From Candidatus Latescibacterota bacterium (GTDB lineage: Bacteria > Latescibacterota > UBA2968 > GCA-2709665), in contig CBDDDZ010000005.1 in assembly GCA_965226795.1 (NCBI GenBank), forward strand, positions 512,001-576,000: DNA of 64,000 bases, read 5' to 3'. Positions 1 to 64,000 of this stretch are shown piece by piece. The translations under genes and the position numbers were made by a program. Positions within the stretch are counted from its first letter, which is position 1. Each line of letters starts with the position of its first letter. Under the pieces are notes generated by a model, which was not told where the DNA came from, searched no databases, and was given only the letters and a program-made list of their open reading frames with translations.

Positions 1-397
1 CTCGTGCGTTGAGGAACTGTGCCCAGTAGGGCTGCGTGCGGTCGTGCCGGGGAGCGCCGATGCGGATCATGGGCGGATTGTCCGGGTTCAGCGTGGCGGC
101 GCCGCGGAACAGTTTTTCCACGACGTCGGTATCTTCCAACGTGACGTTGGGGGCCAGGGCGATCACCTGTATACCGGTACGTCTTTCGGCGGCCCGGATC
201 GCTTTGGCCTTGTGAATAATGTTGTCCGGGTTGATGCCGGAAAGGTGACGGCCCCAGAATGAGGGATCCTCGTCATCGTCTCCAGGGTTGTAGCGGCAGC
301 GAAGTTCGATGCCGTCGTACCCATGTTCAGCCAGTTTGTCGAATGTAAGGTCCAGGTCCCAGCGTGGTAACATAACGGACGTGCAGGAGAGTTTCAT
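1..397 (-). CDS. Sugar phosphate isomerase/epimerase (xylose-isomerase-like TIM barrel), runs off window edge
   Basis: Hand translation from ATG at 397: MKLSCTSVMLPRWDLDLTFDKLAEHGYDGIELR..., open to position 1; GYDGIEL motif; GGAGG RBS upstream. Confidence 0.75.
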   Translation of the reverse strand, partial: MKLSCTSVMLPRWDLDLTFDKLAEHGYDGIELRCRYNPGDDDEDPSFWGRHLSGINPDNIIHKAKAIRAAERRTGIQVIALAPNVTLEDTDVVEKLFRGAATLNPDNPPMIRIGAPRHDRTQPYWAQFLNAR

Positions 398-413
398 TGT
401 GCCTCCGGCTTAG

Positions 414-573
414 CAGCCCGTTGAAAAAGTCCATCCGGTCTGCGGCTGGCTCTTGTGGCCGAATTACTGCGTTGCGCTCCATCTCCGAATCCTCCGATTC
501 GGCTCGGTCGCGCGCCTTGTCTTCGGTCACAATGGCTCGGCCTCGCCTGCAGAGCAACTTTTTCAACGGACTG
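414..573. mobile_element. MITE family A, copy 1 (160 bp)
   Basis: 17-bp TIRs CAGCCCGTTGAAAAAGT / ACTTTTTCAACGGACTG; TTAG direct repeats at 410-413 and 574-577; near-identical copies at 49194 and 36220. Confidence 0.9.
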
Positions 574-584
574 TTAGCGGTGTA

Positions 585-1649
585 TTACGGTATGAATCGG
601 GTCTTCGGGGTGATTGACAGGATGAATTCCGTGAGCAGGGCCACGGTTCGGTCCAGGTCTTTGAGCGAGAGGATTTCCACGGGAGTGTGCATATAACGGA
701 GCGCCACGCTGACAAGCCCGGTTGCCACGCCGGCGCGGGTGAGTTGTATTGCGTTCGCGTCGGTTCCGGTTCCGCCGGAGGCGGCTTCGATCTGATAAGG
801 CACATCGGCTGTTCGCGCCGCGGCCACGAGGCGTTTGAACACGACCGGATTGATGTTGGCGCCGCGAGCGATAACGGGGCCGGCGCCCAGTTTCAGGTCG
901 CCGTCGCGGCGTTTGTCGACGTCGGGATGATCGGTTGCGCAGGCGACGTCCAAGCCGATACCGAGGTGCGGATCTATACCGTAAGCGCTCGTTTTCGCGC
1001 CGCGCAGGCCAATCTCTTCCTGTACGGTGGCGACGGCGAACAGGGCGGCTTCGGACGTTTTCCCGGACTGGGCAACGCAGCGAAGGGTCTCTACGGCGAC
1101 GTAGGCGCCCATTTTGTTGTCGAAAGCGCGGGAGACGGCCAGATCTCCGCGGATGATTTCGAAATTGGGATCGTAGGTGATGGGGTCGCCGATGTCGACG
1201 ATTTTCCCGGCCTCCTTCCGGTCTCCCGCGCCGATGTCGATCCAGAGTTCATGGGCCCGGGGTGTTTTCTTGCGGTCGTCCTCCGTCATCAGATGGACCG
1301 GTTTCTTGCCGAATACGCCCGGTACGGGTCCTGATGACGTATGGATACGGACTTTTCTGCCCGGGATGATGCCGGTATCGAAGCCGCCGATGGTATTGAC
1401 GTAGATATATCCGTTGTCGTCAATATGATTGACCTGAAACCCCAGTTCATCCATATGTCCAGCCAGCATGATTCGCGGGCTGCCGTTGGCGTTGTGTACC
1501 GCAATCGCGTTGCCATGCGCGTCAACGGTGACTTTATCCGCGAATTTCTTCGCTTCCGCCGTCCAGACTTCACGTACGGGTCCTTCGTACCCGGATGGAC
1601 CAGGCGCATTGAGCATGGCTTCGAGAAAAGCACGTGAAGATTTACGCAT
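585..1649 (-). CDS. M42 family metallopeptidase
   Basis: GHMDELG, AFDNKMG, QEEIGLRGA, DV and GGTGTDA motifs, RYMHTPVE. Confidence 0.93.
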   Translation of the reverse strand: MRKSSRAFLEAMLNAPGPSGYEGPVREVWTAEAKKFADKVTVDAHGNAIAVHNANGSPRIMLAGHMDELGFQVNHIDDNGYIYVNTIGGFDTGIIPGRKVRIHTSSGPVPGVFGKKPVHLMTEDDRKKTPRAHELWIDIGAGDRKEAGKIVDIGDPITYDPNFEIIRGDLAVSRAFDNKMGAYVAVETLRCVAQSGKTSEAALFAVATVQEEIGLRGAKTSAYGIDPHLGIGLDVACATDHPDVDKRRDGDLKLGAGPVIARGANINPVVFKRLVAAARTADVPYQIEAASGGTGTDANAIQLTRAGVATGLVSVALRYMHTPVEILSLKDLDRTVALLTEFILSITPKTRFIP

Positions 1650-1659
1650 CGGTCTCCTT

Positions 1660-2688
1660 TCAGAAAACAGCCCGTTTACGGCATTGTTCGATAACGCGAA
1701 TCAATTCGCGGGATTCATGGGTCTTGACATGGGGCTCTGCATTTCGCGCAAATGTCTCGTAGATGTTTGTGTAAAAGTCGAGTTGCGCATCGGGACGGAT
1801 CGGCACGGTCTTTTCTTGCCACGGGAGCCGATCCCGGTTGTCGTAGCTGCGCCCTGGCGCCGCGCCGTCGAAAACTTCCAGTTCCGGTGCCTGATCGGGG
1901 TCGTAATATCGTATTTGGAAGGCATTTCCCGACTGGACGAGGGTTCCGTAACGCCCGCAAATGTGCCATGGTTCAAGGGGCAGGGCAGCCGCGTGGTTGA
2001 TTTCCAGATCAAGGAGCTGATTTCCCTCGGTCTTTAGCCAGACTTTGACCACGTCGTCCGCGTCTCCGCGCGTTGCAACGGCCCAGAGATTGCATCGAAT
2101 ATCGGCAACGGGCGTGGCGTCGGAAAGGTAGAGCAACTGGTCGAGGTAGTGTGCGCCGTAGTTGTTCAGCATGCCGCCGCCGTGTTTGCGCAGGCTCTGC
2201 CAGTCGTTGCGGCGCACGTAACGCGTCAGACACCGGCGGATGAGGTAGACCGGACCAAGAATCCCGATATTGAGGATCCCTTTGAGAATCTGAGTTTCGG
2301 CAGAAAGGCGATGCGGCTGGTAGACGAGAACGCGGCGGCCGTGCCGTTGTGCTTCGTCGACAATACGGTCGGCCGACTTGAGGGTGGTGGTCATCGGTTT
2401 TTCGAGGATAACGTGACAGCCTTCACGGAGTGCTTTTCGGGCATGCCGTTCGTGAAATCTCGTGGGGGTGGCGACAACCAGAACGTCGGGGCGTTTTTTT
2501 CTCCAGAAAGCGCCCATGGTCGTGTAGGTCCGGCAACCGGAAAGAGCGGCTGCCTCCTCGAGACGTTCCGCTAGCGGATCGATTACGGCGACGAGTTGGA
2601 AATCGGGCGCTTCTTTGAGATCGTTGAAGTGCTTGGACCATCCGGCCCGGCCCAGTCCGGCAATTGCGATATTCAGCTTTTTCGCCAT
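1660..2688 (-). CDS. Gfo/Idh/MocA family oxidoreductase
   Basis: GLGRAG Rossmann motif, ILEKP, GGGMLNNYGAHYLDQ. Confidence 0.92.
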   Translation of the reverse strand: MAKKLNIAIAGLGRAGWSKHFNDLKEAPDFQLVAVIDPLAERLEEAAALSGCRTYTTMGAFWRKKRPDVLVVATPTRFHERHARKALREGCHVILEKPMTTTLKSADRIVDEAQRHGRRVLVYQPHRLSAETQILKGILNIGILGPVYLIRRCLTRYVRRNDWQSLRKHGGGMLNNYGAHYLDQLLYLSDATPVADIRCNLWAVATRGDADDVVKVWLKTEGNQLLDLEINHAAALPLEPWHICGRYGTLVQSGNAFQIRYYDPDQAPELEVFDGAAPGRSYDNRDRLPWQEKTVPIRPDAQLDFYTNIYETFARNAEPHVKTHESRELIRVIEQCRKRAVF

Positions 2689-2877
2689 GGGGTGGTATCC
2701 TGATGCATTATGGGAGAAAGTTGACGGCGTTGTCTTCTCTGTCTATATTCCTGCGAACGGTGTAGAAAATAAAGCCTGCAACCCAAATGTCCACTGAAAA
2801 TCTGAGGGGTTTGTGCTGGTTTCGCGGCGTCGCGGGCGGGTGCATTCTACTCGGGATTCATAGGCGGGAGGTCTACG

Positions 2878-3453
2878 GTGGGAACCGGGTCAGAACGGCC
2901 GGGCGCTTCTGAAGGCGTTAAATCAACGACGATGCAGGCGGCCATACTGGGCATGCTCGTTGTGAATATTCCACTGTTGCTGGTCAGCTTCGGAATGGGT
3001 TACGCCTCCCGTTTCGGCTGGATGTCGGTTTCCGTGGGTGCCCATTTGAAGGTGGGGCTTCTGGCCGCGTTTCTGACGGTCCTGACGCAGACGACAACGA
3101 TGTTTTACTTTATGGGAACGGGTTCGGCCGTCAAGGCTGAGGTCCGGGAGCGTGGTCTGGACCCGGAGTTTCTGGCCCGCGCCCGCGCGTTTAAAGGTCG
3201 TTTTTTCTACCTGCTGACATTCGGCATTCTGCTGATCATGGTTGCCGCGATGATCGGCGGCGGCGCGCACGCGGACCTGCTGTGGAGCGGTGGCGAGGCC
3301 GGCCGGTCGTTTTATTCCATCCTGCACGAGGTCCTGGCGATTCTGAGCCTGCTGGTGAATATGATTGCCTTTGTCCTCACCCCGTACTATATCCAAAAGA
3401 ACAATCGTCTGCTGGATGACGTGGGAAGCACTCGGGTCTCGGCTCCGGAGTAG
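2878..3453 (+). CDS. Hypothetical membrane protein (about 4 TM); start may be ATG 2932
   Basis: Four hydrophobic segments; co-oriented with polX. Confidence 0.7.
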   Translation: MGTGSERPGASEGVKSTTMQAAILGMLVVNIPLLLVSFGMGYASRFGWMSVSVGAHLKVGLLAAFLTVLTQTTTMFYFMGTGSAVKAEVRERGLDPEFLARARAFKGRFFYLLTFGILLIMVAAMIGGGAHADLLWSGGEAGRSFYSILHEVLAILSLLVNMIAFVLTPYYIQKNNRLLDDVGSTRVSAPE

Positions 3454-3558
3454 GCCGCCGTGTCCGGACGCAAGAAGGCGCTGCTGAAGACGGAATTGTG
3501 GTGCGGCGGCGAGCCGACGAAACGAATCGTCGCCGACAACCTGATCACGGAGGAGGTT

Positions 3559-5280
3559 ATGGACAACCGGGAGGTCGCCGAAGTCCTGGAGGAGATGGCG
3601 ACATTGATGGAGTTGAACGGCGAGGGTGGATTTCGCATACGGGCGTACACCAATGCGGCCAGGGGTATCGAGTCGCTGCGGGAACCCGTGGCGACGCTGG
3701 CTGCCGAGGGGAAGCTGGATTCGGTCAGAGGAATCGGCAAGAGTCTGGCGGGACGCATTACCGGACTCGTGGAGACCGGGCGTTTGCCGGGTCTGGATGA
3801 ATTGAAGGCGTCCGTTCCGGAGGGGCTGATGGAGATGACGGAAATCCCCGGTCTGGGGGCCAGGAGAGTGCGCGCAATTTACGAAGGACTGGGCATTGTG
3901 GACGTCGATGCGTTATCCAGAGCCTGCGAATCCGGTGAACTGGAAGCGATGAGCGGATTCGGCAGGAAAACTGCCGACCGGATCGCGCACGGAATTCAAT
4001 ATATGCAGAAACACCGGGGACAATATCTTTGCGATAACGCTTGCGAAGAGGCGGAGGGCATTCGGGTCTATCTGGAGGATCAGGCAAGCGTGGACCGGCT
4101 CGCCGTGGTCGGAACGATTCGGCGGCGTACGGAAACGCACAGGGACGTGGATCTGGTGGCGCGCACAACGGATGCGGACGGGCTGGCCGGGGCATTTGTG
4201 CGGTACGGAGAGGTGGCCGAGACTGTGGAATCAGGAGAGATGCGGGTAAGCGTCATGTTGGAGTCGGGCATGCGCGCGAATCTGTGGCTGGTCGAGGAAG
4301 AAGAGGCGTTCCCGACTGCTTTGCATCACGTTACGGGTAGTGAGGCGCATGTTACGCAAGTGCGCGACAGAGCGGCGGAACGGGGCCTGAAGTTGAACGA
4401 GCACGGGCTGTTTGACGGGGATCGTCGAATCCCCTGCGAGGACGAAGCAGCGCTGTTCGAAGCGCTGGGTCTGTCCCAAATCCCGCCGGAACTGCGTGAG
4501 GGTGACGACGAGATCCGACTGGCCGAGGCAGGGGTGCTACCGGGGCTGGTGTCACGCGTGGACCTGCGGGGGACGCTGCACGTACATACCCGGCACAGCG
4601 ACGGCCGGGCGGATGTGATGGAGATGGCGAGTGCGGCGGCCGACCTGGGATACGGATATGTCGGGATATGCGACCACAGCAAGGCGGCGGCCTATGCGAA
4701 CGGCCTGACCGAGGATCGGGTTCGCGCCCAGTGGGATGAAATCGACAGCGTGAACGGGGAATTGGAGGGCATCCGGGTGCTGAAGGGAATCGAGGTTGAC
4801 ATACTGGGTGACGGGCGGCTGGATTTCGAGGATGAATTTCTGGCGCAGTTCGACGTTGTGGTGGCTTCAGTGCATTCCAGATTCGGTATGACGGAGGCCG
4901 AGGCGACCGAGCGGATCGTGCGCGCAGTTCAGAATCCCCACGTGCACATTCTGGGCCATCCCACGGGGCGATTGCTGCTTTCGCGCGAGGGTTATCCGCT
5001 GGATCACCACGCTGTCATCGACGCCGCGGCCGAGGCCAATACGGCCATTGAGCTGAATGCCAATCCGCGACGGTTGGAGCTGGACTGGCGGCATATCGGA
5101 TACGCAAGGGAGAAGGGAGTGAAGATTGCAATCAATACCGATGCCCACAGCGTCGCGGGGTTGGAGCAGATGGAGCACGGTCTGGGCGTAGGCCGAAAGG
5201 GTGGACTGACGCCTGCGGATGTCCTGAACGCGATGACCATGAAGGAATTTCTGGCGTGGTGCGCCATACCTTCACTGTGA
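3559..5280 (+). CDS. polX: DNA polymerase X family / PHP-domain protein
   Basis: GGAGG-ATG at 3559; HhH motifs GIGKS and IPGLGA; GTIRRRTETHRDVD; TGS; PHP motifs HVHTRHSDG, CDHS, GIEVD, GHPTGR, NTDAH. Confidence 0.93.
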   Translation: MDNREVAEVLEEMATLMELNGEGGFRIRAYTNAARGIESLREPVATLAAEGKLDSVRGIGKSLAGRITGLVETGRLPGLDELKASVPEGLMEMTEIPGLGARRVRAIYEGLGIVDVDALSRACESGELEAMSGFGRKTADRIAHGIQYMQKHRGQYLCDNACEEAEGIRVYLEDQASVDRLAVVGTIRRRTETHRDVDLVARTTDADGLAGAFVRYGEVAETVESGEMRVSVMLESGMRANLWLVEEEEAFPTALHHVTGSEAHVTQVRDRAAERGLKLNEHGLFDGDRRIPCEDEAALFEALGLSQIPPELREGDDEIRLAEAGVLPGLVSRVDLRGTLHVHTRHSDGRADVMEMASAAADLGYGYVGICDHSKAAAYANGLTEDRVRAQWDEIDSVNGELEGIRVLKGIEVDILGDGRLDFEDEFLAQFDVVVASVHSRFGMTEAEATERIVRAVQNPHVHILGHPTGRLLLSREGYPLDHHAVIDAAAEANTAIELNANPRRLELDWRHIGYAREKGVKIAINTDAHSVAGLEQMEHGLGVGRKGGLTPADVLNAMTMKEFLAWCAIPSL

Positions 5281-5484
5281 TTCGTATGATTAAGTGATTG
5301 CTGTGATTAAAGGCAAAGGCGATGCGGCGGGAGAGAGTTCGGATGGTGATAGAAGCGATCTGAAGAAGCGGGAAACATGGATGGACAGGATAGGCAGGAT
5401 GAGAAACCGGAAATCTTTTCATCCATGTGAATTAACCGGAGCAGTCCCGTCGTTGGAAGCAGGACACGACGAGAAGGAGGTCGT

Positions 5485-6213
5485 TTGACACGCGAGGAGA
5501 TTTTTGACACGGTCCAATCCCTCTCCGTAGAGAAGGACCTGTACGCCGCCAGTGAGTTCGTATTTGGACTCGCGGATGAGTCCGACGTCGTCGAGATATT
5601 CGGAAATCTCCTGCTCGACTGTTATTGGAAGGCCAGGTCCACGGAGCAGGTGATCCACTTTGCTGACGCAGGCATCCACTTTTGCCTGGCCTAGGCGTGC
5701 ACGGACGACGGCATCGACGACGATTCCGCGAGGGAGCTTAGATTCGCCGCCAAGCGGATGGCCACCAACGCCGCATCCTTCACCTGGATCGGCTGGGAAG
5801 AACCCGGTGTGTCGATCTCGGGCGAGCAGATGCGGCACGGTCTTGACTTTGCCCGGTACAGCGTCAGGCAACTGCATGAACTGAACCCGACCGATGCGCA
5901 ACTGGCGTTTACGTACTGGTTTCTTGGCGCGCATCTGATCGCCGAGGGGTCGTACGCGGAGGCGCTGTCGGTACTCGTGGACGCAAGACAGTACAACAGC
6001 TCGGACGGAGGGAATCCGGATTACGAGACCATGCTCAAAGGTTATATCGGGCTGACGAGAATTCTGTTGGGCGACAACGACGCTGGGGAATCGGAATTCG
6101 CCTCGGCGGTCGGTGCACTGGAATACCGCGAAAGCGAGGATGCCGCGTTCTACGCGAAGCAACTTGTAGGCGTCCGGGCGTTCTTCGAGAAGCGGTTGGC
6201 ATCAGACGGCTAG
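5485..6213 (+). pseudogene. Helical (TPR-like) hypothetical protein interrupted by in-frame TAG at 5692-5694
   Basis: ORFs 5485-5694 and 5758-6213 are in the same frame and the sequence between them is open; AAGGAGG RBS before 5485. Confidence 0.65.
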
Positions 6214-6239
6214 CCCGGGCGTCAACGATCACCTGGCCC

Positions 6240-6420
6240 ATCGGGCTTCCTCGTACGCAATTCTCACACAAAGGCACGAAGACACAAGGGTAAACCCAAA
6301 AACCCTTTAACTGTCGCAATTTGCGACACCTTCCAAATAGCGGCTACGATGGCGGTCGTAGGGATGTATGAAGGGGCGGTTTGGGAACCGCCCTGCGGTC
6401 GTATGATGGATGTGGACTTT
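6240..6420 (+). repeat. Junction repeat R, copy 1, with palindrome TGTCGCAA-T-TTGCGACA and a REP-like half
   Basis: Similar to about 14095-14200, 14980-15090 and 19025-19115. Confidence 0.7.
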
Positions 6421-6920
6421 GATTCGCCTTTCCGAAAACCGAACAGGCACCGAGGTTTGAATTCATACGCGGTTTTTTTGCCCAACTGCAGAAAACCAAT
6501 TGCACGCTATTCTTGGGAATGATATATTCGCTATGAGGGCAAGAAGCAGTCGCCAGCGTCCGGCCTGTTTTTTTGGGAATGGTCGATTCTCAGACGTCTA
6601 ATGATTCTCCAGGAGGATCCAATGTCTGCAGGTAATTTAACTGCCGTGATCAGAAAAGAGGACGACTTGTACGTTGCGGATTGCCCGGCATTGGGAACAG
6701 TCAGCCAGGGCACTTCCCCGAAGGAAGCGTTGGAAAACCTTAGGGAGGCCACAACACTCTATCTTGAAGAAACTGGCACGCGTAACGATGAGACGTAAAC
6801 TCACGAAGCGGGGATTGACCGGGACGAGTTTCGAAGGGTCATATAAGGTATCGAATAACGCTGCACGCGAGGGTTTGTCGGCTAGAGCGACAAACCCGCT
6901 CGTCTATAATAGGAGACGGC
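6370..6920 (+). repeat. Direct repeat of the hicBA locus (copy 1, hicA mostly deleted)
   Basis: 6370-6776 aligns with 14152-14558; about 6797-6920 aligns with the hicA 3' end and downstream hairpin at about 14762-14885. Confidence 0.9.
6622..6798 (+). CDS. hicB: HicB family antitoxin (short), orphan copy
   Basis: TAVIRKEDDLYVADCPALGTVSQGTSPKEALENLREATTLYLE; GGAGG RBS. Confidence 0.85.
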   Translation: MSAGNLTAVIRKEDDLYVADCPALGTVSQGTSPKEALENLREATTLYLEETGTRNDET

Positions 6921-7031
6921 AATCCCGTGCCATCTTTCAAGGAATGAAATGAGTCATTGCGTGATATAAATTAACCCACCCTCTGTTGGCTACCACATTG
7001 CCGTCGCATACCCTCCAAGAGCAAGTGATAA

Positions 7032-8318
7032 TTGATGGTAATTGACAAGTCCAAAAACTTGCTGACCGCACGAATCTCTAATTGTGTCCCTCGCGCGCAG
7101 TTCGCCGATTTCTTCGGGGGCCTCGTAGATTCGCCTACAGTGCGGCGAATCTACGAGGCCAGGCAGCACGGGCTGCTTACGTCTATCAAAGAGATCATCG
7201 TCCCGCAGCCTGAATTAAACGCGCTGGTCTCCGAACTCGAGGGCTCGCTTGGCGCTTTCAAGTCAGCGGATTCCGATTCGGTCGGCAATGGTCTATACCT
7301 CTTGATGGGTACTTCCGGCTCCCCCAGACTTCCCTCGGTCGAGGACTACGCGAAGATCCTGGTGCTCGCCGCCGCCCGCATCGGTACGGCTCGTGTCGTG
7401 GGGTTGTTCTCCGCTTGGCAACAAGGTGCGCTTGTCCCCTCTCGTTCCTGCGCGCTGTTGAAGGGAATTGAGACGGAACGAGCCCTAGAGCCTGTGAAGG
7501 GGATGCGCCTCGAAACTCTACCGCCCAATCCAGGCTTCCGATCCACATCGATGCGGATCGACGAATACGGCACGCCACGCGACGACGATCTCGACAACCA
7601 CGTAATGCTCACCCTTAAGTACGAAACCATCTGCGGACTCTACGACCCGACGTCCTACCGCGAGAGTTTTCCCCACCATTTGCCGCGTCGGCCTGTGAAT
7701 CCTGAACTGAAGGCACTGACATTTCAACGTTTCTGCAGCGCGATGTCACTCGAAGTAAACGGCTATGTGGATTGGTTCGTACAATGGAACGACTACGCCG
7801 ACGTAGAGGCGTTTTCGCTTCAACCGAACTTCTCAAGCATCACCAGGGACATCCACAGCCGGTCCGCAAAACCGGTTTCGGAGGATCTTGTCGTTGGGTG
7901 CCTAAGAACCGACGCTAATTTAGGCAGGTTTCAGAATGAACTTGCTCTCCCGGTCGCCAGGTGGTTGCGCTCAACACGCTCGCCGTCCGCACACGAACAG
8001 TTGGTAGAACTCCGGATCGCATTGGAATCCCTCTTTCTTCCCAACGACCACGAGGGAGAAAAAAGCTTTCGCCTCGCGGTTCGGGGTGCCCGGTTCCTGA
8101 CCGAAAACCACCAGGAACGAAAAACCTACTTCAAAGCGCTGCGCAGTGTCTACGCGCGCGCCTCTGCAGTTATACACGGAGGGCCACTGAAGGAAAAAAA
8201 GGGACAAGAAATCGCGGGGGAAATAGCGCAGGTCCAGGATATTTGCCGCGACGCGATACTGCGCATTGCCCGAGCTGAAAAGATGCCGGACTGGTCGGAA
8301 GTCGTCTTGGGAGGTTGA
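7032..8318 (+). CDS. HEPN-domain protein (ApeA-like C-terminal HEPN), putative RNase or defence effector
   Basis: C-terminal ELRIALESLF...SFRLAVRGA...VYARASAVIHGG with an Rx5H motif. Confidence 0.7.
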   Translation: MMVIDKSKNLLTARISNCVPRAQFADFFGGLVDSPTVRRIYEARQHGLLTSIKEIIVPQPELNALVSELEGSLGAFKSADSDSVGNGLYLLMGTSGSPRLPSVEDYAKILVLAAARIGTARVVGLFSAWQQGALVPSRSCALLKGIETERALEPVKGMRLETLPPNPGFRSTSMRIDEYGTPRDDDLDNHVMLTLKYETICGLYDPTSYRESFPHHLPRRPVNPELKALTFQRFCSAMSLEVNGYVDWFVQWNDYADVEAFSLQPNFSSITRDIHSRSAKPVSEDLVVGCLRTDANLGRFQNELALPVARWLRSTRSPSAHEQLVELRIALESLFLPNDHEGEKSFRLAVRGARFLTENHQERKTYFKALRSVYARASAVIHGGPLKEKKGQEIAGEIAQVQDICRDAILRIARAEKMPDWSEVVLGG

Positions 8319-8556
8319 TTTCCAAATTCCGTGTGCTTACCTCGATGGCAGGGCGCCGCGGGGTATTGAAGCCACCCACAACATGCTCGTGCGCATCGCC
8401 AAGTTAGGATTGGAGCCACGTCAACCAGTCCGGCGACAAGTGACCCCAAACCTCGTTGTCCGCCTCGTCCTTCATCGGCCATTCGCTCGGCTGTGTATAC
8501 AGGCTCACCTCAAATCGCGTGCATGCGGCCGCAAACTCAACTGGTAAGGTTTTCAC

Positions 8557-11478
8557 GTGCCCCAAACCAATGAAATCGCCTTCAATTTCGAGCTGTCGAA
8601 CGTGCTCCGCACCAAGCATCCGCGCTGGGGTGACCGTATTACTGCGGAACAAACAAACGTCTTCCGCGAGAGCGCCCGGCAGCCGGACGTGGTCATTCGC
8701 CCGCCAGGTGGCGTCCCGGTGGTCCTCGAAACCGAGTATGAACCGGCCCGCGGCGTCGAAGAGGACGCGAGGAAACGCCTGGGAAGCTCCTTGAAGTACG
8801 CGGGCGACCAGATCGAGCAGACCATTGCCGTGCAGGTCCCGAAAGACCTGAGCCAGGCGCCTCAGGCGGAACTGAAGCACCGGATCGAAGGCGCGGAGTT
8901 CCGTTATTGTATATATTCGCTGCAAGAAGCGGATGCGGCCACGCGGTGGCCAGCCACGGGTTGGCTGATCGGTACCATCGACGATCTCGCGACCTGTATT
9001 GAAAACGTAGCGCTGTCCGAGCGGCTACTGGCTCAAGGAACACACATTTTGGAGCAAAGCATCCGCGAGGCTGCCGGTAAGCTACGGGAATCAGCTGGCA
9101 CAAATGCGCTGGCGAGCATCGCGAATTCCCTCCACCAGGAGGATGGCGAGCAAACCTCGCGGATGGCGATGGCCATCGTCGCCAACGCACTCGTTGTTCA
9201 CACTGCAATTGTTCAAGCGCACGACATTGCCACGATCGACCAACTGCGCATTCCGGGGCGCAGCGACGTCAGCAAGAGCCGATTGCTCGAATGCTGGCAG
9301 CATATCCTCGATGACATCAATTACTATCCGATCTTCCGCATCGCGTCCGATTTGCTCCTGCCGATTCCCGACGCGGCGGCGAACGCGGTACTCAATCGCC
9401 TCGCTCAGGCGGCCAGCGATTTGGCGGGTTTGGGGGCTACCACCCTGCACGACCTATCCGGACGTATGTTCCAGACGCTGATCGCCGACCGGAAGTTCCT
9501 CGCCACGTTTTATACGCTGCCGACTTCGGCCGCCCTGCTCGCCGAGTTGGCGGTATCCCGTCTGGACGTGGATACGGATTGGTCCGACCCGGACGCACTC
9601 GTCCGTCTCCAGGTTGCCGACCTGGCATGCGGCACGGGCACCCTGCTCTCAGCCGCATATCGCGCCCTGGCAGGGCGCTATCGGCGTACGGGCGGCGACG
9701 ATCAGGCGCTGCACCGGCAGATGATGGAACGCGCCCTCATCGCGGCGGACATCATGCCGGCAGCTTCGCATCTTACCGCATCCATGCTGTCGAGCGCGCA
9801 TCCTGGCACGACCTTTGGCCGCACCCGCGTCCACACCCTGCCTTACGGACGGCAGGACCAGCAAAAACGGCATGCGATGGCGTTGGGCGCCCTCGACCTG
9901 ATTGAAGATGACGCGGCGCCATCGCTATTTGGTACCGGCGTAAAAGTAGTGCAAGGCACGCGCGCGGACGTGGAGAGCGAGGGGAGCCAGGATATGATCC
10001 TCCCCCGCGAAACAGCCGATCTGGTGATTATGAATCCTCCCTTCACTCGGCCAACGAACCACGAGAAAACCAAAAAGCCGGTGCCGTCATTTGCAGGTTT
10101 GGGTAGAGGTAAAGATGAACAGCGGCAAATGAGCACTCGGTTAAAGGGGATATGCGCCAAGCTGAAAAAGAGCGGTAATCTAGCTGGTCACGGCAACGCC
10201 GGGTTGGCCTCCAACTTCATTGACTTGGCCCACGCCAAGACCAGGCCCGGGGGCGTACTCGCGCTGGTGCTGCCGGCCTCGTTTGTTAGCGGCAGTTCCT
10301 GGAAGGACGCCCGTAGATTGCTGGAAAGCGAGTACGAAGACTTGGCCGTGCTGACGATTGCAGCGCACGGCGATACGGATCGGGCTTTTTCGGCCGATAC
10401 GGGCATGGCCGAGGCTCTTGTCGTAGCCACCAGGCGTCGTGCCGTACGCAAGGGAAACGGGGAGACGCTGTTCGTCAATCTGTATCATAGGCCTCACAGC
10501 CTCGCGGAAGCCTTTGAAATGGCACGGGCTGTACGTCGCCTCTTCTCCGCACAGGCGACACGACAAGGACGACTGTGCATAGGCGACCGTGAGACCATCG
10601 GCACGTACATTCGGGCTCCGTTGAGCCAGGGCGGTTGCGCGTCCCTGCGCGAGACAGGGCTTGCCGACACGGCCCTCGGCTTATTGGAAATAACTCTGCG
10701 ACTGCCTCAAGGATACGCCGCACCACTTGCCACGATTTGCCTCGGTGCTCTTGGCGAAAAGGGACTTGTCGACCGCGACATATCAGGAAAGTCCAGCAGC
10801 GGAAAACCGAGAGGCCCGTTTGAGATTATACCCATTCAGGGAGTACCGCAATATCCGGTTTTGTGGGGGCATGACGCCCAGCGCGAACGGAGCCTCGTCA
10901 TTCCGCCCGAAAGCGAAGGCGAGGTGCGCCCCGGCTGCGAAGACCGAGCCGTGCCCGTCTGGAATCGCACCGCCTCGCGGCTGCACTTCAACCGCGATTT
11001 TCAGATTAACTCGCAAAGCCTTACGGCATGCCTCACGCCCGCAAAAACGATCGGCGGTAGAGCGTGGCCTAACTTCATCCTGGAGCGAGAAGAGTTGACC
11101 CTCCCCCTTGTCTTGTGGTCAAACACGACTCTGGGACTCCTCGCCTTCTGGTGGGCCGGCACCAGACAGCAGCAGGGACGGGCGTGTCTCACGATCACCC
11201 AGTTACCCCGCCTGACGGTCCTGGACCCGCGCACCCTCAGCGAGGATCAGCTCGCCCAGGCCACGACCATCTTTGAGCGATTCAGGGAAAGGGAATTCCT
11301 GCCGGCCAATGAGGCATATCGGGATGCCGTGCGCCAGGATCTTGACCGCGCCGTTTTGGTGGAACTGTTGCGCCTGCCCGAAGGAGTCCTCGAATCGCTC
11401 GCGATTCTGCGCAACCAATGGTGCGCCGAGCCAAGCGTCCATGGGGGTAAGAAGACAAAGATTGATACGCCGACATGA
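8557..11478 (+). CDS. Single-chain restriction-modification enzyme (type IIG-like): nuclease, N6-adenine MTase, TRD
   Basis: N-terminal RQPDVVI...LETEY (PD-(D/E)xK-like); motif I DLACGTGTLL; motif IV MNPPF; 973 aa. Confidence 0.85.
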   Translation: MPQTNEIAFNFELSNVLRTKHPRWGDRITAEQTNVFRESARQPDVVIRPPGGVPVVLETEYEPARGVEEDARKRLGSSLKYAGDQIEQTIAVQVPKDLSQAPQAELKHRIEGAEFRYCIYSLQEADAATRWPATGWLIGTIDDLATCIENVALSERLLAQGTHILEQSIREAAGKLRESAGTNALASIANSLHQEDGEQTSRMAMAIVANALVVHTAIVQAHDIATIDQLRIPGRSDVSKSRLLECWQHILDDINYYPIFRIASDLLLPIPDAAANAVLNRLAQAASDLAGLGATTLHDLSGRMFQTLIADRKFLATFYTLPTSAALLAELAVSRLDVDTDWSDPDALVRLQVADLACGTGTLLSAAYRALAGRYRRTGGDDQALHRQMMERALIAADIMPAASHLTASMLSSAHPGTTFGRTRVHTLPYGRQDQQKRHAMALGALDLIEDDAAPSLFGTGVKVVQGTRADVESEGSQDMILPRETADLVIMNPPFTRPTNHEKTKKPVPSFAGLGRGKDEQRQMSTRLKGICAKLKKSGNLAGHGNAGLASNFIDLAHAKTRPGGVLALVLPASFVSGSSWKDARRLLESEYEDLAVLTIAAHGDTDRAFSADTGMAEALVVATRRRAVRKGNGETLFVNLYHRPHSLAEAFEMARAVRRLFSAQATRQGRLCIGDRETIGTYIRAPLSQGGCASLRETGLADTALGLLEITLRLPQGYAAPLATICLGALGEKGLVDRDISGKSSSGKPRGPFEIIPIQGVPQYPVLWGHDAQRERSLVIPPESEGEVRPGCEDRAVPVWNRTASRLHFNRDFQINSQSLTACLTPAKTIGGRAWPNFILEREELTLPLVLWSNTTLGLLAFWWAGTRQQQGRACLTITQLPRLTVLDPRTLSEDQLAQATTIFERFREREFLPANEAYRDAVRQDLDRAVLVELLRLPEGVLESLAILRNQWCAEPSVHGGKKTKIDTPT

Positions 11479-11768
11479 TCTCGCTGAAGTCCAACTACAT
11501 TCAATTAGACACGATCATCCTTTGAATTTGTGCTGATGGCGTTAGTACCGCGATTTGTGCCGTGAGTAATGATAGTGTCGATCTGTTGTGCGCTGACTTT
11601 GCTGCTATGTGGCTCACGGCTGGAGGTTGTTTTTGGTCCTTAATCCTTGTACGGGTTATAGTTGTCTAACAGTTAGTTCGTGCTTTTTCTCTGGTCATTG
11701 GCGACCCAGAATTGAACTCGACAACGTTGCTTCAGGTTGAGAGTTCGGAAATCAGGAGGAGACAAGGC

Positions 11769-12379
11769 ATGAGCGACTGGCTCTAGAAATAGTACAAATT
11801 TTAGCAATATGCATAGTCTTGTTCCTATTAAAACAGTTTGGGACGCTCTACATAACTAAGAAGGGCGAAAACCTTGCGACGAAACAGGATATAAGGAAGA
11901 TTACCGACGAAATTGAAAAGGTCCGCTCGGTATACGCGAAGCATTTGGAAGACATATCACAGCAGAATTGTCTTATCTTGGAACAGGCAAAACAGAAACA
12001 CGAACTCAGAGTCGCCGCATTGGACCGCCGCCTCGAAGCACATCAACAGGCATTCACGCTGTGGCGGAGGCTTCTACACAAAGTTCACGATGAAGAGATT
12101 GGTAAAATCGTTCTGGAATGTCAGGAATGGTGGGTGAAAAACTGCCTTTACTTGGATGCCGAATCAAGGGCTGCCTTTCGGGACGCGTACCATGCAGCAT
12201 TCTTGCATCGGGATCTTGTCGATGGATATCGGGAAAATCCAGAAGGTAGTGAGAAAATCATAGAGAACTTCAAGGTAATCACCGATGCAGGTGAGCAGCT
12301 CGTGGAGGCTGCGGAACTTCCGAGTCTGGGCGAGAAAGAGTATAAGCCCATCGATCCACCAGAATCGGTCGAGGATTAG
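11769..12379 (+). pseudogene. Hypothetical membrane-anchored coiled-coil protein, apparent 1-bp frameshift near 11780
   Basis: AGGAGG then ATG 11769 (MSDW) joins the frame of ORF 11819-12379 (ALEIVQILAICIVLFLLK...KKGENLATKQDI) if one base is added. Confidence 0.55.
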
Positions 12380-12877
12380 CCGAAGGAAACTGCACCAAGA
12401 ACCTTTGAGGATGAGAATCATGGAGAAAAAGAACAAGCTTGAGTTTTCGTCAATTCGAATCCCTAAATCATTGAATGAAGCAGTTATGGGTGCTGCGGAA
12501 TTGACTGAACAGAGTGTCGACGATTTCGTCTAAGAAAACCTTGCGACCGTGACCTGGCAAACCGAGTTTTAATGATGGTCAACAAACTTGCCACCAAACC
12601 CCAAACGGTGGCGCCCCGATACACGGTCACAGACTCATTGAACTCGTCGTCCAGGGCGTCGAATTCCGGGATGGAGACGTCAAAGCCGCCGCTTAATCCA
12701 TCAGGATGCGCTCGCCGCCATCCACAACATTTGACAATATCTCTCCCAGGCTATTTCTCCGCTCCTTCAAAAAGCCACTTTGTCTCAGCTAATGATCTCC
12801 CATATGCGGCCATTGCAGGATCGGTTTAATCGGGCTACTTGGTTGCGATTGAGGTTTCGGACTTCCGAATAACGTTT

Positions 12878-13099
12878 CTACCTTCTGGCAGTCTCCGCTT
12901 CCGACAACAGTAGGGTCTTGCCGGCACGAAAATCTTCACTCCTTTGCAACGCATCCGCCAACTCAATCTTCTCCTCATCGTCAAGACCCGGAAGTTCATC
13001 TAAGGCAAGATACTCCGGGTGTTCCCTCACTGTCTTATCTATCAACGCTTCAGCCCACTTAAGCCTGCCCACTTCATCCCCTTCATCATATTTTTCCAT
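12878..13099 (-). CDS. Small acidic antitoxin-like protein (no toxin partner seen)
   Basis: GGAGGA RBS, ATG 13099; C-terminal ALQRSEDFRAGKTLLLSE resembles ALRTTEELRTGESRMLTVDE at 35738-35953. Confidence 0.45.
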   Translation of the reverse strand: MEKYDEGDEVGRLKWAEALIDKTVREHPEYLALDELPGLDDEEKIELADALQRSEDFRAGKTLLLSEAETARR

Positions 13100-13258
13100 G
13101 TCCTCCCCCCTTATAACATGTCGGCTTGACAAAATCCCCCGTTTTTTTTCAGGAAAGATGAAAAAAGATATTGACAGCGGCCTCCGATACATTAGATTTC
13201 TATTGTATCAGGTACGTATCCATTATGCATCAAAAACGCAATTTATCTACTAAAGTTT

Positions 13259-13454
13259 GAGCCCACTCCGAAAAGTGAGATTCCCGTAATTTTCCTCCAA
13301 TTTGGATCATGAACGGCCATTCTTCAATATGACCTATATCCGCGTAAATCATTATATATCATAGTTATATAACAAGTATAATTTCGGTTTACTTCTGAAC
13401 AGAACACCATTTTTGACTTTGTCGGAGTCGATTTTGACTTTTCGGAGGGGACTC
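13259..13454. mobile_element. MITE family D (196 bp)
   Basis: TIRs GAGCCCACTCCGAAAAGT / ACTTTTCGGAGGGGACTC; 6-bp direct repeat AAGTTT at 13253-13258 and 13455-13460; AT-rich interior. Confidence 0.8.
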
Positions 13455-13464
13455 AAGTTTTAAA

Positions 13465-13941
13465 ATGCGTATCCTGGGTTGGATTCTTGAAATATTGGAT
13501 ACCGTCGCAAAATGGCTTTCATCAAAAAGCGAAAAAGATGGAAAAAGAGAATCAATTTGGAGCGTAACTGAAAGTGACAGAAGACGATTTGCTTACTTGT
13601 CTGTAATCCCATTCTTCGTGTCATTAATCGTTGTATCCTACCATGAAATATGGTACACGGATTTCAGCCCTCTCCATAAAACGTCCCACATAATACAAAA
13701 TGTAGGAACCATCGGCGTCTCTTGTGTGACACTCGCCTTTTTCTTATTGGAAGGAGTGGAAGTTATGAGCCTCCTATTAGGGAATGCCAGAGAACTGGTT
13801 GAACGCCGAAAAACAGCCCGCGATGAAGCAGCCGTTCAGAAATTCGTTACAAAAATCGAAGAAAAATTCGGAGCAGAAAAAACAGTATCCATTGAAGATA
13901 TTAAAAGCGTTGCACAAGACACAACCGCAAAAAACAAATAA
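13465..13941 (+). CDS. Hypothetical membrane protein (2 TM), low GC
   Basis: 158-aa ORF with two hydrophobic segments; visibly AT-rich relative to flanks. Confidence 0.65.
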   Translation: MRILGWILEILDTVAKWLSSKSEKDGKRESIWSVTESDRRRFAYLSVIPFFVSLIVVSYHEIWYTDFSPLHKTSHIIQNVGTIGVSCVTLAFFLLEGVEVMSLLLGNARELVERRKTARDEAAVQKFVTKIEEKFGAEKTVSIEDIKSVAQDTTAKNK

Positions 13942-14403
13942 ACCCCTTTATCCCACCATCCGGCCAACACCCGCCTGCCAGTATTACAATTGGCAGGCTT
14001 TGTTCTGCCAACCACTTAATCCCTGTTAATTGCCTGGTTAACCAATCGCCCCGTCACAACATGAGACAAGGAAGCGACGTAAGTACTTTGCCGCTACCAA
14101 TTTGCGATATCTACCAGACAACGGATTCCGCGACGGTGGTTGTGTATTTTGTAGGGACGGTTTCGCGAACCGCCCTGCGTTCGTATGATGGATGTGGACC
14201 TTGATTCGCCTTTCCGAAAACCTATCAAGCACCGAGGTTTGAATTCATGCGCGGTTTTTTTACCCATCTGCAGAAAACCAATTGCACACTATTCTTGGGA
14301 ATGATATATTCGCTATGAAGGCGGGAAGCAGTCGCCAGCGTCCGGCCTGTTTCTTTGGGTAAGGTCGATTCTGAGACGTCTAATGATTCTCCAGGAGGAT
14401 CCA

Positions 14404-14589
14404 ATGTCTGCAGGTAATTTAACTGCCGTGATCAGAAAAGAGGATGATTTGTACGTTGCGGATTGCCCGGCATTGGGTACAGTAAGTCAGGGCACTTCCC
14501 CGAAGGAAGCGTTGGAAAACCTCAAGGAGGCCACAACACTCTATCTTGAAGAAACTGGAGCTACGGTGACGGAGTTCAATATTGCCTAA
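14404..14589 (+). CDS. hicB: HicB family antitoxin
   Basis: Nearly identical to the 6622 copy; overlaps hicA start. Confidence 0.87.
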   Translation: MSAGNLTAVIRKEDDLYVADCPALGTVSQGTSPKEALENLKEATTLYLEETGATVTEFNIA

Positions 14590-14812
14590 ATTGCCGTCGG
14601 ACAAATCGGGCAGTGAAGTAATAGCAGCACTCCAAAAACCCGGGTTCAGCTTTGTGAGACAAACGGGAAGCCATGTAGTGCTTAAACGCTTCGATCCAAT
14701 CAGAAGCAGAGTGGCGGTTGTTCCTGTGCATAGACGATTGGCGCGCGGAACAATACGAGGTATACTCACACAGGCGGGAATAGACAGGGACGAGTTTCTA
14801 CGTGTAATTTAG
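14582..14812 (+). CDS. hicA: HicA family mRNA interferase toxin
   Basis: SGSEVIAALQKPGF..VRQTGSHVVL...VVPVH..LARGTIRGILTQAGI. Confidence 0.9.
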   Translation: MPKLPSDKSGSEVIAALQKPGFSFVRQTGSHVVLKRFDPIRSRVAVVPVHRRLARGTIRGILTQAGIDRDEFLRVI

Positions 14813-15111
14813 GGATTGAATAATGCTCCATGGGCAGGGTTTGTCGGCAAAAGCGACAGACCCTTTCGTATGTCGTAGGAGATCCGTATGCGGTCTATAT
14901 GTACGCTTGAGCAAAGCCTTGCGATTGGCGTCGATTCGTCAGAAGACCGCAGCCACTACGCTTCATAAAGACCCGGGTCACTGTTGCAAATTGCGACACC
15001 TAACAAATACAGGGTACGATGGCGGTGGTAGGGTTATTTGAAGGGGGCGGTTTCGTGAACTGGCCTGCGACGGTGTGATGGATGTGGACGGGGTCTCCCT
15101 TATCGTACGCA

Positions 15112-15493
15112 AGATGAGTGGACCCTCCCGTTCGTACAGTGGCGAAACAGAACGCAGGGACTTCTCTCCTTCTGGTGGAACGGAACGCGACGGCGGCAAG
15201 GCCGGGCGTGTCTCAGGATTACTCAGCTGCCCCGCCTGACGGTCCTGGACCCGCGCGCCCGCAGCGAGGATCAGCTATCTCAGGCCACGTCCATCTTTGA
15301 GCGATTCAGGGAAAGGGAATTCCTGCCGGCCAACGAGGCATATCGGGATGAGGTACGCCAGGATCTTGACCGCGCGGTACTCACGGAACTGTTGCTCCTT
15401 CCCGACGGGGTTCTCGAAGCGCTCGCCATCTTGCGCGATCAATGGTGCGCTGAGCCAAGCGTCCGTGGTGGTAAGAAGACAAGGATTGTCTAA
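15112..15493 (+). pseudogene. Diverged duplicate of the 3' end of the RM gene (about 11090-11466)
   Basis: Clear nucleotide similarity, e.g. CGATTCAGGGAAAGGGAATTCCTGCCGGCCAA...AATGGTGCGC(C/T)GAGCCAAGCGTCC. Confidence 0.9.
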
Positions 15494-15529
15494 CGCGCCA
15501 CCCACGCAAGAATGCATACAGACTTGGGT

Positions 15530-15809
15530 AAGATTCAGGCGCCGTGTCGTACATCTTTCGGGACAGCTTTTCTTCCCGCACGAACGATTCGCCGTCGGGG
15601 CGGAAGCGGTTTGGGTAGAGTTGGGGCCGTTTGCCGAAGACGAGAAGGAAGACATGATCCACGAACTGAATGCCGAGGTCACACGTCTTTTGTGCTTGAA
15701 CGAGCCGCAACTCATGCGGATTCTTGAGAACATTGACGAACGATCGCGCCATCAAGAGCACCTGGACGGAGTGCTGCGCCGTTCCCGTACATGGAGGAGT
15801 CCCCATTGA
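15530..15809 (+). pseudogene. Degenerate C-terminal remnant resembling a second, Eco57I-like type IIG RM protein
   Basis: RFAVGAEAVWVELGPFAEDEKEDMIHELNAEVTRLLCLNEPQL resembles the ELDAxVAHLYGL tail of such enzymes (recalled family pattern). Confidence 0.5.
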
Positions 15810-16993
15810 CACTGCGCGTCAACGTCAAACCGGAGTTATTTCGCTTGGCGCGGGAGCGGGCGGGCATTCACGTGGATGCTCTGGTGAAGCGATTTCCCAG
15901 ATATCTCGAGTGGGAATGCGGTGAAAAACAGCCAACGCTCAAGCAACTGGAGAAACTTGCCCGTGTCACCCATGCGCCGATCGGTTCTTGCTTTCTTTCT
16001 TTCGGAGCCGCTTGATGAACCGGTCCCGATTCCTGACATGCGAACGATCGGCAGTGAGATCGTGGGACGGCCCAGTGTCGAACTTCTGGATACCGTCTAT
16101 CTCTGCTTACAACGTCAGGATTGGTACCGGGACTATGCACGCATCGAGGGAGAGGATCCGCTACGGTTCGTTGGGTCCGAGACGACTCGGAGCGACGTTG
16201 AGTCCACTGCGGAAAGGATTAGAGGCGAACTGGGTTTCGACGTCAATGAGCGACGCAAACTGCGTACCTGGACCGAGGCGCTAAGGCGCTTTATTGAGCA
16301 GGCTGATTCACTGGGTATATTGGTGATGACAAGCGGGATTGTTGGCAATAATACCAACCGCAGGATGTACCCCGAAGAGTTTCGGGGCTTCGCCTTGAGC
16401 GACGATCTTGCACCGCTTGTATTCATTAACGGGGCCGACACCAGGGCGGCTCAAATGTTCACGATGGCTCACGAACTCGCACACATCTGGCTCGGCAAGT
16501 CGGCGCTCTCCGACGTTGGTGCTGTTTCCGTGCCGTCCCACGACGTAGTGGGTTGGTGCAACCGGGTCGCTGCCGAGCTTCTCGTGCCATTTGCGTCATT
16601 ACTTGAGAGTTACCGTGAGAGCGAGGAACTTCCAATTCAACTCAACCGCCTTGCACGAGAATACAAAGTCAGCACGTTGGTCGTGCTGCGGCGGCTTCAC
16701 GACGTCGGTGTACTCGACCGTGAGGAACTCAGGTCCGCCTACGGCCGGGAACTGGATCGCATAAGGAACATTGAACCGACAAGCGGCGGCAGTTTCCATC
16801 CAACGCTCAGGGCGCGCGTAGGCCGGCGGTTTGGCGGTGCCATTGTGACCAGCACATTAGGAGGACGGACTTCTTTTTCCGAGTCCTTCCGCCTTCTCGG
16901 TAAAAAAAAGTGTCGACGTTGCGGGCCTTCGCGGCAAGCCTGGAAGTGGGACCATCGAGCACGTTTTTGCGTCTCTTTGAAACGAGGTACTGA
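15806..16993 (+). pseudogene. XRE HTH + ImmA/IrrE metallopeptidase with two frameshifts (about 15995 and the A8 run at 16902-16909)
   Basis: N-terminal WECGEKQPTLKQLEKLA HTH in one frame; EEFRGFAL...FTMAHELAHIWLG (HExxH) in the next. Confidence 0.85.
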
Positions 16994-16998
16994 ACGAG

Positions 16999-18999
16999 AT
17001 GGCTACCCGAAAGAAAAAGACCCAACCGGAAAAGCCCACTGATCCCTTTTCGGAACTCACGTGGGAAGACCTGGAGGAATGGGCCGGCAATCGCATCGTT
17101 GCCCGGGGTCGGTCCTATGCGAGAAAAGGGGCTGTTCAGGAATTGAAACGCGCCGAAGACGGGGCCCTGATAGCCTGGGTGCTGGGTAGCCATCGCTACG
17201 CCACCCGGGTGAGCGTTGAGGGAAGAAAGGACCTGATATCCGGATGTACCTGTCCCTACTGGACGACGTGCAAACACGGGGTGGCTGTCGTGGTGGAATA
17301 TCTGGAAATGGCAAAGACCGGAACTGCCGTCGGCCGGGTTGAGGCAGACGACCCGCGGCTTGAGGAGTTGGATGCAATCACGGAAAACTCCGAGGAGCCG
17401 CTGGAATTCGACGTGGAGGAACTGGAAGAGGAGCCCGTCGAGACACTTTCGGATAACAATGGGTCAGGGCAATCCCGGCACTCTTCTTTGCGCGCGCACC
17501 TGCAAGAGCATACCAGGGCCGAACTTGTAGAGCTGCTGCTGGAACTCGCCGAAACGCACGACGAAGTGCGCCGGTCGCTTGAGGACAGGCGCAACCTGAC
17601 CTCGGGACAGACCCACAAAGTGCTGAAAAAGATACACTCCGAGATCGCAGCCCTGGAAGAACCCGTATGGGAAACTGATGATTACGGGTACCATCCGGCC
17701 AGTACAGAGCGCCTCAAAGCGATGCTCCAGGCGCTGGTGGCGGCCGGACAGTTTGACGCGGCGGTGCGACTGGGACCGGAACTACTGGCCGCGGGTTGCC
17801 GCGCGATGGAGTACGACCAGGAGGGAGAGTCAAGCGAAGCAATCGGCGCCTGCCTCGACGTTCTTTTCCAGGCCCTGGATACGACTTCCATGTCGCCCGC
17901 GAACCGGATCGAATGGGTTCTGGACATGGCCCTGGCCGACGAGTACGAACTTTGCTGCCACGGATTGGAAAACTTCAAGGATAAAGACTATGCGAAAAAC
18001 GATTGGTCTGCGGTGTGCGACCGCTTGGCGCAACGTCTCGAGGCCAATAGACCCCCGCGCGGAGGTGATGGACTTTCGACTGACTACAAACGGGACCGAA
18101 TTGTCGACTGGCTCATTCGCGCCATGGAAGTGGCTGGCAGGCAGAAAGAAATCGTCCCTCTGTGCAAGCGCGAAGCCCCCATCACCCTATCATTCAATCG
18201 CCTGGTGGACCGCCTGATGGCCGAGTGCAAGTGGGACGAGGCGAGGCACTGGTGCAGGCAGGGGCTTGAGGCGATTTCCGACCGGTATCCAGGCCTGCAC
18301 GCCGCGCTTCGAGAGCAACTGCAGACCATCAACCAGCGCAGCGGCAATCCACTCGCCGGGTTGGCCCTGCAGGCGGAGGAATTTTTCGCAAGACCCGGAT
18401 CAGACGATTTCCAGGCATTGTGCAAAGCTGCCCGCGAACTGGGCGTTGAGGAGGGCGTCGAGGCGTGGGGGCGGTACTATCTGCGAACCGGCCGGCGACC
18501 TCGAATCGGCAGGAAACGCGAGAGCGACCCGGAGATGGATTGGCCCCTGCCGGTCCCCGAAGTCGAAATGCCGCCGCCACGCGGCGACAATGAGGCGCCT
18601 ATGGTGGACGTGCTGGTCCAACTGGCCATTGCGGAGAAGAAGCCGAACGAGGTTGTGAAGTGGTACGACCATTCCCGTCGAACCAAAGCTGCGCACTGGA
18701 TGCGTGACATTTCCCTCGACGACGAGGTGGCCGACGCCATCGCGTCGACGCATCCCGACCGGGCGGTGGCAATTTGGAGAGAACTGGCGGAGCAGCTGAT
18801 CGCCCGGGTAAAGCCGAGGGGATACCAGGAGGCCGTTCCCTATCTGCGCCAGGTCAGAGATGTACTCATCCGGTCAGGTCGCGAGGGGGAATGGGAAGAG
18901 TACCTGGCCGCCTTGAGACAGCAGAACAAGCGCAGGCCCCGATGCCTGGAGGAACTGGATCGGCTGGAGGGTGGCCGCCGGCGCATTGTCGACGGCTGA
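16999..18999 (+). CDS. SWIM zinc-finger domain protein
   Basis: RGRSY..KGAV, CTCPYWTTCKH SWIM motif, helical C-terminus. Confidence 0.88.
   Translation: MATRKKKTQPEKPTDPFSELTWEDLEEWAGNRIVARGRSYARKGAVQELKRAEDGALIAWVLGSHRYATRVSVEGRKDLISGCTCPYWTTCKHGVAVVVEYLEMAKTGTAVGRVEADDPRLEELDAITENSEEPLEFDVEELEEEPVETLSDNNGSGQSRHSSLRAHLQEHTRAELVELLLELAETHDEVRRSLEDRRNLTSGQTHKVLKKIHSEIAALEEPVWETDDYGYHPASTERLKAMLQALVAAGQFDAAVRLGPELLAAGCRAMEYDQEGESSEAIGACLDVLFQALDTTSMSPANRIEWVLDMALADEYELCCHGLENFKDKDYAKNDWSAVCDRLAQRLEANRPPRGGDGLSTDYKRDRIVDWLIRAMEVAGRQKEIVPLCKREAPITLSFNRLVDRLMAECKWDEARHWCRQGLEAISDRYPGLHAALREQLQTINQRSGNPLAGLALQAEEFFARPGSDDFQALCKAARELGVEEGVEAWGRYYLRTGRRPRIGRKRESDPEMDWPLPVPEVEMPPPRGDNEAPMVDVLVQLAIAEKKPNEVVKWYDHSRRTKAAHWMRDISLDDEVADAIASTHPDRAVAIWRELAEQLIARVKPRGYQEAVPYLRQVRDVLIRSGREGEWEEYLAALRQQNKRRPRCLEELDRLEGGRRRIVDG
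18743..18999 (+). repeat. 257-bp direct repeat, copy 1 (3' end of SWIM gene)
   Basis: Near-identical to 21490-21746. Confidence 0.95.
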
Positions 19000-19619
19000 G
19001 CCTGGACCTTGCCCAAGTATTACGTCGGGCTTCCGCCAACGCATATTTCACACGAAGCCACAAAGACACGAAGGGAGACCCGAAACCTGTAACTTTCGTA
19101 CTTTGCGATACGTCCCGGATGCGGGTTGCCCTGACCCCGATCTGCCTCACGAACGAATTAACCGCGCCCTGGACATTTTAGAGTCACCCTAGCCTCGGCG
19201 TGAAGAGATAATGCTTCGAGATTGGTTCAAGTCAGTCTAATACGGGGGAGTATCGCTCGCTAGGTACTTGATCGACCGAATACTTGAAACCGGTCTCGAA
19301 CCTGCCTCGCCCACGGCGCCGCTTCCGCCGATCCAACTGAAGGATATTGAACTTCTATGCTGGATTGGCATTGAGCCGGAGGACGACGAGGAAAAATGTG
19401 TGAGCTCCTAGGGCCTCACGCTTCGTGATTTCCTATAGAGACCGTTCTATTTCATGCGGTATGTTTTTCCGTTCCAGAACATTACGCTAAGTTAAGGAGA
19501 ACATCCCCTATGGCCGACGAATGGAGCGCGGAAGCCGCCGGAGCATTACTTGGAGCATTTCGTCAGCATGTCCTGCTCCGTCCGGAGCGATCGATCAAGT
19601 TTGGAGTCGACCACACCCG

Positions 19620-21173
19620 ATGAACGTCGAGGACCGTCTGCTGCTGTCCGGCCGCAACCTCCTCGGCAGTCTGTCGCGCGACGACGGCTACCTGCCGTAC
19701 TGGCACATGGCCGTCGACGGGGAGCTGGGCGCCATGTACCAGTTTCGGCCATACTGCACCGGCCACAACGTCGGACGCTGGTGGAACACAATGCTGCGGC
19801 TCGAGCGCGCAGCCGGCTTCGAGGTCCCCGTGGAGATGGAAGCGGCGATGCTGGAGAACAGCCGGCGCCTGTCCAACAACGCCAGCGGCATCTTCCTCGA
19901 GGACGTCGACCCCCGGGACCCGGCGACCTGGTACATCCACTCCTACCGCGAGACCATGCTGTCCGTCGGACTGCTTGTCGAATGCCGCGGCAGCGGCCGC
20001 GCCGCCGAGTGGGGCAACCGGGCGATCGAGGGGATGAGCCGCGCCAGCCGGGACCTGATGGAGTGGAGGTTCTCGTTCGACGGCGGACCTGTGCGGGCAA
20101 AGCACGGCAACAGCGCCGCCCCGGCCTACACCCACGGCCGCGCCATCGAGGGCCTGCTCTGTTTCCACGCGGCCACCCGCGAGCCGGCCGCCCTCGAGGA
20201 AGCGGAGCGCCTGGCCGATTTCCACTTCGGACACCTGGTGAACGCAGACGGCAGCCTCGCCGGGGGCTGCGGCCACCACACCCACTCGTACCTAAACACC
20301 CTCCGCGGCCTGCTGATGCTGGCGGTGCTCCAGGGTTCGCGCGAACGCCAGGAGCTGATATACAAGACCTACCGGGAGGCCGTATCCGGGATGATCACTC
20401 GCTCAGGGTTCGTCACCCACGACATCGGCGACCGCTATGGCGGCGACATCGCCTCGGCGGGAGACATCGCCCACATCGCCCTGTTGCTATGGGACCTGTT
20501 CGCCGACCCCGGACTGCTCGACGATGCCGAGCGCATCGCGCGGGCCCGGCTGTTCCCGGCGCAGGTGCGGGAACCGGTTCCGATCCGGCCTGCCGAAGCA
20601 GCCGGCTCCCGCGACTGCTACCGCGACCTCCCCAACCGTTTCGTGGGAGCCATCGGCGGCTTGGTAGGCCACGTCAGCGGCCAGACCTGCGTCACCGATT
20701 TCACCGCCGCTGCCCTGCACAGCCTTATCGAGCTCTGGACCCGGACCGTCGACGTCGAGGGAGAGATCGTCCGCGTCAACTTCCACTTCGACCGCGAGCT
20801 GCCGGAGGTGGGGGTGCAGGCGGAGCGCGACGAAAACGGGGGCCGGGTCACCGTGGTCAACCGAACCGGAAAGGAGCTGCGGCTGCGTTTCCCGGGCTGG
20901 GCCGATGAGGGGACCTGCTCGGTGACCGTCGACGGGCGGCCTTTCGAGGCAACGGTGGAGAACGGGTTCGTGGTGGTGGCGCAGGGTGAAGGGGCTACGA
21001 CCAGCGAGCTGCGCTTCGCTGTTCCCGAGTACGAGGAGGAGGAGCTGTCGCGGGACAAGTCCGCCGAAGAGGAGACGGTGACCTTTCGCTGGCGCGGCGA
21101 CGAGATCGCCGACGTCAGCAGCGGCGGGCCCTACATGGAGCCGCATCCGGCATTGTGCCAGTCGCTGCTGTAG
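19620..21173 (+). CDS. Hypothetical protein, possibly six-hairpin glycosidase / GH127-like
   Basis: Long ORF with strong GC3 bias; C-terminal LRLRFPGWA..VTVDG..NGFV beta-sandwich-like motif. Confidence 0.6.
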   Translation: MNVEDRLLLSGRNLLGSLSRDDGYLPYWHMAVDGELGAMYQFRPYCTGHNVGRWWNTMLRLERAAGFEVPVEMEAAMLENSRRLSNNASGIFLEDVDPRDPATWYIHSYRETMLSVGLLVECRGSGRAAEWGNRAIEGMSRASRDLMEWRFSFDGGPVRAKHGNSAAPAYTHGRAIEGLLCFHAATREPAALEEAERLADFHFGHLVNADGSLAGGCGHHTHSYLNTLRGLLMLAVLQGSRERQELIYKTYREAVSGMITRSGFVTHDIGDRYGGDIASAGDIAHIALLLWDLFADPGLLDDAERIARARLFPAQVREPVPIRPAEAAGSRDCYRDLPNRFVGAIGGLVGHVSGQTCVTDFTAAALHSLIELWTRTVDVEGEIVRVNFHFDRELPEVGVQAERDENGGRVTVVNRTGKELRLRFPGWADEGTCSVTVDGRPFEATVENGFVVVAQGEGATTSELRFAVPEYEEEELSRDKSAEEETVTFRWRGDEIADVSSGGPYMEPHPALCQSLL

Positions 21174-21489
21174 GGAGGTTGCCGGGGGCCTGGTGCCGCC
21201 TGGCGGATTGGTTCGCCCGATAGAAGGGTGATCGGCAGGCGGAAGGGTGTCCCGAAGCCAGCCTCTCCCGCTGAGTGAGCTCAAGGCAGCGTCGCTTACC
21301 TGGGAACGCGGTTCGGAAAGCAAATAGGCGGGAAGTGGTCCTGGAGGGGCCGCGGATTCGTCCCTCCCTTTCGCCGAACCAGTCGCCACACCGGGGGACC
21401 GCGACTCACTCCAGGCAGTTGAACATCGTCGTGATGCCCCGAACATCCCGGGAAAGCGCAACAGCTCCGGGTCCTGAGCGCGGGCTGGA

Positions 21490-21746
21490 CGTCGACGCAT
21501 CCCGACCGGGCGGTGGTAATTTGGAGAGAACTGGCGGAGCAGCTGATCGCCCGGGTAAAGCCGAGGGGATACCAGGAGGCCGTTCCCTATCTGCGCCAGG
21601 TCAGAGATGTACTCATCCGGTCAGGTCGCGAGGGGGAATGGGAAGAGTACCTGGCCGCCTTGAGACAGCAGAACAAGCGCAGGCCCCGATGCCTGGAGGA
21701 ACTGGATCGGCTGGAGGGTGGTCGCCGGCGGATTGTCGACGGATAA
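21490..21746 (+). repeat. 257-bp direct repeat, copy 2 (stranded SWIM 3' end)
   Basis: Encodes the same IWRELAEQLIARVKPRGY...RRRIVDG; stop is TAA rather than TGA. Confidence 0.95.
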
Positions 21747-21805
21747 GCCAGGTCTGCCGGGTCGATAATCCGGTATCGAAGAAAACGGAAAAACGGAGGT
21801 GAACC

Positions 21806-22594
21806 ATGGATCTGAATCTGAAGGGAAAAATCGCGCTTGTGACCGGCGCGAATCGCGGAATCGGTCTCGCAACGGCAATCGGTCTGGCCACGGAAGGGTG
21901 CGACATTGCCATCTGCGCAAGGCGTGAGGAGACGCTCGCAGAGGCGTCCGAGCAGATTGGAGCGCTCGGTGTCCGGGTTGCCGCCATTCAGGCCGACGTG
22001 CAGAATCCTGACGACGCTGAGCGGTTTGTGCACGAAGCGGCCGCGCAACTCGGCGGGATCGATATTCTGATCAACAACGTGGGCGGCCGATCCGGCGACA
22101 GGCTGATGGATTCGACGGATGAAGATTGGGTGGAGACCTTCGACAAGAACGTGTTTCAGGGAGTTCGATTGACGCGCCTCGTGGTCCCTCATATGCGGGC
22201 GCGCGGCGGGGGGTCGGTGGTGTTCATTTCCTCCATCTCGGGATGGATACCGCAGTTGAGCGGCGCGGTGCAGTACGGCGCGTCCAAGGCCGCTCAAATC
22301 TTCATGGCCGAACCCATAGCGCTTGAACTGGTGCATGACCGGATCCGGGTGAACGTGGTATCGCCGGGATCGATTATCTTTGAAGGAGGCGGGTGGGATG
22401 GGTTGCGGCAAGAAAAACCGGAGGCGTTCGCCGCTTACGAGAAGAACGGATTTCCCATGGGCGGACTCGGCTCGCCCGAAGACGTCGCGGACGTGGTCGT
22501 GTTTCTGGCTTCGGACCGCGCCCGCTGGGTGAATGGCGAAAACATCCGGGCCGACGGCCTTGAGCAGCCTGTTCCGGTGGCACGTCCCTGGTAA
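21806..22594 (+). CDS. SDR family oxidoreductase
   Basis: TGANRGIG, NNVG, YGASK. Confidence 0.93.
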   Translation: MDLNLKGKIALVTGANRGIGLATAIGLATEGCDIAICARREETLAEASEQIGALGVRVAAIQADVQNPDDAERFVHEAAAQLGGIDILINNVGGRSGDRLMDSTDEDWVETFDKNVFQGVRLTRLVVPHMRARGGGSVVFISSISGWIPQLSGAVQYGASKAAQIFMAEPIALELVHDRIRVNVVSPGSIIFEGGGWDGLRQEKPEAFAAYEKNGFPMGGLGSPEDVADVVVFLASDRARWVNGENIRADGLEQPVPVARPW

Positions 22595-22754
22595 TCGCGA
22601 AGCGGTAGGGGTAAAACGCCCACGAGCGGAGGAAGAACCACCGTGCGTGGTTGAAACTGCGAGTCGACGGCCCGCAACAGGCGTATTCCCATCGTCTGAA
22701 AAGGGGGCGCCATGGGTCGCGTCAGGACACCGGAAACATAGAGGACGTAGCGGG

Positions 22755-23414
22755 ATGAGGGGCTTGAACGAAGATCTGAATACGAGGCGGTCGCGGACGC
22801 GGGAGATTATCAAAAAACTGAACGGCATTTACCCCGGCGTCGAGTGTTCGCTGACCTATGGGAATCCGCTTCAGTTGTTAATCGCCACGATTCTTTCGGC
22901 GCAGTGTACGGACGAACGGGTCAATATGGTGACGCCCGGCCTTTTCGAGCGGTGTCCGACGGCCGCGGATTTTGCCGACGCGCCGCTGGAGGAATTGGAA
23001 GACCTGATCCGTTCGACGGGGTTCTTTCGCAACAAAGCGCGAAACATCCAGGGCTGCTGCCAGGCGCTGGTCGATATCCACGGCGGCGAGGTACCGCGTT
23101 CCATGGATGAACTGGTGGCGTTGGACGGCGTTGGAAGAAAGACAGCCAATGTCGTTCTGGGCAACGCGTTCGGCATCGCCGCAGGCGTAGTGGTGGATAC
23201 GCACGTGCGCCGGATTTCCAATCGATTGGGTCTGACCCGGCGCCAGGACCCGGTCAAAATCGAGCAGGATCTGATCGCGCTGGTACCGAGGAAAGACTGG
23301 GTGGATTTTCCGCATCTGTTCATTCATCACGGACGGGCGATATGCAGCGCCAGGAAGCCGGATTGTGAGGGCTGCGGCGTGGGCGCGCTGTGCCCGTCAC
23401 AAGGAAGGGCTTGA
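22755..23414 (+). CDS. nth: Endonuclease III
   Basis: LSAQCTDERVN, HhH GVGRKTANVV, VDTHV, Cx6Cx2Cx5C Fe-S cluster motif. Confidence 0.95.
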   Translation: MRGLNEDLNTRRSRTREIIKKLNGIYPGVECSLTYGNPLQLLIATILSAQCTDERVNMVTPGLFERCPTAADFADAPLEELEDLIRSTGFFRNKARNIQGCCQALVDIHGGEVPRSMDELVALDGVGRKTANVVLGNAFGIAAGVVVDTHVRRISNRLGLTRRQDPVKIEQDLIALVPRKDWVDFPHLFIHHGRAICSARKPDCEGCGVGALCPSQGRA

Positions 23415-23728
23415 CAATTTCCCTTCGCGAAATTTCCATTACAGGCACATGTTGCGCGATCAAAATCGGATAGCTCCCCGGTGTTTTTGTGGGCGGTGAA
23501 TTTTCTGCAAATTTTTAAAAATTGGGTCTTGACTTTCGACATTCGGAACGATAAATTTTGTCCGAAAAATTCGACCCGTACGGTTTGGATCGGATCCGGT
23601 TCCGATGAGAAAAGTTGCGGCGATTCGGGTGCAACTTCGGTAGAACTGTAGCAACATCGTTACGGATTGTCGATATCGGGTGCAGTTTACGGGAATCACA
23701 TGTGGCGCCGGGGAGGCAAAAAGTGAAC

Positions 23729-24163
23729 ATGACTAAGAAACTGACTCCTGAAAGGCTGGCGTTTTACAGGAAGCTGCTGCTGGATAGAAAAAAAGACCTG
23801 CTGAAGCACACCCTCCTGGAAGATGCAGACATCAACGAACTGAGGAGAGACCACTCCGCGGATCCGTTCGATATGGCCGGCAACGCGACTTCGCTGGAGT
23901 TGATGGCGGCGCTGGGAAATAACGAAAGGCGGGAGCTTGCAGAGATTGATCATGCCCTGGGCAAGATCGAAAATGGCACGTACGGTATCTGCGAGGTGTC
24001 CGGGGAGTTGATCGGCGAACTCCGGCTGGAAGCCATCCCCACGGCGCGGTATACCATGCAGGTTCAGCAGGAACGGGAACGGAATCCTCAAATCATCGAC
24101 CGTCCAAAGCGGAGAGTAATTTCCGCCGAGGACCTGCCGATGAGCAGCGACGACGATTCATAA
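23729..24163 (+). CDS. DksA/TraR family protein with degenerate C4 zinc finger
   Basis: DPFDMA (DxxDxA); IDHALGKIENGTYGICEVSGELI..RLEAIPTARYT. Confidence 0.85.
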   Translation: MTKKLTPERLAFYRKLLLDRKKDLLKHTLLEDADINELRRDHSADPFDMAGNATSLELMAALGNNERRELAEIDHALGKIENGTYGICEVSGELIGELRLEAIPTARYTMQVQQERERNPQIIDRPKRRVISAEDLPMSSDDDS

Positions 24164-24182
24164 GGCGGGGCGAAATGAAATC

Positions 24183-24218
24183 AAAAAAGGGCGATTCGGG
24201 ATCGGGTCGCCTTTTTTT
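24183..24218 (+). terminator. Rho-independent terminator (bidirectional-looking)
   Basis: AAAAAAGGGCGATTCG-GGAT-CGGGTCGCCTTTTTTT. Confidence 0.85.
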
Positions 24219-24309
24219 GTGGCAGGTACCATTAAGGGTGGTAGCATCCCGGCAACGTTGCGCACGCATTAAACGCCACCACGATTAACTTCAACTCAGG
24301 TTGACATCC

Positions 24310-25272
24310 ATGTCTTACACCAGGCAAATCGTGCGTCAACTGGACATACTCAGAGAGCTCATGTCGCGGACTTATGGAGCGACAATCCAGGATCTCGTAG
24401 GAAAATTCGGGGTAACACGGCGGACAATAGAGCGAGATCTTGACAACCTGGGCGACGCTGGCTTCACGATATATCCGGAAAAGCAGGGGCGCCAGAACCA
24501 GTGGAAACTCATTCACGACAAGGAGATGCCGCCCCTGAACTTCCCTGTAGGCGAACTCATCACCCTGACCTATATCGGCGGCATCCTGGAAGGAACACCA
24601 TTCAAAGACGAGTTTCAGAAAACCCTGAACAGGATCCGGACCACGCTGCCGGATAAGATGCGCGCATTCCTGGAACAGGCGGCCTATCATCCGCATATTC
24701 GAGGGCAGAAGGCGCAGGTCTCCCCGCAGGTATTCGCAATGGCGCATCGCGCAATCACGGAACGACGAATTTGCAACGTAACCTACCGCGCGATCACCAC
24801 CGGACAAAGCAAGACGTATTCGATCATACCTTTCAGGTTCTTGTACCATTATGATGGTGTATATCTGCTTTGCCGCAATCCGAACTATGACAATTTGCTG
24901 ACCCTGGCAGCGGAGCGGATCCAGGAACTCGAGGTCACATCCCAGTCTTTCGAGGATTCCATCGATTCCAATGTTGAAGAGCAACTTCACCAGGCCTTCG
25001 GTGTAGTACTTGAATCTCCCATGGCGGTTCAAGTTCGCTTCTCGGCATCCCAGGCACCTTATATCAAACAACGGATATGGCATCCCTCACAGGAGATCAA
25101 GGAATTGGATGATGGCGCCATTGTCCTTTCTTTCCGAGCCGGCGGGATGTACGAAATCAAGTCGTGGATTCTGAGCCATGGCGCAAGCGCCGAAGTCCTG
25201 GCGCCAGCGTCCCTGCGGGAGGAAATAATCGAAGAAATCGAGAAAAACCTGAGTTCGTATAAAAAAACCTGA
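24310..25272 (+). CDS. WYL-domain transcriptional regulator (wHTH-WYL-WCX)
   Basis: FGVTRRTIERDLDNL HTH; IIPFRFLYHYDGVYL...LAAERI WYL core; WHPSQ...EIKSWILSHGASAEVLAPASLRE WCX. Confidence 0.93.
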   Translation: MSYTRQIVRQLDILRELMSRTYGATIQDLVGKFGVTRRTIERDLDNLGDAGFTIYPEKQGRQNQWKLIHDKEMPPLNFPVGELITLTYIGGILEGTPFKDEFQKTLNRIRTTLPDKMRAFLEQAAYHPHIRGQKAQVSPQVFAMAHRAITERRICNVTYRAITTGQSKTYSIIPFRFLYHYDGVYLLCRNPNYDNLLTLAAERIQELEVTSQSFEDSIDSNVEEQLHQAFGVVLESPMAVQVRFSASQAPYIKQRIWHPSQEIKELDDGAIVLSFRAGGMYEIKSWILSHGASAEVLAPASLREEIIEEIEKNLSSYKKT

Positions 25273-25276
25273 CTAC

Positions 25277-25297
25277 ATACGACTTAGTTCGTCGTAT
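25277..25297. promoter_or_regulatory. Perfect palindrome ATACGAC-N7-GTCGTAT, putative WYL-regulator operator
   Basis: ATACGAC TTAGTTC GTCGTAT lies between the WYL stop and the ATPase start; possible -10 TACTTT at 25306-25311. Confidence 0.75.
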
Positions 25298-25415
25298 ATG
25301 CTGTTTACTTTGTGGCGTGTTCAATTGAGAACGCGCCTTTTTCCTGTACCGCTCCCCCGGTACGCGCGGAGAGGACTCACGTCGAGGTTCGTTGAAGTTT
25401 AAACACCGGGAGAAA

Positions 25416-28211
25416 ATGCAGACCATGCGCAGACGCGATTTGCTCGGTTTGTTTTCTGATAGTGGGTGTATGTCGCCGACGAAGGATTTCAGCCTCCACC
25501 TTGCGCGCACCTATCTGCTGAACGTTCTGCGTGCCGCACAGCTCAACAGGACCATTCGGACAGGGCTTTTGAAATGGATGGCGGGTAATGAGGACCGGCT
25601 CAAGTCGCTCGGCGTTCATCGCCTTCGGCGTAAGGTAGACACTCCAAAAGGCAACCTTCGATTCATCGAGCATGCGGTTCAGTGCCTTGAGCGTAAGACC
25701 CGCCGCCCACCGCCGCGCTCCCCCGACGCAGAGGCCACGTACCTGGTCGTCCAGCGTTTCTCGCTTGGTCCTGCGGCTGCAGGGTTGCTTGAATTCGTAC
25801 ACAGTTGCAAATACAACGACTTCCTTCGCACCATTTTGCACAATATCGAGTTCCGATGCTCAAATCCTGCGGAGCAATTGGCACTCTGTCTTAATCGTCC
25901 TCGCCGCGACGTAGAAGTCGGACTGCGGGAACTCGCCGAATCCGGCATCGCAGATTGTAAGACCGTCGCTCGGTTGGACGAATATAACACTGCCGACGAC
26001 CTCGTCCACGACAGGTTTTGGGAAGTGTGGCATCCGCCTGTGAGAGACATGGACGAGTTGACGGCGCGATTGGTTGGCGAACCCTGGGCTGCCCGGTTGC
26101 GCCTCGACGACTTTGCGCACCTCTTGGAACGCGACGATATTCGGCGCACGTTGAACGCAGCAAAGCGCGAGCGTTGCGCCGGCGCGCCGGCACCTGGTGT
26201 CAACATCCTGCTGGTGGGCAGGGCTGGCACTGGAAAAACCGAATTCGCCAAAACCATCGCGGAATCGTGTGGCATGACGCTCTTCTCTGTTGGCACAGAC
26301 GAGATTGATGACGAGGAATCCTGCAATACCGCCCACGACCGGCGCTCGGATTACCGCAATGAGTTGCGGATGGCGCAGACACTGCTTCGATCTATGCCGG
26401 AGGCCGCAATTCTGTGCGACGAGGCCGAGGACGCGCTGGAGTCCAGCAGCGGTTCACGCCTCGCCAATCACCGGCTGATTGAGGAAAATCCCGTACCGGT
26501 GATTTACACCGCAAACAGTCTGAAAGACCTGGACGAGAGCATGCTGCGGCGATTCACCCACGTCGTCAGATTCACGGCCCACGGCCCGAAGCGCCAGACC
26601 GCCATTTTGAGGCGAATGCTCGCCGAGAGTGGCATCGAGGGTATCGACGCCTCCGCGTGCGCCAGACGACTCGTGGACGAACTCGAGTGTACACCGGGCA
26701 TCCTCGCAAAGGCCATCGAAACGACCCGCCTCGTCAGTGGCGCGGAAGACGATCTCTACCGCTATTGCGAAGGCCTCGAACGTACCATCGCCACGCAATA
26801 CGCCCGACCGAGGCTGGGACCGCCGGTCCGAGGCGAACTCCCGTGGGAGGCGTTTTCACATCTCGAAAAGGACGCCGCAGACGTCAGGGAAACCCTCGTT
26901 TCAGTCAAGGACAGCGAGAAGAAGGGGATCAACATCCTCCTGTACGGACCGCCGGGAACCGGCAAGACCGAATTTGCCCGCACCCTGTGCGCTGACGTTG
27001 GCGCGCGACTCTATGCCGTTGGCGATAACGAGGTGGGACCCCAGTCGCGGATTTCCGTATCGCGTACGGAAGCATTGGACTTTGCACTCGAAGCCCTCGC
27101 TAACGAACGTGGCGCAGTGGTCTTCTTCGACGAAATGGAGGACTTCGACCGCGTGGAGAAACATTGGCTTAATCGGGTCCTCGAAGAGAATCCTGTGCCG
27201 ATCATCTGGGCGTGTAACTCCATTGACTACTACCGGATGTTTCAGCCGTTTTTCATCGACCGGATAATGCACGCGATCGAGTTTCGCCACATGTCCGTCG
27301 GGGCGAGGAGGCGCGTGTTCACAGGTATTCTTAGCAAGAAGCAAATTCCGGAGGCCGAAGCGTGCAGACTTGCCGTGGATCTGGCGCACGACCGGAAAGT
27401 GACGCCGAGGCAGGTGGCCATGGCTGCCGGTCAAGCGGGAATGGTCAGCGGAAATGCGGAGACCATACGGCGCAACATCGCACAGAAGGCGAAACTGCGC
27501 CACGGGATTCGCTTGCCGGAAATCAGACCGATCGCGTAGTACGACCCGGCCCTTGTATGCGCCGACGTGAATCTGGAGGATTTGACCGACCGGATTGTCT
27601 CCTTGGCCGCCCGCCGATTCGCGCTGTGCCTCTACGGGCCCCCTGGAACCGGCAAGACGGCTTACGTGGGCTACATTGCCGAACGGATGGGGATGGATAT
27701 CCTGCCTAAAAGGGCTTCCGATCTCCTGAGTCCCTGGGTTGGACAAACCGAGCAGAAAATGGCAGCGGCTTTTGCCGAAGCGCTCGAGACCGGCTCGTTC
27801 CTGGTATTCGACGAGGTCGATTCCCTCCTGATGGACCGGCAATATGCCGTTCGCTCGTGGGAAACGAGCATGGTCAACGAATTGCTCAGCCAGATGGAGC
27901 GGCACCCACTTCCTTTCGCGTGTACCACCAACCGGTGGGAGGCGCTCGACCCGGCGGCAACTCGGCGTTTCCTGTTTCGCGTTGAGTTCTTCTTTATGGA
28001 TCGGCCACGAATCGAACGGGCATTCAGGTTCTTCTATGGTTGCGAAGCGCCGCAGGAGACACTCGCATTGGACAAACTCACGCCAGCGGATTTCGCAAAC
28101 GTGCGCGAACGTGCGAAGATCCTGAATTTTCTCAAGGACCCCGAACGTATCGGCCGTGCACTCGCCGAGGAGTGCCGCGCAAAGCCGGGCGGCGGGCAAC
28201 TCGGGTTCTGA
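25416..28211 (+). pseudogene. AAA+ ATPase with three AAA modules, interrupted by in-frame TAG at 27537-27539 (or a split/readthrough gene)
   Basis: Walker A GRAGTGKT, GPPGTGKT, GPPGTGKT; Walker B ILCDE, VFFDE, LVFDE; ORFs 25392-27539 and 27567-28211 share a frame with open sequence between. Confidence 0.85.
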
Positions 28212-28284
28212 AGGAGCGGTGCTGACAGGCTAGGTCCCGCGGAACGCCGAAATCAGATCCAAACGCACAAAGGAGGTTGACGAG

Positions 28285-28914
28285 ATGTTCTTGTCGAAGT
28301 GGTTGGTATCGTTGTTGGCATTGAGTATCCTGACGAATCCGATATATGCAGAGGAACCAGAAAGAATCTCAAAGCTGTCAAACAGCCTCGAACTCGTATT
28401 GGGTGGAGGAACTCACAAATACGCCGAAGAGATCGACCCTCATCCCGGCATGGCTTCACTTGGAACATCACTCTTCGGATACCACGCGACGGATCGTTCC
28501 ATGATAGGCTTTCGATACTCGCTAAGTCAATACACGACCCAAAGGGTTGTTTCGATCACCGGACCTTCTGGCGATACCTTGTCACTTTCGTCCGGAGAGA
28601 AGGAAAGCTGGAAGGTATTTTCAGCCCTCGTTCTATACAGGCGATCCTTCAGAATCCGGAAACCTGTCCAACCGTATTTCGATATCGGACTCGGCGCCGC
28701 AAGCAACTACGCCGGATATGAAGGAGGAAGAAAATTCGCCAGTGCGATTGCGGTTGGCGCGAATTGGAGATTCACGAGCCACTGGGTCGTCGCGATTGAA
28801 GCGCGAGGCATTGCAATAAACACGTCGCTGCAAGGACATACGGCAGGGCCGGTTCCCGACGGGCCACTTACCGTCGTGGAGTCGACGCTGGGAATCGGTT
28901 GGACCCTGAAATAG
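28285..28914 (+). CDS. Exported outer-membrane beta-barrel-like protein
   Basis: AAGGAGG RBS, signal peptide, alternating beta pattern (QPYFDIGLG), C-terminal LGIGWTLK. Confidence 0.7.
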   Translation: MFLSKWLVSLLALSILTNPIYAEEPERISKLSNSLELVLGGGTHKYAEEIDPHPGMASLGTSLFGYHATDRSMIGFRYSLSQYTTQRVVSITGPSGDTLSLSSGEKESWKVFSALVLYRRSFRIRKPVQPYFDIGLGAASNYAGYEGGRKFASAIAVGANWRFTSHWVVAIEARGIAINTSLQGHTAGPVPDGPLTVVESTLGIGWTLK

Positions 28915-29097
28915 TGTTCCGTCCCAGAAACATGTCACCATTCATCCGCCGATTCATCCCGTCTCGCTGCGTTGCCATCGCTCGCCGACCTTGCGCAGGT
29001 CGCCTCGCTCAGACGCCGGTTCCTGAGCCTGTCGAAGGATGCCAGCCGGGCGACTCGTCGACCGAATTTCGGCAATCTATTTCCGGGACAGAACACT
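28913..29097. mobile_element. MITE family B, copy 1, carrying a 22-bp insert at about 29018-29039
   Basis: TIRs AGTGTTCCGTCCCAGAAA / TTTCCGGGACAGAACACT; homologous to 36256-36419. Confidence 0.85.
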
Positions 29098-29252
29098 GGC
29101 CGGATAGTGGAACGAAAAAATCGCCTGCGAAACGATTTGAGATTTTCTGGTGTGAAATTAGGGTGATTGCCGAGCGGATCGTGAGAACTGGCCGAACGAG
29201 TAGAACGTAAATCGATAATCCGTCCTTCGAACATAAAAACGGGAGATTTAAC

Positions 29253-30401
29253 ATGCACCCGGTTGATCTGCAGGAGAAACTGGAACAATTGGAGAGGCGA
29301 CAGTGTTGGCACAAGCGGATGATTGCGGGTCTGATTGTAGCATTCCTATTCACTGCCTCGCCGACGTTGACAAAGGCGCCCAAGTGGCTTGAAGGTGCAT
29401 TCTTGCCTGGACGCCTCGAATCCAACCCGACAAAGGCCGATTTCAGTAAAGCGCTATCAAACATGAACAGAATGGTTTCGAATCCGTCCGCGCTGCTTTC
29501 GAATTCGACACAGATGCTATCAAATGCTGCAGAGACGGAAAGGTTGAACAAGACGGCGCTTGCCAGAGAAGCGCAGATTGTCCAGGCAACGGAGTTTCAA
29601 ATCGTGAATGATCGTGGACGCGTCGTTGCGGCTATAGGCGCCTCGGATACCGGAGATGGCACGGTGGTATTGTGGAACCGCGAAGGAAAGGTGATATCCG
29701 TGTTAGGCGCGGACACACGCGGCAATGGCGCGCTGGAAATTGTGAACTCGTTGGAGCGGACGACAGTATCGATGGGCGCCGATGAGTCAGAACATGCCAA
29801 TGGTTGGATCAGTGTGGGCAGCGCCTCACAGGCGAGTATCCAATCGCTGGTGCTCGAGTCAGGCGTCGTCGCGATAGGCATCGTCAACAGCGACGGCAAT
29901 GTGGCAGCCCTGTTGGGTTCAAGTGAAAATGGCAATGGTGTGTTCAAGATATTAAACCGTTCTGGCAATATCGTTATTGACGCAGGAGCCACTGAGGTTG
30001 GCCACGGTGGCTTGGACATTTTCAACGCTTCAGGAGGGATAGCCGCCGCCGTGGGACATGTGAAATCAGAGTATATACACGGTGGGGTGTTGGGAGTTTT
30101 CAATGCTGATGGTTTGCCTGTCGCGTCTATGCAATCGGACGAAAGAGGCAAAGGCGAACTGGTCATAGATCGCGGCAGATTTGCAGCATATGTTGATGAT
30201 AACGGCAACGGGATTGTGGAAACCCGGGAGGAAAGTGGACTCTTGCGGTGGTCGTCTGAAATGGTGCCAGGCGGCAATGGCGGTACATCGAGCGGTTTAA
30301 TGGGTGACTTCGACGGGGATGGAGACGTCGATTTTACCGATTTCCTGACATTCGCAGGCAATTTCGGCAAGACGATTGACGATCAAACTGACATGAATTG
30401 A
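29253..30401 (+). CDS. Membrane-anchored beta-repeat protein with C-terminal EF-hand/dockerin-like domain
   Basis: N-terminal TM; roughly 22-aa repeats such as G.G.L.I.N..G; C-terminal GDFDGDGDVDFTDFLTFAGNFG. Confidence 0.7.
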   Translation: MHPVDLQEKLEQLERRQCWHKRMIAGLIVAFLFTASPTLTKAPKWLEGAFLPGRLESNPTKADFSKALSNMNRMVSNPSALLSNSTQMLSNAAETERLNKTALAREAQIVQATEFQIVNDRGRVVAAIGASDTGDGTVVLWNREGKVISVLGADTRGNGALEIVNSLERTTVSMGADESEHANGWISVGSASQASIQSLVLESGVVAIGIVNSDGNVAALLGSSENGNGVFKILNRSGNIVIDAGATEVGHGGLDIFNASGGIAAAVGHVKSEYIHGGVLGVFNADGLPVASMQSDERGKGELVIDRGRFAAYVDDNGNGIVETREESGLLRWSSEMVPGGNGGTSSGLMGDFDGDGDVDFTDFLTFAGNFGKTIDDQTDMN

Positions 30402-30532
30402 CGCAAACGATTAATGGTAAGGGCGACAGGAATGTGAGTGGTGAGACGTAGCCGAATAAAGGCGGTGAACCACGCTACAGGCGCAACCCGGAATCTCGAA
30501 GCCTCTTCGTGGGATACCAATAGGAAACGGAG

Positions 30533-31180
30533 GTGGATTCTTTGGAACTGTCAATTGCTCGGCTGATCCGCAAGCGCACGCAGGATCTTGGTATCACCCG
30601 CGGTGAACTTGCCCGCCGTATGGGATATACCAATGTCACCACGGGATGTCGACGATTAGACCAGATATGCGCCGGAGACGTTAAAATGGCGGAGAATCTG
30701 CGGGTCGAGCTTGCCCGGGGCCTCGACGTGGATGCCGAAGTGATCAATGATTCTATCGAGTACACCCGCGCCAAACAGCTTTCGGCGGAAGACAAGGCCT
30801 ATCGTGAATCTTTTAAGCCACATGCGGTGATACTCACAGAGTATAAGATACCGACACAGATCACATTTTACGCAATGACCGGGGGATCCCGTCATCGGAT
30901 TATTCCGTTCAAGGAGGGGTCAACCCCTGAAACGTACGCGGCACAGGCGCGAGAGGCCCTTCCGAACGTGGTTCGCTTTCTCGGGCGTCCAATTGGATAT
31001 GTGGTAAACTACACTCCAGATTTCGCCTTAAAGTTTAACAAGGAGGGCAGATTGATAGGAAGGCTCGACCGCACGTTTCGCGTGGGGCAATCAGGCGTCG
31101 TTATCGGGGGCAAGGAAGTCGGCGAAGGGGTCTGGTCCACCCTTTTGGGTACCGCATCGGTTTCTCCTTCGCCCAAATAA
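30533..31180 (+). CDS. Hypothetical protein with N-terminal XRE-like HTH
   Basis: LGITRGELARRMGY; GGAG upstream of GTG start. Confidence 0.65.
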   Translation: MDSLELSIARLIRKRTQDLGITRGELARRMGYTNVTTGCRRLDQICAGDVKMAENLRVELARGLDVDAEVINDSIEYTRAKQLSAEDKAYRESFKPHAVILTEYKIPTQITFYAMTGGSRHRIIPFKEGSTPETYAAQAREALPNVVRFLGRPIGYVVNYTPDFALKFNKEGRLIGRLDRTFRVGQSGVVIGGKEVGEGVWSTLLGTASVSPSPK

Positions 31181-31262
31181 GCTTGACACGTTTTGCAGGG
31201 AGTAACTGGGAATCCGCTATATCGCGGAGGGTGGAATGCGAATCCGTGGAGACATGGTCCTT

Positions 31263-31287
31263 GTAGGGGCGCCCCTTGCGGACGCCC
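31263..31287 (+). repeat. GTAG-type REP palindrome
   Basis: GTAGGGGCGCCCCTTGCGGACGCCC; relatives at 34998, 36836, 49724, 57924, 58400, 58469. Confidence 0.75.
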
Positions 31288-31434
31288 GACTCTGGCAAAG
31301 ACGCGGCCGCAGCTGCCAGTCAGTTGGGTCGTGCCGCATGATTGCATTGATTCTGCGCGAAGGCCGAGAATAGTGACCGGCGTCGAGTATGCCCGCCAAA
31401 GCCGGGATTATTTCACCGGTTCGGGAGGAGAGTG

Positions 31435-31933
31435 ATGTCCGGGAGCTACCGAGTAATCCGGCAACAATTCTCCGAGTTGCCATTCGTGACCTTTCATATC
31501 TATGAGGTATATTATAAGGAAAACGATAAAATTACGGATTGGCACGAGTTTCGGGACGAAATCCACGGGGGATCGCTGGAGGAATTGCGAAAAAAAAATC
31601 AGGTTCTTTCTCCACGCATTCCGCTATCCGATACTTGAAGAGATAGAAACGGGAAAAGGGCGGACTCTCGTTCCTATCGATTCCGAATTTCGAATCAACG
31701 ACGGGCGTTATATCGAACTCGTCGATCTAGGGTGTGAGGCGTCAAAATACGTCGATCGATTGCTGGGCAGCCATCCACTCGTTAACAAAAATAGTGTTCT
31801 ACGAGGCCTGTATATAGAGTTCTGGTTGGCTCTTGACATGCTCACGGAAGAGGCTGTCCTTTTGGAGTATGGAAATGACAGAGCCAAACCCACGCGACAA
31901 AATAACGTCAGACAACTGGAACTCCCATTCTAA
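31435..31933 (+). pseudogene. Hypothetical protein, frameshifted at the A9 run (31590-31598)
   Basis: YRVI...FHIYEVYY..GGSLEELR continues in the other frame as FFLHAFRYPILEE. Confidence 0.6.
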
Positions 31934-31968
31934 TGTAGCATATTGGGCGGAGAGGAGCGCGGGATCTG

Positions 31969-32364
31969 GTGTTCAGAAAGAGCAAGATTGTTGTTGTCGA
32001 CGGCGAAAAGACCAGGGAAAGGAAGGCGGTAGTAACGTGGAGCGACTCTTTTGTCACTCTCCGATTCAAGGACGGCAACGTTTCTGCGCGGTATCCCAGA
32101 CATGAAGGCGTTTTTCGTTATGACCGCATGTCGGGAATGGTCTACGAGCGGTCCAAGCATTCCCGGATCGTAAGCGCGATATTGCTCTCTCCACTGACGC
32201 TGTTTTCCAAGCGCAAGCATCACTGGTTTTCGTGGAATTACGTCGATGCGGATAGCAGCAAGCGTTCAATTCTGCTTCGCATTGACAAGAAAGAGGAACG
32301 GCTATACAGGCGCCAGGTTCCGATCTTGACAGGCCTGGAGCTTGAAACCATAATTGAGGATTAG
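31969..32364 (+). CDS. Hypothetical protein (PH-like beta fold possible)
   Basis: 131-aa ORF; GAGGAG upstream. Confidence 0.6.
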   Translation: MFRKSKIVVVDGEKTRERKAVVTWSDSFVTLRFKDGNVSARYPRHEGVFRYDRMSGMVYERSKHSRIVSAILLSPLTLFSKRKHHWFSWNYVDADSSKRSILLRIDKKEERLYRRQVPILTGLELETIIED

Positions 32365-32538
32365 GGCCTTGGAATTCAGTCCTGCCGGGACGGCGGGTAC
32401 GGGCCTTGCGCTGCTGTAGCCATCTGCTTGTTTTTGTGACGTTCTTCCGGACGTCAAGAATGCAGAGAGGCCTTTCAAACTAGACAGTTTCGTTGATCTG
32501 AGTCCCGCGCGAAATCTGCGTCGAAACATGGGGAAAAA

Positions 32539-33288
32539 ATGGAGCGTTTTCGTGAATCGTCTATATCACGGCTGTTGACGCACGCCGACCGGTATGATTG
32601 TGCCGCAATTACGGCCTTTCGAAAGTACGAAGGCGGCCGAAAAGGACGGAAATATACCGAGAAGGAGAACGCTCAGAGGAATGCCAGCCTCCGAGTAAAG
32701 CTTACCGCCAGTGTCTATGAAATGGCGGCATTGGGCGGATCCTATTTTGAGGGCGGTGAAGTAACACGAGACCGTTTCTTTTTTGTGGTCAACAATGGAT
32801 GGCGTGGGGATCCACGTTCCCTCTACCAGTTTACGCAGAGGATGAAGCGTTTCGGAGAAGAATTCGAGCAGGACGCCGTTTTGATAATCCCGAAGGGTGC
32901 CGTGCGTGGGGATGCCAGCCGACCTGCCGTGCCATTGGTAGAACGCTCCAAAAGGCGGGGTCGGGCGTTCTTCATTCGCACAAATGATAGTCCTGAAAAC
33001 TGGATGAAAGATCAGGATTTGATGAGCGCTACGGTCGATGAGACCCAAATCAACCGTGCGGTCGGCGATTTTCTCAATGTTGTTAATGGTCATTCCCTTC
33101 ATGTTCAGAGTAATAATGAAGATGAGGAAAGCGATGAAGTCGAAATTACGGCTGTCCACTATCTGCCCGGGAATATTTCTTCATTGCACTTAGCGAACCT
33201 AAAAGGAAGGAAGCCGTGGCGAGAGGCAGATGTGAGGTGGTTGCGGGGTTCGAAGCCGCCCGCAGATTATTCTCAGATATTCGAGTAG
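32539..33288 (+). CDS. Hypothetical protein resembling a phage family (SSxSR...ITAFR...EN.xRN..L...G.Y.E...FFV...G..F.QDAVL)
   Basis: Motif order recalled from phage hypothetical proteins; no search run. Confidence 0.55.
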   Translation: MERFRESSISRLLTHADRYDCAAITAFRKYEGGRKGRKYTEKENAQRNASLRVKLTASVYEMAALGGSYFEGGEVTRDRFFFVVNNGWRGDPRSLYQFTQRMKRFGEEFEQDAVLIIPKGAVRGDASRPAVPLVERSKRRGRAFFIRTNDSPENWMKDQDLMSATVDETQINRAVGDFLNVVNGHSLHVQSNNEDEESDEVEITAVHYLPGNISSLHLANLKGRKPWREADVRWLRGSKPPADYSQIFE

Positions 33289-33390
33289 GAGTTGCCGTGA
33301 GGCGCTCGGCCGGGATGATTGCCGTTGTCGGCGACAATAATTCCAGGATCGGTGATTTGGCCTCGGTTCAAACGGGGGAGGTTGTTCAGC

Positions 33391-33951
33391 GTGAAACTGC
33401 ACAAAGTAGTATTCGGAATTAAGGAGCATCACATAAGGAGCGGCGTCGCGTGGCATTGTGAGCAATGCCCGGGTGCATTGGCTGTTCTTGATCGTGTCGT
33501 TCCGGATGTGTGTGTATCGCTGGATGATTTTTTGGTATGCTTTTCACATCGGTCCGGCTGCGAGACGTCCGCCAGTGGGTCACGGGAGAGTTACAGGCAG
33601 GAAGTGCCCGAGGAACTTTCTGATTTCACGTACCGGTTTGATCGCAGGCACGAAGGCGTCCCTGTTGAATTTGTCCTTGACGTTCCTGAGTGGGCCTACA
33701 ACGCGGAGAAGGCGGCTTGCTTCAGGCTAGTGAAAACGCTGGTGAGGGTGGCGGCCGCCAATCGCAACCAGGGTTGGATTGATGTTGTGGTTCCCAGTTG
33801 GCACTCAATGGAGAAGATTCGGTTGAAGAAAGACAGGATCCCCGAGGATGTGTTTCTCGCCGCAGCCCCCGAGAAGCGTTTTCATGCGTGGGTCAATGTA
33901 GACAACAATTTAAAAGCCGCTTTGCATTTTGCGGATTGGGAAGAAACTTGA
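33391..33951 (+). CDS. Hypothetical protein, phage-like N-terminus (HIRSG...CEQCPGALA)
   Basis: GGGAGG RBS before GTG 33391. Confidence 0.55.
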   Translation: MKLHKVVFGIKEHHIRSGVAWHCEQCPGALAVLDRVVPDVCVSLDDFLVCFSHRSGCETSASGSRESYRQEVPEELSDFTYRFDRRHEGVPVEFVLDVPEWAYNAEKAACFRLVKTLVRVAAANRNQGWIDVVVPSWHSMEKIRLKKDRIPEDVFLAAAPEKRFHAWVNVDNNLKAALHFADWEET

Positions 33952-34557
33952 GTAAATTTCAATTCGAAAGGAGCCACGCTGTGCCTATAATAGTGAGACA
34001 ATTTCCCCAAAGATCGGAGAGCGATGTAGAGGGCCAAGGAACGGGTTTTCCAAAAAATGAAGATATAGAAGGGGCAACATCAAGCGAGGTGCGGCGGCGG
34101 CGATTAACGGAGGGTTAGAAGTGGAAGAATTATTGACACTGGGGATCGGCGGGCGAAGAATCCGTTAGTAGGGGCGTGCGACAGCTGGTATCAACCTACG
34201 AAGGCGGAAATGGATGATGACGTGGGTATAGAGGCCACGCAGCAGGAGGTAGCCCGCGCGTTGTTTGGCGGCAGGTTCGCCGGCGCCAAATCGGGCAAGA
34301 GAGAGGTTGTCTAACGTGCCTGGAGAAGGTGGATGGCCAGCACGTATAGTGGGATGGCAGGTTTGCATTCCGGCGGGTATTCTGGTACCGGGGTATATAG
34401 TCAGCATTCTGATAGCGGTCTTGAAATCCGTGCAGACGCGAATTCACCCCGCGTATTTAGAGGATCAACCACCGCGCGGAAAGTAGTGGAATTTGATGTT
34501 TTTTAAAGGCAACCAGAGCAGGGCCAAGTGTTCAGACTTCGCTTGGGGAGGCGCGGC

Positions 34558-34947
34558 ATGAACGGAGAGAAAAACGACCAAGAGAACCTTCAGTGGAAGG
34601 GACGAACGGCGGCGGACGCGGCGGCCAAGGAGGCCAGGGTGATGGCGGCCTGGGCGCGGGAAACCGCAGAGTGGGCGACCGCCGAATATTCGAAGCGGGA
34701 TGGCCAATTCAGGCGGCTTGCGGAAATGGAGTATCGCGGGGCCCTTGCGAGGTGTTGTTTGGAAGCGAAGGATGCGGCTAAATTCTGGGATGCCGCGGCG
34801 GACAAGTGGGAGGCCGGGGAGCGCGGCCTGGCGACGGACTTCGAGGAGGAGGCGAACGCTGCGATGCTGAACGTAATGGACACGCTGGACAAATCGGACG
34901 ATCTCCGGAAGATCGAGCAGGAGAGGAACTCGGGCGCGCAGCCCTGA
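34558..34947 (+). CDS. Hypothetical Ala-rich helical protein
   Basis: GGGAGG then ATG 34558; about 129 aa. Confidence 0.5.
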   Translation: MNGEKNDQENLQWKGRTAADAAAKEARVMAAWARETAEWATAEYSKRDGQFRRLAEMEYRGALARCCLEAKDAAKFWDAAADKWEAGERGLATDFEEEANAAMLNVMDTLDKSDDLRKIEQERNSGAQP

Positions 34948-34981
34948 AATAAACCAGTTTGAGGCGGGATTCTTCGGCCAG

Positions 34982-35130
34982 GCCGCCACCCAAACCAGGG
35001 CAACCACAAGGGTTGCCCCTACGGCGCACCGGGTAGGTTGTGATCTAAAGTTGGGTTTGACGTAAACGTGATTGGATCGTGTGAATTGTGAGCAAGAAGG
35101 GCGACTCCAAAAGGAGTCGCCCTTCTTGCT
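34982..35130 (+). repeat. About 150-bp direct repeat (REP plus terminator-like hairpin), copy 1
   Basis: Homologous to 36820-36968; hairpin AGCAAGAAGGGCGACTCC-AAAA-GGAGTCGCCCTTCTTGCT. Confidence 0.88.
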
Positions 35131-35131
35131 G

Positions 35132-35320
35132 GTGCGCCATGCCTGGCGCGAAGTGCCGGTAGCAGATGTCGGTGCTTTGAACCGGTAAGGGAAACCGAGC
35201 CGGGAAGTGACTGGGAGGGTGGGAGTCCCTCCAGAGGCCGTGGTGACCGGAACTATTAGCGGAACAGCAAGGGCGTCGTCGCGAGGTGGGTCTGACGGAA
35301 GCTGAATGCAAGGTCCCGGC
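35132..35320 (+). ncRNA. Truncated group II intron (class IIC-like), 5' part of domain I
   Basis: Starts GTGCG one base after the hairpin; GGGTGGGAGTCCC and TTAGC..AACAGCAAGGGCGTC...TCTGACGGAAGC...GCAAGGTCCCGG follow the IIC domain I pattern; no RT or domain V seen. Confidence 0.75.
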
Positions 35321-35361
35321 CCTCGTCAATCACATCCTCAGCGCCCATAACGATTTCCCTT

Positions 35362-35673
35362 CTATCGCCTCCTGGCCCTCTTGCGCCTATTTTGTGCCTT
35401 CTTCCCATACGACCCACTATGCCGAAATTCCCCGTCTACAACGTGAATCTCGTCACCTTCCCGTCTGAAATAGACCCGATACCTCCCATGTTTAATCTTG
35501 TACTCGGTAATTCCTGGTGGAAGACCTTCAACCTTCGTCGCTCTCAACTCCCGTCTCTTGTTTGGATTCCCAAGACTTTTGATCTTATCCAGAAGAACAG
35601 GTCCAGCATTTGACGGCAAATTCTCCAAAAACTCCTCTACCTTATCCCGAATAACTACTTTCTGCTCTACCAA
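35362..35673 (-). CDS. RelE/ParE-like toxin
   Basis: KVEEFLENLP...KIKSLG.P...KVEG...ITEYKIKHGRYRVYF. Confidence 0.72.
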   Translation of the reverse strand: MVEQKVVIRDKVEEFLENLPSNAGPVLLDKIKSLGNPNKRRELRATKVEGLPPGITEYKIKHGRYRVYFRREGDEIHVVDGEFRHSGSYGKKAQNRRKRARRR

Positions 35674-35737
35674 CGGGACCCTCTCTTGTGGCGAAGGACT
35701 GTGGCCTGCCGCGTACGCTGTCGCTTATCCGCCTCGC

Positions 35738-35953
35738 CTAACGTCTGCCCCATTTCCGCTCCATTTTCTCAAAAACCCGATTCGTCTCGTCAACCGTCAA
35801 CATTCTGCTCTCACCCGTCCGCAACTCTTCGGTGGTACGCAATGCCCGCGCTACCTCCGCAGCCTCGTCCTCATCCTCCCGGATCACGTCTTCCGCACGC
35901 TCCCCCCTCACTACTCGATTGATCCATCCGATAACAAGAGTACCAGCACCCAT
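35738..35953 (-). CDS. Putative cognate antitoxin
   Basis: AGGAGG RBS; 71-aa protein with acidic central segment, directly upstream of the RelE-like gene. Confidence 0.55.
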   Translation of the reverse strand: MGAGTLVIGWINRVVRGERAEDVIREDEDEAAEVARALRTTEELRTGESRMLTVDETNRVFEKMERKWGRR

Positions 35954-36219
35954 TACGTCCTCCTTTCCTTGTCTCTGCCCACGACGGCCCTAACGCGCTT
36001 TATCATTTCAAACACTGTGCTCATGACATGACCTCCCTGTTAAGTTGTCATAAATTTCTTGCATCTTGTCAAGGGGAAAGATTACACTTTCCTCACCACC
36101 AACACCAACCTTCATCTATTTAACGGGTTATGAAATGGACGAGTTAAGCCAAATTTCTTCTTCTGCCGATATAACGACCGCTAATTTCACCGTGATTATG
36201 GCATTGATCAACATGCTAA

Positions 36220-36543
36220 CAGTCCGTTGAAAAAGTTGCTCTGCAGGCGAGGTAGAGTGTCCCGTCCCAGAAATATGTCACCATTCATCCGACGATTCAT
36301 CCCGTCTCGCTGCGTTGCCATCGCTCGCCGACCTTACGCAGGTCGCCTCGCTCAGGCGCCTTGCCAGCCGGGCGACTCGGCGGCCGAATTTCAGCAATCT
36401 ATTTCCGGGACAGAACACTTGCCATTGTGATCGAAGACAAGGCGCGCGACCGAGTCGAATCGGGGGATTCGGGAAGGGAGCGCAACGCAGTAATTCGGCC
36501 ACAAGAGCCGGCCGCAGACCGGATGGACTTTTTCAACGGGCTG
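36220..36543. mobile_element. MITE A copy (inverted) with MITE B nested at 36256-36419
   Basis: CTAA direct repeats at 36216-36219 and 36544-36547; A sequence resumes at GCCATTGTGA after the B TIR. Confidence 0.9.
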
Positions 36544-36819
36544 CTAAGCCACTTTAGACCGATCTACGACGTTGACGGCATCCTCTTCATCATAATAATC
36601 GTCCCCTATGGGTGGGCCTCATCGAATTCACCATTCAGAATCAGCGACCTTAAGGTTTCGGCAACATCGCCAATGCACTCCATTCTTCTTCCGATTCCAG
36701 ATAAAGACGCATTTCTCTGTTGCACCGATACGCCCTCATACCAACCTCCAAATGTTACTATGAGTCATCATCTATTTTTTGATTCATCTTCGAATGGTCG
36801 ACCCGAGGTGCGGGTGAGA

Positions 36820-36968
36820 GCCGCCACCCAAACCAGGGCAACCACAAGGGTTGCCCCTACGGCGGATCGGGCAGGGTGAGATCTGAAGTTGGGTTTGACG
36901 TAAGCGTGATTGGATTGTCGGGATTGTAAGCAAAGCGGGCGACTCTTTTGGGAGTCGCCCGCTTTGCT
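36820..36968 (+). repeat. About 150-bp direct repeat, copy 2 (no intron after the hairpin)
   Basis: Hairpin AGCAAAGCGGGCGACTC...GAGTCGCCCGCTTTGCT shows compensatory changes relative to copy 1. Confidence 0.88.
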
Positions 36969-37053
36969 GTCGTGGCTTTGTCCAGATTATTGTCGAATCC
37001 GGCGCAGTTCGTTTCTGATCTATCGGTGATGTCCCGGCAACGTGATTCCGCGT

Positions 37054-37815
37054 TTATCCTCTCACACTGTCGACCATGCTCCGGCAGCCGTGCAGATAGA
37101 TGCCCGTATCGACCGACAGGGCGATATACCGCACGCCGGCGTCGATCCAGCGTCTGGCCGCGTCGGGGCTGTCCGCGAAGGTGCCCACGGTGAGTCCCGC
37201 CCGATTGATCTGCACCGTAGCCTCCCGCATCCGGTCCACCACCCTGGCGTCATTCACCTGGCCCGGTATGCCCAGTGACTGGGAAAGGTCGTACGGACCG
37301 AGGAAGACAACGTCCAGGCCGGGCACGGCGATGATGGCATCCAGGTTCTCCAGGCCATCCACACCTTCCACGTGGATCAGCACCATGGATTCCCGGTTCA
37401 GCCGCTCGAAGATCTGGCCGCCTTCCGAAAAGTACCGCGCCGCGCGCGTGTAGGGCGAGACACCCCGCATCCCGAGTGGCGCGTATTTTGCCGCCGCGAC
37501 AAGGGATTCGGCATCTGATCGGGTGCGTATCTGCGGGACCTGAACGCCCTCCGGACCGATGTCCAGCGCTCGGAGCACCTGGGGCGGGTCGTTTTCACGG
37601 ACGCGCACGATGGGGGAAATACCCGCGCTCTTTGCCACGCGGCACAGGTTCTCGGTGGTCTCGATGTCCAGCGGACCGTGTTCGGTATCCAGGATGACGA
37701 AATCAAAGCCGGCGTACGCGGCGATTTCGATGAGCGCACCGGAAGCGAGGTTGACAAAGGGACCCAGGACAACCTCACCGGCTTTCAGTTTGGCCTTCAG
37801 GCTGATTTCAGACAT
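37054..37815 (-). CDS. HpcH/HpaI aldolase family protein
   Basis: GFDFVILDTEHG, RALDIG, PLGMRG, FLGPYDLSQSLG. Confidence 0.92.
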   Translation of the reverse strand: MSEISLKAKLKAGEVVLGPFVNLASGALIEIAAYAGFDFVILDTEHGPLDIETTENLCRVAKSAGISPIVRVRENDPPQVLRALDIGPEGVQVPQIRTRSDAESLVAAAKYAPLGMRGVSPYTRAARYFSEGGQIFERLNRESMVLIHVEGVDGLENLDAIIAVPGLDVVFLGPYDLSQSLGIPGQVNDARVVDRMREATVQINRAGLTVGTFADSPDAARRWIDAGVRYIALSVDTGIYLHGCRSMVDSVRG

Positions 37816-37950
37816 TGTGCATCTCCGCGAAAGGACATGAGTTATGGAACCGTTGAGTCGTTCAATATAGGCTGCCGCAGAAGTCGTGTAAAGTGGAAAG
37901 GCCGGTAGTGAATGTGGATCTGAGGTTACACACGCCGCCGCCGGCGCGGC

Positions 37951-37981
37951 TTGACTTTCGACCGCCGCTTCCTTATATACA
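37951..37981 (+). promoter_or_regulatory. Putative sigma70 promoter of the small ORF
   Basis: TTGACT-17 bp-TATATA. Confidence 0.55.
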
Positions 37982-38014
37982 ACATAGACGATTTGAAATG
38001 GGAAGGAGGTGGAA

Positions 38015-38143
38015 ATGTCCGCTGATCTGCGTAAATTTGCGTTGCGTCTGAAGGTCATCGAAATCTTGAAACGATACTGCTGGGTGCGGCACCAGTTGAG
38101 GGTCATTCAGCTATGGAAGAAACTTTACACCCACCCGAATTGA
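38015..38143 (+). CDS. Small basic protein, 42 aa (below the ORF-track length cutoff)
   Basis: AAGGAGGT RBS; MSADLRKFALRLKVIEILKRYCWVRHQLRVIQLWKKLYTHPN; own promoter and hairpin. Confidence 0.7.
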   Translation: MSADLRKFALRLKVIEILKRYCWVRHQLRVIQLWKKLYTHPN

Positions 38144-38162
38144 CCCTTGCGAATTGTCTACT

Positions 38163-38200
38163 GAAAAGGCGCTCGGACGGCGACGGTCCGGGCGCCTTTC
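38163..38200 (+). terminator. Terminator-like hairpin
   Basis: AAAGGCGCTCGGAC...GTCCGGGCGCCTTT. Confidence 0.75.
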
Positions 38201-38320
38201 TGTTATCCGCGACTACCGGCCGTAGGCCTCGGTCCTCCTCCGGGCCCCGACACAGGCACCCCGCCCAGAATTGAATAGGTGTTGCTCATCATCCGTTGAT
38301 TCGTTAAATTTCCGCCCATT

Positions 38321-38995
38321 ATGGCCCCCGGACAGAACAGGATTCTTCCGGTTTTTGACCGGTTGCTGGATGCCTTCGGACCACAGGGTTGGTGGCCGGC
38401 GGAAACCCCGTTCGAAACAATGGTCGGGGCCATACTGACGCAGAATACAGCCTGGACGAACGTGGAACGGGCGTTGGGCAGGATTAAGGCCGCCGGGGCG
38501 CTCGATGCACGGATCATGCTGGATATGCCCGACGGCGAAATGGAGACCCTCATCCGTTCCGCCGGGGCCTTCCGCGTAAAAACGAGGCGGCTGAAGGCGT
38601 TTCTGGCATTTTTCGTTGGCAGGTACGGCGCGGACGTTGTCCGGATGAAGGATGTGTCCACCGCGCGTCTGCGCGAGGAACTGCTGGCGGTAACCGGGAT
38701 TGGGCCTGAGACCGCGGACTGTATTCTGCTCTATGCGCTCGATAAGCCGAGTTTTGTGGTGGATGCATATACGCGGCGTGTTTTCGGGCGTCTGGGACTG
38801 ATCGGCGGGGCGCTCGATTACCATGATGTACAGCGTACTTTCGAGGCTGCGTTGCCAGTGGACACGGTTGTCTACAACGAGTATCATGCCCTGATCGTGG
38901 CGCTTGGCAAGCGCGTCTGCCGGCCGAAACCCCTGTGCGGGCAGTGCGTACTGAACGCGATTTGCGAAACTGGAGGACAGGATGGCCGGGTTTGA
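38321..38995 (+). CDS. Endonuclease III-related HhH-GPD protein
   Basis: WWPAETPFE..GAILTQNTAW, GIGPETADCILLYA, VVDAYTRR, CRPKPLC..C.L...C. Confidence 0.9.
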   Translation: MAPGQNRILPVFDRLLDAFGPQGWWPAETPFETMVGAILTQNTAWTNVERALGRIKAAGALDARIMLDMPDGEMETLIRSAGAFRVKTRRLKAFLAFFVGRYGADVVRMKDVSTARLREELLAVTGIGPETADCILLYALDKPSFVVDAYTRRVFGRLGLIGGALDYHDVQRTFEAALPVDTVVYNEYHALIVALGKRVCRPKPLCGQCVLNAICETGGQDGRV

Positions 38996-39806
38996 GTTGT
39001 GTTTCAATACGAGTACGATACGGCCCGCACCGATCGTGGAAAAGATCCGGGCGGCGGGTGTAGGGGGGTATGACTCGGTCGAGTTGTGGAATGAAGACCT
39101 GACGGACTGGGAACAGGGCGGCGGGAGGTTATCCGAGTTAAGACAGGTGCTCGATGACTACAATCTCGCGGTGCCCGACGTGGTTCACTTTTCCGGGTGG
39201 ATGGATGCGACCGATCAGGTTTTCAAAACCGAGCTTCTCGGTGAAGCCCGGCGGCTGATGGAACAGGGCGTGGCCATCGGAGCGCCCCGCATCATCGCGG
39301 GGCCCGCGCGCGGGCAGGTGGATCTTAATCGGGCGGCGGACCGCTATTGCCGGCTGATTGAACTCGGACAGGAGGTGGGATGCGTTCCCGCCCTCGAATT
39401 CCTGGGTTTCGTGGATCACGTCAATAACGTCGATACGTTGATGGCGATCGTGAACCTGGCGGATCATCCCGAGACCATGGTTGTGATGGACGCGTTTCAT
39501 ATCTATCGCGGCGGCGGTCGGGACGAGGATATCCTGAAGGTCCCGGGAGCGCAGGTAGCCATTTTCCACATTGACGATGCGCCGCGAACCGACCGCCGAA
39601 GGGAGACCCTTACGGACGGAGACCGGGTGTATCCCGGCGATGGTATTCTGAACCTGGAAAACATGCTGCGGATGCTGGCATCCCAGGGCTTCTCCGGTCC
39701 TGTATCTCTCGAGTTGTTCAATGAAGCCCTGTGGCGACAGGACGCTCGAGAGGTCGCCCGGGCCGGGGCGGAGAAGGTGAGACGATTGATCGAATCCGTG
39801 GAATGA
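38982..39806 (+). CDS. Sugar phosphate isomerase/epimerase
   Basis: GYDSVELW, ALEFLG, DAFHIYRG, PGDG, SLELFN. Confidence 0.88.
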   Translation: MAGFELCFNTSTIRPAPIVEKIRAAGVGGYDSVELWNEDLTDWEQGGGRLSELRQVLDDYNLAVPDVVHFSGWMDATDQVFKTELLGEARRLMEQGVAIGAPRIIAGPARGQVDLNRAADRYCRLIELGQEVGCVPALEFLGFVDHVNNVDTLMAIVNLADHPETMVVMDAFHIYRGGGRDEDILKVPGAQVAIFHIDDAPRTDRRRETLTDGDRVYPGDGILNLENMLRMLASQGFSGPVSLELFNEALWRQDAREVARAGAEKVRRLIESVE

Positions 39807-40807
39807 ATACGCGGAGCCCTGACATGGTATACGTTGGCAAAGCGGGGATCCCCGGGTCGACCGTGCTTGCGCCGCTGGCCGGCGTGACGGATCGGTCGTT
39901 CCGGTTGCTGTGCCGGGAGCAGGGCGCGGGTCTCGCTGTAACGGAAATGGTGAGCGCCCGCGGACTGGCCGACGGCAGCGAGCGCTCGAGCCGATACCTG
40001 GATTTCGAGGCGGACGAGCATCCGATTTCCGTTCAGATATTCGGGTCCGAACCCGATGAAATGGCCGAAGGTGCGCGGGTGGCCGCCGAACGCAATCCGG
40101 ATATGCTGGATATCAACTGCGGTTGTCCCGTGAAGAAGATCGTAAACCGGCGCGCGGGCGCGGCCCTGCTGAAGGATCCGTCGCGGCTGGGCAGGATCGT
40201 TTCGGCGATGGCGCGGGCTGTGTCCATTCCGGTTACCCTGAAGATCCGCAGCGGGTGGGACGATGCCGACAGGGCATCGGAGGTCGCCCGTATGGCGGAA
40301 GACATGGGCGCCGCGGCGATCGCCGTGCATGGCCGGACGCGACAGGCCGGGTTTTCTGGCCGGGCGGACTGGGATGTGATCCGCGAAGTATCCGATGCCG
40401 TTTCGATTCCCGTAATCGGCAACGGCGACGTCAGGAACCCGCTGGCCGCGCGGGACATGATGGAACAGACGGGATGTGATCTGGTCATGGTGGGCCGATG
40501 GGCGATTGGAGACCCTTGGCTGTTCGGACGGATCGAGCACTTTCTGGCGACCGGCGTGCTGTTGGCGCCGCCGTCGGCCTGCGAACGGGTGAGAATGGCC
40601 ATTCGGCACCTGCGGCTCTCGGTGGAAATCAAAGGGCTCCCCGCGGGGGTTCGTGAGATGAGAAGGCATTTTGCCGCGTATATAAAGGGCATCGATGGCG
40701 CCGCGCCGTTTCGACGCGCGTTGATGACGGAGGACGACCCGGAGGTGGTTGAAGCCATATTTAACGCCGTACGGCGGAAGGCGGAGGAGGTGTCCGGTGA
40801 CGCCTGA
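39803..40807 (+). CDS. dusB: tRNA dihydrouridine synthase B
   Basis: LAPLAGVTD, DINCGCP, TLKIRSGWD, VHGRT, IGNGDV. Confidence 0.92.
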   Translation: MNTRSPDMVYVGKAGIPGSTVLAPLAGVTDRSFRLLCREQGAGLAVTEMVSARGLADGSERSSRYLDFEADEHPISVQIFGSEPDEMAEGARVAAERNPDMLDINCGCPVKKIVNRRAGAALLKDPSRLGRIVSAMARAVSIPVTLKIRSGWDDADRASEVARMAEDMGAAAIAVHGRTRQAGFSGRADWDVIREVSDAVSIPVIGNGDVRNPLAARDMMEQTGCDLVMVGRWAIGDPWLFGRIEHFLATGVLLAPPSACERVRMAIRHLRLSVEIKGLPAGVREMRRHFAAYIKGIDGAAPFRRALMTEDDPEVVEAIFNAVRRKAEEVSGDA

Positions 40808-41573
40808 GCAAATCCGGCATGTGCTGGAGGCGGTGCGCGAAAACGAACTGGATGTCGACAGCGCGATGGCACGGTTGAAGAAGCTGCCGTTTGAAGACCT
40901 GGGGTTCGCGCACGTGGACCATCATCGGGCCATGCGGCAGGGATTCCCCGAGGTAATCTTCTGCCAGGGCAAGACCGTCGAACAGGTTGTGGAAATCGCA
41001 CGCCGGATTTCTGACGCGGGATCCACGCTTCTGGCAACAAGGGCCGACGTAGCCCAGGCTGACGCTGTGCGTTCGGCCTTGACCGGAGTGGACTACAACC
41101 CGGTGGCGAGGACGTTGTTTATGCGCGGAAGCGATTTGGGCAGTATCGCGACGACAGGAGAGGTCCTGGTTATTTCAGCGGGAACATCCGATTTGCCGGT
41201 TGCCGAAGAGGCCGTGGTAACAGTGGAGGCGATGGGAAGCCGGGTGAGAAAGCTGTACGACGTGGGTGTTGCGGGGATTCATCGGTTGTTCGCCTATAGG
41301 GAACAGATCGACCAGGCCGCGGTGATTGTGGTGGTGGCGGGAATGGAGGGCGCGCTACCTTCGGTCGTGGGCGGGTTGGTGGACGTCCCCGTGATTGCGG
41401 TGCCGACCAGCGTGGGCTATGGCGCGAGTTTCGGTGGATTGGCCGCGCTGTTGGGGACGTTGAATTCCTGCGCGCCAGGCGTGGCGGCTGTAAATATCGA
41501 CAATGGATTCGGCGCGGGTTTCTTCGCGGGTCTCGTCACACGGGCGCATGCTCGCGGCGGGCGAGGGTCTTAG
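40797..41573 (+). CDS. larB: Nickel-pincer cofactor biosynthesis protein LarB
   Basis: DHHR..RQGFPEVIF, AGTSDLPVAEEA, DVGVAGIHRL, AGMEGALPSVV, VNIDNGFGA. Confidence 0.92.
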   Translation: MTPEQIRHVLEAVRENELDVDSAMARLKKLPFEDLGFAHVDHHRAMRQGFPEVIFCQGKTVEQVVEIARRISDAGSTLLATRADVAQADAVRSALTGVDYNPVARTLFMRGSDLGSIATTGEVLVISAGTSDLPVAEEAVVTVEAMGSRVRKLYDVGVAGIHRLFAYREQIDQAAVIVVVAGMEGALPSVVGGLVDVPVIAVPTSVGYGASFGGLAALLGTLNSCAPGVAAVNIDNGFGAGFFAGLVTRAHARGGRGS

Positions 41574-41576
41574 CCG

Positions 41577-43031
41577 CTACCGGCGTCCGAGGCCCAGGCG
41601 ATTCTCGAGTGGAACGGGATGTCCGGCGGTATCCGCGAGCGGTCGCGCGGGAAACGAGTGTTTCGTTTTCAGGCTGAGAAAGACCAGAAAGAGCAGCGCG
41701 ACCGGTACGGCCAGCAGGTCTGCCGGTAGATCCGGCGTGAGATAGATAAGGCAGATCCACGCGATGAAGCCCGAAACCATGGCCCCAAGCGCGCCGGGCA
41801 GATTGGCTCGAGACCACCAGATGCCCGCGGTGAGCGGCACAAAGAGGGTGGCCAGCAGGATCGACCATGAGTTTACCATCAGCGTATAGACCGTATTGTG
41901 CGCCAGTGCGAGGTAGACGGCAATCAGGCCGAGAATCGGTACGCTGATGCGGCAGATCCGCAGAATGATACGTTCGTCGGCGTCCGGACGGACGTAACGG
42001 ACCAGATCCCATCCGATAACGCTGGCCGGGGCGAGCAGGGCGCTGTCCGCGCTGCTCATCAGGGCGGAAACGAGCGCGCCGAGAAAAACGGCCATCGCCA
42101 GGGGCGAGAGATATTTCATGCCCAGGTGCATCATGATCATTTCCGGATCGCCGAGGTCGGGAAAGATGAGGGTTCCGGCGATGCCGAGAAAGACCGGAAG
42201 CAGCCCGACGGTCATATAGAGCGCGCCGGCAAGGTAGGCGCTCTTCTGGGCGACGGATTCATTTTTGCTCGATAGGCTGCGCTGGACCAGATCCTGTCCC
42301 GCCAGATTGCCCAGGCCGATTACCAGCCAGTCCCGGGCGTAGGCGAACCAGCCGGGCGGACCGGCGTTTCGGGGATAGAGGTAAAACCGGTCTTCATGGA
42401 TTCGCGCACTGAGGGCCGACCATCCGCCCATGTCGTTCAGCAGTAGCGGTGTAATGACCAGCAGACCCACCGTCAGAACGGCAACCTGGATGAAGTCCGT
42501 AAGCGTGACGGCCCACATGCCCCCCGCGGTTGTGTAGACGAGTACGATAGCGGCGCCGATACAGATGCCCAGGGTCGGGTCAAGTCCGGTGAGCGATTGG
42601 ATGACCCGGCCGAAGGCGACCATAAGGGACGCCACCCATCCGAGATACGCGGGGATGGTGCACAGCGCGGCCACAGCACCCGCCGCGCGCCCGAAGCGGC
42701 TTTCAAAAAAGCCAGCGATGGTCGTCAGGCCCATCCGGCGCATGATCCGGACGTAGAAGAGCCCAGCCAGAAAGAGACACAGGGCGGCGCCGAACGGATC
42801 GGCGATAACGCCCAGAAATCCCTTCTTGTAGGCCTCGCCGGCAGCGCCGATGACGATGCCGCCCCCGAACCACGTGGCCGCCAGGGTTCCGGTGGCGAGC
42901 CAGATGCCCAGCCTCCGGCCGGCAACGATAAAGTCGGCCGAGCCTTTTACCCGCCGACCGGCGTAGAGCCCCACCCCGAGGGTGAACAGAATGTAGGCGG
43001 AGAGACCAAGGATGATGGAAAGGTTGGGCAT
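41577..43031 (-). CDS. Sodium:solute symporter family transporter
   Basis: About 13 TM; DFIVAGR, ATWFGGG, GGMWAVTLTDFIQ, SALMSSADS. Confidence 0.92.
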   Translation of the reverse strand: MPNLSIILGLSAYILFTLGVGLYAGRRVKGSADFIVAGRRLGIWLATGTLAATWFGGGIVIGAAGEAYKKGFLGVIADPFGAALCLFLAGLFYVRIMRRMGLTTIAGFFESRFGRAAGAVAALCTIPAYLGWVASLMVAFGRVIQSLTGLDPTLGICIGAAIVLVYTTAGGMWAVTLTDFIQVAVLTVGLLVITPLLLNDMGGWSALSARIHEDRFYLYPRNAGPPGWFAYARDWLVIGLGNLAGQDLVQRSLSSKNESVAQKSAYLAGALYMTVGLLPVFLGIAGTLIFPDLGDPEMIMMHLGMKYLSPLAMAVFLGALVSALMSSADSALLAPASVIGWDLVRYVRPDADERIILRICRISVPILGLIAVYLALAHNTVYTLMVNSWSILLATLFVPLTAGIWWSRANLPGALGAMVSGFIAWICLIYLTPDLPADLLAVPVALLFLVFLSLKTKHSFPARPLADTAGHPVPLENRLGLGRR

Positions 43032-43090
43032 GTCAAGACCTGGAATCAGGATTCAGAAATCGGGCGACGGCGTTCTGTAAACATCCCGAT

Positions 43091-44242
43091 TCACTCTATG
43101 CGGTTGTATTGTTTTAGGATGTCGACAAGTCGGTCCAGGGGCAGGCCGGGAATAGTATTGTTGTCCCGGCCCGTCATGGTGTCCGCGGCGCAGAGCGCGT
43201 TGACAATGGCTTCTTCTGTGGCCTCGACCGTGGCCTGTAACAGCGGATTCAGGCGATGGTCGCGCAGTGTGTGTACGGTATCCGCCATCGCTGCGTTCCG
43301 GGGGATGCGGCGGGCGGTGGAGAAAGCGAGAACCAGGTCGCCGCTGCTCGTTCGCGAGAACGTGCCGGTACGGCTCACTCCGAGGGCGGACCGTTTGCAG
43401 AGCCGGCGAAGCTGAATAGGGATCAGCGGAGCGTCGGTGGCGATCAGGATGACAATGGAGCCGTCGCGGGCCGGCGGGCGGGGCGCCACTGGCAGGTGTC
43501 GTCCGACGGGAACCCCGTTGATGACCAGATTGGGACGCCGGCCGCAGTTGGCATTCACAAGTACGCCAAGAGTATACCCGCCCTGCGCGTCGTCGAGCAC
43601 CCGCGACGCCGTACCCACGCCGGCCTTGAAGCCATAAGCCCGCATCCCCGTGCCCGCGCCCACCGATCCTTCGTCAACCGGCCCCCCCGCTGCGGATTCG
43701 ATCGCCAGGATGGCATGGTCCTCCTTTACGTGGCGGCCCGCGATATCGTTGAGGCCGCCGTCGTAACATTCGGCTATAACGGGCAGGGGCACGCGCCCAG
43801 CATCCTGTTGGAGCATATAGGCGACAACGCCGCTGTACGCCTCGCCGACGCTGAGGGTGTTGGTGAGGATCACCGGCACCTCCAGCAGACCCCGTTCGTT
43901 GATCCACTCCATGCCGGTCATCTCGCCGTTTCCGTTGAGCGCTTCGGCCGCGGCGAAGACCTGGTTCAGGTAGACGTCGTCGGGGTGTGGTACCACGGCG
44001 GTGACACCGGTACGGACGGGACCCTTTCCGACAACCAGTTTCCCCTCGCCGCTGATTAGGGTGACGTGGCCCACCTGGACGCCCGAGACGTCGGTAATGG
44101 CGTTATCGGGGCCGGGCGAAAGCACACCGATACGGATACCGAGATCACGTGCCCTGGGACGCTGGGCGCATGCGGTGCCCGCACAGAGCGCGAGACTGAG
44201 GAGCGTGAGTACCCATCGGCGAAAATTTGTAAAGGAATCCAT
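43091..44242 (-). CDS. DmpA-like P1 family aminopeptidase, exported
   Basis: NAITDV.GV.VGH, RTGVTA, LNGNGEMTG, EGSVGAGTG, DGSIVI autocleavage site. Confidence 0.92.
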   Translation of the reverse strand: MDSFTNFRRWVLTLLSLALCAGTACAQRPRARDLGIRIGVLSPGPDNAITDVSGVQVGHVTLISGEGKLVVGKGPVRTGVTAVVPHPDDVYLNQVFAAAEALNGNGEMTGMEWINERGLLEVPVILTNTLSVGEAYSGVVAYMLQQDAGRVPLPVIAECYDGGLNDIAGRHVKEDHAILAIESAAGGPVDEGSVGAGTGMRAYGFKAGVGTASRVLDDAQGGYTLGVLVNANCGRRPNLVINGVPVGRHLPVAPRPPARDGSIVILIATDAPLIPIQLRRLCKRSALGVSRTGTFSRTSSGDLVLAFSTARRIPRNAAMADTVHTLRDHRLNPLLQATVEATEEAIVNALCAADTMTGRDNNTIPGLPLDRLVDILKQYNRIE

Positions 44243-44325
44243 AACGCAGAAGTCGGAGTTCGGGCTGACGGGAGACCGGTGCCGCGGGAAGCACCCGTTT
44301 GTTTCAAATGCTCGGGATGCCCCGC

Positions 44326-45582
44326 TTACGTACGCGCCTGGCGCACCTTAATCGGCCTGTTCGGGCGGCCGACGTCAGCCTTTCGCCGGACACGAAATTC
44401 CGATTTGGAAAAGAAACCGGCTTTCACTGTTCCCACCTGGCGCGTCCGGTGGGTTCTGTCTTTCCAGACGAAACTCCCGAATGTTCCTGACAAACCCACC
44501 AGGACCGTGTACGGAATCTGCAGAAGTTCCCACACCGGTAAAACCGGGAGGAGGTCGGTCCGGCCGAAGAGGCGGGCGCCTTTCCATACCACGCCCAGAT
44601 CCGCCAGTGTTTTGACCGCGAAACAGGCCAGCGGCAGGCCGTAGGCCTGTTCGCCCACACCCAGGATCGTGGCGGCAGGTATGAGAAGGTTGAGCAGAAA
44701 GACATTCGCGAGATAGACGAAAAATACGGGATTGAGCGTCACCACGTTTCGGGCGTTCGACGCCCATCGGCGCCGCTGGGTCCAGAAACCGGCCATGGAT
44801 TCGGAGCGCCGGGTGTTGACAAAGGTGTCCGGGTGGTTTGCAAATGCGACCTTCGCGCCAGCCCGGCGGAACAACTGAAGCAGGAGTACGTCGTCACCGG
44901 ACGGGCAATGGGCGACCTTCTCGAATCCGTCAACCCGTTCGAAGAGTGCCTTCCGGTAGCCCAGGTTCTGGCCGGTCGCGGCCAGCGGCATCCCCAGGTT
45001 GGCGGCACCGGCCGACGCGGACATGAGGGCGAGAAAGTCGAATGCCTGCAACCGTTCCACCGGCATCAGCCGATCCTGGTCGGTCTTGACCTGCGAATAC
45101 CCGATGACGACGTCCGCGCCGGCTTCGAGTTGCGAGACCATGCCGGCGATCCAGGTGTTCGGCACGGCACAATCCGCGTCGGTGGTTAGAATGATACTGC
45201 CTCGCGCGGCCCTTATGCCCTCGGAAAGGGGCCGTTTTTTCGCGGCCATATGCTGAAAGGCGTCCGTGACTTCAATGTTTCGGACCCGGGAATGCCGGGC
45301 GGAATACCCGGCCGAGATAAGCGGCGTCGGGTCGGTTGAACCGTCGTCGACGACCAGGACTTCGTATCGGTCGGCGGGATAGGTCTGGTTGACCAACCCC
45401 GCGAGGCAATCGGCGATATATTCCGCTTCGTTTCTCGCCGCAACCACGACCGACACGAACGGCCGTGAGTGGGCGCAAGCGGGCCTGTTCTTTCGGCGCA
45501 GGCCAATCAGAAAAGCCACGGCGGCGCCGAGGTAGATTGCCGTTGAAACCAGCAGGAAGGCATTGATCAGGGAGGTCAACAC
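44326..45582 (-). CDS. GT2 glycosyltransferase
   Basis: VVVAARNE, DDGSTD, TDADC, SGDD, QRRRW. Confidence 0.92.
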   Translation of the reverse strand: MLTSLINAFLLVSTAIYLGAAVAFLIGLRRKNRPACAHSRPFVSVVVAARNEAEYIADCLAGLVNQTYPADRYEVLVVDDGSTDPTPLISAGYSARHSRVRNIEVTDAFQHMAAKKRPLSEGIRAARGSIILTTDADCAVPNTWIAGMVSQLEAGADVVIGYSQVKTDQDRLMPVERLQAFDFLALMSASAGAANLGMPLAATGQNLGYRKALFERVDGFEKVAHCPSGDDVLLLQLFRRAGAKVAFANHPDTFVNTRRSESMAGFWTQRRRWASNARNVVTLNPVFFVYLANVFLLNLLIPAATILGVGEQAYGLPLACFAVKTLADLGVVWKGARLFGRTDLLPVLPVWELLQIPYTVLVGLSGTFGSFVWKDRTHRTRQVGTVKAGFFSKSEFRVRRKADVGRPNRPIKVRQART

Positions 45583-45769
45583 GGATATATGGGGTCGGAA
45601 GCGGTTGGAACCTGAACTTGAACGACGTGAAACGACGAAAACCGATCGACGGCGGAAAGCGATCCGGGATCATGACGACGGCAGCGGGTGGAAGCGAGGC
45701 AGGCGGAGGCCCGGGATCCGGACGCCGATTCTGCGCCGGCGCGCGCATCGCAGCCGCGGGTTGCCGTCT

Positions 45770-46828
45770 CTAATGTTTCACCTCTTCGATATCGTAGAAC
45801 ATGCCTTTGATGCCTTCGGAACAGTTATTGCAAATGGGTACCGAAGACCGGTCCTTGAGGATGGCGTTTCTGAAGCCGGTATAGGCCGCGCCGGACCAGA
45901 TGTTTTCGAAGTCCGGCTCTTCCAGCGTGTTTCCCAGTCCGTAATGGACGTCTTTGTCGAAACAGCACGGTGACACGGCCCCGTCCCAGTTGACGACTGT
46001 ACTGTACCAGAGGTGCCTGCAGGAATTGGTAATCTTGCCGTTCATCGTGAGTTGGTCCGCATCGTAACGGTAGCGGCTTAAAGACTCGTTTTCAGGAAGG
46101 TACTGTTCCGCCTCTGTATCGGTATAGACCTGGGCTGTTTTGAGCGATAGGCGGTCAACGCCCAGATCCCTCGCCAGGTTCCGGGCGGCGTCGATCTCGG
46201 TCTCGTTGTGTTTGAAAATGATGAACTGCAGGTGGATGACGGGATGGTCCGCATTCAGCGTCTTCTTTGCCGTACTGAGGAGGCGGATCCCGTCAAGTAC
46301 CCGGTCGAAGTTGCCGCCGACGCGGTACTTGACGTAGGATTCCGGGGTCACCCCGTCCAGGGAGACCACGATTTCGTCCAGACCGGAGGTGACGATATCT
46401 TCGGCATCGCTTCGGCTTCGGATGTAGTGGACGTTGGTGCTGGTGATGGTTGGGACGTTGTGTGCCTTGGCCAGACGGACCATGTCGGTCAGCCGCTTGT
46501 TGATGAAGGGTTCGCCCTGGTTCCACAGCATCAGGAGCACGAGGTCTTTCGCCTGTTCCTCGAAGATCCGCTTGAAGGCTTCGAATTCCATCGTGCCGCG
46601 CGGCCTGGTCAACCCCCCGTTGCCGGATGGACAGAGCGGGCATTTGAGGTTGCAGAGGTTCGTGGGCTCCAGCATCAGGATGAAGGGGCGGCCCATCCGG
46701 ATATCCCGTTTGGCCAGGCGCGAGAGGGAGTAGGAGGCAACCACTTTGGCTGCGTTCCAGACCCGCCGGACCGTCAACGCTCGGTGGTAGCGCGCAACGA
46801 TCCTGGGCAACAGTCTGAGTGAGAGCAT
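45770..46828 (-). CDS. Radical SAM / SPASM-domain protein
   Basis: CNLKCPLC; C-terminal C.HLW...WDG.VSPCC...C..C. Confidence 0.92.
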   Translation of the reverse strand: MLSLRLLPRIVARYHRALTVRRVWNAAKVVASYSLSRLAKRDIRMGRPFILMLEPTNLCNLKCPLCPSGNGGLTRPRGTMEFEAFKRIFEEQAKDLVLLMLWNQGEPFINKRLTDMVRLAKAHNVPTITSTNVHYIRSRSDAEDIVTSGLDEIVVSLDGVTPESYVKYRVGGNFDRVLDGIRLLSTAKKTLNADHPVIHLQFIIFKHNETEIDAARNLARDLGVDRLSLKTAQVYTDTEAEQYLPENESLSRYRYDADQLTMNGKITNSCRHLWYSTVVNWDGAVSPCCFDKDVHYGLGNTLEEPDFENIWSGAAYTGFRNAILKDRSSVPICNNCSEGIKGMFYDIEEVKH

Positions 46829-46830
46829 AT

Positions 46831-47931
46831 CTATTTCCAGCGGGAGAGGGAAAACGCGCCCAGTGCGCAAAATACGACGATATAAGGCACGGCGAGCAAC
46901 TCCATGATTGGAAAGGACCACAGGAGTTGGCGTGCATTAAAAAGGCGAGCCGCTCCGTACAGAAGCAGCCAGTCGGCGAGTATTTTAGCCGCGGCTATCA
47001 GGCCGAAGGGAAACAGGAACGCCGGCTCCTGCCAGGCCAGAAGGGGCCCGGCGGCGAGAATCAGATGGAATATATAGATACTCACGGCGACAAGCAAGAC
47101 CGAATTTCCGTAGTAAACGGCTTTGGACTGGTACCGGACCTGGCGGCCGTAAAGGCCGTCGGTATGGGGGCTTGAACTCACGCTGGCTTCGGGATTGAAT
47201 CGAATGCGCCATGCCGTCCGCGAGGCGATGCGCCGCATCAGCAGGACGTCGTCCCCGCCGCGAATATGGCCGATGGGTTCGAAGCCGCCGGCATCGTGGA
47301 ATGCGGATCTTCGGTAGGCCAGATTCCGACCGGTACAGGTCAGCGGAAAACCCAGGCCCATGCTGCCTGCCGCCAGGGCGGACACCACCAGACTTTGAAG
47401 GGCAAGCATTCGGGACAAGAGCCCACTTTTCGGGATCAGAGGCGCATATCCGGCGACCACGCCGACGTCAGGGTCAAAGGCGCGTACGGTGGAAGCGATC
47501 CAGTCCGGGGAAGGGGCGCAGTCCGCATCGGTGGTGAGGATGATCTCGCCGGCGCCGGAGTGAATGCCGAGGTGCAGGGCGTTTTTTTTGGGGCAGGCGA
47601 ACGGCCCGCCGGTTGCGCGCACGACTCTGAGACCGGGGATCCGGTGGGTCCACACAAGCGCACGGCTGGAGGTGTCGTCGGTTGAACGGTCGTCGACGAC
47701 GATGACTTCGGTGTGTTCGGGAGGATAGGTCTGAGCGGCAAGGGCTGCGAGGCACGCTTCGACGCGATGGGCCTCGTTGCGGGCGGGAACGACGACCGTG
47801 ACGTCCGGGTTGTGGGCGTTGCGGCCCTGCGACAATCGACTCAGACCTTTACGGATGGCGCCTGCGACGACAACATAGACCAGGCAAAGGAGCGATGAGA
47901 CGAACGCCAGCGTTTCCATCGTGGCCGTCAT
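46831..47931 (-). CDS. GT2 glycosyltransferase
   Basis: VVVPARNE, DDRSTD, TDADC, GGDD. Confidence 0.9.
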   Translation of the reverse strand: MTATMETLAFVSSLLCLVYVVVAGAIRKGLSRLSQGRNAHNPDVTVVVPARNEAHRVEACLAALAAQTYPPEHTEVIVVDDRSTDDTSSRALVWTHRIPGLRVVRATGGPFACPKKNALHLGIHSGAGEIILTTDADCAPSPDWIASTVRAFDPDVGVVAGYAPLIPKSGLLSRMLALQSLVVSALAAGSMGLGFPLTCTGRNLAYRRSAFHDAGGFEPIGHIRGGDDVLLMRRIASRTAWRIRFNPEASVSSSPHTDGLYGRQVRYQSKAVYYGNSVLLVAVSIYIFHLILAAGPLLAWQEPAFLFPFGLIAAAKILADWLLLYGAARLFNARQLLWSFPIMELLAVPYIVVFCALGAFSLSRWK

Positions 47932-49109
47932 GTATCGCGGGCACCGCGGACATCGCCGATACACTGTCTGATCCAGGCCAGATTGGCTTCCGGCATAATG
48001 CCGTAATTGTAGAACGAAAAGCGGCGGATGCCCAGGCTCAATGCGCATTCGACGCCTGCCCGGAGTGTCCGGACGTCCGGAGAAGCCGGAGGATAGGCCT
48101 GAAGGCCGACCACGAGTTGCTGTGGGTTTTTCAGGTCGGGTACAATGTCGGAGATAGTCGCTTGTATGCAGTTGGCGTCGGGTGTATAGGCGAGGGTTTC
48201 CGCGTAATCCGCGATTTCCGCGAGACGCGAGCGGCCCACGGCCGTGCCGTATCGATCTCCCATAAAGATGAAAGAAACAGGAACCCCGGCGGCGGCCTTG
48301 ACCTCCTTCAGCAGGCTCGCGACAACCTCGTCGCGCATCCGGAGAAATGGATCGAGTTGCGGCACCTCGGCGATGAGTTCCTCAGGGGATTCCGCAGGGG
48401 GGATGCCGGATGCCAGGGTCCGGCGCAGCCTGGACTCCACGGCCCGCGAAAGGGCGTTGGGATCCAGGCCTTTCTCTTTCGCCCGCGATCGACATGCGTC
48501 GCAGAAGCAGAGGGAGAGAAGCAGACGCCCCGCCGGCCCCAGCTCGACACCGTGTTTGACGTGGTAGTGGGTATGTCCGAATCCGCCATAGGAGAGAGAC
48601 TCGCATTCAAGGAGGGCGATTCCGTAATTCTTCACCAGGTCTTTGGCCAGCGCGGCGGCAAAGGTGCGGACCCCCGGGTTGGCCGGGCAGAGCCGGGAAG
48701 TGCTGACGTCGCCGGTGCAGGCGACTTCGGCGCATTCCGGATGCCGGCCGGCCTGGTAGGAGTTGTGAAGGAATACCGTCCACGCGATGAGTTCCAGACC
48801 GGCGCCGGAGGCGGCCCCGGCCGCGTCCGCGTACCAGTTTTCGCCGCCCATCAGCGGGCTGACGTGGGGCTGTATGGGCGTGTCGGCATACAGGCTCCCG
48901 TCGGGCTGAAAATAGACGGCGGCTTGCGGGATCTGGAGGAGCACCTTGCCCGGAGAATGGGGGCGCAGCATCTCGAAGGTGTGGTACGCCGAGGCCAGGC
49001 TGATTGCGTCCAGGCCGATTTCGTCCCTGAGCCGTGTTGCGATGGCTTCGGGCCGGCCGTCGGCCAGGTCCCACGGGTATGACCACAGGGTGGTGTGCAG
49101 GCTGGACAA
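47928..49109 (-). CDS. Hypothetical protein, glycoside-hydrolase-like TIM barrel
   Basis: TTG start after GGAGAGG; YPWDL, LASAYH, AWTVFLHN, LCPANP, CFCDAC, FYNYG. Confidence 0.7.
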   Translation of the reverse strand: MSSLHTTLWSYPWDLADGRPEAIATRLRDEIGLDAISLASAYHTFEMLRPHSPGKVLLQIPQAAVYFQPDGSLYADTPIQPHVSPLMGGENWYADAAGAASGAGLELIAWTVFLHNSYQAGRHPECAEVACTGDVSTSRLCPANPGVRTFAAALAKDLVKNYGIALLECESLSYGGFGHTHYHVKHGVELGPAGRLLLSLCFCDACRSRAKEKGLDPNALSRAVESRLRRTLASGIPPAESPEELIAEVPQLDPFLRMRDEVVASLLKEVKAAAGVPVSFIFMGDRYGTAVGRSRLAEIADYAETLAYTPDANCIQATISDIVPDLKNPQQLVVGLQAYPPASPDVRTLRAGVECALSLGIRRFSFYNYGIMPEANLAWIRQCIGDVRGARDT

Positions 49110-49193
49110 TTCAACCTCTCCAGGTGCAGATGGTAAACCCCCGGGGACATAAGATTCTCGAACCCCGGATGATATGGTGAACGAAAGGCCTAA

Positions 49194-49353
49194 CAGCCCG
49201 TTGAAAAAGTCCATCCGGTCTGCGGTCGGCTCTTGTGACCGAATTACTGCGTTGCGCTCCCTCCCCGAATCCCCCGATTCGACTCGGTCGCGCGCCTTGT
49301 CTTCGGTCACAATCGCTCGGCCTCGCCTGCAGAGCGACTTTATCAACGGACTG
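49194..49353. mobile_element. MITE family A, further copy
   Basis: Same TIRs; CTAA direct repeats at 49190-49193 and 49354-49357. Confidence 0.9.
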
Positions 49354-49504
49354 CTAAACTACGACGTTGATGGTACCACCTGTCTAAGGCAATTGCAAGG
49401 GATTTCGGCCGAGTGCCCTTGGCTTAGTTGGAGGGTAAGGCGAATGATGGGTCGCGCTCCAGGACCTCGATGTCTTTCTCCTATATCTCTAATTTTTATT
49501 TTCT

Positions 49505-49720
49505 TACGCCCTTTTTCTTTCTCGCCAAAGAAAAAGGGCCAAAAAGAACGGCGCCTGCCTGCCGAGCACGGCTCGGCGCAGGCAGGCCGCTCAGACGCCG
49601 CGGGGCTGCTTTTCCGCGAATATCGCCCGAAGCCGGAACATGAGACGCTGCCCTGTATACGTTTTAGCGCGGACGTTGCAATCGTGGGGAACGGAACAGC
49701 GCGGAAAAGCCCCCGCACCC
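49505..49720. repeat. Structured repeat family C, copy 1 (palindromic insert at about 49554-49586)
   Basis: Hairpin CCCTTTTTCTTT/AAAGAAAAAGGG and long stem GGGGCTGCTTTTCCGCG...CGCGGAAAAGCCCC; homologues at 52880 and 58093. Confidence 0.85.
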
Positions 49721-49792
49721 CAGACCGGCCGGTCGCCCCTACAAAACCAGGCATCCACGAATTGACATCACCAGGGCGTATCGCTTACCGCT

Positions 49793-50935
49793 TTATATGT
49801 ATCCCGTGGAGCCGTCGGGGCGGACGGGCGCCGTGCGCTGCCAGTGAGGCACTTCCATATCCGCAAGCGCGTCTTCGTTCACTTCGATGCCGAGGCCCGG
49901 ACGGTCTCTGAGCTCCAGGTATCCGTCGACCGGCAAGTAGGGATCCGGGACGTAATCCATCCATCTCGACCCCACGGGTATCACGTATTCCAGGATTTTG
50001 AAATTGTGCGTAGCGGCGGCGAAGTGCACGTTGACCGCCGTTGCGATCGGTCCCATTGGATTGTGGGGCGCGATGGTGACGTAATGGGCTTCGGCGATGG
50101 CGGCGATTTTCCGCATTTCGAGGAGGCCCCCGCATACGCAGACGTCGGGCTGGATGATGTCGGCTGCCCTTGCGGCGATGAGATTCAGGAATTCAAAGCG
50201 TGCGTACAGGGATTCCCCTGTTGCCAGCGGCACCAGCATCTGGCTGCGCAACTGTTCCCAGGCGGGGATGTGTTCCGGTCTGAGGGGCTCTTCGTAAAAC
50301 AGGGGATCATAGGGGGCCAGGGCATTGGCGAGTTGCAGGGCTCTGATGGGTTCGAAGATCTTGGCGTGCGGATCGAACGCGAATTCCCAGTCGTCGGGCG
50401 TATGCTTTCGCAGGTCTTCGAAGTATTCGGCGGCGGCTGCGCATACCCGTCCCCATCGGTTGGCGTCGGGATTTAACAGGAAGGGACTGGTCTTGAACGC
50501 GGTGAACCCCCATTCCGCATTCAATCGTTGTGCGCCCTCCGCTGCGGCTGCCCCGGTCGGCCCGCCACAGCTCTGGTAGACTCTTACGCGGTCTCGCAGG
50601 TTGCCTCCCAGAAGCATGTAAACGGGTACGTTGGCTGCTTTGCCGCTGATGTCCCACAGCGCGTGTTCGATGCCGGATATGGCGGCCAGGCCGGTGCCGC
50701 CCGCGGGAAAACGAAACTGCTGGTGGGTCTTCATCATCAGGTATTCGATTCGGCGGGGATCTTCACCCACGAACCACGTGGCGACATAGTTGACGATGGG
50801 CTCGATGGAGAGATCGGGACCAATCGAGTAGGCTTCGCCCCATCCGTCAATTCCCTCGTCGGTTTCCACCTTGACGAGCGCCCGGGGACGGTTGCTGTAG
50901 GTGACGAGAAAGGTCTTTATTGCAGTGATCTTCAT
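49793..50935 (-). CDS. Mandelate racemase/enolase-family dehydratase (galactonate-dehydratase-like)
   Basis: MKITAIKTF, ISGIEHALWDI.GK, DPHAK, EEP, ATGE, IQPD, APHNP. Confidence 0.9.
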   Translation of the reverse strand: MKITAIKTFLVTYSNRPRALVKVETDEGIDGWGEAYSIGPDLSIEPIVNYVATWFVGEDPRRIEYLMMKTHQQFRFPAGGTGLAAISGIEHALWDISGKAANVPVYMLLGGNLRDRVRVYQSCGGPTGAAAAEGAQRLNAEWGFTAFKTSPFLLNPDANRWGRVCAAAAEYFEDLRKHTPDDWEFAFDPHAKIFEPIRALQLANALAPYDPLFYEEPLRPEHIPAWEQLRSQMLVPLATGESLYARFEFLNLIAARAADIIQPDVCVCGGLLEMRKIAAIAEAHYVTIAPHNPMGPIATAVNVHFAAATHNFKILEYVIPVGSRWMDYVPDPYLPVDGYLELRDRPGLGIEVNEDALADMEVPHWQRTAPVRPDGSTGYI

Positions 50936-50964
50936 AAGTGATGGGTCTCCTTTTTGATCGGGCT

Positions 50965-51195
50965 TCAGGAAGTTGCGTCCGATTCCGGTTTGTATTGGAA
51001 GAGGTCGCCGGGCGTGCAATTGAGCGCCTGGCAGAGAGATTCGATGGTGGCCAGATCGATCCGTTTCGCCCGGTTGTTGAAGATGGCGGAGACGGTATTG
51101 GCCTGAAGGCCCGTCAGCCTGGCGATTTCCGAGATCCGGTACGGCCGGTGCGGGCCCTTTTCGGCCATGAGAATGTGGAGTTGAAATTTCAACAT
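50965..51195 (-). CDS. Cro/C1-type HTH regulator
   Basis: ISEIARLTGL...TVS...RIDLATIESLCQALNCTPGDLF. Confidence 0.88.
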   Translation of the reverse strand: MLKFQLHILMAEKGPHRPYRISEIARLTGLQANTVSAIFNNRAKRIDLATIESLCQALNCTPGDLFQYKPESDATS

Positions 51196-51473
51196 TCGAC
51201 GAAACGGTATAGAGGGTTTGAGGGCAATTGACTATCGGGGTATTGCTATCGAGAAAAAAGTAAGAACGAGGTAAAAAATTATAAAATATATAGTATTATA
51301 CGTAATTAATTACTTGTATCATGGAAAAACAATGTGATTGGATGGCGCAACGCCGTTGACCCCGAGTCGGCTGTTGATTTGACAGTACAAGGACGGACAG
51401 ATCCTTTTCACAGGCATTCGCCGTACTGCCTTTACTGTATCCATTGTGTGATTCCCGGTGTGTATGCGTTTTC

Positions 51474-51974
51474 TCAATCGATGATCGTGAGAGAGATGCC
51501 GGCCTTCGCGCCGTATTTGTTTTCCGTGTCGTCGGCCACGCCCCGGTCCAGGGTGGCTTCGGTAAAAAAGTGAAACGGACCCAGCCATTTGATGTTCAGA
51601 CCCGCCACGGCGGTAAAAAGTACCTTTGTGGACGACAGGTCGATGAGTTCCGTATCCGATTCCTCTTTCGTGTATATCAGGCCGCTTCCGGCTCCGCCGT
51701 AAATGCGGAACTTGTCTCCCAGGGGAATCTTGTAGAGCCCCCGGATGGACAACGGCACGGTAATTACACCGTCTCTATCGTAATACTCGGCGGCGAGCAT
51801 CACCCCGGCGGGTTTGCTGCCGAACGGCAGGATGATGGAGCCGTGCCAGCCTGGTTCTTTGTCTTCGATATACAATCCGCCCCCCGCACGGAAGGCGATC
51901 TGGGCGTGTGTTTTCGAGTTGTCCGCACCCAGCAGGAGGAACACGGCCAGTGCCGGGGCGAGGTATCTGATCAT
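51474..51974 (-). CDS. Small exported outer-membrane beta-barrel-like protein
   Basis: Signal peptide; RIYGGAGSG; C-terminal beta strand. Confidence 0.68.
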   Translation of the reverse strand: MIRYLAPALAVFLLLGADNSKTHAQIAFRAGGGLYIEDKEPGWHGSIILPFGSKPAGVMLAAEYYDRDGVITVPLSIRGLYKIPLGDKFRIYGGAGSGLIYTKEESDTELIDLSSTKVLFTAVAGLNIKWLGPFHFFTEATLDRGVADDTENKYGAKAGISLTIID

Positions 51975-52024
51975 AGATGACGTTCTCCTCTCCTATGAGA
52001 AATGATGCGCCAAGGAACCCGACC

Positions 52025-52387
52025 TCAAAACCGGTAAGCGATTCCCAGGCGGCCGGCAGCCGCCCGCAATTTTCCCTCTGAAGTCCACAACAACAGGTCC
52101 GACAACCGTGCGGAGGCCATCAGGCGCGCATCGATCAGACCGACCCCCGCGGCGGATAGCTGGTGATGATCGATGAAATGCAGGACTTCACGCTGGCTGG
52201 CCGCGGAAGCCTGCGGAAGCGTTTGAAGCAACGTGAGAAACTCCGTCCTGTTGTCCAACTTCCCACAGGCCAGTTCTCCCACGATCAACGGATGGCATGC
52301 GACCCTTGCTTCATGCAGGAGGGCTCTCAATCGTCTATTCCCTGTGCGAAGGAACGAGACCCATATTGGCGTGTCGACAAGGACCAT
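52025..52387 (-). CDS. vapC: VapC PIN-domain toxin
   Basis: MVLVDTPIW, HPLIVGELACG, GLIDA.L.ASA, LWT. Confidence 0.9.
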   Translation of the reverse strand: MVLVDTPIWVSFLRTGNRRLRALLHEARVACHPLIVGELACGKLDNRTEFLTLLQTLPQASAASQREVLHFIDHHQLSAAGVGLIDARLMASARLSDLLLWTSEGKLRAAAGRLGIAYRF

Positions 52388-52389
52388 GG

Positions 52390-52587
52390 CTATGGGTTTT
52401 CAGGACGCCGCCTCGGGACCGGCAGCAGGCTTTTTTCCGTGCCTTCGAGTTCCGCGAGCCTTTTGCTGCTCTCGCGGGCGATCAGGGCTTCGAGGCCAAG
52501 CCTGACCAGGGCGGTTTTCTGTTTGATACCGGTTAAAGCGGATGCCTGGTTCAGCAGGGCATCGTCTATATTGAGCGTCGTTCGCAT
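52390..52587 (-). CDS. vapB: VapB family antitoxin
   Basis: MRTTLNIDDALL..A..LTGI..KTALV..GLEALI. Confidence 0.9.
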   Translation of the reverse strand: MRTTLNIDDALLNQASALTGIKQKTALVRLGLEALIARESSKRLAELEGTEKSLLPVPRRRPENP

Positions 52588-52879
52588 ATGCTATAATATG
52601 CATAAATTATACATATAAGTCAAGTGCGATTCGGTATCCCAATAACGAACGAACCGACAGAACGTACACAGCACATTGGCCCGACCGGAATTTGCATTAG
52701 GGATTGATTGGCGGTATGTTAAGTTAGGTTGGAGCGAAGCTGTCAATTTCGTGGAGGGCGAGGAGACCACATCAAGAGGAACTCGCCGAAAGCGGAAAAA
52801 ACAATCGGGAACGGCTAGCGATGGGATTTGCTATGTGCCAGCCCGTATATTTCCTATAAATCTTCTATTTTCATTTCCT

Positions 52880-53652
52880 TACGCCCTTTTTCTTTCTCGC
52901 CAAAGAAAAAGGGCCAAAAAGAACGGCGCCGCTCGGCGCGGGGCCGTTCTTTCCGTGAATCACCTCATAGGCACAAATGGAAATTGGGTGCCCTACGAGC
53001 ACTTGAGGCGTACCAATGCATCGTTGCTGGAGGGATTCGCACGGAAAAACCCCCCGCTCCGCCACCGGACGGCCATGATGTATACCGCGACGGCGTTTTG
53101 TACGTGTTTGAGATCTTGCCGCCAGTCCAAATCCGAATTTCTCTACGTGGTAACGTATAGGTAATGATACTGGTCCGATTAACACGGAGAACCATCCTCC
53201 ACCCGCATAGCGGTTAACCTGTTGGCCGGTGGTTTATCGGGCCAACAGGTGACGCCTGGTGTTGGCGTCCGACGTTGATGGTGAGCGGCGCGATTTTTGC
53301 CGCGAACAGACCCCCCGCTCCACAGCCTGACGGGCGAGAGGTTGATGGAAATGGATCTGCGTATGGATTTGCGGCAGTACCGCTATCCGGTTTTAGATGA
53401 TTGTTTAACGCTGACGGCTGCACGCACTCAGATATCCAAACGGCTGTCTGGCGCGATGCCAATCCGGAGCACTATCAGAGCAGAGCGCGCGGTTCCGTTA
53501 GTCGGCGTGGATCGATGATCCTCCTCAAATGGTAGGGCAAAGAATCATGTGCATCCCGTTAGGCAATTCGCGCTATGCATATGGCAGGCACCGCGCCCAG
53601 CGGCGACTTTTGGTTCCTTTTGGTCGCGTCAAAAGGAACTCGCCGAAGGCAG
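52880..53652. repeat. Structured repeat family C, copy 2, with an inverted related end at about 53600-53652
   Basis: Left end is hairpin + CCAAAAAG..CGCCGC; right end GCGGCGACTTTTGGTTCCTTTTGG..CAAAAGGAAC is the inverted analogue. Confidence 0.7.
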
Positions 53653-53815
53653 GGAAATTGGGGAGATGTGGGTTCTGGATTTTATTTTGCGCCTTCAGCT
53701 GACCTGTACGCTAACTGCTGAATTGAGGTGATTATTTTCGCCAAAGGCACGTATTCGGGGAAATTTCGTAGATTAAGGTCTATTGCCTTCTTGTCTTTAC
53801 ACAACGCGGTGACAG

Positions 53816-54277
53816 ATGGCTGAGAAATTCAAACTGATTCCGGAAGCGCATGTCTTTCTGATGAACGGCAACGACGAAGTGCTGCTACTGAGACGGTTCA
53901 ATACGGGGTATGAAGATGGGAAGTACAGCGTGGTCGCGGGGCACATCGACGGCAATGAGGAGGTCAGGGCGGCGGCCATACGGGAAGCCCGGGAAGAGGC
54001 GGGAATCCACATCGAGATCTCTGACATCGAAGTGGTCGGGGTGATTCACCGTAAGGACGAGGACGAACGGGTGGCGTTCTTCCTTGCCGCCTCCAGGTGG
54101 AGCGGGGACGTCGTCAACGCCGAGCCTCACAGGTGCGACGAGCTGTCCTGGTATTCCATTCACGATCTGCCTGCCAATATGGTGCTTTACGTCAGGCGGG
54201 GCTTTGAAAACTATCTGAGCGGCCGGTTCTACGACAGTTTTGGCTGGGAAGTCGAGTCCAGGGCTCCCGCCGGATGA
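53816..54277 (+). CDS. NUDIX hydrolase
   Basis: GHIDGNEEVRAAAIREAREEAG Nudix box; EPHRC. Confidence 0.92.
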   Translation: MAEKFKLIPEAHVFLMNGNDEVLLLRRFNTGYEDGKYSVVAGHIDGNEEVRAAAIREAREEAGIHIEISDIEVVGVIHRKDEDERVAFFLAASRWSGDVVNAEPHRCDELSWYSIHDLPANMVLYVRRGFENYLSGRFYDSFGWEVESRAPAG

Positions 54278-54350
54278 TCGCCTCGGGATACGGCCTGACG
54301 AACGGCCGCTCTATCATTCTGAGCGCGGTCAAGAGAGGACATCAACGACC

Positions 54351-54800
54351 ATGGAAGACAGCAAGATCGACCTTACGGTCCAGGTGCACCCTCAATTCAG
54401 AGTCCTTTCGGTCACGCTTGGCGTCTTACACATCATTGGCGGTATTCTCTTTATCAGCGGCGGAAACGACTATTTCGGTTTCCTGAATCTGGCCTTCGGT
54501 CCACTGTGGCTGTTATGGGGTTTGTTTTACAGCCGAATCAACAGACACATGATCGTGATTCATGAGGGGCACCCGGAAATCCGAAAAGGTCTCTTCAGGA
54601 GCCGCAGAATACCCTGGGCATCGATTTCGGAAATCCGTTTCGAGTCGACCGGGATGGAAATCCTGGTTGGCAGATGAAAGAGCGCGACCTCGAAATTCGA
54701 CGAATTGAGCTATAGCGCAAATCAGACGATAAAACACGAGTGCGTCTCAAAACTCAGGCGCTTTGCCGAGGCAAACGGAGTGTCGATTGTGGGCGGTTAG
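54351..54800 (+). pseudogene. 2-TM + PH-like hypothetical protein with in-frame TGA at 54675-54677
   Basis: Frame stays open past TGA: KSATSKFDELSYSANQTIKHECVSKLRRFAEANGVSIVGG*. Confidence 0.55.
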
Positions 54801-54920
54801 CCAGCTTGGCCGAGGCGATCGAATCGTCTCAGGCTAATTTGTATATATGTGGCGTCAATCGGGAAACCGGCTGTCGGAGCATCACGGCATCCAGGAAGAA
54901 TATCAGGTCGAGGATTGAAC

Positions 54921-55667
54921 ATGCGCGATTCTTCGTCCGAATATTTCAGTTATTTCGGGAACATCGCGGAATCGTACGATCGGGTCCAGCCGGTCCTTAG
55001 CCCTCCGTACGCGAGGGGCCTGGAGATGATTGTCGATCTGATTCCCCTGGATCCGGACGAACCATTCGAGTTTGTGGATCTCGGCTGCGGCACCGCGGAG
55101 CCGACGGCGCGCGTGCTGGAACGCTTTCGCCGGGCTACGGGCACGTGCATAGACAGCGAACCGGAGATGCTCCGACTCGCGCAGCAGAAATTGGCGCCGT
55201 ATTTGGGAAGGATCGAGGTAAGGGAAGCGGACCTGATCGATTGCGCGGTGCCGTCGTGCGACGTGGTTTTCTCGGCGAAAACCGTTCACCACGTACATCC
55301 TGACCATCTGCCCGCGCTATTTGCGCGGATTGCGGGTGCGCTAAGGCCGAACGGTTGTTTCATCCTCTACGACACGATGTCGATCGGCCCCGGTTGGGGA
55401 GCGGAAATTCGCCTGCAATTGTCGCGATACCGCGAGCGTCACATTAGGAACGCGATTGAATCGGGGACGGTGACCCGGGAGGAAATCGACGCCAGGCGCG
55501 AATACAAACGAAGGATGAAGTCTGCGGGGAAGGACGTCGAATACGAACATCGCGCGGAAGACCTCATCCACGCGATGACGGGGGCGGGGTTCGACGACGT
55601 TGCCGTGGTGTGGCGGATGTTCGCCGACACGATCCTGCTGGGATTTACGCCGCCGGGCGATTCCTGA
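54921..55667 (+). CDS. Class I SAM-dependent methyltransferase
   Basis: VDLGCGT, IDSEPEML, LRPNG.FI.YD. Confidence 0.9.
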   Translation: MRDSSSEYFSYFGNIAESYDRVQPVLSPPYARGLEMIVDLIPLDPDEPFEFVDLGCGTAEPTARVLERFRRATGTCIDSEPEMLRLAQQKLAPYLGRIEVREADLIDCAVPSCDVVFSAKTVHHVHPDHLPALFARIAGALRPNGCFILYDTMSIGPGWGAEIRLQLSRYRERHIRNAIESGTVTREEIDARREYKRRMKSAGKDVEYEHRAEDLIHAMTGAGFDDVAVVWRMFADTILLGFTPPGDS

Positions 55668-55730
55668 AGCGAAAATGCGGGGTGTGACAAATTCGAAAAT
55701 TTTCTCGGATATTCTCTCCTGGTCCGCTGA

Positions 55731-56180
55731 TCACTCGTCCACGAGACGCAAAGCTTCTTCTCTCAATGCAGTGCTCACATAGAATCCGGCAACATCGAGA
55801 TCGATGAGCAAGGGTTCGATGGAAGACACGATATTCCTTTTCCTGGCGAGGACCAGAATACCGACCGTGCCAATTACGTCAAGTCCGAATTTTCTGGCGA
55901 CACTTCGCGCGCGGCGATCATCCGTGATTATTCTACATTGTTGCTCCTGAGCGAGTGCGATAGCCTCTGCTTCTCCATCGTCAATGATCAGCTTCAGTGC
56001 AACAACCGATGATGGATCGGATAGTCGCTCTACCTTCAACCATGGCAAGGAGATTCCGACTTCCCGCTCCACAGCCGGTGGTATTAGTACGGTTTCAAAT
56101 ATGGCTGGAAGAATTTCGACATTTCCGATCCGTTCGAGCGCAATCAGGCACGTGCTATCCGATACGATGCGCTCGCTCAC
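55731..56180 (-). CDS. DUF3368 PIN-like protein (putative toxin)
   Basis: IVSDSTCLI, DDGEAEAIALA, DDRRAR, GTVGIL. Confidence 0.88.
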   Translation of the reverse strand: MSERIVSDSTCLIALERIGNVEILPAIFETVLIPPAVEREVGISLPWLKVERLSDPSSVVALKLIIDDGEAEAIALAQEQQCRIITDDRRARSVARKFGLDVIGTVGILVLARKRNIVSSIEPLLIDLDVAGFYVSTALREEALRLVDE

Positions 56181-56401
56181 TCACCGATCTCCTGCCGCAA
56201 CTCTGCAGGAGAATAATCGAAGATCGGAACCTGATGTTTCCCAAGAATCTCCATAAACGCGCGTTTGGAGTGTCCCGCGGTTCTGGCCGCCTGCCCAAGT
56301 GAAACTTTACCAGTTTCATAGAGCTTGATGGCGAGGAGTATTTTCGCTTCTTCCTGCGATAGTCCGGAAGGAAGCTCGACTCTCAAGTCTGTTGCAACCA
56401 T
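56177..56401 (-). CDS. UPF0175 family protein (putative antitoxin)
   Basis: LAIKLYETGKVSLGQAA..AG.S...F..IL. Confidence 0.88.
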   Translation of the reverse strand: MVATDLRVELPSGLSQEEAKILLAIKLYETGKVSLGQAARTAGHSKRAFMEILGKHQVPIFDYSPAELRQEIGE

Positions 56402-56553
56402 AGTTTGCGTCCTAGGGAATTTGCACCTCGTAAGTCTTCGTCAGGAAGTTGGACCAGATTCGTCTTATGACGAAAATATAGGTTAATCCGACCCAAAATC
56501 AAAATCACGTGCTGACGTCGATCCGGACACTAAGCCGGGCCCCTTAGCCGCCG

Positions 56554-56657
56554 CCCTGAGCCTCGCCCTGAGCTTGCCGAAGGGTTGTCGAAGGGTCGGG
56601 GAAGGACTGTGAAGAGCGAATGGTTATCGAAACGTGGGCGCTTCGACACGCTCAGCA
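56554..56657. repeat. CCTGAGCnTGTCGAAGG-type palindromic unit, self-nested, with inverted partner arm
   Basis: CCCTGAGCCT[CGCCCTGAGCTTGCCGAAGGGT]TGTCGAAGGG, then CTTCGACACGCTCAG at 56641. Confidence 0.7.
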
Positions 56658-56716
56658 CGCGCAACGCATGCAGCGTCCACGTTTCCTGCATCCGGCTACA
56701 CCGGCCGGGCCTATTG

Positions 56717-57574
56717 CTATCCGGCGCTGACCACGGGCTGCGTCGATTCGTGCGAGCAGAGGACCACCGGCAGGTTGCTGACCATCTTCGCCCTTTGTTC
56801 ATCCGTGAGCCTGATGACGTCCTCGTCCATGAGTCGCCGGACCGCCATTTCGACCATCCCCACGGCGCCGTCGACGATCTTCCCTCTTGCCGAAATGACC
56901 GCTTCGGCCTGCTAGCGCTGCAACATGGCGTTGGCGATTTCCGGGGCATAGGCCAGGTGGTTGATCCTGGCTTCCTCGATCCGGACGCCCGCGTCCTGAA
57001 CGCGCTGCTGGATCTCCGCGCCGAGGGATTCCGATACCTCCGTGATCAAAGATCGGAGGCTGATGTCGTCGCCCTCAGCCTGGTCGTAGGGGTAGCTGGT
57101 TGCGAGATGTCTGATTGCCGATTCCGACTGAACCCTTACATATTGTTCATAGTCGTCAACGTCGAACAAGGCCTGTACGGCGACCTGCACTCTCCAGACG
57201 ATGACGGCGGAGATTTCGATGGGGTTGCCCCTGCTGTCGTTCACTTTGAGCCGTTCGCTGTCGAAGTTCCTGGCGCGCAGCGAGACCTTTGTCCGACTCT
57301 TGAACGGGTTGGTCCATCGGAATCCCTGGGTGGTCTCGGTGCCCTTGTAGTCGCCGAAAAGCAGGAGAACGACGCACTGATTCGGTTCCACTGCGAATAA
57401 CCCGGTGAGGAAGACGATCACGACCACGAGAAGCAGGATCGACGAGACAATGGGAACGGCCCCGCCACCGGTTACGCCGTATATAAACACGGCCACGGAC
57501 AGGGCCAGGAGTAGAAGCAAGACGGCCAGCATCAACCAGCCGCTGGACTGCGGGGCGATTTTTTCTTCCGTCAT
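56717..57574 (-). pseudogene. SPFH/band-7 domain protein with in-frame TAG at 56912-56914
   Basis: [38 protein letters not shown]...MVSNLPVVLC; the family usually reads RQQA here, so CAG to TAG is likely. Confidence 0.88.
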
Positions 57575-57923
57575 GCGAGACCTCCATGGTTGTGTGATTG
57601 GATTCTTCGAATTCAAAAAAGGGTCAATCTGCGCCCCGGCGACGATCAGGTTCGGGGGGCGATACCACCTCCATTGCCGCGTATGTATCGGTACGACGCG
57701 GAAGTAAACCCTTTTGTTTCGGATTCATCAGAGAAATACGAGGCTACGCGTCGGAGGGCACGTTTCGACCGGGCTGACAATGCATCCCGGCGTTCGCGTC
57801 GGGAATCTCCGGACCGAAACCTCTCACGTACCGGTATATACAGCAGTTGTTCGATTGAGACGGATGACAAGCCTTCGGCACCGGACAGATGACATCCGTT
57901 TGCCGCGCGACAACATCGAATTC

Positions 57924-58495
57924 GTAGGGGCAACCGTTGTGGTTGCCCGCTCTTTCTTGTTTTGTCCAGTCGCTTCAAATGGAATCGGCCGTCGGCACGA
58001 GAAAGGCACTTGGGAAAGAGTGGATGATGGGATAAGCTCCGGGACTCTGAGGTCATTTCCCTCAGTCTTTAATTAATTTTCTCTTTTTCCCTCGTCCTTT
58101 TTCTTATTCGCGTAAGAAAAAGGACCAAAAAGAACCGCGCCGCTCAGACGCCGCGGGGCTGCTTTTCCGCGAACTACTTTTACAATGGAGACCAGCGGTT
58201 GTGCCCTGCGGGGTTTTTGGGCGCTCGCCATGCGACGTCGATGGACGGAATAGCGCGGAAAAGCCCCCTCACCGCCACCGCGCGGGCGTGAGGTAGACCC
58301 GGAAGGACCGCCGGACGGTTTGGCGTCTTACCGCTCTCGTCTGCCCGCTTTTCCCGGGAGCGAGGGCTTCCAGCCCTCGAGGCGCCGTCGTTGGATATTG
58401 TAGGGGCAACCCTTGTGGTTGCCCTCGTGATGGCGCTGATATCGCTAACTCGACATTGCATGGGATCTGTAGGGGCGACCGGCTGGTCGCCCTAC
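57924..58495. repeat. REP cluster (57924, 58400, 58469) plus structured repeat C copy 3 (58093-58272)
   Basis: GTAGGGGCAACC.TTGTGGTTGCCC units; family C hairpin and stem. Confidence 0.82.
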
Positions 58496-58664
58496 ACCAA
58501 AATGGACGGAACGCCCCTCATGATGTCGAATATGCTCTGTAGCGGGTGTAGGAGTATTCCAGGTCGCATGCGTCGCAATATGCGACATCGATAAGGCCGA
58601 CGGGTCGTTTTCCATGTTCCTTTTCGATAACCGAAAATTGTAGATTTGGGTCGATATTTAGCGT

Positions 58665-58741
58665 AAAGGGAGTTTCGTCGTGTCGCAGGACACCAGCTTC
58701 GGCCTTTCGGTTATCGGTCCGATATCGTTGAATTGTCCAGG
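58665..58741 (+). pseudogene. Degenerate duplicate of the RBS and 5' end of the VOC gene (59674-59750)
   Basis: GTTTCGTCGTGTCGCAGGACACCAGCTTCGG versus GTTTCGCCATGTCGCAGGACAACAGCTTGGG. Confidence 0.8.
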
Positions 58742-58754
58742 TATTCCTGTATAG

Positions 58755-59615
58755 ATGGGGTCTGTTGAAATGTTACCTGCTACCAATCACGTGCTGCGGG
58801 TTTCCTCGGCGCATTATTTCTGGCAGGGCAGTGGAATGCTCTCCCTTAAATCGTTCCGGAATGGGGCCGCGCACTATCAGGTGGACGGCCACGACATTCA
58901 GGTGGATGATCGATCATACCTCGTGTTGAACCGTGATCAGGAATATACGATAGATATTGATTCCGCTCGCGTGGTAGACGCATTTTGCATCTTCTTTCGC
59001 GATGGGTTCGCTGAGGAAGTTCTGCGCACCCAAAACGTGGATGCGTGCACGCTTGTTGATCACCCGGACGGTGTCCCGCCACATGTGGAATTTTTCCAGG
59101 TGACACGCCCTCATGACGATATCCTCACGCCCGCGTTGAACAGTCTTGAAGAGTCGTATCCCCGGCGACGGCAGGAATCCGGGTGGCTCGATGAGAAGAT
59201 GCACGTAATCATGGAGAGACTGCTGCGGGTGCAGGGTCGGGTGAATCAGGAAGTCCAGGCGGTGGAGGCAATTCGGGCTTCAACTCGAACAGAGCTTTAC
59301 AAACGGATCCATAGAGCTCGGGATTTTATCTGCTTCGCTTACGCGGAGTCCATTTCGTTAGACGACATGGCTGGCGTTGCGTGCCTGTCCGTTAATCACT
59401 TTCTGCGGACTTTCAAGCAGATTCTGGGGCAAACGCCGCACCAATTCCTGGTATCGACCCGCTTGGCGCGAGCCGCGATTCTCCTTACCGATACGGATCG
59501 CTCCGTAACGGACATTGCCCTGGCTGTCGGATTCGAGAGTCCGGGTTCGTTCTCCTGGCTGTTTCGCCGGCGTTTCGGAGTTTCCCCGTCGGGATTTCGC
59601 AATATAAAAAAGTGA
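58755..59615 (+). CDS. AraC family transcriptional regulator
   Basis: SLDDMAGVACLSVNHFLRTFK...SVTDIALAVGFESPGSFSWLFRRRFGVSPS. Confidence 0.93.
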   Translation: MGSVEMLPATNHVLRVSSAHYFWQGSGMLSLKSFRNGAAHYQVDGHDIQVDDRSYLVLNRDQEYTIDIDSARVVDAFCIFFRDGFAEEVLRTQNVDACTLVDHPDGVPPHVEFFQVTRPHDDILTPALNSLEESYPRRRQESGWLDEKMHVIMERLLRVQGRVNQEVQAVEAIRASTRTELYKRIHRARDFICFAYAESISLDDMAGVACLSVNHFLRTFKQILGQTPHQFLVSTRLARAAILLTDTDRSVTDIALAVGFESPGSFSWLFRRRFGVSPSGFRNIKK

Positions 59616-59688
59616 TTTCAAAGAAGTGTTCGACGACGGATGTCCTTATATTTGGGTGAACACCCAACCCAATAAAGGAGGTTTCGCC

Positions 59689-60084
59689 ATGTCGCAGGAC
59701 AACAGCTTGGGACTGTCGGTCATCGGTCAGATTTCGGTAACCGTTCAGGATCTCGACCGTGCGGTCGAGTTCTATCGTGATCAACTGGGTATGCAGTTCC
59801 TCTTCCGCGTTCCGAGGATGGCTTTCTTCAATTGTTCGGGCGTCCGCCTTTTGCTCGGTCTTTCGGAAGATGAATCGGCGGACGTGCACGCTTCCATACT
59901 CTATTACAAGGTGGAGGACCTCGAAGGCGCCTGTGAAGTGCTGCGATCGAGGGGAGTGACCTTCGACAGTAAACCTCACAAGATTGCCGATATGCCCGAC
60001 CATGAACTCTGGATGGCCTTCTTCCGGGACTCCGAGATGAATCTCATGGCCCTTATGGCGGAGAAGCCGAGACGGGAGCAATGA
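59689..60084 (+). CDS. VOC/glyoxalase family protein
   Basis: IGQISVTVQDLDRAVEFYRD.LG...AFFRDSEMN; AAGGAGG RBS. Confidence 0.92.
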   Translation: MSQDNSLGLSVIGQISVTVQDLDRAVEFYRDQLGMQFLFRVPRMAFFNCSGVRLLLGLSEDESADVHASILYYKVEDLEGACEVLRSRGVTFDSKPHKIADMPDHELWMAFFRDSEMNLMALMAEKPRREQ

Positions 60085-60483
60085 CGGTCGCAATCTTCGG
60101 AGAAAACAAACCGGGCCGATACCTTGTGGATCGCACCCGGAAATTTGTCTGCTGCGACGGTCAATCTTCATTTGACATCGCCTGAAGCGCTTCTACGACG
60201 ATTCCGAGGGCTGATACGGGGACGTGTTGGCGGGAAACCCGCCGCAACTTGAACTGCCCCGACATTTCCCAGCGCGCCGTGCCGGATATACCGGTTCACG
60301 GCGCGTTTTGGGTTTCAGTCGCGCCGTACATGGAAAGCGGACCGAGGGATTCCCCGGTCCGCGGGTTTTGGCGATACGGATTTGTCGATCTATTGGGAAG
60401 TTACTAAAGTCGGCGACAATGTGACGGGTGGCATCCGTGGGCTAACGATAGACCCATACGGCGTTTTTCTGGCCTGGCGGCGG

Positions 60484-60987
60484 CTAGGCGCCGTTTTCGT
60501 CAGGTCCGGCCGAGGGACCCGCCCCGGGGGTCGCGGCACTGCGTAAACGGAGCCAGATCGCGCGGATCAGCATCGGAATTCCGACCAGGACCAGAAATGG
60601 AGCGAGGGCGTAGATGACCACCATATGAGGGCCGAGCAATCCGCCTACCAGACTGAACAGAACCGCAAGCGGGGTCGCCACCGCCAATCCAACCAGTAAC
60701 AAAATGCGCGGGGTTCCGCCAACGCCCCTCAACAGGCGTTGCGCCAGCAATCCGATCAGGGTACCGGCGATAAAGAACAGGATCAATCCGGAAAGGATGC
60801 CCGGAATCGCAACGAGCAACCCATATGGGTTCGCGTCATCCATCGTACCGAAGCGAATTACGGCGATCAGCACCTGAAGAATGCATAATCCCAGGCCGAA
60901 CCACACCGGCATCTTCCAGTAGTCCCACGAGCGGCGGTTCGGAGCTTCCGTTTGACCACCAGCGGCGTTTCCTGCAACGTATTCCAT
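60484..60987 (-). CDS. Hypothetical membrane protein (4 TM)
   Basis: Hydrophobic segments; GGAGG RBS. Confidence 0.7.
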   Translation of the reverse strand: MEYVAGNAAGGQTEAPNRRSWDYWKMPVWFGLGLCILQVLIAVIRFGTMDDANPYGLLVAIPGILSGLILFFIAGTLIGLLAQRLLRGVGGTPRILLLVGLAVATPLAVLFSLVGGLLGPHMVVIYALAPFLVLVGIPMLIRAIWLRLRSAATPGAGPSAGPDENGA

Positions 60988-61098
60988 GACGATGTTCCTC
61001 CGTTAAATCCGATCGAACGTCAGCGAGGTCTTCCATCGAAGAAGCGCAAGTCCCGCCTGTCGATCCGCCCGAAGTGTAAACGGAATACCCTCATTCTT

Positions 61099-61250
61099 TC
61101 ACTTTAACTGGAAATTGAAGCAGGTATCCGGATTGGGTTCTTTTACTAGCGTATAGTGCCACCATTCCTTGTCGCAATTTACAAGACCGTGCGCTTCCAT
61201 CAACGTCTTCAGTAGCTGACGGTTGCATTTTTTTTGCTCCGTGATCCGGG
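61099..61250 (-). pseudogene. C-terminal remnant of D-Ala-D-Ala dipeptidase (VanX/DdpX, M15)
   Basis: NRQLLKTLMEAHG...KEWWHYTL..EP.PDT.FNF. Confidence 0.8.
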
Positions 61251-61306
61251 AAAGTGAACCTTTACCCGCCGGCGTGCGCCTTGCAGGGTAGAGGAAAGGC
61301 GATCGA

Positions 61307-62580
61307 ATGACCAATCAAGGCGACCAACAATTGGCGACGCTGGTGCGGGAGGGCAACGAGGCCGCATTTGTTACCCTTATCCGACGCTACGAGCGCGTCA
61401 TGGCGGGGCTGATCCGCTCCCGGATCGGTTCCGGCGAACAGGTGCAGGACGTATTGCAGGAAACCCTGGTCCACGCCTGGGGCGGTCTGCGCCGGGAACC
61501 CCCCGCGACGTGCGTCCGTGGTTGCTGCAGGTAGCCCGAAACCGATGTCGCGACTACTTCAGGTCGCCCCAACGCCGCGAATTGTACGTCCGGACCGAAG
61601 CCCTGGCGCGTCTGGTCAATCGTCTAGGTATCGCGCAATCACGGCAACACGAAGCCGCCGAGTCCATCGTGGAGGCCATGGACGAAGTACCCGATATAGA
61701 GCGGGCCGCCCTGCGGGCGTTTTATCTGGACGGTTTGAGCATTGCAGAAATCGCCGCCCGGCACCGATGTCCGGACGGCACGGTCAGGCGCCGGCTCTCG
61801 TACGGGCGCGACCGAATCCGAAAGACATTGGGTATCACCCCAAAGACGAGGAAGACCGACATGGAAGCAAGACATCAAGACTTTCCGCGATATCGCCCCG
61901 ACATTCGCATTCGTTCCCTCGTGGAGAAATCCTTCCGTATCGATTTCAAGGAAATGGTCTGGTGGTTCGTCCTGCCGGAAGCCGGCGACCGGGTCGGCTA
62001 TGGCTCGTACGACGGCGAAAAAGACGACAACGCGCCCTGGCGCCTGTTCAAAACGGTCTGGCTGACCGTCCGGCGGCCGGCGGTGATCCACGGACGACCC
62101 TGTGTGGAGGTCGAGGTGGAGGAAGAGGTGGAGGAAGAGCCTGCCGGAAAGACGTCCTCCGGAGAAAAGAGCCGCATCACGAAGGTTTGGGGGCGGCTGA
62201 CGGATGACGAGGTGGAGTGGATCGCCGTAGAATCGAAAAAGGCCGACGACGTGAGAGAACTGACGACGTTTCTGGATGAAGGATTCCACGACGACTGGTG
62301 GGGTTCACCGCGGGTGGTCGAGGACTGCGGATGCTTGTCCGAACGGGCTGATGGCACCTGGGTCTGACAGCCAAATGCCCCCGCCCTCACAGGCGCGGGC
62401 GTTTTCGACGTCCACGTCGGCGGTCGTCAGTTCACCTGTTTGCGCGTCTTTGAAGTCAAGAAAAACGCCACTGAGCGAGACGTTCTGATTGAGGCATATA
62501 TCACCCGCGCGGGACGTACGGTCCTGTTCCGGCGATATAGTGGAAGCCGCTGGAGCAAGCGCGACGCCCCGTCGCCCGCC
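61307..62580 (+). pseudogene. ECF sigma factor with C-terminal extension; frameshift at C6 run (61499-61504) and in-frame TGA at 62365
   Basis: DQQL..LVREGNEAAF..LIRRY...DVLQET, then WLLQVARNRCRDYFR...LSIAEIA...GTVRRRLSYGR. Confidence 0.82.
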
Positions 62581-62601
62581 ATGAGATACAACACGGTTCG
62601 T

Positions 62602-63178
62602 CTATTGCACGCGACGGTAGGTCATGGTGTGAGACATCGTCTTCTTGCCTTGATCGTACATCGACCAGGTCTGCGACATTTCCTCCGAACCGTCGAAGGC
62701 GATCGAGACGGCGTGCATGTGCGGCTCGTCGGGCGAATCGAGAGAGCCGTCAACCAGTTCCCAACGTGAGCACCCCGTCCGTGGAACCGGTCAGGCTCAT
62801 TTGCGGCTGATTGCCGAGCGCGCAATAGTGGGTCATCCACAACTTGCCGCCCCGGTCGTGGTACACGGAGATCATCTCTTTTGGGGTATCGGGGAAGTTG
62901 CGCTCTACGATCACGCTGCCGTTGGCGGCCACCCGGTACTCGGTTGCCACCTTGTTCATCGCGCTCTTCTTGCCTTCGGATCCCCCGCCCCCGGGCATCG
63001 GCATCTCCGACTCCCAGCGCCCTGCAAGCGATTTCAGGCGCTCGAAATCGGGCGATCCCATGTATGCCTGCGGATGCGTGCCGTCCTCTCCTTTGGGCGT
63101 CCCTCCGTCTTCACCGGCAAATACCGAAAAAGCGGCGGTTGCGAGCAGAACTGTCATAACGAGCGTAAGTCTCTTCAT
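62602..63178 (-). pseudogene. Secreted lipocalin-like hypothetical protein, 1-bp frameshift near 62761
   Basis: Signal peptide; FERLKSLAGRW, MTHYCALGNQP; continues in another frame as ELVDGSLDSPDEPHMHAV...TYRRVQ*. Confidence 0.7.
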
Positions 63179-63371
63179 TTTAATCACTCCTTAATAGTAG
63201 GGACGTCTTCGGTTAAAGCCGCCTCCCTGCATGGACACGGGATGGAGTACGGCAATTCGTTATAGGATTCACAGAAACCGATTCACATTGAAGCTTATTA
63301 TGTTTCGATGAATATCGGCATAATCCGGACTTCGAGGCTAGCGAGAAATTATGGCTCCGTTATCGAATAGG

Positions 63372-64000
63372 ATGAATTTTTCCATTTATACGATTTTGAT
63401 CATGCTCATCTGGTATTTGGTTGGTTATTGGGGCAATATACTTGCCTCTGATGAAGTGCATGGTGATCCACATCCGATTCTGAACGAGGGCTCATTATCA
63501 GACAGTCGACTTACCGAAGGATTCAAAGAACTTATTTACTTGGAGGCTTATCCCCACCATTCCTTTGATACTGATTCGATGGACGTTCGTGTAGGTTTTT
63601 GGCGACTATCCGAGACCGATTCAGCTCTAGCGGTACACGTCGACTCGATATTGGTGGAACAGGAAAAGATAGGCGACATCGAGCAGCAGATTTATTCTCT
63701 ACGTCTCGACGTCTATCGTCCGCCACCATCGGAACGCTTGATTTTCTCAAGCCAAATACCTTTTCACGTTTCGCCGATGAGGTTTTCCATTCCAACCGCT
63801 GGACTTGAGGGTGTCTATCTTGCCAGGCCACGCGTTATTGACCCTTCTGGAAATACACACCAAATCTGGTACTCGCCAGAGGTTGAAGGCGAGAAACCGT
63901 ATTCTCCAACTATTTTCCTAGGAATTCATCGCGGCCGCGACTATGTGATGGAGTCTGTTACGGATTCGACCACACCAGAATTCACCAGGCTGAAAGTAGT
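63372..64000 (+). CDS. Hypothetical exported protein, lower GC, runs off window edge
   Basis: Hand translation MNFSIYTILIMLIWYLVGYWGNILASDEV... is open to 64000. Confidence 0.65.
   Translation, partial: MNFSIYTILIMLIWYLVGYWGNILASDEVHGDPHPILNEGSLSDSRLTEGFKELIYLEAYPHHSFDTDSMDVRVGFWRLSETDSALAVHVDSILVEQEKIGDIEQQIYSLRLDVYRPPPSERLIFSSQIPFHVSPMRFSIPTAGLEGVYLARPRVIDPSGNTHQIWYSPEVEGEKPYSPTIFLGIHRGRDYVMESVTDSTTPEFTRLKV

Follow-up and report, generated by a model that had tools for sequence, protein, structure and literature searches.

A WYL regulator paired with a three-module AAA ATPase in a Latescibacterota genome: a candidate inducible protein-unfolding cassette with an interrupted copy

A 64,000-nucleotide stretch of a Candidatus Latescibacterota genome (contig CBDDDZ010000005.1 of assembly GCA_965226795.1; hereafter, the window) encodes, side by side, a WYL-domain transcription factor and an ATPase with three AAA modules. 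The arrangement raises the question of whether the first controls the second, to what end, and whether the pair still works in this strain. The original prediction held that the WYL protein switches on an unfoldase-type ATPase upon exposure to single-stranded DNA (ssDNA) or phage infection, and our analysis upholds it in part: the promoter has an activator geometry and the last ring carries unfoldase motifs, but the ssDNA or phage signal is only a candidate for a regulator that lacks five residues of the ssDNA pocket known from DriD. The best explanation as a whole, to which we assign a probability of roughly 0.55, is a WYL-switched three-ring unfoldase cassette, predicted to feed ClpP, whose copy in the window is probably inactive. 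Read from sequence, the module is likely a machine that unfolds proteins and is induced for use in DNA damage or phage defence. The regulatory logic is already known from DriD and DdaA; the target belongs to a widespread ATPase family for which the searches returned no characterized member. The features of the locus are collected in Table 1.

Table 1. Features of the WYL-ATPase locus and its surroundings, in window coordinates
Feature	Position	Strand	Remarks
dksA/traR-like gene, conserved left island border	23729..24163	+	Pfam zf-dskA_traR; syntenic in 10/10 same-genus stretches
Strong terminator-like hairpin past dksA, A and T runs	24182..24219 (approximate)		z -5.3, 0/200 shuffles
wHTH-WYL-WCX transcription factor	24310..25272	+	Intact, 320 aa; R38/E41/R42 correspond to base-reading R37/E40/R41 of DriD
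Operator (box) ATACGAC-N7-GTCGTAT	25277..25297		Exact DriD consensus, occupying the -35 place
-10-like hexamer TACTTT	25306..25311	+	11 nt past the GTCG half-site; aligned in 19 relatives' stretches
Intrinsic-terminator-like hairpin and T run	25314..25342	+	Hairpin 25314-25337 plus T5; fold z -4.1
ATPase N-terminal domain	25425..26125 (end approximate)	+	Helical hairpin and winged-helix-like part
AAA module A (ring 1 copy)	26126..26830 (approximate)	+	GRAGTGKT, CDEAED, RRF; no pore-loop motif
AAA module B (second ring 1 copy)	26831..27536 (start approximate)	+	GPPGTGKT, FDEMED
Premature TAG	27537..27539	+	Codon 705, past module 2 and ahead of module 3; a Gln codon in a 95%-identical allele
AAA module C (ring 2 type)	27540..28211	+	GPPGTGKT, pore loop PWVG, FDEVDS, RRF, C-terminal LGF tail
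Variable island cargo	28285..37000 (end approximate)		Beta-barrel protein, HTH-like gene (own reading), hypotheticals

Judged from gene neighbourhoods, the pairing is no one-off; it represents one lineage's variant of a two-ring cassette that is very widespread. In the two-ring Cdc48-like ATPase family a WYL gene lies adjacent or near in 47 of 58 loci. The box followed by a -10 element and directed towards the ATPase was found at 15/16 three-module loci with WYL (1.3 expected from shuffling; 0 on the opposite strand), at 37/40 two-module loci with an adjacent WYL gene (3.7 expected; 5 on the opposite strand) and at 7/7 two-module loci with the WYL gene 1-3.5 kb away (0.7 expected; 2 on the opposite strand), and the counts in a separate metagenome set were 16/24 and 7/10 with WYL and 0/12 without it. 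Of the 29 three-module loci scored, thirteen lack an adjacent WYL gene: three are boxless paralogues, and the other ten are loci mostly from Acidobacteria, four of them with a weak box. The original prediction had named rare WYL linkage, or a missing palindrome, among ATPase homologues as the outcome that would speak against it; instead, both linkage and operator are conserved far above chance. Behind the same box, the ATPase family has been joined with no fewer than three distinct WYL clades, suggesting that inducible expression has been strongly selected for. Phage records yielded a single match of two-module length among 50,697, and the two-ring form is present in cultured organisms, with Fuscovulum and Novosphingobium as examples of environmental carriers, which makes the system testable.

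With 928 codons, the ATPase frame (25425-28211) takes in three modules with Walker A/B motifs, in agreement with the three-module protein of about 930 codons described at the outset, except that the TAG interrupts it at codon 705. Module C combines Walker A/B and sensor 1 motifs with an arginine finger and an aromatic pore loop, as in type II-like AAA+ unfoldases, and it is here, downstream of the stop, that the window's unfoldase motifs sit. The pore-loop motif is present in module C of 57/58 and 9/10 proteins and in none of modules A and B; module B of the window, which also lacks it, has D-R instead of R-R. In a careful module tree of 53 rows (the earlier module tree being a quick search), modules A and B pair up as sisters within ring 1 (96/89), and module C nests in ring 2; on this topology, the three-module form arose once, by ring 1 duplication in a two-ring Cdc48-like family. 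The best solved relatives are VAT, Rix7, NVL, Drg1 and Cdc48/p97, with structural matches that span the AAA domains alone (TM ~0.2). These proteins share with the window ATPase tandem classical AAA modules and a pore loop in the last ring, but the window ATPase has three modules instead of two, a GF tail, and a helical and winged-helix N-domain without a CDC48_N match. Its CDC48 model score is 82.7 bits against a cut-off of 802.65, its family's modules branch apart from Cdc48 in the tree, and it differs from Clp/Hsp100 proteins in a ClpA model score of 27 bits against a cut-off of 993. A chain of three stacked classical AAA modules with a lone pore-loop ring raises a clear question of structure.

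An x-G-F tail ends 68/69 three-module proteins, of which 58 have I, L, V or M before GF, 10/69 have T, P or A and none has IGF; it also ends 57/59 two-module proteins (IGF in 39), compared with 12/3548 long frames of the window's genome. The invariant GF of alignment A5 is not taken as evidence, because its rows were picked for GF. The [ILVM]GF tripeptide resembles the ClpP-docking IGF loop of ClpX and ClpA (for the ClpX motif, PMC8182300), which the genome's own ClpX has as KKTIGFG, but it forms a free C-terminal tail in place of an internal loop, and reads LGF, VGF, MGF or TGF in three-module proteins. The tail allows the idea of a ClpP partner from beyond the Clp family to be tested directly.

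The intact protein would probably assemble into a stacked hexamer, with ring C threading the substrate and rings A and B, devoid of pore loops, acting as scaffold, spacer or timer. More tentatively, the [ILVM]GF tails may dock into the hydrophobic pockets of the cell's housekeeping ClpP, as ClpX IGF loops do. Cognate ClpP lies at G000:C3:92650-93261, and P0006 and the G008 gene are intact natural alleles of the ATPase. That every element holds at once for intact alleles (a triple-ring AAA+ unfoldase born of one ring 1 duplication, a WYL protein with an unstudied pocket, a nucleic-acid signal and delivery to ClpP via GF tails) is rather unlikely; if true, it would amount to an inducible AAA+ protease of a new, non-Clp kind, serving the damage response or phage defence in many phyla.

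Under the same switch, the ATPase could work without ClpP, as a remodeller or activator of co-regulated cargo nucleases or other complexes, with the GF tail used for ring assembly or another partner. No ClpP-like gene was found in any of 180 ATPase loci, whereas many loci carry DUF2779 nucleases close to the ATPase and, on the five plasmids examined, PD-(D/E)XK, UvrD, PLD or SNF2 genes follow the pair. At one locus (L020) a DUF2779 gene has a second exact box ahead of it, another (L115) has two boxes ahead of a PD-(D/E)XK pair and a two-ring ATPase, and a C-terminal FG element serves oligomerization in Vps4-type ATPases. We nevertheless regard this reading as unlikely: the cargo varies, the window's genome has no DUF2779 match, and the tail is retained nearly throughout. 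For a defence role, the only hint comes from the neighbours in relatives. The WYL-ATPase unit opens a variable island bounded by dksA and an aldolase-like gene, with an S-AdoMet-lyase-like gene scoring below cut-off among its cargo; its placement at an island edge, directly after a dksA-like gene and a strong hairpin, had been recognized correctly from the start. No recognized nuclease or defence gene was detected among the eight island proteins scanned, and scans with defence models (PADLOC, NCBIfam) returned partial matches to IetA, TRIP13 and mad8 and no named match, as the original prediction had anticipated in not recognizing a named system. The nearest models in both collections, those of IetAS (IteA ATPase and S8 protease), match over one module only, at 93.5 bits against a cut-off of 510, and no S8 protease was found among the scanned neighbours of the window ATPase.

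An action on DNA or DNA-bound proteins through the winged-helix N-domain, in fork or protein-DNA remodelling or repair, appears improbable. The N-domain does carry a winged-helix signal, with the PF22977 WHD detected in 23/86 ATPase family members, the window's own protein not among them, and the regulons of DriD and DdaA contain repair genes. Fold matches are weak, however: for the N-domain model (pLDDT 91), Foldseek returned nothing that reached E 0.001, and structural Z values were 5.4 or less, which does not show that the fold is new. In addition, the pore loop of ring C is of the protein type, and patchy presence (6/15 genomes of the genus) with frequent decay better suits accessory or conflict genes. 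One search listing contains a likeness to Afp15/Pvc15 via the WHD domain.

For the unfoldase cassette, the state of the window's copy turns on the TAG, which the original prediction never placed, though its proposed test speaks of a 'stop-repaired' module. The stop cuts off module 3, the sole pore-loop module, together with the conserved [ILVM]GF tail; with the third ring lost, the copy is probably inactive. From its sequence, the ATPase copy in the window is probably dead, and the 704-aa product, devoid of pore loop and tail, would very likely be non-functional. Sequencing error is ruled out as the source of the TAG, which recurs in contigs of two runs from different studies (run X1 is possibly the sample from which the window itself came; run X2 comes from another study). 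Recoding, including pyrrolysine, is unsupported in this genome (96% complete), where none of 50 tRNAs has a CUA anticodon and a search for the PylS N-terminal domain found nothing. A TAG listed for genome G001 lies outside that genome's 929-codon open frame. It is very unlikely that the TAG is read through, or that the two-ring product works, so that the module is alive in the strain. In favour stand an intact regulator, box and hairpin, the finding of the allele in two studies, and a module C that departs from the intact allele at only 3/223 residues, but such scarce changes after the stop also fit a recent mutation. TAG is moreover a common genuine terminator (364/1439 long frames of the genome), 18/19 full-length ATPase matches have no stop, and other alleles are broken in different ways, by a frameshift (P0065) or deletions (P0063, P0064), and also in G034 and G007.

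The regulator gene is uninterrupted and its HTH_11, WYL and WCX domains each score above the Pfam cut-off, confirming the first reading of an intact wHTH-WYL-WCX gene. DriD chains are its sole solved-structure matches; equivalents of DriD R37 and R41 are present in 15/15 relatives, and the E40 position is Q in 9, E in 5 and H in 1. DriD of Caulobacter crescentus (PMC9186387, PMC10853764, PMC13004042) and DdaA of Moraxellaceae (PMC13010146, PMC12392091) share the domain layout, base-reading arginines and an identical operator consensus, ATACGAC-N7-GTCGTAT being the published DriD sequence (PMC13004042, PMC10853764); both place the box at the -35 position, with a fixed gap to the -10. The window thus has an operator of the CGXC-N7-GXCG form together with base-reading residues of DriD type. 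By the following comparisons, however, its WYL protein is no orthologue of DriD. Its match to DriD is confined to a local stretch (E 2.7e-12), whereas a WYL protein beside a two-ring ATPase matches over the full length (E 4e-60), and it falls in a clade apart from DriD-like proteins in a quick tree from which DriD itself is absent. In the alignment, DriD R178, R204, W206, R207 and Y240 correspond to Y, L, L, A and V; Y168 and Y192 of the ssDNA pocket are retained, and R176 is replaced by K. The mutations R207A, Y240A and R176A-R178A impair DriD (PMC9186387). Alanine at the R207 position is shared by 90/133 full-length WYL representatives and is hence a subfamily trait. Since the base-reading arginines are kept and five pocket residues are not, the signal can only be proposed; on balance, it may be a nucleic acid arising from damage or infection, either ssDNA or a related one, sensed by a pocket unlike that of DriD.

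The exact box sequence has one copy in the genome and zero 1-mismatch copies. A box scan found no second box in the genome or the island cargo, and a genome scan with matrix and box found no genome-wide WYL regulon, four 1-mismatch sites being set aside. The genome encodes LexA, which, with the lack of a second box, argues against the WYL protein acting as a global regulator of the damage response in this strain. The window system thus differs from DriD and DdaA in subfamily and ligand pocket, in a regulon of apparently one promoter in a LexA-positive genome, and in a terminator overlapping the start site; no ATPase is named among DriD or DdaA targets in the consulted parts of those papers. 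Two supposed parallels were rejected: SXT s026 is a COG2378 regulator and not a three-module ATPase, and the gene beside driD encodes a TonB-dependent transporter and not an ATPase of the window type.

The inverted repeat begins 4 nt past the WYL stop and has arms of 7 bp and a spacer of 7 nt; the perfect palindrome first noted just past this stop is therefore present, but not contiguous. Perfect 7-N7-7 repeats of any sequence are fairly common (718 per 5.41 million genome positions); a matrix trained without the window's box ranks that box first genome-wide, at 28.1 vs 17.3 for the next other site. Eight nucleotides separate the box end from the -10-like hexamer, and the half-site gap equals that in two DriD promoter sequences, where the -10 hexamers are our own reading. 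The operator thus lies at a fixed distance upstream of -10 without a -35 element, as in DriD-type promoters, and a consensus scan found no + strand sigma-70 promoter here. That the WYL protein represses the ATPase promoter until infection, in the manner of BrxR and CapW, which share its domain layout, occur at defence islands and, like it, head variable islands, is scarcely plausible: those repressors have other operators and positions (CapW sites overlap -10, the BrxR site lies downstream of it), whereas the window box lies upstream of -10 and replaces -35 at DriD spacing, and the scan gave no promoter to repress.

Box, gap, hexamer and hairpin form, as far as their sequences indicate, an activator geometry, of which the last two elements were absent from the original prediction. 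A WYL dimer would, with high probability, bind the box at the -35 position and recruit RNA polymerase. The hairpin would terminate the WYL gene's own transcript, and the induced transcript, with a predicted start at ~25318 within the hairpin's left arm, would escape termination; in folding, the hairpin does not form in an RNA starting at 25320. Such an overlap of promoter and terminator would be a compact means of keeping the sensor expressed and the effector silent. The hairpin covaries, with 4/11 pairs changed on both sides in 16 cells, a result reached in 0/500 shuffles.

The window carries a rare three-ring variant of a WYL-activated ATPase cassette that is real, conserved and unnamed. The original prediction had described an intact WYL gene, which was confirmed; a perfect palindrome shortly after its stop, which does begin four bases past that stop and has arms split by a seven-base spacer; and a three-module ATPase of about 930 codons, correct in length and module count and interrupted by a premature stop. 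Its view that the pairing has no name agrees with the literature searched, most subscription journals and supplementary neighbourhood tables (which could list the pair) lying outside it, where no description of the WYL-ATPase pairing, the three-module form or docking by the tail was found.

Features of the window (G000:C5:512001-576000) and its genome (window positions unless the contig, G000:C5, is given)
Feature	Coordinates	Details
WYL gene	24310-25272	intact
DriD-type operator (box)	25277-25297	ATACGAC-N7-GTCGTAT
-10-like hexamer	25306-25311	TACTTT
Hairpin and T run	25314-25342	downstream of hexamer; fold z -4.1
ATPase frame	25425-28211	928 codons; three Walker A/B modules; in-frame TAG at codon 705
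ATPase 3' end compared with L116	27952-28300	96% DNA identity
IrrE/Peptidase_M78 family protein	15921-17042	about 7 kb upstream of the pair
Repeated stretch	18774-19181 and 21275-21802	matches 3' end of a 666-aa gene; recurs about 2.5 kb downstream
S-AdoMet-lyase-like protein	32539-33288	PF23780, 26.4 bits (below cut-off of 28)
Second WYL gene (L101)	G000:C5:3050226-3051089	upstream inverted repeat TGTCGCA-N4-TGCGACA
Open frame with WYL domain (L103)	G000:C5:1131199-1134372	878 codons
LexA homologues	G000:C5:1384905 and 1638380	both above cut-off

The linkage predicted for ATPase homologs was found well above expectation. A WYL gene lies directly upstream of the ATPase in 15/15 loci from related genomes (the window's included), and is present in 18 of 41 genomes, the additional three having lost or replaced the ATPase. 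Among genome and plasmid loci, 87 of 100 were scored, leaving out six duplicates, three broken genes and four loci too close to a contig end. The 58 two-module loci include 40 with an adjacent WYL and seven with one 1-3.5 kb away. Scanning for the literature box pattern plus a -10, oriented toward the ATPase, returned 15/16 three-module WYL loci (1.3 expected), 37/40 two-module loci with adjacent WYL (3.7 expected), 7/7 with WYL 1-3.5 kb off (0.7 expected) and 5/11 loci without WYL (1.1 expected). The metagenome set comprises 80 loci (71 two-module, 2 three-module and 7 partial). A WYL adjoins the ATPase in 28 and lies farther off within the locus in 12; none was found in 12 loci with room for one, nor in 19 on short contigs. 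Over these four classes, in that order, the box occurs in 16/24, 7/10, 0/12 and 5/11. Each scan retained its top 80 matches out of more than 400, so both are skewed to close relatives, and kin among the matches are not independent. An adjacent WYL is missing at three Latescibacterota paralogues and at ten three-module loci, most of them from Acidobacteria, which counts against a fixed pairing.

The window box is identical to the DriD consensus printed in PMC13004042 and PMC10853764. Eleven bases separate its GTCG half-site from the hexamer, a gap also read from two DriD promoter sequences in PMC13004042, where DriD sites are placed at one set distance from the -10, covering the -35 position. 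The box is single-copy in the 5.41 Mb genome, with zero one-mismatch copies and one exact match to its clade pattern, and a matrix built from 27 other sites ranks it first genome-wide (28.1 vs 17.3 for the next other site); the WYL regulon looks local. The genome also encodes LexA. The hairpin covaries at 4/11 pairs (16 cells changed on both sides; 0/500 shuffles; slid controls lower) across 18 distinct relatives' sequences, which are kin and from which the structure itself was drawn. The predicted start, about seven bases past the hexamer, falls inside its left arm, and the hairpin is absent in a folded RNA beginning at 25320; it would terminate the WYL transcript and spare the induced ATPase transcript.

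The window promoter works like a DriD promoter, yet its WYL protein is no member of the DriD family by the tests applied. Equivalents of the base-reading R37, E40 and R41 are retained, and Y, L, L, A and V stand at R178, R204, W206, R207 and Y240, several of which matter for DriD (PMC9186387). These replacements are for the most part characteristic of the subfamily, alanine occupying position 207 in 90 of 133 full-length WYL representatives, although R204 is retained in 94 and lost in 14/15 of the window's clade. Most WYLs adjoining two-ring ATPases are closely related to DriD (E 4e-60), and a quick tree places ATPase partners in three separate WYL clades. The signal of the window's WYL, ssDNA or phage infection in the original prediction, is therefore presumed. 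Separately, the second WYL gene (L101) follows a HigA/HigB-like pair, by reading of the sequence.

The ATPase's closest named relatives, among the matches listed, are Latescibacterota assemblies. In a carefully built tree with 53 module rows, modules A and B are sisters (96/89) within ring 1 of the two-module family, C falls within ring 2, and both point to the same nearest two-module relative, which argues for one duplication of ring 1; a larger quick tree gives the same ring assignment. Walker A and B are retained in all three modules; the double arginine is present in A and C and replaced by D-R in B, and the aromatic pore loop is confined to C. The predicted structure of an intact relative (pLDDT 78.5, pTM 0.60) best matches Cdc48, VAT, Rix7, NVL and Drg1, over the modelled AAA parts only. 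The ATPase likely acts as a Cdc48-type unfoldase, yet is no member of the Cdc48 family by the tests applied. Its N-domain has a confidently predicted fold, a winged-helix signal in 23/86 family members and a lead from an Atlas search; comparison with solved structures gave no clear match. An x-G-F tail ends 68/69 three-module and 57/59 two-module proteins, and 72/78 metagenome ATPases (first residue hydrophobic in 67), against a background of 12/3548 long frames in the window's genome. It resembles the ClpP-docking motif V/IGF/L (PMC8182300); the genome's ClpX has KKTIGFG. No ClpP-like gene occurs in 180 loci examined, so a putative tail partner would be the housekeeping ClpP.

The TAG is real and local. 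It is spanned by contigs of two runs from separate studies, with 0 and 3 differences elsewhere, the first possibly being the window's source sample; about half of the window's words occur in three runs labelled sponge metagenome. Codon 705 is Gln in a 95%-identical cluster of 11 proteins. TAG terminates 364/1439 long frames, no TAG-reading tRNA is among the genome's 50 tRNAs, and a search of this 96% complete genome for a PylS N-terminal domain found none. The phylum's 151 genomes yielded 19 full-length ATPase matches in 16 genomes, the stop occurring in the window's copy only. Both ring C and the tail are lost through it, and this copy is probably dead. Other alleles are broken too: P0065 is frameshifted, P0063 and P0064 carry in-frame deletions, G034 is missing the N-terminal half, and in G007 a remnant is left.

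Within the genus, the pair heads a variable island bordered by dksA and an aldolase-like gene; the site is present without it in four genomes, and one keeps a remnant. In relatives, DUF2779, PD-(D/E)XK or GmrSD genes lie in the vicinity, in some cases preceded by a second box; DUF2779 had no match in the window's genome. In five plasmid loci WYL adjoins the ATPase or lies one gene off (5/5), and the pair has nuclease, helicase or phospholipase D genes as near neighbours. A check for named defence systems gave no full model match among eight island proteins.

A 30%-identical relative of the S-AdoMet-lyase-like protein, above the PF23780 cut-off, follows the WYL-less three-module paralogue L024, and L025 and L078 are followed by similar genes; a family known from phage anti-restriction recurs in these islands. 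At L113 (G023:C2:754000-763000), a Sel1-repeat gene takes the place of the ATPase behind WYL and a degenerate box-hairpin, and a second exact box and hairpin lie about 4 kb on, ahead of an ORF resembling a replicative helicase gene. At L115 (G035:C1:758000-770500), possibly close to the ancestral layout, a related WYL accompanies two boxes, one ahead of a PD-(D/E)XK gene pair and the other ahead of a two-ring ATPase. DNA identity with L116 (G008) climbs to 96% at the ATPase 3' end from the 49-88% found elsewhere in the gene, which suggests recombination in which the gene end may serve as an arm for cargo exchange. Upstream, the IrrE-family gene is of damage-response type, and the repeats flanking a 550-aa gene of higher GC mark an insertion with partial duplication. 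A Clp_N-domain and HTH protein, a possible adaptor or regulator, recurs near two-ring ATPases (L087:10095-10811 and five other loci).
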